A stretch of DNA of 32,000 nucleotides from Psychrobacter cryohalolentis K5 (GCF_000013905.1 NC_007969.1:240001-272000); one strand, 5' to 3'. Positions 1 through 32,000 are shown, counted from the first letter of the stretch. The notes: generated from the sequence alone by a model not told the origin. Numbers and translations: made by a program.

Positions 1-1464
1 TCCGCTGAGAGCTTGGGTAATCGTATCATTGATAGTCAGTCTAAGCTGGTCATTACCGCTGATGAAGGTATTCGTGGTAACAAGCGTACGCCACTCAAGG
101 CTAATGTCGATCGCGCGCTAGATATGGATGGCACTGACAGTGTCAGTAATGTCATCGTCGTCCATCGTACAGGCAATTCAGTACCGATGAGTGGTCGCCG
201 TGATATCTGGTATCACAGCTTGGTCGATGGTGAGTCGCAGCACTGCGAACCTGAAGTTATGAATGCAGAAGACCCACTGTTTTTATTATATACCTCTGGT
301 TCAACAGGCAAGCCCAAAGGCGTGTTGCACACCACAGGCGGTTATATCACTTATGCGCTGTCCACGTTTCGTGATGTTTTTGATATCAAAGAGGATGATG
401 TGTATTGGTGTACCGCAGACGTCGGTTGGGTGACAGGTCATACTTATGCCACTTACGCACCGCTTGCTAATGGCACCACGACCGTTATGTTTGAGGGCGT
501 GCCAGAGTATCCGACATGGGCACGCATTGGGCATATCATCGATAAGCACCAAATTACTGTCTTGTATACTGCACCGACCGCTATCCGCGCCATGATGAAA
601 GAGGGCGATACCTTTGTACGTGAATCGGATCGCTCAAGTTTGCGCTTACTTGGGACGGTTGGTGAGCCAATTAATCCTGAAGCATGGGACTGGTACTATC
701 ATGTCGTCGGTGGCAGCAAGTGTCCGGTTGTCGATACTTGGTGGCAGACAGAAACGGGCGGTATTATGCTCGCGCCAATACCGGGGACGGTCGCAATGAA
801 GCCGGGCGCGGCGATGAATCCTCTATATGGTATCGTCCCTGAAGTCATTGATACTGACGGCGTTGCGCTTGAAGGTGCTGCTGAGGGTAATTTGGTAATT
901 AATAGTAGCTGGCCCGGTCAGATGCGTACCATTTATCAAGACCACGCGCGCTTTTTAACGACGTATTTTACCGAATATCCCGGCTATTATTTTACCGGTG
1001 ATGGGGTACAGCGTGATGAAGATGGTCACTATTGGATTACCGGTCGTGTCGACGATGTGCTCAATGTGTCAGGACATAGACTGGGCACAGCAGAAATTGA
1101 AAGCTCGATCGTTGCACACCCAGCGACGGCAGAGGCAGCTGTCGTAGGAATGCCACACGATATACGTGGCATGGGAATTTGCGCCTTTGTTATCTTAAAG
1201 TCGAGTGAGACGGCAACTGAATCACTAAAATCGGAGTTAAACCGCCATGTGCGCTCTGAGATTGGTCCGATTGCCAATCTAGATGCCATCTATATGGTTA
1301 ATGTACTACCTAAAACCCGCTCTGGTAAAATCATGCGCCGTATTTTGCGTAGTCTAGCGGCAGGACAGTATGTTGGATTGGGTGATTTATCTACCCTAGC
1401 TGACAGCTCAGTTATTAACGAGCTGGTCGAAGTGGTTAAAACCGAACGGGCAAAATCACATTGA
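1..1464 (+). CDS. acs: acetyl-CoA synthetase (AMP-forming), C-terminal ~487 aa; the 5' end lies outside the window
   Basis: The frame is open from base 1, so the TTG at 13 is an ORF-caller artefact. AMP-binding signature [22 protein letters not shown]-terminal [11 protein letters not shown] containing the conserved regulatory/catalytic Lys. TGA at 1462-1464. Confidence 0.95.
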
Positions 1465-1525
1465 TTGTTCAATATCAATAAAATTTGAATAGGGTCAATG
1501 CTTAAAAATGATTGGAAGCTGAGGT

Positions 1526-1559
1526 AAAAAGCCATGCTATAAAAGTAGCATGGCTTTTT
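1526..1559 (+). terminator. rho-independent terminator after acs (bidirectional shape)
   Basis: 9-bp perfect stem GCCATGCTA (1531-1539) / TAGCATGGC (1546-1554) with a 6-nt loop. A5 run before and T5 run after. Confidence 0.8.
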
Positions 1560-1820
1560 ACCGAGATATCATGGATATAGTCGGTCCTAAATAAAAGAAA
1601 TACAAACATTATAAAGTACTACTGGGGTTAATTTTTCTTGCTTGCTGTGCCTGCGCAGACAGAGGCTGCAAATAATTAACCCTAGTAGTTCTGTACCCTT
1701 TTAAAAATGGATTAACTATATTAGCAGGCTTTAGAGGTTCAATATTTTTTAGAATAACCCCCTTACTTTCACCTGACTACTTACTATTTTGCTAAATATT
1801 TTATAAGGTTTATTGTCATT

Positions 1821-2990
1821 ATGACTGATTCTACTTTGCATACGACTGAACAATCCATACCAAAAATTGCGATTATTGGCGGGGGTTTGACTGGCTTATT
1901 TACGGCTACGTTATTGGAGCGCATTTTTATTGAAGCAAACGGTAAATCAGTATCACCTAAAATTACTATTTTTGAGAAATCCCGTAGCGTTGGTCGTTTA
2001 GCGACACGCTATCGCATGGACAGCGCAACGCATAAAAACTGGCAATGGGCATTTGGCGCGCAGTTTTTTACTGCCAAAAGTGCTGACTTTCAGCAGTTTA
2101 TCAAGCCTTGGATACAGAGCAAATTATTACAGCCGTGGTGTGCCAATGTGGTGGATTTAATACCTTCTGACGATGCCGCTCAGAATGCTGACATACAAGC
2201 CAAGGAGCAATGGAGCAGTACCCAAGCGCGTTATATCAGCACGCCCAAAATGACCAGTTGGGGTCGTGCCTTGGCTGATGAACTAAAGTATACAACTATA
2301 AACTTTAAAACTCGTGTGGCACCATTACACAAAGAAGGTTTTGTAGAACAAAATGAGACTAATAACAAAACTGAGCTGTTTGATGAGAATGGCAACAGCC
2401 TTGGCAGCTATGATTGGGTAATTTGTACAGCGCCCAATGGTCAAGCTGTAGAGCTGATGGCGGATAGCAATTTTAAAGAGCTTGCAAAAATTAGCGAAGC
2501 ACAGATGCAGGCCTGTTATACCTTGATGCTTGGGTGGGATAAAGAGCAGCTTTTACCTCCTGCATTAAACACGTCACCCCCTTTATGGGATGTGGCTTAT
2601 GTGCAGGATTCGGTGCTCGATCGTATCTTTATTGAACATCAAAAACCTGACCATAGCAGTCTATTACCCAGTATCACTATTCACGCTCGCAACGATTGGT
2701 CGGAGCAGCATGTCGATGACGATATAGAAACTGTAAAAGCAACCTTGCTACAAGCAGCAAAGCAAGCGTTGAGTTGGGATGAAAATAGTACGCCAAGCCA
2801 AATCGATTGTCATCGCTGGCGTTATGCTGCAACTCTTAAACAGCTTGATAATACAGAGTTTGGTATTTTAGTTGATGAGCCGCGTCAATGGATTGTCAGT
2901 GGCGACTGGTGTGGACAAGGTAACATCGAAAGCTGCTATCAGATGGCAAAACAAACCGTAGCAAAAATCTGCGCTGACCAAATCAGTTAA
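1821..2990 (+). CDS. NAD(P)/FAD-dependent oxidoreductase (renalase-like / COG3380-type)
   Basis: N-terminal Rossmann dinucleotide motif KIAIIGGGLTGLFTA followed by FEKSRSVGGR-like FEKSRSVGRLATR. 389 aa, and the overall layout resembles amine-oxidase-like flavoproteins. Confidence 0.7.
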   Translation: MTDSTLHTTEQSIPKIAIIGGGLTGLFTATLLERIFIEANGKSVSPKITIFEKSRSVGRLATRYRMDSATHKNWQWAFGAQFFTAKSADFQQFIKPWIQSKLLQPWCANVVDLIPSDDAAQNADIQAKEQWSSTQARYISTPKMTSWGRALADELKYTTINFKTRVAPLHKEGFVEQNETNNKTELFDENGNSLGSYDWVICTAPNGQAVELMADSNFKELAKISEAQMQACYTLMLGWDKEQLLPPALNTSPPLWDVAYVQDSVLDRIFIEHQKPDHSSLLPSITIHARNDWSEQHVDDDIETVKATLLQAAKQALSWDENSTPSQIDCHRWRYAATLKQLDNTEFGILVDEPRQWIVSGDWCGQGNIESCYQMAKQTVAKICADQIS

Positions 2991-3088
2991 AAACGATGAC
3001 TGAAAGTGTGTTTTTTAAAACGGTAAACAAGCTCATAACCAACACTAAAAATTAAAACGTTTATCGTTATAAGAGGAGGTAGAACGCT

Positions 3089-3520
3089 ATGTCTGGATTT
3101 GATATCGATATGGAGCTGATGCAATTTCATTTTTTTCAATTAGGAATTGCCTTTATTCTTTCCTTACCGATTGCACTCAACCGCGAGATGAAAGACAACG
3201 GCGCAGGGCTTAGAACCTTTCCTTTAGTGACCATTGCTTCCTGTGCTTTTATGCTCGTTGGTATGGATATTTATGATGCGACTGGTGAGGCGAGAATCAT
3301 GTATGCCATCATCACCGGCATGGGTTTTATCGGTGGCGGTGCGATATTTAAAAATGAACAAGGATCAAAAGGCACAGCAACGGCAGCAAGCCTTTGGAAT
3401 ACCGGCGCTATCGGTATTTCAGTAGCTTATGGGCGTTATGAAATTGCGATTATCTTGTCTGTGGTTGGTTTTTTGATCTTGCAATTCTCTGAGCCGTTTA
3501 AGTCAAAAGAAAAGCTGTAG
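3089..3520 (+). CDS. MgtC/SapB family membrane protein
   Basis: 143 aa with 4-5 hydrophobic helices. Characteristic stretches NREMKDNGAGLRTFPLV, GMGFIGGGAIFK and GTATAASLWNTGAIGISVAYG. GAGGAGG Shine-Dalgarno a few nt upstream of the ATG. Confidence 0.85.
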   Translation: MSGFDIDMELMQFHFFQLGIAFILSLPIALNREMKDNGAGLRTFPLVTIASCAFMLVGMDIYDATGEARIMYAIITGMGFIGGGAIFKNEQGSKGTATAASLWNTGAIGISVAYGRYEIAIILSVVGFLILQFSEPFKSKEKL

Positions 3521-3589
3521 AAACCAATAAAAATACTGCGAGGCGATGTATAAAGGACACCCAGCGAATAAAACGACTAAATAGCAGAC

Positions 3590-3620
3590 AAAAAAAGAGC
3601 CCACGGAGGAGATACCGTGG
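3590..3620 (-). terminator. possible minus-strand intrinsic terminator with no annotated gene upstream of it
   Basis: Stem CCACGG (3601-3606) / CCGTGG (3615-3620) with an 8-nt loop. An A7 run at 3590-3596 gives a T7 run on the minus strand, 4 nt after the stem. There is no T run on the + strand. Confidence 0.35.
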
Positions 3621-4111
3621 ACTGAGGAAAACTTATTATGCGATCAAATGAAAAATCATGAGCCACAAATAAATTGATACAAATTTATTATTACTAGGGG
3701 TTGTTCTTATTATTTATATTTGGTTGAAAAGAGACAGTTCAAGAGACTCTTACATCTGCTTACAATTTTTAGTGTACAAGTGTATCGATATCATCGGCTC
3801 ATGATAACCGACATTCAGCTATTTTCCTAAGCTTGCTTACATGTTATTACGTTTTAGACGGTGTATGTATGGATATATCTAGGCATTCAACAGTATTGAG
3901 GTGTTTTTGCAAAAAATAGCGATAAAGAATAGTGATAAAAAACAGATATCACTCATTAAAGTGGCTAAATACGCCACATCTAGGATAAAAATTGCTCGAT
4001 TAGAAAAATATACGCTTGGCATAAACGATACCTACATAGAGGGCATGACGACTTGGCTGAAAAATGCTAAGCTATCCGTCATTATTAGGTCAATATTAAA
4101 CTGGGTTTGCC

Positions 4112-4792
4112 ATGACTGAGAGCACGCATTTGCATCCGCAGGAGCCGTCAAGTACGCAGAATAACAAAAGTATTTTTAATTTGCCCAATAACCTGACGAT
4201 TGCGCGTATCTTGATGATTCCGCTATTTGTTGCGATTGCCTATTGGCCACCTGCTATGGGGATCGGCATGCCCGCAATCTCTGATAACGTGATTGCAAAG
4301 GTTGGTATGAGTGACTTTAGCGACAGTCTATTGCGTCACTTGTTATTAACAGGCGTTTTTATCCTAGCAGCCATTACCGATTGGCTTGATGGCTATTTTG
4401 CCCGTAAGCTCAATGTGGTATCAGCCTTTGGTCGATTTTTAGACCCAGTCGCTGATAAGCTGATGGTAGCAGCCGCGCTTATTATCTTAGTGCAATGGCA
4501 TCCCAATATCATCATGGCGATAGCAGCAATTGTGATTATCTCGCGTGAAATCGCCGTATCGGCATTGCGTGAATGGATGGCAGAACTGGGTAAAAGTACC
4601 AGTGTGGCGGTGTCTTATGTAGGTAAGCTCAAAACCACCTTTCAGATGATAGCGATTACGGTGCTTTTGTTAAATTGGGAATCGCTTGAAACCATCGGCT
4701 ATGTATTGATGGTAGCGGCAGTGATTTTGACCTTATGGTCGATGATGATTTATCTTAAAGCTGCGTGGCCGTATTTAAAACAAAGTGGGTAA
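4112..4792 (+). CDS. pgsA: CDP-diacylglycerol--glycerol-3-phosphate 3-phosphatidyltransferase
   Basis: CDP-alcohol phosphatidyltransferase motif DWLDGYFARKLNVVSAFGRFLDPVADK. N-terminal NLPNNLTIARILMIPLF matches the PgsA start region. Multiple TM helices. Confidence 0.9.
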   Translation: MTESTHLHPQEPSSTQNNKSIFNLPNNLTIARILMIPLFVAIAYWPPAMGIGMPAISDNVIAKVGMSDFSDSLLRHLLLTGVFILAAITDWLDGYFARKLNVVSAFGRFLDPVADKLMVAAALIILVQWHPNIIMAIAAIVIISREIAVSALREWMAELGKSTSVAVSYVGKLKTTFQMIAITVLLLNWESLETIGYVLMVAAVILTLWSMMIYLKAAWPYLKQSG

Positions 4793-4858
4793 AAGGTAGC
4801 TAAGTAGATAGCGGTTAAATCTTATACTTTTATTCTAAAACTATAAAGCCCAGTCAAC

Positions 4859-4894
4859 AAAAAACGCCAGTCGCATCAGCCACTGGCGTTTTTT
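4859..4894. terminator. bidirectional rho-independent terminator between convergent pgsA and the PNPOx-like gene
   Basis: Stem ACGCCAGT (4864-4871) / ACTGGCGT (4882-4889), flanked by an A6 run and a T6 run. Confidence 0.8.
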
Positions 4895-4939
4895 ATGATA
4901 AAAATTTTGTTTTTATCTACTTGATAGTTTAATAATAAA

Positions 4940-5434
4940 TTATAAAGAAACGGAAAAGGTCTCGCCCATATCTTCAGCAGTTTTGCCGTCTTGTACGGCT
5001 GCCGCTGCCATCTTAAACATATTCACCACTGTACTACCGCTAAGCCAGCATTCTGCACCATGAGGAACTACTTTAATCAATTGTACGTTTTCATCTTCTT
5101 TACCATGCTCAAAAAAGGCATTGTAAACTGGCGACCAAAGCTCGTCCAATTTGGCTTTGTCTGTCGGTAATTCAGCGTTAGCACTGATAGAAACAAAATT
5201 CTTTTCATCTTGAGTGGCATAAGTCAGCCCGATTCTTGCATCATCCTGAATATCTTTGACGACATCTGATTTTTTATCGCCGATAAACCAGATCTCTTTA
5301 TTATCAAGGTTGACTTCACTTGTGGTCATTGGCCACGCATGAATATCGCCTTTTTTATTGCTGGTACTCATCATGGCAAATTTCACGTCTTTGATGACGG
5401 CTTGGATTTTATCGAGATGCTCTTGGTTACTCAT
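4940..5434 (-). CDS. pyridoxamine 5'-phosphate oxidase-like / general stress protein 26 family protein
   Basis: 164 aa. The N-terminal pattern KFAMMSTSNKKGDIHAWPMT ... IWFIGDKKSDVVKDI is typical of COG3871 (YzzA/Gsp26-like split-barrel proteins). Confidence 0.7.
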   Translation of the reverse strand: MSNQEHLDKIQAVIKDVKFAMMSTSNKKGDIHAWPMTTSEVNLDNKEIWFIGDKKSDVVKDIQDDARIGLTYATQDEKNFVSISANAELPTDKAKLDELWSPVYNAFFEHGKEDENVQLIKVVPHGAECWLSGSTVVNMFKMAAAAVQDGKTAEDMGETFSVSL

Positions 5435-5855
5435 GGTGGATATCCTTTTTCATTATTGTAAATAAATTATGAATTTATAGTTGTTAGGGAAATAATTATT
5501 AACAGGTTAGTGTAGACAAACCGTTTATTTCATAAAAGCTGGCTTTATAAAAACTGGCTGGTCAAGAACTGCTATCTAGAATAGCGATTTCTGCTGGGCT
5601 ATTTATATAGGTTGCCCGTAAGGCGATGTGAGGGTTTGTAAGGATTATAAGCTTTAGGTAAAAATTGTGACGCTGTGCCGTCAGCCTTGCTGTTTTGATA
5701 GCAAATCGTCAGTATTTGCTCGATGCTTTAGCATAATATTACCGAAGCAATTGGCAATTTATCTTGGTTTTGTCCTGCTTATTACAGGGCTTCTTGTTAT
5801 AATACGCGAACCATTTACTTAGCATGGCAGAGATGCCTGTTATTGCCTATATCCT

Positions 5856-8800
5856 ATGGAATATGCCTTTATGATGACCATCGCCGGACAACCGTTTCTT
5901 ACCGATTTTCAGACGCAGCAACTCATCAGTCAGTTTCAGCAAAAAACCGAGCTAAATGTCAGCCAAATTCATACCCAGCAAGTGTATGTGTTATCACGAG
6001 AACTCGAAGGTGATGAGCATAAAAAAGCGCTAGACTTACTTGCTGTCGACAGTGGCACTGTCCTTGAAGCCCCAAATAGCAATCAACTACAAGTTATCGT
6101 TGGTCCACGTTTTGGTACGATATCGCCATGGGCAAGTAAAGCGACCGATATTTTTAATAACTGTGAAATTGCCATTAATCGTGTTGAGCGTGTCATTGTT
6201 TATACGCTAACCGTCGATGGAAAAGCAGACGGCGAAGTGAATGCAACGCTACCTAAAGCCGCTGAGCAACTATTATTTGACCGTATGACGCAAAGCTTGG
6301 TCTATGATTTAAATGACGTAAATAAACTGTTTGACGATGAAAAGCCGGCATCACTGAATCATATCGATGTGATTGGACAAGGTCAGTCGGCGCTAGAATC
6401 AGCTAATAAAGAATTTGGCTTTGCGTTATCGAGTGAAGATATCGATTATCTGATGAATGCCTATGTTAATGAGCTCAAGCGTAATCCAACGGACGTTGAG
6501 CTGATGATGTTTGCACAGGCAAACTCAGAGCATTGCCGTCATAAAATCTTTAACGCTGAATGGACGGTAGATGGTGCAGTTCAGCCAAAGTCACTGTTCC
6601 AAATGATTAAGAATACTTATAAAGCCAATCCGCAAGGCATCTTATCGGCTTATAAAGATAACGCGGCAGTGATGGCAGGCTCTAAAGGGATGCGTTTTTA
6701 CCCGATTCCTGTTTCTAATACTGATAATGCCGCTGACGCCAACTCTGCTCATATTTACGATTTCCATCAAGAAGAAATCGATATCTTAATGAAGGTCGAA
6801 ACTCATAACCATCCAACGGCTATTGCCCCGTATGCGGGTGCAGCGACAGGTGCGGGCGGTGAGATTCGTGACGAAGGTGCAACTGGTCGTGGCGGTAAGC
6901 CAAAAGCCGGTTTAACTGGCTTCCATGTGTCGCATCTTCACATTCCAGAGCTTGCAGAAAAATGGGAGCAGTCAGGTCAATTAAGTACACAGGATTATGG
7001 TACGCCAGATCGTATGGCAACCAGTCTTGAGATTATGACCGAAGCACCATTAGGCTCAGCTAATTTCTCTAACGAATTTGGTCGTCCAAATTTATGCGGT
7101 TATTTCCGTAGTTTCCAATTGGATACTTCAGCGGCAAAAGATGGCAGCCAAATGCGCGGCTATCATAAGCCAATCATGCTTGCCGGTGGTTACGGCAATA
7201 TCAAACGCAACCTCATTGAAAAAAATGCCATTCAACAAGGTGATTTATTAATCGTCCTTGGTGGTCCTGCGATGCAAATCGGTTTAGGCGGCGGTGCGGC
7301 ATCTTCTGTCGATAGTGGTTCACTCGATGAAGGCTTGGACTTTGCTTCTGTACAGCGTGATAACGCTGAGATGGAGCGTCGCTGTCAAGAAGTGATGGAT
7401 CGCTGCTGGGCGCTAGCTGGTAATGACGTTGATGCAAGCAATAATGGTAAAGATGGCAACCCAATCGTCTCATTGCATGATGTCGGTGCAGGTGGTCTGT
7501 CTAATGCGATGCCAGAATTGGTCAATGACCATGAAATGGGCGCGGTGCTAAATCTACGTAAAATTCCGTCGCTAGAAGCTGGCATGTCGCCAATGGCTAT
7601 CTGGTCAAACGAAGCGCAAGAGCGTTATGTGCTAGCGATTCGCCCTGAGAGCAAGGATCAATTCGATGCCATCTGTGCTCGTGAGCGCTGCCCGTATGCC
7701 ATCTTAGGTGAAGCCACTGAAGTACGTCAGCTTGTTGTGAATGATGAATTGCTCCCTGAGCAACCAGTCGATATGCCGATGCAAGTATTGCTTGGCGGTA
7801 CACCACAGATGAAGCGTAGTTTTGAGCGTCAAGAAATTATCTTACCAGCTTTAGAGTTAGGCGACGTCAATTTAGCTGAATCAATCAAAGATGTGCTACG
7901 TCATCCGACCGTTGCTAGCAAATCATTCCTCATTAGCATTGGTGACCGCTCTATTACGGGTATGGTCGTCCGTGATCAGTATGTGGGTCGCTACCAAGTT
8001 CCGGTTGCTGATTGCGCCGTTACAGCATCAGGCTTGGTTGCCCTAGATGGTCAGGCAATGAGCGGTGAAGCGATGAGTGTGGGTGAACGTACGCCAGTAG
8101 CTTTGATTAATCCAAAAGCCTCAGCACGCCTTGCCGTTGGTGAAGCGATTACTAACATCGCTGGCGCACGTATTGCTCAGTTATCTGATATCACGATGTC
8201 GGCAAACTGGATGGCAGCATGTGGCGAAGACGTAGAAGACGCGGCATTATTTGATGCCGTACATACTGTTGGCGAAGAATTATGTCCAGCACTTGGTATT
8301 GCTATCCCCGTTGGTAAAGACTCACTATCGATGCGCGCCAACTGGACGGACGAAGACGAGAACGGCAGCACGGATAAATCAGTCGTTTCACCAATGAGCT
8401 TGGTTATTACTGCTTTTGCACCTGTTGTTGATGTGGCAAAAACCTTAACACCTGAGCTAATCAATGGTGATAGCGCGTTTTATCGTATTGATTTATCTAA
8501 AGGTCAATTGCGTCTAGGCGGTTCAATCCTTGCACAAACGCTCAGCCAATTAGGTAATGACTGCCCAGATTTAGCGCAACCAAGCGACTTGGTCGACTTC
8601 TTTAACTTCATCCAAGCGGGTAATGCCCAAGGCGTCATTAGCGCTTATCACGATATCGGTGATGGTGGTTTGCTGGCGACGATTGCAGAGATGCAATTTA
8701 CCAGCCGACAAGGTATCAAGCTGTCATTGGACGATAAAAACCTACTCGGTCAATTATTCAGTGAAGAGCTGGGCGCGGTCATTCAAGTCTTACCAGAAAA

Positions 8801-9893
8801 CGTCGCTGCTCTCATGCAATTGGCAGAAGAATTTAACGTCAGCGAAATGATGAGCCTCGTCGGTCAAAGCTCAGAAGAAGACAGCTTAATCATTCAAACG
8901 CCTTTGCACATGGCTGATAGCACTCTACGCTTTGAGCGTTCTGAGCTACAACAAGAATGGAGTCAGGTCAGCTATCAGATCGCCCGTCGTCGTGACAACC
9001 CAGCGTGTGTACAGCAAGAATATGACTTGATTAGCGATGCTAGCCATAAAGGTCTTATCGCCGCACCAAACTTTGACCTCAATCAAAAGGTTGAAGAGCC
9101 GTACTTAAACAGCCGTGACACTAAACCAAGAGTCGCCATCCTGCGTGAGCAAGGCGTCAACGGTCAGACCGAAATGGCGGCAGGCTTTACCCAAGCTGGC
9201 TTTGAAGCGGTCGACGTCCACATGAGCGACCTGCTAGAAGGTCGCATTAATCTGCGTGACTTTGACGGTCTGGTCGCTTGTGGTGGCTTTAGTTACGGTG
9301 ACGTACTCGGCGCAGGCTCGGGCTGGGCAAACTCTATCTTGTTCCATGACGAATTGCGCATGCAGTTTGTGCGCTTCTTTGCCCGTCCAGATACCTTCTC
9401 ACTCGGTGTCTGTAACGGTTGTCAGATGATGGCCCAGTTAAAAGACCTCATCCCAGGCGCGGAAAACTTCCCACGCTTTATCGCCAATAAGTCGGCTCGT
9501 TTTGAAGCGCGTACGGTTAACGTCAAAGTTGAGCGTACCAAGTCTATCTTGTTCAAAGGTATGCAAGACAGTATCTTACCAATCGCTGTCGCGCACGGTG
9601 AAGGCTATGCCACGCTGGACAATACCGAGATCGACGGTATGGCAAAACACGGTCAGCTCGCCATGCGCTTCGTCGATAGCCAAGGTCATCCAACCGAGAC
9701 TTATCCGCTCAATCCAAACGGTTCGCTCGGCGGTGTCACGGGTCTATGTAGCACCGACGGTCGCGTCACCATCATGATGCCGCACCCTGAGCGTACGCTA
9801 CGTGCCTACAATCATAGCTGGAAGCCAGAAGAGTGGGACGAGGACGGCGCGTGGATGCGTATGTTCCGTAACGCTCGCGCTTGGTTGCGTTAA
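5856..9893 (+). CDS. purL: phosphoribosylformylglycinamidine synthase (single-chain large PurL)
   Basis: 1345 aa. VETHNHPTAIAPYAGAATGAGGEIRDE FGAM-synthase core. C-terminal glutaminase domain with GVCNGCQMM (nucleophile Cys) and MMPHPER. An alternative start at 5871 (MMTIAG..) aligns better with the enterobacterial MMEIL N-terminus. Confidence 0.95.
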   Translation: MEYAFMMTIAGQPFLTDFQTQQLISQFQQKTELNVSQIHTQQVYVLSRELEGDEHKKALDLLAVDSGTVLEAPNSNQLQVIVGPRFGTISPWASKATDIFNNCEIAINRVERVIVYTLTVDGKADGEVNATLPKAAEQLLFDRMTQSLVYDLNDVNKLFDDEKPASLNHIDVIGQGQSALESANKEFGFALSSEDIDYLMNAYVNELKRNPTDVELMMFAQANSEHCRHKIFNAEWTVDGAVQPKSLFQMIKNTYKANPQGILSAYKDNAAVMAGSKGMRFYPIPVSNTDNAADANSAHIYDFHQEEIDILMKVETHNHPTAIAPYAGAATGAGGEIRDEGATGRGGKPKAGLTGFHVSHLHIPELAEKWEQSGQLSTQDYGTPDRMATSLEIMTEAPLGSANFSNEFGRPNLCGYFRSFQLDTSAAKDGSQMRGYHKPIMLAGGYGNIKRNLIEKNAIQQGDLLIVLGGPAMQIGLGGGAASSVDSGSLDEGLDFASVQRDNAEMERRCQEVMDRCWALAGNDVDASNNGKDGNPIVSLHDVGAGGLSNAMPELVNDHEMGAVLNLRKIPSLEAGMSPMAIWSNEAQERYVLAIRPESKDQFDAICARERCPYAILGEATEVRQLVVNDELLPEQPVDMPMQVLLGGTPQMKRSFERQEIILPALELGDVNLAESIKDVLRHPTVASKSFLISIGDRSITGMVVRDQYVGRYQVPVADCAVTASGLVALDGQAMSGEAMSVGERTPVALINPKASARLAVGEAITNIAGARIAQLSDITMSANWMAACGEDVEDAALFDAVHTVGEELCPALGIAIPVGKDSLSMRANWTDEDENGSTDKSVVSPMSLVITAFAPVVDVAKTLTPELINGDSAFYRIDLSKGQLRLGGSILAQTLSQLGNDCPDLAQPSDLVDFFNFIQAGNAQGVISAYHDIGDGGLLATIAEMQFTSRQGIKLSLDDKNLLGQLFSEELGAVIQVLPENVAALMQLAEEFNVSEMMSLVGQSSEEDSLIIQTPLHMADSTLRFERSELQQEWSQVSYQIARRRDNPACVQQEYDLISDASHKGLIAAPNFDLNQKVEEPYLNSRDTKPRVAILREQGVNGQTEMAAGFTQAGFEAVDVHMSDLLEGRINLRDFDGLVACGGFSYGDVLGAGSGWANSILFHDELRMQFVRFFARPDTFSLGVCNGCQMMAQLKDLIPGAENFPRFIANKSARFEARTVNVKVERTKSILFKGMQDSILPIAVAHGEGYATLDNTEIDGMAKHGQLAMRFVDSQGHPTETYPLNPNGSLGGVTGLCSTDGRVTIMMPHPERTLRAYNHSWKPEEWDEDGAWMRMFRNARAWLR

Positions 9894-9932
9894 GATATAG
9901 GTTAAGCTGTTTTAAATCATTGTTTTAAACAT

Positions 9933-9963
9933 AAAAAAAGGTGGGCTTCGGCTCACCTTTTTT
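9933..9963. terminator. bidirectional rho-independent terminator (purL on +; probably also the convergent islet operon on -)
   Basis: 8-bp stem AGGTGGGC / GCTCACCT (one G-U pair) closed by a UUCG tetraloop (9947-9950). A7 run before and T6 run after. Confidence 0.85.
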
Positions 9964-9992
9964 GTATTTGGGGTTTGGGTTTTTAAGAAGTA

Positions 9993-10150
9993 GGGGAGCT
10001 AATCCCGCCTTACGCTTGTATCTGCCAGTCTGGGCGAGGCGGTGACACAAGTTGAGATGTTGCTGTTGCCTCGACACCACCTCAATCTCTAGCCACCGCA
10101 ACTCGCCCAAACCAGCAGGATACCGCTACAGTCGGGGCTAAACCGCGCCT
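9993..10150. other. GC-rich structured non-coding element (long imperfect hairpin flanked by imperfect direct repeats)
   Basis: Outer stem TGGGCGAGGCGGTG (10031-10044) pairs with CACCGCAACTCGCCCA (10094-10109) as 8 bp + 2-nt bulge + 6 bp. Inner stem is 10051-10062 / 10075-10086 (9 WC + 1 GU of 12). Flanking repeats are GGGGAGCTAATCCCGCCT (9993-10010) and GGGGCTAAACCGCGCCT (10134-10150). Confidence 0.35.
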
Positions 10151-10172
10151 ACCATTTAACTCAAATGCACTA

Positions 10173-12155
10173 TTAGAAATTCATAAGTTTTCTAGTTCTC
10201 CACCTATTTCCATTTACCAACGATTCAAAGTCACCGTTCTCAAGAGCTAAGTTATCTACATGGTCAGTTACAATTATTTGAGGTGAAAATCCAAACTCTT
10301 CATTCAGAGAAATACAATAGCTATTTAGTTGATTGAAGATATTTGTAACAGATTTCATATCTTCGTCAAGCTTTTTATCTTCTAGTCCTTCAACCCTTTT
10401 AATATCTTCTGTTGAGAAGTTCTCCTTCGTGTCACGGCTAAAATTTGGGAAATAAACTTGAGTTGGTTGGTCTAAGAATAATATAGAAGGGATTAAGCAG
10501 TCTTCGCCTAAAGAGACAAAATATTTATGTAATGAAAGAAATAATGTTAAATGAGTATATAACCAATTAGCACCACTACCCATTGACCTCAAGTATATTT
10601 TTTTATTCTTATCAGTATCATCATGGTACAAGTCAAAACTATTCAAAGAGAATTTCAAATTTATTGGATCATAAGTTTTTTCGAAGTCAAACTCATTGCC
10701 GATATCATACATATATTCATTTATGGTTTTCTCCGCTTCTTCTATAAAGTTAATAATATTATATTTTTTAAGCTCGCCTGTTATAGCTTGCAAGTCTTTC
10801 CTAAGCTCTATAAGTTGCGAATCAATTTTGGTATCACTAGAAGGGTTAATTAAGTCAATAATACTAAATAGCTTGTATTTCTGATTATATATTGCTTCGG
10901 AAAAATCTTTTCTTTCTCTAATCACTTCATTAATACTTTCAAGTTCCTTCTTTTCTGCTTGTAAGCTTTTAACCTGTTTAGTAAGTTTTTCAGCGTGTCT
11001 TTCAGTATCTGCTAATAGTGTCTGAAGAGGAGCGCGCATTTTTTCTGTTAGTCTAAGTGTTTGGTTAAGTTTTTCAATCGCTGTTTTAAGCTGTATAGCC
11101 GATTTAGGTAACTCGCTATGCTTAGTCTCACATAAAGGACAGGTGGCATCAAAAACTTTAACCGCTTCTTGATCAACAAGTTTTTCTGAGGTTAGTAATT
11201 TATCCTCTTGATTTAATGAGTTTTTAATTGAAGTTATTTTATTCTTTGTATGGTTTAGTTCAACAATTTTTTCGGCATGAGATTCTGAAATAGCTACATA
11301 ACGCTGATGGAATATATCTGATGAAGAGTCAAAGTTATCAGGATGCAATATGACATGAAGTCTATTTTTACTTTCTACAGGGTTAGATATAATACTTTTC
11401 AATTTAATAGGTTCTTTAGGAAACCTCATCAGTGCATACATGTTTTTCAGTTCGGGCTCTAGCTCTAGCTCTTGCTTTTCCTTGTAATAATTAAGCACTT
11501 CTTTCTCTTTTTTTAGTTTCTTTATTTCTATCTCAATAGCTTCTTTATTTTTCATCTGTAGAAAATAGTCTTGGTTTACAAATCCTAAAAAAAACTTAGT
11601 ATGTTTAATAACTTGTTCACGCTTTTCTTTTTGATCAAACCGATAGAATAAAGCGTGCTTATTTGCTATTAAATTTTGATGTTGAAGTAAGAACGACATA
11701 TAACTACGTATTGTTGGGCGACTCTCTTTTTGGCCTTTATAAAATGTATCTATTGTAGATTCGTCAATGCTATCTATATCTAAAAGCTCATTTCTCATAT
11801 ACTCCTTGAATTTACTGATAGCAAACCTATCTTCGAAAAATTCTATATTGATTATACTTTTTCTATGTTTCTCTATAGTTCTAGTATAAACCCTATTACT
11901 TTTAGGTTTTCTACCGAAAACATATATTTGATTCGAGATTGCCATACAAACATAGTAAATTTGAGCGTTGTCAGTAATTACACCTTCAGGAATAGTGTCT
12001 TCCGAGCTTCCTAAGCAATAGTCGAATATTTCGATTAACGCACTTTTACCTGTTGAAGATGCTCCTGTGACAATATTTAGTCCAGCTTTAAAATAAACTG
12101 GATGTTTTTTATCACTATCATCTATTATACCTATTTCATAAATCATTGATCTCAT
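10173..12155 (-). CDS. lmuB: Lamassu LmuB-like SMC/Rad50-type ABC ATPase (DUF3732-like) with central zinc hook
   Basis: Walker A GASSTGKS (res 31-38, nt 12042-12065) followed by IFDYCLGS. K/E/L-rich coiled-coil-like region at about res 190-480 with C339-P-L-C342 (nt 11130-11141) at the protein midpoint. C-terminal SMGSGANW (signature-like), ILFLDQP (Walker B, nt 10464-10487) and IIVTDH (H-loop). The ATG overlaps the upstream stop as ATGA, and a GAGGGTG SD sits 7 nt upstream. Confidence 0.85.
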   Translation of the reverse strand: MRSMIYEIGIIDDSDKKHPVYFKAGLNIVTGASSTGKSALIEIFDYCLGSSEDTIPEGVITDNAQIYYVCMAISNQIYVFGRKPKSNRVYTRTIEKHRKSIINIEFFEDRFAISKFKEYMRNELLDIDSIDESTIDTFYKGQKESRPTIRSYMSFLLQHQNLIANKHALFYRFDQKEKREQVIKHTKFFLGFVNQDYFLQMKNKEAIEIEIKKLKKEKEVLNYYKEKQELELEPELKNMYALMRFPKEPIKLKSIISNPVESKNRLHVILHPDNFDSSSDIFHQRYVAISESHAEKIVELNHTKNKITSIKNSLNQEDKLLTSEKLVDQEAVKVFDATCPLCETKHSELPKSAIQLKTAIEKLNQTLRLTEKMRAPLQTLLADTERHAEKLTKQVKSLQAEKKELESINEVIRERKDFSEAIYNQKYKLFSIIDLINPSSDTKIDSQLIELRKDLQAITGELKKYNIINFIEEAEKTINEYMYDIGNEFDFEKTYDPINLKFSLNSFDLYHDDTDKNKKIYLRSMGSGANWLYTHLTLFLSLHKYFVSLGEDCLIPSILFLDQPTQVYFPNFSRDTKENFSTEDIKRVEGLEDKKLDEDMKSVTNIFNQLNSYCISLNEEFGFSPQIIVTDHVDNLALENGDFESLVNGNRWRTRKLMNF

Positions 12156-12607
12156 GGGTTCACCCTCAATCCTTTATAAATTTCAGTAATGGATAAACCA
12201 CTAAATAATTTTCCTAAATTTGTAGCCTGCTTATGTATTTGTTTTTTATCGTAGTTTTCGTTAGCGATAATTCTTAAAGAAGATTCGTCAACAGTCATCC
12301 AATCATTAACTATGCAATAACTTAAGCTTTGTGCAGATAAACGTTTTAAAGCGTCAAATCGCTCTTGTAAATCATAAAATTCTTTGGGATTATCGAACTT
12401 GGTAAAAAAGGTTGAACGACTTTTGCCAGATAATCTCACCGTATCTAACTTTTTAGACAGTTCAGGATGACTACATATCGGTATAATAAGTGGAAGTAGT
12501 AATATGTTTTGCTCTACTTCTTCCAATGAGTTGTAGAATGATACAATGTGACTTCCATACTTGAAGGGGTTGTAGTAGTAGGTGTGAACGGCGTCAATCA
12601 TATCCAC
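12152..12607 (-). CDS. lmuC: Lamassu LmuC-like / ABC-three-component middle subunit (small adaptor); the call rests on position and size
   Basis: 151 aa, sandwiched without spacer between the nuclease and ATPase genes. GTG start at 12607 with a GGGAGA SD 8 nt upstream (alternative ATG at 12601). The stop overlaps the lmuB start. I recognise no catalytic motif. Confidence 0.6.
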   Translation of the reverse strand: MDMIDAVHTYYYNPFKYGSHIVSFYNSLEEVEQNILLLPLIIPICSHPELSKKLDTVRLSGKSRSTFFTKFDNPKEFYDLQERFDALKRLSAQSLSYCIVNDWMTVDESSLRIIANENYDKKQIHKQATNLGKLFSGLSITEIYKGLRVNP

Positions 12608-13744
12608 TTAGTCTATCTCCCATTTTAACTCATCATTTTCATCATCCATAGAGTTATGAATTAAGCCGTTTTTATATGGTTTTGGAGTCATTTCACACTC
12701 TTGAACTTGTTCTGCTGGCTCGTCAATGAACTCATTATATAGAATTTTTGCACAATCTATCCTTGGGTGATTTGGATATAAAAGCGAAGCATTTTGATAT
12801 TTCCTTTTAAATTTCCTTATCAAATCACTCTTATATGTTTTAGTTATTTCTCTATATTTAGGTGATCGTACTGACTCATCCAATAAGGTATTCGTAAATT
12901 CAGCGTAGTTTCCTACAGCTTCAGGAATTTCGTCATAATGCTCTATATCTTTTATCTTTTGAACGAAAAGTGATTCATTATGCTTTAATAAGTCAACGTC
13001 TGTTGCTAGTGCTCCAGTAAAGGGAGGAAAAGAAAACTTTCCTCTACTATATTTACTCGTTAAGTCTTCAAGCCTATCTTTAAAATCATGCTGATTTATG
13101 AACCAGCTATCTTTATCCATTTTTTCGTAAACCCAACCAACAATCCCTTCGAAGTATTGATCTATATTATCATCAGGAATCCCCACTAGTTTGTTAATTA
13201 GTTTCATCTTCAAACTATCTATATCATCTGCGCTGTCATTAATTAGCATCTTACCTAATATATCTTTGATTCTTGCACTATTAGAATCACTAAAGATAAT
13301 TTGCTGAAATTTCAAAACACCTTTAGCGTCTTTCTTTATTTTTTCGGCACCAGTTCTTTTATCATAAATACTTCTTATGATAGCTAGTTTTTCATCAGGA
13401 GTTTTGGAGTTCCAACCATTGAGTTGGCTTGTTTTTGATGTAGGCTGAGTTGTATGAAGAATTAAAAAAGCATACTGTGTATGATCAAAATCATCTTTAA
13501 GCCAATTATTCAGTGTATTCCAAAAATTAGCGTGACCGTCAGTAAGAAAGTCCGTTTGATCGTAATGTTTACTTTCTATTTGTTCATTATTTTCTAATTC
13601 ATTGCCACGTATACTTATATCACCATCACTTTCAAACCAAATTGACTGACCTTCATTCAACTCAAAACACTTTTTAATACCAAGTAAAATCTGATAGTGA
13701 AACCCTCGTAAAGTAGGTAGTACACTGTTTTTAGTTGAATTCAT
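12608..13744 (-). CDS. lmuA: Lamassu LmuA-like effector: N-terminal PD-(D/E)xK nuclease (Cap4/DUF4297-like) plus an unassigned ~250-aa C-terminal domain
   Basis: GFHYQ (res 14-18, nt 13691-13705), then WFE38SD40GD42 ... QIE57SK59 (nt 13568-13633), which is the D...(D/E)xK arrangement. First gene of the operon. 378 aa. Confidence 0.75.
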   Translation of the reverse strand: MNSTKNSVLPTLRGFHYQILLGIKKCFELNEGQSIWFESDGDISIRGNELENNEQIESKHYDQTDFLTDGHANFWNTLNNWLKDDFDHTQYAFLILHTTQPTSKTSQLNGWNSKTPDEKLAIIRSIYDKRTGAEKIKKDAKGVLKFQQIIFSDSNSARIKDILGKMLINDSADDIDSLKMKLINKLVGIPDDNIDQYFEGIVGWVYEKMDKDSWFINQHDFKDRLEDLTSKYSRGKFSFPPFTGALATDVDLLKHNESLFVQKIKDIEHYDEIPEAVGNYAEFTNTLLDESVRSPKYREITKTYKSDLIRKFKRKYQNASLLYPNHPRIDCAKILYNEFIDEPAEQVQECEMTPKPYKNGLIHNSMDDENDELKWEID

Positions 13745-14106
13745 TATGATACCGCGTTTAAATTTAAATCATAAGTTTTAGATGAAATTAAGCTTAGCAC
13801 TTAGATGTCATACTTTACAACTAATGTTTAGACTAACTTATAGTAGATGAATTTACTCAGTACATAAAATAGATAGAGCTTGCGACTTATAGAAATACTA
13901 AGGTGATAACTTGAATCAATAATGTACTGGGTCTCGTCCCTCGACACAGACCTACAATTTTTTATCGTCTACGTTTGGAATTAATATCTATAGATCTGTC
14001 CGCTCATAATCAAGATTATCTCAAATTATGCATAACTGCTATATAAATTAAATATCTGCTAATAGCATCGTCAACCATAATTTAAAAATGAGCGGAGGTA
14101 TTAAAA

Positions 14107-14301
14107 CTATTCACTCTTCAAAACCTCCTTAGCCTCAGCAATCAACTCATGAATCTTCGCGCTTTCTTTTAGTACACAAGCCTCATACGCAGAGAGCGGC
14201 TCGGCTTCCTGCTCTTTTTCTTGCTCCTGTTTGGCTTTTTCTTCTAGATACTTCTGTAGCTCGTCTTGCTCATTTTGCTCGTTGTATTGAGAGTTGCTCA
14301 T
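14107..14301 (-). CDS. small acidic hypothetical protein (64 aa, predicted helical)
   Basis: ATG preceded by a strong AGGAGA SD 8 nt upstream. Lies 29 nt downstream of the amiD stop on the same strand. Host-like base composition. E/K/Q-rich. Confidence 0.55.
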   Translation of the reverse strand: MSNSQYNEQNEQDELQKYLEEKAKQEQEKEQEAEPLSAYEACVLKESAKIHELIAEAKEVLKSE

Positions 14302-14330
14302 GGCTTATGTCTCCTAATATTTTTTATCGA

Positions 14331-15215
14331 TTAATAAAAGTCATCACGACCAGCATACTTCTTATTGAGTGCCTTTAATATTGCATAAGTTTCTAAATCT
14401 AGCTCGCCCGTTGGCTGCTGTGGTCTAAAATGCAATTGAAAAGCATACACGACATTGCGACTGGCTTTATCCCATGCGTCTGTGTCATTGATTTGATAAC
14501 CGTAATCGCGAAACGCTTGCTTAATCTCAGGTATCGTTACCGCTGCAAACTCGTCTTGATTCATAAAGTATTGCTTATCAAATTCATCATACCAAGCGCC
14601 AATGCCGTAATCGAAATACAGTCGCTGCCAAGGAAATTTTGCACCGGAATCGATTTTACGCGAGGGTGCCATATCCGCATGACCGATTATATTCTTTGCT
14701 GAGATATTATATCTTTTTGCCAAGTCTTGCACCAGCTGCGCCACTTTCTTAATCTGTAATTCATTAAATTCAACATAATGCTCATAAGGATGATAGTCGA
14801 GCGCGCCGTTTTTTAAGGCGTCTCGATATTTAGGCTTAATGCCTGCATTGACAATCTCGATGCCGATAGAGGTATCGTTGAGTATCGTTCTACCAGCAAA
14901 GCCGCCCGCGCCAGCATGCCAAGCACGTTCGCTTTCAGGCACTAAGTTATAAATTTTATTATCGTTATTATCCAAGATCAGATAGTGGGCGCTCACATTT
15001 CCAGTGGTCAGTGTTTTTATAGATCTGGCATTATCTGAGACGGTGTAGTGCAGGACTATGGATTTAATCCGCTCGCTTTTGCCAGTGGCTTGATAGGTTT
15101 CGCTATCAATAACGAAGGGTTCAGTATTCGCTATTTGGGTGTTATTAGTGGTCACGCAGCCAACTAAAGGCAGCGTTAAGGCACATGCTAATGCTAAAAA
15201 GATATTTTTTGCCAT
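14331..15215 (-). CDS. amiD: N-acetylmuramoyl-L-alanine amidase, AmiD-like lipoprotein (amidase_2 + PG-binding domain)
   Basis: Signal peptide with lipobox LPLVGC. Amidase_2 features HYTVS, AWHAG, IGIEIVN and IIGHADMAPSRKIDSG. The C-terminal segment WDKASRNVVYAFQLHF...LDLETYAILKAL resembles PG_binding_1. Confidence 0.85.
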   Translation of the reverse strand: MAKNIFLALACALTLPLVGCVTTNNTQIANTEPFVIDSETYQATGKSERIKSIVLHYTVSDNARSIKTLTTGNVSAHYLILDNNDNKIYNLVPESERAWHAGAGGFAGRTILNDTSIGIEIVNAGIKPKYRDALKNGALDYHPYEHYVEFNELQIKKVAQLVQDLAKRYNISAKNIIGHADMAPSRKIDSGAKFPWQRLYFDYGIGAWYDEFDKQYFMNQDEFAAVTIPEIKQAFRDYGYQINDTDAWDKASRNVVYAFQLHFRPQQPTGELDLETYAILKALNKKYAGRDDFY

Positions 15216-15221
15216 GAAATG

Positions 15222-16022
15222 CTAACCCTTTTTAATCTTCTTTGCCAAAACCTTCTTCCAACTCTCTTCCAAACACTCAATCGCAAGCCAAGGTTCAATA
15301 ACTTCTGCGGCAAATTTCTCTTTTGAGTTTGATAACTGCCACAGTTTCTCAAGTGTCGCAAAAGGATAGGGGCGTTCGATTAAATATACCGGTAAATCAG
15401 CGCTGATCATGCCATCACGAACGACTTGAAAATACCAACCAGCGATGCCTTGTTTGCTGACCCAAGACGCAATATTTGGCACTTTGGTAAATTGTCCGAT
15501 TTGGTCATTGATTTTGTAGCAGGGGCGGCGCGGTTGGACGATACGTAATTGCACGCTGTCGCCACCATTCCCATCAATGCTTTCATCTTGACCATACTGA
15601 AAAACGTCACCAATACAAACTGTCGCTTCCGTCATTTCTAGCAAACCATTTACTGCTTCTGTAGTGAGGTTTTCACCCAATGTGCCAACACGCACTTTCA
15701 AGCTAAACTCTGCATTAATCTTGTCATAAGTCGCCGTCGCTAGTTGATGTACTGCTTTTAGTGGACCACCATGATGACGTCTATCGGCTTGCTCATCAGT
15801 TGTGAGACCCATAAAGTTGACAGCGACGTGTGCTTTGATTGGTGCTTTATCGATGGCGCTCATTTCTTCACGGGTAAATGGCATGGCTTTGCCAGCGCGA
15901 ACGCAGGTGAGGGTAGCGATATGGAGCGGCAAGGTTTGGTTAAAGTCAGCAGTATTTTTTTGGCTAGAAGATGCTATCGTTTTTGAGTTTATAGGTTGTA
16001 TGTTCATAGGTTCTAAGTTCAT
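15222..16022 (-). CDS. MOSC domain-containing protein (YiiM-like)
   Basis: HHGGPLKAVHQ, GTLGENLTT, IGDVF and VQPRRPCYKIND (conserved MOSC Cys). AGGAA SD 7 nt upstream of the ATG. The stop lies 6 nt before the amiD start. Confidence 0.8.
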   Translation of the reverse strand: MNLEPMNIQPINSKTIASSSQKNTADFNQTLPLHIATLTCVRAGKAMPFTREEMSAIDKAPIKAHVAVNFMGLTTDEQADRRHHGGPLKAVHQLATATYDKINAEFSLKVRVGTLGENLTTEAVNGLLEMTEATVCIGDVFQYGQDESIDGNGGDSVQLRIVQPRRPCYKINDQIGQFTKVPNIASWVSKQGIAGWYFQVVRDGMISADLPVYLIERPYPFATLEKLWQLSNSKEKFAAEVIEPWLAIECLEESWKKVLAKKIKKG

Positions 16023-16184
16023 AAGTCATTCCTAATCTATAGGGATTTATTAGGGGAGAGGTTATATCGATATTGGTATTAATAATGCGTATTATCTTAG
16101 CTTAATCATTCCTCTAATGGTAAGAATTCAGCCGTTTAAAATTTAACCGTATTTTGAATTTTATTAGCACAGTAAATTTTAGAC

Positions 16185-16218
16185 AAAAAAAGACCAGAAT
16201 AGATATCTGGTCTTTTTC
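16185..16218 (-). terminator. rho-independent terminator after rsfS (bidirectional shape)
   Basis: Stem AGACCAGA (16191-16198) / TCTGGTCT (16206-16213), flanked by an A6 run and a T5 run. Confidence 0.75.
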
Positions 16219-16244
16219 TTAAGCAGCTTTGGCAATAAATAAGA

Positions 16245-16658
16245 TTATTTATTTTTATTACGACGACCAGCTGTTTTCTTCTCACGCGGTACAGCAACCA
16301 GCTCAGCCAATTGTTCAGGCGATGACCATAGACCTTCTAGGTCATAGAACTCACGGGCTTGTGGCGTCATCATATGCACGACAACAGCGCCCAAATCAAT
16401 CAATGTCCAGTCAGAATCGATACCGCCTTCACGACCTAGTGGCATAAAGCCACCCAGTTTGGCTTCAGCGCCGACACTGTCAGCCATTGCACGTACATGG
16501 CGCTTTGAGGTACCGTCAGCGATGATGATACGCTCCATTACGTCTGTCAATGCTGCTACATCCATTACGGTGATGTTCTTAGCTTTCATATCGTCTAGCG
16601 CGGTTTGAACAAGGGTCAAACATTCTTGTAAACGTTCGTCAGTCATGGTGTTGGTCAT
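16245..16658 (-). CDS. rsfS: ribosome silencing factor RsfS (iojap-like)
   Basis: ITVMDVAALTDVMERIIIADGTSKRHVRAMADSV and DWTLIDLGAVVVHMMTPQAREFYDLEGLW are typical RsfS blocks. It lies downstream of nadD, which is the conserved nadD-rsfS pairing. Confidence 0.9.
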   Translation of the reverse strand: MTNTMTDERLQECLTLVQTALDDMKAKNITVMDVAALTDVMERIIIADGTSKRHVRAMADSVGAEAKLGGFMPLGREGGIDSDWTLIDLGAVVVHMMTPQAREFYDLEGLWSSPEQLAELVAVPREKKTAGRRNKNK

Positions 16659-16798
16659 AAATTTTAATCTCTTGAATCGTAAATATTAAAAATAAAATGG
16701 TAAATCGTCACAATGCATTCTCTAACGAGCCAGATAGAGGCAGACGTTTTTTGAGGAAAAATGATCAAAGTGGGCAAAATTAAAAGTATAAGGCGATT

Positions 16799-17707
16799 TT
16801 AACGGAATTGAGCAGCAGAATATAGCTGATGGGCGATAATATATTGATAAACAGCAGGATTTAGCCATTTAGCTAATGAATTGGGTGCAGTATTGCCTAT
16901 GATATCATTTATTGGTTGTAAAGATGCAATTTGCATGTCAGTGCTGTGCGTTATATTTAATGATTGAGGTGCTTGCGGCAGTTGTTGATAAAGCTGCTGA
17001 CGTATGTGTGTGCTTGATATTGCTGTCACAGGGCGTGGGTCGATATAAATATGACCTTGATGGCTATTTTTTACACAAAAGCTGTTTGTTAAAGATTGAG
17101 GGTTAGCGGCTAATAATTCAGTTATAGAATCGATGGTTAAAGGTTGTAGCAGTTTTGGAAGTTGGGATGTTAAAGAGTGGTGCAACTCAGTCTTAGAGAC
17201 GTTTTTATCAATTTTGATATCAATATCTATATCGCTATCAAAATTTTCTTGACGGTCAAACACCCATAGACTGACATAATCAGTCAGTTGCAGCCCATTT
17301 TTCCAGTGTTCTAAACTACGCGCGCTGTCCATCCCCATGACAAATATCAGACTGTCATGCGGGTAGCGTGTGCGCAGTGTCTGCACACTATCGATAGTAT
17401 AGACAGGCGGTGCTTGCCACAGCTCAAGCTCGTTAATGTATAAGGGCGACTGTTGCGTTGCCAGCTTTAGCATCGCCAGACGATGCTTAGGATCGGTGCT
17501 ATCTTCTTTAAAAGGCGAGCGCGCATTGGGCAGCAACGATACGTACAGTTCGCGCTGTTGCTGCTGTGCTATTGGTAGCAAACTTTGATAAACGGTCATC
17601 GCCATTTGTAAATGACCCTGATGCACAGGATCAAATGAGCCGCCCAAATAAGCACGGATGGCAGACTTAGTATTTTGGCTTTGATAACTATCAGAAGTAT
17701 TTGACAT
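16799..17707 (-). CDS. nadD: nicotinate-nucleotide adenylyltransferase (extended form, 302 aa)
   Basis: GGSFDPVHQGH ((H/T)xGH motif) and ISSTHIRQQL (ISST-x-IR motif). Carries extra N-terminal, internal (DSDIDIDIKIDK...) and Q-rich C-terminal segments. Confidence 0.85.
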   Translation of the reverse strand: MSNTSDSYQSQNTKSAIRAYLGGSFDPVHQGHLQMAMTVYQSLLPIAQQQQRELYVSLLPNARSPFKEDSTDPKHRLAMLKLATQQSPLYINELELWQAPPVYTIDSVQTLRTRYPHDSLIFVMGMDSARSLEHWKNGLQLTDYVSLWVFDRQENFDSDIDIDIKIDKNVSKTELHHSLTSQLPKLLQPLTIDSITELLAANPQSLTNSFCVKNSHQGHIYIDPRPVTAISSTHIRQQLYQQLPQAPQSLNITHSTDMQIASLQPINDIIGNTAPNSLAKWLNPAVYQYIIAHQLYSAAQFR

Positions 17708-17831
17708 AAATGAGTGAGTAAAAACTCATGCAGATGAGCGTTGTAGTTGATTTATTTTAAATCGACTATAGCATGTGATTATTTACTTATCCCGACTATC
17801 GATTTTATTATGCTTAATTATACCGTTTAAA

Positions 17832-17870
17832 AGCCATAAAAAAGCCATAAACAAGCCATAAAAAAGCCGA
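17832..17870. repeat. 11-bp tandem repeat AGCCATAAA(A/C)A, about 3.5 copies (phased A-tracts)
   Basis: AGCC starts at 17832, 17843, 17854 and 17865, so the period is 11 bp. The last partial copy forms the left arm of the pta terminator hairpin. Confidence 0.8.
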
Positions 17871-17891
17871 CCATCATTATGATAATCGGCT
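17860..17891 (-). terminator. rho-independent terminator after pta
   Basis: Arms AGCCGA (17865-17870) / TCGGCT (17886-17891) with an inner ATC/GAT pairing. On the minus strand the hairpin is followed by TTTTTT. Confidence 0.6.
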
Positions 17892-17925
17892 CAATAATAC
17901 GTGTTTTGAATGAAGCTTTAGATGC

Positions 17926-20082
17926 TTAAATAACGTCGCTATGTGCTTGGATGGCAGTGAGGGCGATGGTATAGATAATATCATCGACCAAGGCACCACG
18001 TGACAAGTCATTGACTGGTTTGTTTAAGCCTTGCAACATCGGTCCAACACTGACCACATTGGCGCTACGTTGTACCGCTTTATAAGTCGTGTTACCGGTG
18101 TTTAGGTCTGGGAAAATAAAGACGTTTGCTTGCCCAGCAACAGGCGAATCCGGCGCTTTTTGCTTGCCGACGCTCATGACAGAAGCCGCGTCATACTGTA
18201 GCGGTCCGTCGACTTTTAGATTCGGCGCACGTTCACGGACGATTTGGGTCGCACGGGCGACTTTTTCGACATCAGCGCCAGTGCCTGACGAGCCCGTAGA
18301 GTAGCTAATCATTGCCACTTTTGGATCGATGCCAAAGGCGGCAGCAGACTGCGCAGACTGAATGGCAATCTCAGCCAATTCTTCTGCATTTGGATCAGGA
18401 TTAATGGCGCAGTCACCGTAGACAACCACTTGCTCAGGCAACAGCATAAAGAAGACTGACGATACAAGTGAATACTCAGGAGCCGTTTTAATCAACTGAA
18501 ACGCTGGGCGGACAGTATTCGCCGTGGTATGAATTGCCCCAGAGACCAGACCATCAACTTCGTCCATCTGTAGCATGGTCGTACCTAAATAAACGGTATC
18601 TTGCAGATATTCAGCAGCCACTTCTGCGCTGGTTTTACCTTTGCGACGCTCGACTACAGCGGCGATATATTTGCTCATATCTAAGCTGTCAGGATCGATG
18701 ATTTCAAGCCCTTCAGGTAATACCAAATCGCGGTTTTTGGCGACTTGTTCAACATCAGCACGCTTAGCGAGTAGCACACAGTTGGCAATACCGCGGCTTT
18801 GACAGATACAAGCAGCTTCGACCGTACGCGGTTCAGAGCCTTCTGGCAGCACGATACGTTTTTTGGCGATTTGCGCTTTTTTGACCACTTGATGACGAAA
18901 AGCAGAAGGTGACAAGCGTGGCTCATGATTTTGGCTAAAATATGCTTTAATCCAGCTCAAATCTAAATGCGCCGCGACGTAACGAGCCACTTCTTCAGCA
19001 CGTTCGGTGTCATCACTTGGAATCTCAGCACTCATGTGTAATAGGCTTTGTACCGTCTCAAAGCTGTCATCTTCGACACTCATCACAGGAATACCAGTTT
19101 TGAGTGCAGATTGCCAAAGCTCAGCAACGGTTGGACTAGGGACAACGCCGCCAGTCAATACCAATCCTGCTAGCGGAATACCATTGATACAGGCAAGACC
19201 CGCCGCCAATAATAAATCGTCACGGTCGCCCGGCACCACGATAAGCGTACCACGTTTGAACACTTCATCAACACGTGCAACTGAGCGTGCAGTCAAGCTG
19301 ATGCGATTGATACGGCGCGATTTTGCCTCACCAACGTTGAGCCAAGTACCATCAAGTTCAGCAGCGATATCCCACGTACGAGGCACGGATAATGAGTCAC
19401 TAAATGGTACGACACCAATTAAGCGGAATTGTTCGGTATTAAAGTGCGGCGATAAGCGTTGTACTTCTTGTATAAAGCCGCTATCCAAGCTCACAATCGC
19501 TTCACCAGGGGCAACGATTTGATTTTCTAAGGTGCTTTGCGTATTCGGCAAGTCATGCATACGCATCAAGATACAGCCAAGCGTACGATCACTTGCCATA
19601 CCACCAAATTCACGCGCATGGACATCAAGCTTATCGGCTAAATAGGCAGGTTTACTGGTATCGGCGGTGCTAACAAAGATGATTCGGGCATCGAGTGCAT
19701 GAGCAATTGCACGGTTGATCTGTGAGGCATAAGAAGTTTCAGTGGTCGGTACTAAGCCTTCGCAAATCACCACATCGTAATCATCACCAAGAGTATGGTA
19801 GTTAACAACCACTTCTTCCATCAAGTCATCAAGATTGTCATCACCAATCATACGCTCAACATGTTGACGGCTGATCGATTTAGGTGGCTTTAGTCCAAAT
19901 GCATGCATGGCTAATGCGCTTGAGCTGTCTAGACTGTTTTGCTTATCCAGCGTATCGTCTTGTAAAAACGGCTTCATAAAACCCGCTTTGATACCGTTAT
20001 AATCGAAAGCACGAATCAAGCCTAACGCCGCTGACGTCACACCGATACCGCGGCTAATGGGCACAAGTAAAATAGTTTGCAT
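17926..20082 (-). CDS. pta: phosphate acetyltransferase (long form: N-terminal P-loop-like/DRTGG regulatory region + C-terminal PTA_PTB domain)
   Basis: 718 aa. The C-terminal 330 aa (RIVLPEGSEPRTVEAA ... VSGAIHTTANTVRPA ... GPMLQGLNKPVNDLSRG) is a classic Pta catalytic domain. Downstream of ackA in the same orientation. Confidence 0.95.
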   Translation of the reverse strand: MQTILLVPISRGIGVTSAALGLIRAFDYNGIKAGFMKPFLQDDTLDKQNSLDSSSALAMHAFGLKPPKSISRQHVERMIGDDNLDDLMEEVVVNYHTLGDDYDVVICEGLVPTTETSYASQINRAIAHALDARIIFVSTADTSKPAYLADKLDVHAREFGGMASDRTLGCILMRMHDLPNTQSTLENQIVAPGEAIVSLDSGFIQEVQRLSPHFNTEQFRLIGVVPFSDSLSVPRTWDIAAELDGTWLNVGEAKSRRINRISLTARSVARVDEVFKRGTLIVVPGDRDDLLLAAGLACINGIPLAGLVLTGGVVPSPTVAELWQSALKTGIPVMSVEDDSFETVQSLLHMSAEIPSDDTERAEEVARYVAAHLDLSWIKAYFSQNHEPRLSPSAFRHQVVKKAQIAKKRIVLPEGSEPRTVEAACICQSRGIANCVLLAKRADVEQVAKNRDLVLPEGLEIIDPDSLDMSKYIAAVVERRKGKTSAEVAAEYLQDTVYLGTTMLQMDEVDGLVSGAIHTTANTVRPAFQLIKTAPEYSLVSSVFFMLLPEQVVVYGDCAINPDPNAEELAEIAIQSAQSAAAFGIDPKVAMISYSTGSSGTGADVEKVARATQIVRERAPNLKVDGPLQYDAASVMSVGKQKAPDSPVAGQANVFIFPDLNTGNTTYKAVQRSANVVSVGPMLQGLNKPVNDLSRGALVDDIIYTIALTAIQAHSDVI

Positions 20083-20134
20083 AATGTATCCTACTGTTTA
20101 TTATATTTTTAGAGAGATTGTCATCCTTGAGCGT

Positions 20135-20159
20135 ATAAGAATCAACTTGTGATTCTTAT
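20135..20159. promoter_or_regulatory. perfect 10-bp inverted repeat in the ackA-pta spacer (intercistronic hairpin or operator)
   Basis: ATAAGAATCA (20135-20144), 5 nt, TGATTCTTAT (20150-20159). No adjacent T run on either strand. Confidence 0.4.
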
Positions 20160-20192
20160 CGCAGGCATATGAGTCTTATTATAGACCTAGTT

Positions 20193-21425
20193 TTATTTTA
20201 GACCCAAGGCTGCACGAGTCTCTTGAGCGATACGGCATTCTTCATCAGTTGGGACAACCCACAGCTCAATACTGCTATCGTCAGCATGGAAACTGCCTTC
20301 ATTGCCACCGACCAACCCAGCGTTCTTATCGGCATCTACTTTGATGCCAAAATGACGCATGACTTCTAAAATACGCGTCCGCGTGGTCACAGAGTTTTCG
20401 CCGATACCACCAGTAAAGACAATACCAGTAAAGTCAGGGAGCGCGCAGCTTAAGCTGGCAAGGTATTTACCAACACGATAGCAGAACATCTCGATAGCCA
20501 GCTTCGCGTCTTCATGACCTTCATTAGCCGCTTGCTCAATGGTACGCAAGTCATTCGATAAGCCTGAAATACCAAGTAAACCACTTTCACTATTGAGCAT
20601 CTTGTCGATTTCTTCTAAGCTCATACCAAGTTGGCGCTTGAGATGAATATGTAAGCTTGGGTCAACATCACCACTACGCGTACCCATCATAAGACCTTCA
20701 AGCGGGGTCAGACCCATACTGGTATCAAGGCTTTTGCCGTCGTAGACAGCCGTTGCTGAACAGCCGTTGCCCAAATGCGCAGTTAACCAACCATGTGGTC
20801 CTGTTGCGCTGGTAATGTGGCTGGCGCGTTCTGATACATAAGCATGCGAGGTACCATGGAAGCCATAACGACGAATTTTGTGTTCTGAATAGAGTGCCTT
20901 TGGTAGCGGATAGCGGAAAGCAACAGGTGGCATGGTCTGATGGAAGGCAGTATCAAATACCACCACTTGCGGAATATCAGGATAGATTGCTTGTACGGCT
21001 TCGATACCCAGTGCGTTTGCCGGATTGTGTAATGGGGCGAGGACTTTTAGACGTTTGACTTCTGCTAACACATGCGCATCGACACGCACCGCTTCTGAGT
21101 ATTCACGACCGCCATGTACCACTCGATGCCCAACAGCAATAAAGTGATACTGCTCAAGTAGCTCAAGGATTTTCTGTAAGGCAAGTTCATGACGACCACC
21201 AGCGATTGCAATTTCTAACTTTTCACCATTTAATGTGGTGTGTTTAATACGGGCAGTATCGAGACCTAAGTTTTCGGCAAGACCTGTGATACGAGTACCT
21301 TCATCCTCACTAATTAAGGCGTATTTGATTGAAGAGGAGCCGCAGTTCAATACTAAAGTAGGATTGGTCAGGGTCGATGCTTCAGAATGTTTGTCATCAA
21401 AAGTGGTGCTTACGCCAGCGCTCAT
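20193..21425 (-). CDS. ackA: acetate kinase
   Basis: LVLNCGSSSIKYAL, GHRVVHGG, RRYGFHGTSH and FTGGIGENS motifs. About 18-aa N-terminal extension relative to enterobacterial AckA. Confidence 0.95.
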   Translation of the reverse strand: MSAGVSTTFDDKHSEASTLTNPTLVLNCGSSSIKYALISEDEGTRITGLAENLGLDTARIKHTTLNGEKLEIAIAGGRHELALQKILELLEQYHFIAVGHRVVHGGREYSEAVRVDAHVLAEVKRLKVLAPLHNPANALGIEAVQAIYPDIPQVVVFDTAFHQTMPPVAFRYPLPKALYSEHKIRRYGFHGTSHAYVSERASHITSATGPHGWLTAHLGNGCSATAVYDGKSLDTSMGLTPLEGLMMGTRSGDVDPSLHIHLKRQLGMSLEEIDKMLNSESGLLGISGLSNDLRTIEQAANEGHEDAKLAIEMFCYRVGKYLASLSCALPDFTGIVFTGGIGENSVTTRTRILEVMRHFGIKVDADKNAGLVGGNEGSFHADDSSIELWVVPTDEECRIAQETRAALGLK

Positions 21426-22095
21426 ACTCTATCCTTAGATTGTCTTTTATAAAAGGTGCCGCATCTTGACGATCACCTGTTGAATAAACGAAAACCAGCG
21501 ATATCGGTGCTGGTATAGGTTGCACGGTTTGGAAACATAAACTATAGCCGCGCTGATTTTCGTTATGCTTGAGCCATCCCTATGTCTAACAGAGGTTCAA
21601 TGTAAAGCAAACGCCTGCTAGCGTTGCCTTATAGCTACAAGGGTTGACTATAATGTATCATATTTTGGCAGTGACACCACGATAACTCTAAGGCTTTGAT
21701 CAGCCAGTCCTTGATTGATGGTTACAGGTGTACACCGAAGACAGTAAGGGCTTATTAGATAAAATAAGTAAAAATTTGCCTTTATAAAAATTGTAAGTAA
21801 GTTTGTCTAGCTTTAGATCAATAAGATTATTTTATATTTATATTGGATTCACTATCACTACATTTCAGCAAATTTACTATGCAAACATATTCTATAGGCG
21901 CACAGCTTTATAGAATAATGCTATGATTAAAAAATCTTCCTATTTTCCCTATTGCAGCCTTGGTTGTTTTCGCTGATAGTGATTTTTATCGCGTACACCG
22001 TTGCAAGATTACAGGTTATCTACCCTATGTTTACAACACGATATACCTCAAAACCCAAGCACTCTCAGACAGTGGGCAGCGCCATTCGCCATAAT

Positions 22096-22338
22096 ATGTA
22101 TAACATCATGCTTGGTACGTCGATCACGATAGCTTCAGCGGCATTGTTGGTTGGCTGCGGACAAAAAGGCGATCTATACCTTGTAGACGCTGGTAGTAAA
22201 GCAGTGCGAGATAGCACGGCAATATTAGATAGTGGCAGTAATCCACAAGATACCGCCTTTGCTAAGATTGACAGCGACCAACAAAATACAGAGAATTTTC
22301 AGCTGCCTGAACCGAGTAACGATCCTAACGATTACTAA
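22096..22338 (+). CDS. small lipoprotein, LptM/YifL-like (LppL-like), upstream of lysA
   Basis: Signal peptide plus lipobox ending ALLVGCGQKGDLYL, which matches the CG(Q/L)KGPLY motif of LptM/YifL-type lipoproteins that commonly precede lysA/dapF. Start chosen at the internal ATG 22096 (alternative 22108) rather than the ORF-caller TTG at 21952. Confidence 0.55.
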   Translation: MYNIMLGTSITIASAALLVGCGQKGDLYLVDAGSKAVRDSTAILDSGSNPQDTAFAKIDSDQQNTENFQLPEPSNDPNDY

Positions 22339-22433
22339 TAAGTAATCATGAATTCTTAAAATGTAAATGCTCAAACGATTTTTGAGCAAGCCCAATACTT
22401 TATTGTTACCTTGATTATATTAGAGATATTTAT

Positions 22434-23765
22434 ATGAGTCAGTCAGTCACGACCCAAACTGAGCAAGGCCTGTACATCAATCCTGAAGCCTTAACCGCCC
22501 ATTTGCCTGAACTACATTATCAAAATAATACGCTACATATGGAGCAAGTCAGTATTACCGAAGTGGTTAAACACTATGGTACGCCTTGTTATGTGTACTC
22601 AAAGCAAGCCATTTTGGATGTCTATCAAGCTTATACCGATAGCTTTGCCAGCTTAACTCACCAGATTTGCTATGCGGTAAAAGCAAACTCAAACCTTGCG
22701 GTACTTGGCGTATTGGCGCAAGCAGGCGCAGGGTTTGATATCGTTTCACGTGGCGAGCTGATGCGGGTATTGGCGGCAGGGGGCGAAGCTACACGTGTGG
22801 TATTCTCAGGCGTCGGCAAAACCTATAGCGATATTGAATATGCGCTTAACCAAGGTATTGGTTGCTTTAATGTTGAGTCGATTAGCGAGCTGACTCTAAT
22901 CAATGAAGTAGCCGCGCAGCTTGATAAATCAGCGCCGATATCACTACGTGTCAATCCTGATGTAGATGCCAAAACCCATCCGTATATTTCAACAGGTCTC
23001 AAAGACAATAAATTCGGTATTGCTCACGAGGATGCGCTGGTCGTTTATCAACAAGCCGCCAAATTGTCTCATATCGATATCGTTGGTATTGACTGTCATA
23101 TCGGCTCGCAGTTGACTGAAGTTGCGCCATTCGTTGCGGCATTGGACAAAGTGATTGAGCTGGTGCATAGCTTACGTAAAGCAGGTATTGAGCTGCGTCA
23201 TATCGATTTGGGTGGTGGTCTGGGTGTGCGTTATATTGATGAGACGCCTGTGTCTATTGATGAATTTGCCAATGCGTTATTACCAAAACTTAGTGAGCTT
23301 GGCTTGACGGTATTCTTTGAGCCGGGTCGTAGTATCGTGGCAAATGCTGGGGTATTATTGACCAAGGTTGACGTGCTCAAACCAACTGAGCATAAGAATT
23401 TTGCCATTGTTGACGCGGCAATGAACGACTTAATTCGCCCTGCTTTATATCAAGCAGAAATGGCAGTAATTCCAAACGTTTTGCCTAGTAATGGTATTAA
23501 TACAGAAAGTACTGAGCCATGGGATATCGTCGGCGCTATCTGTGAAACGGGTGATTTCTTAGCAAAAGATCGTTTGTTGTCGCTCTCAACAGGCGATATC
23601 TTGGCGATCACGGGTGCTGGTGCTTATGGCTTTACTATGAGTAGCAACTATAATTCACGCCCGCGAGCTAGTGAAGTCATGGTAGCTGATGATCGCCACC
23701 AGCTGATTCGCAAACGCGAAACCGTTGAAGCGCTATATGCAGACGAAGTATTGTGGCAAGGTTAA
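22434..23765 (+). CDS. lysA: diaminopimelate decarboxylase
   Basis: PLP-Lys motif ICYAVKANSN, HIDLGGGLGV, FEPGRSIVANAG and CETGDFLA. 443 aa. Confidence 0.95.
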   Translation: MSQSVTTQTEQGLYINPEALTAHLPELHYQNNTLHMEQVSITEVVKHYGTPCYVYSKQAILDVYQAYTDSFASLTHQICYAVKANSNLAVLGVLAQAGAGFDIVSRGELMRVLAAGGEATRVVFSGVGKTYSDIEYALNQGIGCFNVESISELTLINEVAAQLDKSAPISLRVNPDVDAKTHPYISTGLKDNKFGIAHEDALVVYQQAAKLSHIDIVGIDCHIGSQLTEVAPFVAALDKVIELVHSLRKAGIELRHIDLGGGLGVRYIDETPVSIDEFANALLPKLSELGLTVFFEPGRSIVANAGVLLTKVDVLKPTEHKNFAIVDAAMNDLIRPALYQAEMAVIPNVLPSNGINTESTEPWDIVGAICETGDFLAKDRLLSLSTGDILAITGAGAYGFTMSSNYNSRPRASEVMVADDRHQLIRKRETVEALYADEVLWQG

Positions 23766-23807
23766 CGGCTAAGCAGCATAAAGTATCTCAAAAATCTAAC
23801 CCATTAT

Positions 23808-23839
23808 CATAATGCTAGTGGGTTTTTTTATGGCAAATT
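23808..23839 (+). terminator. possible rho-independent terminator after lysA
   Basis: Stem AACCCA (23808-23813) / TGGGTT (23829-23834) with a 15-nt loop, running into a T7 tract. The short stem and large loop keep confidence moderate. Confidence 0.45.
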
Positions 23840-23965
23840 TTGATCAAACACCTGAATAATAAGTGTGGAATATAACTTGGCATTTGATAACGGTGATAGT
23901 TATGATTGTAACTGACAGCGTGCTAATATAAGACATACATAAAAATAGGATAGGATATCAGGGAT

Positions 23966-24853
23966 ATGCTAATAGAATTTACTAAGATGCATGGGTTGGG
24001 CAATGACTTTATGGTCATCGATTTGGTGACTCAGCGTTTGGACTTGACCAAGGATTTGGTGCAGTTACTGGGTGATCGTCATTTAGGTATTGGTTTTGAT
24101 CAATTGCTCGTCGTTGAGCCGCCGATGCGCCCCGACGTTGATTTTAGTTATCGTATTTTTAATACGGATGGCACAGAAGTTGAGCAATGCGGTAATGGCG
24201 CCCGCTGTTTTGCCCGTTTTGTGCAAGCGCGCAAGTTATCCTTTAAACAACGTCTCCGTGTTGAGACGGCAAGCGGCATTATTTCGCTCACGACCGATCG
24301 TTATGGCTGGGTAGAGGTTGATATGGGCAAGCCCAAGTTTGAGCCAAGTGAGATTCCATTTACCCCAAGAGCCATCACCAAAATCCAAAATGCTTATCAT
24401 CTGGACGTGAATGGTACGCCGGTGCAGCTTTATGTTGCCAATATGGGCAATCCGCATGCGGTGATAAAAGTTGACGATGTGCTTGATGCTGACGTTGAAA
24501 CCTTGGGTAAAGCCATCGAATCGCATCCAGCGTTTCCAGAACGTGTCAATGTCGGTTTTATGCAAATAATGAATCAACGTCATATTCGTCTAAGAGTATT
24601 CGAACGTGGTGTCGGTGAGACGCAAGCCTGTGGTACGGGCGCTTGTGCAGCCGTTGCCATCGGTATACGCGAAGGTTGGCTTGACGAAGGTGAAGATGTG
24701 CGTGCTCAGCTCTATGGCGGCAGCATGGTAATTAAATGGCAGCCGGGCTATTCGGTCATGATGACCGGACCAACCGCATTTGTGTATGAAGGTGTCTTTA
24801 GTCCAGATGGCTTGATGGCACAAGCCGGTATCAAGCCCAATCCAGAAAGTTAA
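23966..24853 (+). CDS. dapF: diaminopimelate epimerase
   Basis: FTKMHGLGNDFMVID, active-site EQCGNGARCFARF (Cys1) and ETQACGTGACAAV (Cys2). Confidence 0.95.
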   Translation: MLIEFTKMHGLGNDFMVIDLVTQRLDLTKDLVQLLGDRHLGIGFDQLLVVEPPMRPDVDFSYRIFNTDGTEVEQCGNGARCFARFVQARKLSFKQRLRVETASGIISLTTDRYGWVEVDMGKPKFEPSEIPFTPRAITKIQNAYHLDVNGTPVQLYVANMGNPHAVIKVDDVLDADVETLGKAIESHPAFPERVNVGFMQIMNQRHIRLRVFERGVGETQACGTGACAAVAIGIREGWLDEGEDVRAQLYGGSMVIKWQPGYSVMMTGPTAFVYEGVFSPDGLMAQAGIKPNPES

Positions 24854-24910
24854 TAGTAAAACATAAGTGACAGTTATTTTTACTGGATAAGTAATGGGGT
24901 TGTTTTCAAT

Positions 24911-25960
24911 ATGGTGATGTCTTATAAAAAATCTCAAGTGATAGACGCACGATCTGATAAACAATCCGTTTCACCGTCATGGCTATCAGCAGAATTGGCA
25001 ATCACCATAGAAGCGGATGCCGCGTTAAGTGAATTATTAGCCCCTGTGCATCGTTGGCTAAATGTCTTATCTGTGCGCAATCACTCACCGCATACATTGA
25101 CGGCTTATTTTGCTGGCTTAAACCAGTTGGCGTTATTCCTGCGAGGTAAACGCCTGACATGGACACGTTGTGATAAGCGCCAATTAGCCCAGCATATCAG
25201 CCAACGCCTTGATGAAGACAAACTATCCCTCGCCAGCGTTCAGCAAGAGTTATCAGCTATTCGTCATTTTTATGGCTGGCTGATAGAAGAGGATTTGGCA
25301 CGTATTAATCCAACCACAGGCTATCAGCTTAAGCGTAGTCCTAGACCATTACCCTCTATCGCTGATGTGGATTTATTGACGCAATTGCTCGACCAAGAAA
25401 TACCTGATACACCTGAACAAGCGCGATTATGGCTACGTGATAAGGCGATGTTTGAATTGCTTTATAGCAGTGGTCTACGTGTCGGTGAGCTCGTCGCGTT
25501 AGATATAGTAGATGTCGACTTAGCTGATCTGCGCGTACGCGTGACCGGCAAAGGTAATAAGACACGCCTAGTACCTTTAGGAATAAAAGCGGCTGACGCC
25601 ATTCGTCGTTATTTACCGCACCGTAATCTGTGGGTAGAGCAGATGGACCAAGCATTATTTATTAGTGAAAAACTGGGTACGCGTTTATCAACACGGGCTG
25701 TGCAGCAGCGTCTTAAAGTTGCTGCTACTCGTGCTGGTATTGCTCAAAACATGTATCCGCATCTATTGCGCCATTGCTTTGCATCACATATGTTGTCAGG
25801 AAGTGGCGACTTGCGCGCTGTCCAAGAGATGCTTGGGCATAGCGATATCAGTACCACGCAAATTTATACCCATGTCGATTTTGCTAAATTGACCCAAGTC
25901 TATGACCGTGCCCATCCTCGAGCCACTCACGTATCCAAAGACAGCGATTCAACCCTTTAA
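24911..25960 (+). CDS. xerC: tyrosine recombinase XerC
   Basis: LLYSSGLRVGEL (catalytic Arg), HLLRHCFASH (HxxR) and LGHSDISTTQIYTHV (His/Tyr nucleophile). Conserved position after dapF. About 45-aa N-terminal extension, so the true start is uncertain. Confidence 0.9.
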   Translation: MVMSYKKSQVIDARSDKQSVSPSWLSAELAITIEADAALSELLAPVHRWLNVLSVRNHSPHTLTAYFAGLNQLALFLRGKRLTWTRCDKRQLAQHISQRLDEDKLSLASVQQELSAIRHFYGWLIEEDLARINPTTGYQLKRSPRPLPSIADVDLLTQLLDQEIPDTPEQARLWLRDKAMFELLYSSGLRVGELVALDIVDVDLADLRVRVTGKGNKTRLVPLGIKAADAIRRYLPHRNLWVEQMDQALFISEKLGTRLSTRAVQQRLKVAATRAGIAQNMYPHLLRHCFASHMLSGSGDLRAVQEMLGHSDISTTQIYTHVDFAKLTQVYDRAHPRATHVSKDSDSTL

Positions 25961-26035
25961 TTTTAAAAGTGTCTTTCATAGCAAATTGCTTTGATTAAAA
26001 AAACCTTTTATCAAGACGCTTTTATAAAAATTATT

Positions 26036-26932
26036 TTATGCCAAACGATGACAATCAAAGATAGGCATCTTTTGTCGTCCCTGATTTTGCGCTTGTCTAT
26101 CTAACGTCGCTAAGACCAAAGCATAATTTTTATGGTCTTTATTCAAAGATGGGGTCAATTCGCTATTATTGTAGCTGCTCATTACAGTTCCATCATAAGC
26201 GCTAATCGTCGTATGTCCCCACGTCTGACGTGTATGACCGTCTTTATACGCATGCTCACCGCCTTGTGCTGCTCCAATTACCATACATTGACTGTCTAAA
26301 GCTCGCGCTTGCAGTAAGAGCGACCAATGGGCTTGTCCTGTTAGATACGTAAAAGCAGATGGCGCACTTAATAGTTCTGCGCCTGCTTGCCGCAGACGCT
26401 GCGCCAATGCAGGAAAGCGTAGATCAAAGCAAACCATCATACCGAGCTGATAAATATCATCATTTACTTCGAGCGCTGCCACGACCGTCTGCGTACCTGG
26501 CTCAAACGTCGCCGCTTCGTTATAACTGCCTTGCTTATCGGCGACGGTCGCGGTGAATAAGTGAATCTTGTCATAGCGCGCCACTTGTGTACCATCCGGC
26601 GCAAACAATAGGCTTACTTGGCGCAATCTACCATCAGGCACAATCATACCATCAGGGCGATACGGGCAGGGCAGAGAGCCTGCTAGCACGTATATACCAT
26701 ATGTACGTGCATACTCTGCTATCGTCGCTGACAGCGCATCAAAGCGCTCTGCTGTCGCAAACTGTCTACCCATGCTACAGCAGTTTTCTGGTAGTACGAC
26801 AAGCTGCGCGCCTTGTGCACGAGCATCTATAATAGCAGATTTTATATCTGACAGATTGTCTTCAATGCTTTGCTGACTATTCATTTGGATGGCAGCAACG
26901 GTCAGCTGTATGTTATTTATATGTTCATTCAT
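26036..26932 (-). CDS. carbon-nitrogen hydrolase family protein (nitrilase superfamily, Nit/YafV-like)
   Basis: Glu-Lys-Cys triad contexts LVVLPENC, YDKIHLF and MMVCFDLRFP. 298 aa. Confidence 0.85.
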   Translation of the reverse strand: MNEHINNIQLTVAAIQMNSQQSIEDNLSDIKSAIIDARAQGAQLVVLPENCCSMGRQFATAERFDALSATIAEYARTYGIYVLAGSLPCPYRPDGMIVPDGRLRQVSLLFAPDGTQVARYDKIHLFTATVADKQGSYNEAATFEPGTQTVVAALEVNDDIYQLGMMVCFDLRFPALAQRLRQAGAELLSAPSAFTYLTGQAHWSLLLQARALDSQCMVIGAAQGGEHAYKDGHTRQTWGHTTISAYDGTVMSSYNNSELTPSLNKDHKNYALVLATLDRQAQNQGRQKMPIFDCHRLA

Positions 26933-27032
26933 AGCAGGCTTCTCAATATTGTTAATATTATATATCTCTTATAAAACGTTTTCAGGTTTGTCATTATTAA
27001 TGGTTTATTTGAACCTTACTCCGCAAGTCATT

Positions 27033-27056
27033 CTATGCAACTATGCAACTATGCAC
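27033..27056. repeat. 8-bp tandem repeat CTATGCAA x3 (last copy CTATGCAC) in the divergent C-N hydrolase / rpoN intergenic region
   Basis: Read directly: ctatgcaa ctatgcaa ctatgcac at 27033-27056. Confidence 0.8.
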
Positions 27057-27263
27057 AGGTATAAATTTTTATTAAAGTATTCTTTAGAAGCTACCAGAAA
27101 GCTACGGACAGAGGTTTGTCATTCACTTATCTGGCAAGGGCATAAATTATCATAGCAAAATTGTCGCAAAAAATGCTATCGTCATGTCCTGTTAAGGGTA
27201 AACCGCTCATTAATCAGCATTACAAAGACAATATTACCAAGACTGGAGTGTAATAAACTGCCC

Positions 27264-28991
27264 ATGAGTATGTCGTTCGGATTGGCGACCACGCTAAGCA
27301 CCTCACAAAAACTGACCCCGCAAATGCAGCAAGCTATTAAATTGCTGCAGCTCTCTAGTCTTGAGCTGGCGCAAGAGGTTCAAGCGAAGCTGGACAGTAA
27401 TCCATTACTAGAACGCATCGAAAACGATGAAGATGAGTACGAAAGTATGGATAAAGACGCATTAGATGAGTTTGGCGAGCCACTAACGTTAGACAGTTGG
27501 AATCAGAGTACTGCTTCTGATACGTTTTCTATATCTCCTCCATCAAATAATGAAGATGTATTTGACTATGATGACAGTACTAGCGATAGCCTTACTAATG
27601 ATAGTCTAGATAAATTGCAGCAAGACGGTTTTGATACGGATGCCATCGACAGTTATACGCTTGAAGACTTTGAAGGCTCAAACTATGAAAGCTCAAACTA
27701 TGAAAGCTCAAACTATGATAGCCCTAATGCAGATTATGACGGTTTTAACACCGCCAGTACTGGTTCAGGCAGCATATCAGCGCGTCCAGATTCTGAGGAC
27801 TTTGATCGCTATGAGGGCAGTACCAATGCGACGATTCAAGACCATGTGCGTTGGCAGCTGAATTTTAAACGTCTCTCAGAGACAGATACTCTTATCGCTG
27901 AGTATTTGATGGATTCTATGGACGACATGGGTTTTGTACGGCTCGATATCGAGGAGTTGCTACAGAGCTTTGATACCATTGCGAGCTTTTATCAGTGGGA
28001 TCAGCGCGTTGAGCAGGATGAAGTAATGGCAGTACTGCGCATGATTCAATCCTGTGATCCGCTTGGGGTTGGCGCACGAAATCTAAGTGAATGCTTAGCG
28101 ATTCAGCTATCTAAGCTCGACACTGACACGCCTTATCTAAAACAAGCCCAAGCGCTCTTATCTGCCAGTGAGCATCTGGTCAGTAATAATATTAAAGCCT
28201 TAACTGAGCGCACAGGACTTGCGGCTCATGAGATTACCCCTGCGCTTACGCTGTTGCGTACTTTAAATCCTTCACCAGGATTGCTATTTCAAAGCCGCCA
28301 ACCGGATTATACTCAGTCGCCCGACAGCTATGATATCCCTGATGTATTGGTGACGCCTATCCGTCGCCATGATGCTCATCAAAACACCACCATATCTACT
28401 CAAGAAGATGGCTGGCAGGTACGTCTAAACCCTGAAACCTTGCCAAAACTACGAGTCAACCAAGAATATGCCAACCTTGTTAAGCGCGGCGATAATAGCC
28501 CTGATAATCAATATCTGCGTGAAAATCTCACTGATGCGCGCTTATTTATTCGCAGTATCGAAGAGCGTAATCAGAACCTTTTAAAGGTAGCCACTAGTAT
28601 CGTGCGCTACCAGCAATCTTTTTTGCAGTATGGCGCCACTGCTATGCAACCGCTTATTTTAAAGGTGATTGCAGACGAAGTTGATTTACATGAATCAACG
28701 GTCTCGCGCCTGACCACTAGCAAGACCATTTTGACACCGCAAGGACTGTTTTCGCTCAAGCATTTCTTTTCATCACATGTTAGCAGCAGCGATGGCGATA
28801 TCTCATCAACTGCTATCAGTGCGATGATTAAGCAGCTTATCGCTGATGAAGAGCCCAAAAAGCCATTGTCTGATAGTAAGATAAAAGATTATTTGTTGGC
28901 AGAAGGTATCGATATTGCCAGAAGAACAGTCGCCAAATATCGTGAAGCAATGAATATTGGCTCATCTACACAGCGCAAACAAAAATATTAA
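27264..28991 (+). CDS. rpoN: RNA polymerase sigma-54 factor with an expanded acidic region II
   Basis: Region I LTPQMQQAIKLLQLSSLELAQEV. C-terminal HTH ESTVSRLTT and RpoN box ARRTVAKYREAM. 575 aa, with about 140 aa of D/E/S/N-rich linker. Confidence 0.95.
   Translation: MSMSFGLATTLSTSQKLTPQMQQAIKLLQLSSLELAQEVQAKLDSNPLLERIENDEDEYESMDKDALDEFGEPLTLDSWNQSTASDTFSISPPSNNEDVFDYDDSTSDSLTNDSLDKLQQDGFDTDAIDSYTLEDFEGSNYESSNYESSNYDSPNADYDGFNTASTGSGSISARPDSEDFDRYEGSTNATIQDHVRWQLNFKRLSETDTLIAEYLMDSMDDMGFVRLDIEELLQSFDTIASFYQWDQRVEQDEVMAVLRMIQSCDPLGVGARNLSECLAIQLSKLDTDTPYLKQAQALLSASEHLVSNNIKALTERTGLAAHEITPALTLLRTLNPSPGLLFQSRQPDYTQSPDSYDIPDVLVTPIRRHDAHQNTTISTQEDGWQVRLNPETLPKLRVNQEYANLVKRGDNSPDNQYLRENLTDARLFIRSIEERNQNLLKVATSIVRYQQSFLQYGATAMQPLILKVIADEVDLHESTVSRLTTSKTILTPQGLFSLKHFFSSHVSSSDGDISSTAISAMIKQLIADEEPKKPLSDSKIKDYLLAEGIDIARRTVAKYREAMNIGSSTQRKQKY
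27676..27720 (+). repeat. in-frame 15-bp tandem repeat x3 inside rpoN (encodes SNYES-SNYES-SNYDS)
   Basis: gctcaaactatgaaa (27676-27690), an identical copy at 27691-27705, and gctcaaactatgata (27706-27720). Confidence 0.9.
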
Positions 28992-29393
28992 TGGTCTGAA
29001 TTCAATAAGTTATCTAAAGAGGTGATTAATAATCAAAATATTCTATAGGAAATATAAAAAATAAAATTTTCTGATTATATAGAAACATTAAAGAAACAAC
29101 CGATTTTATTACATTTAATTACAATATAAAACCTTGCTACTAGCGGGTTTTCATGACAAATTAGAGTCATACCAACAACAAAATCAAAGTGTCGATTTAG
29201 CAAATTTATGTAGTCAGTCATTAGGGATGAGATAAAAAAGACGATAAAAGGATACGTCGATATTTTATTAAAAGTGCTGCTATTAAAGACGTTGAGGATA
29301 AAGATACAAGATTATTTTGTGGTAAGGCAGGATGATAAGAGCAGCGATGCGACCTCATCTGTTGATTGTAAGTACTAATAAGAGGACAATAAT

Positions 29394-29762
29394 ATGAATG
29401 TTTCTATCAGTGGTCACCATATCAGTATTACCGATGCCATGGACACCGCAGTTCGCGAAAAACTTGAAAAAGTCGAGCGTCACTTTGATCAGATTCAAAG
29501 TATTCAAGTGATTCTATCGCTAGATAATAGCGGTGCTAAAAAGAGCCATAAGGCTGAAGCTATCATGCGAGTCTCGGGTAAAGAGATGTTTGTCCAAGCT
29601 CTTGATGATGATATGTATAAAGCCATAAATGAGATGGCAGACAAACTTGATAGACAAGTACGCAAGTATAAAACAAAAATGGAGAGCAAAAAAACACAGG
29701 GTGCAGGGCGTGATTCTCGCTATGAAGATTTGATGACGGCTGAAGCTGAGCCTGCAGTTTAA
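29394..29762 (+). CDS. hpf: ribosome hibernation promoting factor (sigma-54 modulation protein family, short form)
   Basis: MNVSISGHHISITDAMDTAVREKLEKVERHF ... MYKAINEMADKLDRQVRKYK is typical HPF/YhbH. GAGGA SD upstream. Conserved position downstream of rpoN, here after a 400-bp AT-rich gap. Confidence 0.9.
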   Translation: MNVSISGHHISITDAMDTAVREKLEKVERHFDQIQSIQVILSLDNSGAKKSHKAEAIMRVSGKEMFVQALDDDMYKAINEMADKLDRQVRKYKTKMESKKTQGAGRDSRYEDLMTAEAEPAV

Positions 29763-29914
29763 TGATAGTTTGCTGTGTCATAAAATTTTAATAATTATTA
29801 GCCAATAAATAAATGCACAAATAGCACGGTTATTAAATTGAACAGTATTCCTGAGTAATTTGAATACGTGACATGCTCAAAAATGAGCAATTCAGCAAGC
29901 CTAAGACGCTAAGT

Positions 29915-29954
29915 AAAAAAAGACCTCAAACGAATAACCGTTTAGGTCTTTTTT
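29915..29954. terminator. bidirectional rho-independent terminator between convergent hpf and thiS
   Basis: Hairpin AGACCT-c-AAACG / CGTTT-AGGTCT (29921-29949), flanked by an A6 run and a T6 run. Confidence 0.8.
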
Positions 29955-30059
29955 ATAATAAATTTTAAAAGGAAAGGGTTGTAAACATTAGGTTTTACAG
30001 TGTGATTTTCTAAAATTCTATGTATCAAAAACGACTATCTATTTCAATGGTTAAAAACC

Positions 30060-30260
30060 TTAGCCACCGCCTACAGCCTGTACTACTTCAATAGTCATGC
30101 CTTCAACAATATGTAGCTTATCAAGCTCACTTTTAGGAATCAGTTCACCATCGACTTCTACCGCATAACGACCGTTACTAAGCCCAAGCTCATTGACAAC
30201 CAATTGTACCGTTTGATGAGTCGTCTGTAACTTCTTACCATTGACACTAATATTGCTCAT
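30060..30260 (-). CDS. thiS: sulfur carrier protein ThiS
   Basis: 66 aa, beta-grasp-like sequence ending in the activating C-terminal GG (..VQAVGGG). YAVEVDGELIPKSE is typical of ThiS. Confidence 0.85.
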   Translation of the reverse strand: MSNISVNGKKLQTTHQTVQLVVNELGLSNGRYAVEVDGELIPKSELDKLHIVEGMTIEVVQAVGGG

Positions 30261-30371
30261 AAATCGTACTCCCTAATAATCCAAAATTCCTATTTAGCCT
30301 TACTATTTTCACTACTACTAGCACTAACGTAGCTAAATAAAATAAGATTGTTTCTTACTAAAATCAATCAA

Positions 30372-30779
30372 TCAGCTATTTGTTAAGCGTGCTGAAGATA
30401 GCGCAAGCCATAACCAACCTGCAATCATCAGCACACCGCCAATAGGCGTAATGGCACCGAACCAACGTGGCGCACCAAGTGTCATGGCGTATAAACTACC
30501 CGCAAAAATAATGACACCAATTTGTAATAACCATGCGGCGGTTTGGGTTGCATAGTTTAAGCGAATAAGGATACCAACAAGTAATAATCCAAGCGAATGG
30601 ACGAACCAATATAGGGTTGCTGTCTGCCACCATTCTAGCTGTTGAGTGCTGACCATATCTTTGAGACCATGCGCGCCAAACGCGCCTAAAGCAACGGCGA
30701 TAGCCATATTGATCGCCGCGATACTTATCCAATTGAACATGGTTGTACTCGTATTGTTGAATAAATGCTTACTAAGCAA
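30372..30779 (-). CDS. DUF423 domain-containing membrane protein (YgdD-like)
   Basis: Four TM helices with the family motif ALGAFGAHGLK. The start could instead be the internal Met (MFNWISIAA). Confidence 0.8.
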   Translation of the reverse strand: MLSKHLFNNTSTTMFNWISIAAINMAIAVALGAFGAHGLKDMVSTQQLEWWQTATLYWFVHSLGLLLVGILIRLNYATQTAAWLLQIGVIIFAGSLYAMTLGAPRWFGAITPIGGVLMIAGWLWLALSSARLTNS

Positions 30780-30805
30780 AGACAGTTGTCTTATCGATAA
30801 GCAAC

Positions 30806-31831
30806 TTATTGAATATCATCAGGTAAAATCACACTGTCGATGGTCATCGCTTCACGGATTTTATCCATGGCATTTTTCTCAATTTGGCGTACGCGCTCAG
30901 CAGAGATAGAGTAGACCGCTGCCAACTCATGCAAGGTTGATTTTTGCTCAGATAACCAGCGCTGCTCGACAATATCACGTGAGCGATCATCCAAGGTTTC
31001 CATTGCAGCAATCAAGGCTGATGAATTATTTTCTTCCCAGTCAGATTCTTCGACGATTTCGGCAGGGTCAATGCCATCTTCCAAAAATAGCTGTGGCGCA
31101 TAACGTCCATCGTCATCGTCACTTGATTGCGCCTCAAATGACGCATCATAAGAGGTCAGGCGCGACTCCATCTCAAGCACTTGCTTACGAGTAACGTTTA
31201 AGTCATTGGCAATCGCATCGGCTTCTTCGAGGGTCAACTGATTGTTGGTCTTTTTTAAACTGCGTAAGTTAAAGAACAGTTTACGATGCGCCTTGGTTGT
31301 AGCAACTTTTACAATACGCCAGTTACGGATGACAAATTCATGAATCTCTGCTTTGATCCAATGCACTGCAAATGATACTAGACGTACGCCTTTGTTAGGA
31401 TCAAAACGCTTTACCGCCTTCATAAGTCCCAAATTACCTTCTTGGATCAAATCTGCTTGCGGTAACCCATAGCCTGAATAGCTGCGGGCAATATGAATGA
31501 CAAAACGCAAATGCGACATGACCAGTAAACGCGCCGCTTCTACATCGCCTTCATCATAATAGCGATGGGCAAGCTCTTGCTCTTGCGTCGGAGTCAAGAT
31601 AGGGATTTGGTGCACGGTATTAATATAAGCACCCAAATTCACCCCAGGTGCGGACAAATGCGTCGGCATGGCAGGTACCAAATCACGGGTACTGGTATCG
31701 CCAAGCGCGCTGGCATCATAAGGCGGACGCTCAGCTGCCGCTTTCAGTGCTGCATCGCGCGCTTCGTTTATTTCAGGAACAGCGCTGTCTTTTTTACGGT
31801 TATTTGCAGCGTTAGTAGTGGTATTAGCCAT
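30806..31831 (-). CDS. rpoH: RNA polymerase sigma-32 (heat-shock sigma factor)
   Basis: LPQADLIQEGNLGLMKAVKRFDP (region 2), RpoH box AHRKLFFNLRSLK, and region 4 ISAERVRQIEKNAMDKIR. Start placed at ATG 31831 (AAGG 8 nt upstream). The ORF-caller start 31861 is TTG. Homology to E. coli RpoH only begins at the internal Met at 31669. Confidence 0.9.
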   Translation of the reverse strand: MANTTTNAANNRKKDSAVPEINEARDAALKAAAERPPYDASALGDTSTRDLVPAMPTHLSAPGVNLGAYINTVHQIPILTPTQEQELAHRYYDEGDVEAARLLVMSHLRFVIHIARSYSGYGLPQADLIQEGNLGLMKAVKRFDPNKGVRLVSFAVHWIKAEIHEFVIRNWRIVKVATTKAHRKLFFNLRSLKKTNNQLTLEEADAIANDLNVTRKQVLEMESRLTSYDASFEAQSSDDDDGRYAPQLFLEDGIDPAEIVEESDWEENNSSALIAAMETLDDRSRDIVEQRWLSEQKSTLHELAAVYSISAERVRQIEKNAMDKIREAMTIDSVILPDDIQ

Positions 31832-32000
31832 ATTCTTGACCTTGGTTAAATAGATAAGCAAACAGTCAGATAAAAATCTTTATAGTTGTAATTGTAAAGG
31901 ATAGCGACGCTTAGTTGCTATCAGTTTTGGTAATGATAAAGTGATATATTGTATCAACAGAATATTTAGATTGGCTAGCGCTCAGTTCTCCACTGTCTGA

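Follow-up and report, generated by a model that had tools for sequence, protein, structure and literature searches.

A probable type II Lamassu operon with a Cap4-type effector on an acquired island of Psychrobacter cryohalolentis K5

Three adjoining genes in the window, by which we mean the whole 32,000-nucleotide stretch of Psychrobacter cryohalolentis K5 DNA that was analysed, very probably make up a full type II ("short") Lamassu system, arranged lmuA-lmuC-lmuB and equipped with a Cap4-type nuclease effector (rough probability 0.88), to which a mechanism can be assigned by homology. The type II assignment and the Cap4 effector class follow from the matches of LmuA, LmuC, and LmuB to profiles, solved structures, and folds. 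All three proteins have Lamassu homologs, the motifs are intact, and the genes form an operon that is carried on an island in a defence hotspot. The profile, solved-structure, and fold evidence agrees with the earlier note, which had proposed a nuclease, a small subunit, and an SMC-like ATPase of the Lamassu/DdmABC/ABC-three-component (ABC-3C) kind, and a PADLOC search matched Lamassu models to all three proteins. The note had also considered the variant uncharacterised, which no longer holds: the Cap4-CTD/MC3/DUF3732 class has structures and a mechanism published in 2025, when 3 studies described an A1B2C1 complex that senses DNA ends and frees LmuA to form an active tetramer (PMC12663957; 10.1101/2025.03.14.643221; 10.1101/2025.06.23.660979). 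The operon is probably an ordinary anti-phage/anti-plasmid system of a well-studied type.

The ORF listing and direct reading of the DNA confirmed that the three ORFs leave no intergenic space (Table 1). At the lmuA/lmuC junction, the TAA of lmuA abuts the GTG of lmuC, and a GGGAGA motif is located 8 nt upstream; at the lmuC/lmuB junction, the stop and start codons overlap as ATGA, and a GAGGGTG motif is located 5 nt upstream (both junctions read directly from the DNA). An in-frame ATG two codons past the GTG, at codon 3, provides an alternative lmuC start that would give 149 aa; gene callers chose 151 aa in 2 assemblies and 149 aa in 2 others. In DNA of 32% GC, intact ORFs of 378, 151, and 660 codons are far beyond what chance would produce. 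The earlier suggestion that translational coupling implies a fixed, equimolar (1:1:1) stoichiometry failed, because the solved complexes are A1:B2:C1 (PMC12663957; 10.1101/2025.03.14.643221). An ORF scan with a 50-aa minimum found none in the leader upstream of lmuA, and part of this leader is common to the sister island in L085.

Table 1. Coordinates of the lmu genes, their motifs, and the neighbouring elements in the window.
Feature	Position	Strand	Remark
lmuA (ORF1)	12608..13744	-	378 aa, ATG start
lmuC (ORF2)	12152..12607	-	151 aa, GTG start
lmuB (ORF3)	10173..12155	-	660 aa, ATG start
LmuA catalytic core codons	13568..13633	-	E38, D40, D42 = 13619-13633; E57-S-K59 = 13568-13576
LmuB Walker A GASSTGKS (residues 31-38; K37)	12042..12065	-	Salmonella and V. 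cholerae LmuB have K40 opposite K37
LmuB zinc-hook CxxC, C339-P-L-C342	11130..11141	-	sole copy; aligns with CPMC of Salmonella LmuB
LmuB signature motif GSGANW (526-531)	10563-10580	-	S527 aligns with Salmonella S536
LmuB Walker B ILFLDQP (558-564)	10464-10484	-	D562-Q563 align with DQ of solved LmuB
LmuB H-loop VTDH (629-632)	10260..10271	-	H632; aligns with VLDH of Salmonella and V. cholerae LmuB
Leader upstream of lmuA, AT-rich, non-coding	13745..14106	-	presumed promoter region
Acquired island	10149..14127		~3.98 kb, 31.7% GC vs 43.8% in rest of window
Long hairpin, REP-like	9997..10143	-	30 nt past lmuB stop, at backbone edge of island
Bidirectional intrinsic-terminator-like hairpin	9933..9966		common to purL (+) and lmu operon (-)

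The protein LmuB matched the PADLOC LmuB model PDLC03859 (5.4e-103), Pfam DUF3732/LmuB_C (1.7e-49) plus AAA_23, Salmonella LmuB (PDB 9hqu_A; 1.6e-43, residues 15-653), and V. cholerae LmuB (PDB 9ny5_D/9uxl_A; ~1e-31, aligned end to end). The DUF3732 match and the full-length match to solved LmuB bear out the earlier reading of ORF3 as an SMC-like DUF3732 ATPase, and the motifs that had been listed for ORF1 and ORF3 were each recovered in place, including the LmuB IFDYCLGS block (residues 43-50). The Walker A sequence fits the form Gx4GK[ST] (PMC12663957). The zinc hook is needed for defence in the Salmonella system (10.1101/2025.03.14.643221), and Salmonella S536 is the head-engagement residue. 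The Walker B motif takes the form hhhhDQ, one of the hhhhD[Q/S/T/E] forms of short Lamassu (PMC12663957). The length and single CxxC of the protein also fit a short LmuB (about 600 aa rather than ~800 aa, with 0-2 CxxC zinc hooks at the apex of the coiled coil). The DNA-end pocket of V. cholerae LmuB comprises K55, R152, K174, and H180 (PMC12663957), which correspond to E52, R150, R172, and K178 in Psychrobacter; 3 of these 4 positions are basic, and K55 is not kept in Salmonella LmuB either.

Weak partial matches of LmuB to RecN, SMC, and archaeal SMC-related proteins (ASRP; E 1e-5 to 8e-3), together with the thought derivation of Lamassu from SbcCD (PMC12663957), could instead point to a housekeeping SMC/Rad50/RecN-like DNA-repair ATPase with unrelated neighbours. 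However, the NCBIfam recN, SMC, and ASRP models scored far below their curated cut-offs, as against 1e-49 to 1e-103 for the Lamassu-specific models, a Mre11/SbcD partner is missing, the genes are compositionally foreign and occur in none of the other Psychrobacter species examined, and the triad is kept together as one unit, so that this explanation is effectively refuted. LmuB does share with Rad50-Mre11/SbcCD, the proposed Lamassu ancestor (PMC12663957), an ABC head interrupted by a coiled coil that bears a CxxC zinc hook, and also the predicted recognition of DNA ends; it differs in having no Mre11/SbcD phosphoesterase, a far shorter coiled coil, and an accessory rather than a core locus. 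The proteins tested gave no PADLOC match to Wadjet, and none of the kleisin/KITE, JetD, or Mre11/SbcD partner genes was found nearby.

The middle protein clearly belongs, as judged by sequence profiles, to the MC3 family and is designated LmuC. It matched Pfam MC3 (PF20131; 1.4e-30) and PADLOC LmuC (8.1e-16), and a profile built from 11 sequences matched the solved Salmonella LmuC (9hqu_D; 4.2e-6), although the earlier note had seen no assignable motif in this subunit. Its AF2 model had a pLDDT of 47.

The protein LmuA matched the PADLOC LmuA model PDLC03848 (1e-42, residues 4-366). A profile of its family matched V. cholerae LmuA (9nxx_A; 8e-10, profile residues 8-364 and chain residues 6-369) and, over the full length, Salmonella LmuA (9hqu_C; 4e-7). 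The best Foldseek matches of its AF2 model (pLDDT 91.5) were LmuA structures (9nxx/9hr5, ~4-6e-14), and DUF4297-HerA, Hachiman, and Cap4 came next. The identity to solved LmuAs was 14-17%. The conserved positions comprise GFHYQ (residues 14-18), E38-S-D40-G-D42, and E57-S-K59, of which E38, D42, E57, and K59 are invariant across 42 homologs. K59 aligns with Salmonella K68, a catalytic lysine that was mutated in that system (10.1101/2025.03.14.643221), and in V. cholerae LmuA the residues opposite E38 and D42 are likewise E38 and D42. The solved-LmuA profile match, the Foldseek matches, and the invariant residues support the N-terminal domain as a predicted Cap4-type/DUF4297 PD-(D/E)xK nuclease, as the earlier note had read it. 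The Pfam DUF4297/Cap4 match that had been expected for this ORF was not obtained, whereas the expected relationship appeared at the structural level, in the Foldseek matches to LmuA, DUF4297, and Cap4 structures. LmuA itself matched no Pfam model, Cap4_nuclease and CTD7 included; among the 42 family members, weak matches were found to Cap4_nuclease in 3 and to CTD7 (PF20283; 3e-6) in 2, and this LmuA clade is poorly covered by both models.

The C-terminal half of LmuA had likewise been thought to be without an assignable motif. In both the profile and the Foldseek full-length alignments, however, homology to solved LmuA runs through this domain, and, with the weak CTD7 matches in family members, it is assignable as a predicted Lamassu/ABC-3C oligomerisation/docking domain of the CTD7 type. 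Nor is the nuclease gene notably compact, given that the solved LmuAs have 388 and 403 aa.

One of the closest known systems is LmuACB of Salmonella enterica serovar Tennessee (PDB 9hqu, 9hqx, and 9hr5; Li et al. 2025, bioRxiv 10.1101/2025.03.14.643221), which provides the best solved match for both LmuB and LmuC. The two systems share the gene order, a Cap4-type LmuA with a C-terminal domain, an MC3 LmuC, and an LmuB of 660 aa that carries a single CxxC zinc hook, the signature serine, and a DQ Walker B. They differ in that (i) their sequences are strongly divergent, with LmuA being ~16% identical in the structural alignment; (ii) the nuclease motif is ExK in Psychrobacter LmuA and QxK in Salmonella LmuA; and (iii) host and genomic context are not the same.

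DdmABC of V. cholerae El Tor, also termed Lamassu Vc-Cap4 (PDB 9ny5, 9nyg, 9nxx, 9ny1, and 9uxh-9uxl; PMC12663957; 10.1101/2025.06.23.660979), shares the three-component architecture and the effector class, and its LmuA is the best profile match for the Psychrobacter LmuA. By contrast, V. cholerae LmuB is devoid of a zinc hook (PMC12663957), and its K55 is replaced with E52 in Psychrobacter. We considered and rejected the possibility that the operon is an ortholog of DdmABC (VC0492-VC0490), as the LmuAs are 14-16% identical in the structural alignment and the CxxC is present in only one of the two LmuBs. DdmABC is located on a pathogenicity-type island, which we take to be VSP-II, whereas the Psychrobacter system is solitary between purL and an amidase gene.

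Among other systems, ABC-3C (Pfam MC1-MC8 and CTD1-CTD12) shares the ABC ATPase, PF20131 (MC3) as the middle component, and an effector that carries a coupling domain at its C-terminus; it shows no real difference from the Psychrobacter triad because ABC-3C is an alternative name of type II Lamassu (10.1101/2025.06.23.660979). Type I Lamassu (LmuAB, e.g., of Bacillus cellulasensis, PDB 9ux7) has the SMC-like LmuB sensor and the LmuA effector in common with the triad, and the LmuA model gave a weak Foldseek match to 9ux7_C (6e-3), but type I lacks LmuC, for which the Psychrobacter system has a clear MC3 protein. CBASS Cap4, HerA-DUF4297, and Hachiman HamA share the PD-(D/E)xK fold with the LmuA N-terminal domain (Foldseek 1e-4 to 1e-2); the Psychrobacter operon encodes none of their SAVED, HerA, or HamB partners, and LmuA would be activated via the LmuB/LmuC sensor rather than by cyclic nucleotides or a helicase.

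Complex formation, trigger, and phenotype of the Psychrobacter triad can be proposed by analogy, and we infer the following mechanism by homology to the solved S. enterica and V. cholerae (DdmABC) systems. Two LmuB protomers would dimerise via their zinc hooks, with the short coiled coils folding, and the LmuB pair and one LmuC would hold one LmuA clamped by its C-terminal domain, so that the nuclease is kept as an inactive monomer in A1B2C1. Exposed double-stranded DNA ends arising from phage or plasmid replication would be bound by the LmuB head and LmuC, and activation would require slow ATP turnover at the deviant (D-Q) Walker B site. The C-terminal domains of freed LmuA would form a tetramer that pairs the nuclease domains and creates an active site of E38, D42, E57, and K59, and indiscriminate DNA cleavage would abort the infection or eliminate the plasmid-bearing cell.

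The operon is probably horizontally acquired, as had been proposed; it is missing from related species, AT-rich, and located at a defence-rich insertion site. Its AT-richness is evident from the GC fraction, which is 0.31-0.33 over 10.5-14 kb, compared with 0.44-0.50 in the flanking DNA. The sequence loses its homology to other Psychrobacter backbones at ~14128 and regains it at ~10148, and none of lmuA, lmuC, and lmuB was found in 80 loci of other Psychrobacter species, 62 of which cover the whole amidase-purL region. At the same site, other Psychrobacter species carry Gabija, Hachiman, PD-Lambda-5, PDC-S49, PDC-S33, and HEC-05; here, the operon is the only cargo amid housekeeping genes, and no multi-system island is present. 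The LmuA-MC3-LmuB order is kept in all 7 homologous loci, and 5 of these lie inside type I R-M operons, in accordance with the expectation that homologous triads lie near known defence genes elsewhere; relatives also occur in integrase islands. The gene junctions in these 7 loci are mostly 4-nt overlaps, with one 8-nt overlap, two exact abutments, and one 1-nt gap. In addition, LmuA, LmuB, and LmuC recur at 99-100% amino-acid identity on 2 further metagenome contigs.

The system can decay, as is demonstrated by its closest relative, a sister copy that Psychrobacter sp. TWP2-1-2 carries at this site and in which lmuB is split by a frameshift near codon 365. The K5 operon could accordingly be Lamassu by descent with its function lost, a silent or decaying passenger of the hotspot, to which the acidic E52 in the LmuB DNA-end pocket and the lack of any sigma-70 match in a consensus scan of the minus strand upstream of lmuA would also be suited. 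This is unlikely: the three ORFs are full length, all tested catalytic and structural motifs are intact, the translational coupling signals are kept, and identical proteins occur in several independent assemblies (the identical LmuB on 7 contigs, some of them from independent sequencing runs). The promoter scan, moreover, used a crude consensus, and non-consensus promoters are common in AT-rich leaders.

An even less probable explanation is that the triad is mainly a selfish addiction or toxin-like module whose self-targeting nuclease stabilises the island and does not act against phages. Over-expressed Lamassu is toxic and its activation kills the host (PMC12663957; 10.1101/2025.03.14.643221), and toxin-antitoxin pairs (RelE/HTH, Panacea) occupy the hotspot in other species, yet the operon has no labile antitoxin-like component, and homologous systems show measurable phage and plasmid defence. 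Addiction and abortive infection can coexist, and nothing at the locus is specific to addiction. A defensive Lamassu is the reading that we prefer.

Two hairpins lie beyond the lmuB end of the island. The terminator-like hairpin consists of an A-run, GGTGAGC-CGAA-GCCCACC, and 7 T, as read directly from the sequence, and was also returned as a 3' hairpin by the fold computation; the terminator scanner overlooked it because of one stem mismatch. The long REP-like hairpin is conserved at the hotspot edge and is part of the backbone rather than of the Lamassu system. Its sole Rfam match was sub-threshold (Flavo-1, 37.1 bits vs 42). It has a fold z-score of -6.0, and in an alignment of 20 sequences, 97.7% of cells were paired as against 31-42% in slid controls, with compensatory changes at 6 pairs.

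The operon is a diverged but canonical Cap4/MC3/zinc-hook Lamassu system that is recognized by existing PADLOC models. The ORF listing returned 3 consecutive minus-strand ORFs with exactly the coordinates assigned in the earlier note, which had interpreted them as a Lamassu-type defense operon; this interpretation is supported, as all 3 proteins match Lamassu models or solved homologs. Reading the DNA directly showed that the TAA of ORF1 abuts the GTG of ORF2, with GGGAGA 8 nt upstream, and that ORF2 and ORF3 overlap in ATGA, with GAGGGTG 5 nt upstream. ORF2 has an alternative ATG start two codons in, and public gene calls give it 151 or 149 aa. The translational coupling read from these junctions is real, but it is no sign of equimolar subunits, because the solved complexes are 1:2:1. 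The AT-richness likewise holds, with a GC content of 0.31–0.33 over the 3 genes versus 0.44–0.50 in the flanks. A scan for sigma-70 promoters placed no site upstream of lmuA, and its site count was below that of shuffled controls.

Features of the Lamassu island, its site, and related loci. Unprefixed positions are those of the window; L005–L084, loci of 80 other Psychrobacter species; L085, Psychrobacter sp. TWP2-1-2; L086–L091, loci of more distant LmuA relatives; L098, L102, L103, L107, and L132, metagenome contigs with the hairpin
Feature	Position or locus	Strand	Remarks
ORF1 (predicted LmuA)	12608–13744	−	378 aa
ORF2 (predicted LmuC)	12152–12607	−	151 aa, GTG start
ORF3 (predicted LmuB)	10173–12155	−	660 aa
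GC-rich conserved hairpin	9997–10143	−	~150 nt; 30 nt past the lmuB stop
64-aa E/K-rich ORF	14107–14301	−	Function not assigned; hotspot edge by amidase gene
purL			One flank of island; housekeeping
64-aa ORF, Amidase_2/PG-binding amidase, MOSC protein, rsfS, nadD-like gene, pta, ackA			Other flank; housekeeping
lysA-like, dapF, xerC-like gene, rpoN, hpf, sigma-70-family factor			Farther out; housekeeping
xerC-like gene	24911–25960		Beside dapF
rpoN	27264–28991
hpf-like gene	29394–29762
Second AT-rich stretch	28500–30000		GC 0.34–0.37
Sister Lamassu island	L085:5836–9448		JAFCVA010000019.1
Hairpin homologs	L005:12539–12696, L028:18153–18311, L071:18588–18750, others
Hairpin at other loci	L103 (near 849–871), L107 (2358–2501), L132 (7099–7242), L098, L102
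Gabija GajA + GajB	L058, L028		Hotspot cargo
Hachiman HamA + HamB	L064		Hotspot cargo
PD-Lambda-5	L009		Hotspot cargo
PDC-S49	L031		Hotspot cargo
PDC-S33 with Panacea antitoxin	L083, L024		Hotspot cargo
HEC-05	L037		Hotspot cargo
Aga-type REase	L054		Hotspot cargo
RelE/HTH toxin-antitoxin pairs			Hotspot cargo
HD-CE, Mrr, GmrSD, Cap15-receptor, SLATT, DACNG/DACNH, SMEK domain proteins			Hotspot cargo
IrrE-type M78 peptidase with HTH domain	L005–L084		Hotspot cargo
Large proteins without PADLOC match	e.g. L071:14838–18566, L069:14958–18785, L045:15137–17947		Hotspot cargo; 937–1276 aa
Lamassu in type I R-M operons	L086:3184–13604, L087:3191–13610, L088, L090:383–9918, L091

The sequence of ORF3 identifies it as LmuB, with matches to the PADLOC LmuB model (5.4e-103) and to Pfam DUF3732/LmuB_C (1.7e-49) and AAA_23. 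Residues 15–653 align with the Salmonella enterica LmuB structure (9hqu_A, 1.6e-43), and residues 25–638 align with V. cholerae LmuB/DdmC (9ny5_D and 9uxl_A, ~1e-31). The nuclease and ATPase motifs listed in the earlier note were all found at the residues where it had placed them. In the alignments with solved LmuB proteins, (i) K37 corresponds to the Walker A lysine K40; (ii) S527 corresponds to the head-engagement residue S536; (iii) CPLC (residues 339–342) aligns with the Salmonella zinc hook CPMC; and (iv) ILFLDQ and VTDH are the D-Q Walker B and the H-loop, respectively. The positions of the V. cholerae DNA-end pocket (K55, R152, K174, and H180) correspond here to E52, R150, R172, and K178. 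At 660 aa, with an hhhhDQ Walker B and a single CxxC, LmuB fits the “short” Lamassu class defined by Haudiquet et al. (PMC12663957).

Single-sequence searches of LmuC and LmuA against PDB sequences gave no match, and family profiles were needed for both. ORF2 is assigned as LmuC from its matches to Pfam MC3 (1.4e-30) and PADLOC LmuC (8.1e-16), and an 11-sequence LmuC profile matched the solved Salmonella LmuC at 4.2e-6. The alignment behind its AlphaFold2 model was shallow (9 sequences), and the model, with a pLDDT of 47, was left out of the fold search.

ORF1 had no match in Pfam or NCBIfam and matched PADLOC LmuA over its full length (1e-42). A 42-sequence profile retrieved V. cholerae LmuA (9nxx_A, 8e-10, residues 8–364 against 6–369) and Salmonella LmuA (9hqu_C, 4e-7). 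Residues E38, D42, E57, and K59 are invariant across the family, and K59 lines up with K68 of Salmonella LmuA, the catalytic lysine that Li et al. mutated (10.1101/2025.03.14.643221). AlphaFold2 gave a confident model (pLDDT 91.5), whose best PDB matches are the LmuA chains of both solved systems (E ~4e-14 to 6e-14), followed by the DUF4297-HerA, Hachiman HamA, Cap4, and Avs3 nucleases. The global TM-scores are modest (0.45–0.52), which we attribute to flexibility of the hinge that joins the two domains; superposition of a single-domain chain gave a TM-score of 0.76 with an RMSD of 2.1 Å. Profile and predicted fold together identify ORF1 as LmuA.

Among 1.84 billion cluster representatives, LmuA matches 373 at E ≤ 1e-3, of which 108 reach E ≤ 1e-30; the clade comprises ~370 clusters at 50% identity, and its members are mostly 360–400 aa long among the 150 matches listed. 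Pfam recognizes few of them, with Cap4_nuclease matching 3 of the 42 profile members and CTD7 matching 2. The clade is an established one that is poorly covered by Pfam. Its active site has an ExK motif in contrast to the QxK of the solved enzymes; a difference from these in trigger or cleavage behavior is a weak possibility.

The architecture, in which a Cap4-type nuclease carrying a C-terminal domain is combined with an MC3 protein and a DUF3732 LmuB, was solved by three groups in 2025. In the mechanism established for it, the C-terminal domain of one LmuA is sequestered by 2 LmuB and one LmuC in an A1B2C1 (LmuA:LmuB:LmuC) complex, the LmuB head and LmuC bind dsDNA ends, and LmuA is set free under slow ATP turnover. 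The released LmuA tetramerizes through its C-terminal domains to form the active nuclease site, leading to DNA degradation and abortion of the infection. This mechanism, carried over to the Psychrobacter locus by homology and supported by the residue-level checks, is probable. The earlier note had regarded the variant as uncharacterized; it is instead a new and diverged member of a kind that is known and whose mechanism has been solved. Lamassu biology thus gains little from this locus, as its probable mechanism was already established structurally.

The operon lies in an island of 3.98 kb, bounded by the points at which backbone homology stops (~14128) and returns (~10148). The GC content of the island is 31.7% versus 43.8% for the remaining window. 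No integrase or transposase was found near the island; the sole integrase-family gene in the window is the xerC-like gene beside dapF. The island ends were also searched for target-site duplications and for att-like direct repeats, and only matches of 11–14 nt turned up, which is compatible with chance in DNA this rich in AT. The search for a plasmid or phage origin returned one distant LmuA match (26–27% identity) in each collection, and the clade is nearly absent from both. The 64-aa ORF at the other edge is kept in most Psychrobacter species (58%–95% aa identity), adjoining the amidase gene; its homology to other species ends at ~14128, which places the final ~7 codons of the ORF within DNA specific to the island. 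A second AT-rich stretch, located after rpoN and around the hpf-like gene, is probably intergenic or regulatory DNA and not an island.

The syntenic locus was retrieved from 80 other Psychrobacter species by an amidase scan, and lmuA, lmuC, and lmuB were absent from all of them. In the 62 species with a complete locus, the amidase-purL interval (equivalent to ~9894–14330 in the window) is 374 bp at its shortest (L046) and 9.8 kb at its longest. From its variable cargo, the amidase-purL site is therefore a defense hotspot, and no integrase was found in it across Psychrobacter. The hotspot is well defined, lying between the conserved 64-aa ORF and the REP-like hairpin beside purL, and is useful for studying recombination-based exchange of defense cargo in naturally competent Moraxellaceae.

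The hairpin is followed by a bidirectional terminator that the lmu operon shares with purL. Its fold has a z-score of −6.0 versus shuffled sequence, and its pairing is kept in 97.7% of pair cells in 20 homologs versus 31%–42% in slid controls, with 6 pairs showing compensatory changes and several G-U pairs specific to the minus strand. A 61-aa TTG-start ORF (9925–10110, minus strand) is almost certainly not a real gene, as it falls entirely within the structured hairpin and terminator and matches no family. Rfam gave no match at gathering thresholds across the whole window; the nearest family to the hairpin was Flavo-1 (37.1 bits versus a threshold of 42). Of the 80 loci from other Psychrobacter species, 23 have one copy of the hairpin, as does TWP2-1-2. 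In the loci inspected it is at the purL end of the variable cargo, such as in L028, where it lies 16 nt after gajB. An integron attC-like site was rejected, as no R''/R' (RYYYAAC/GTTRRRY) core sites were seen by eye and each locus has a single copy. Instead, the hairpin looks like a low-copy REP/REPIN-like element marking cargo boundaries.

The 23-nt core of the hairpin was absent from viral contigs and present in 45 metagenome contigs, mostly at the same locus, and two of these carry this very Lamassu. In at least 10 of the 45 contigs, the hairpin is at other chromosomal loci, at least two in number, and again adjoins variable cargo, including DUF2971, a HEPN protein paired with a C5-methylase, and a Thoeris ThsA SIR2-STALD protein with two TIR proteins (ThsB). 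In three contigs, the distance from the hairpin to an IS200-like Y1_Tnp (RAYT-like) gene is 120–700 nt. Together with the purL site, the hairpin thus occupies the 3' edge of variable cargo at a minimum of three chromosomal loci in Psychrobacter-like genomes. These contexts suggest a REP/REPIN-like element tied to the boundaries of defense cargo. It seems unlikely that the hairpin acts as a functional landmark (an RNA insulator, say, or an ssDNA hairpin of the REPIN-like type) by which the exchange of defense cassettes is promoted or tolerated; if it did, the arrival of an integrase-less Lamassu island would be explained.

A sister island occupies the same site in Psychrobacter sp. TWP2-1-2, with 85% nucleotide identity and 90% amino acid identity in LmuA. 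Its lmuB is frameshifted into ORFs of 365 and 306 aa and is therefore a natural loss-of-function allele. The value of the locus is as a natural test case, a cold-adapted, AT-rich homolog whose nuclease motif is ExK and for which a frameshifted sister allele can serve as comparison. Six more distant LmuA-family loci were also checked (Marinobacter, V. cholerae, Proteus, Salmonella, and two other assemblies), and all of them keep the order LmuA-MC3-LmuB. Lamassu is nested inside type I R-M operons in 5 of the 7 loci examined and in an integrase-bearing island in one. In the type I R-M operons, members of the LmuA clade precede hsdR and are located between hsdM/hsdS or after them, and 3 of these loci have an extra SMC_N/AAA_21 ATPase gene within the operon.
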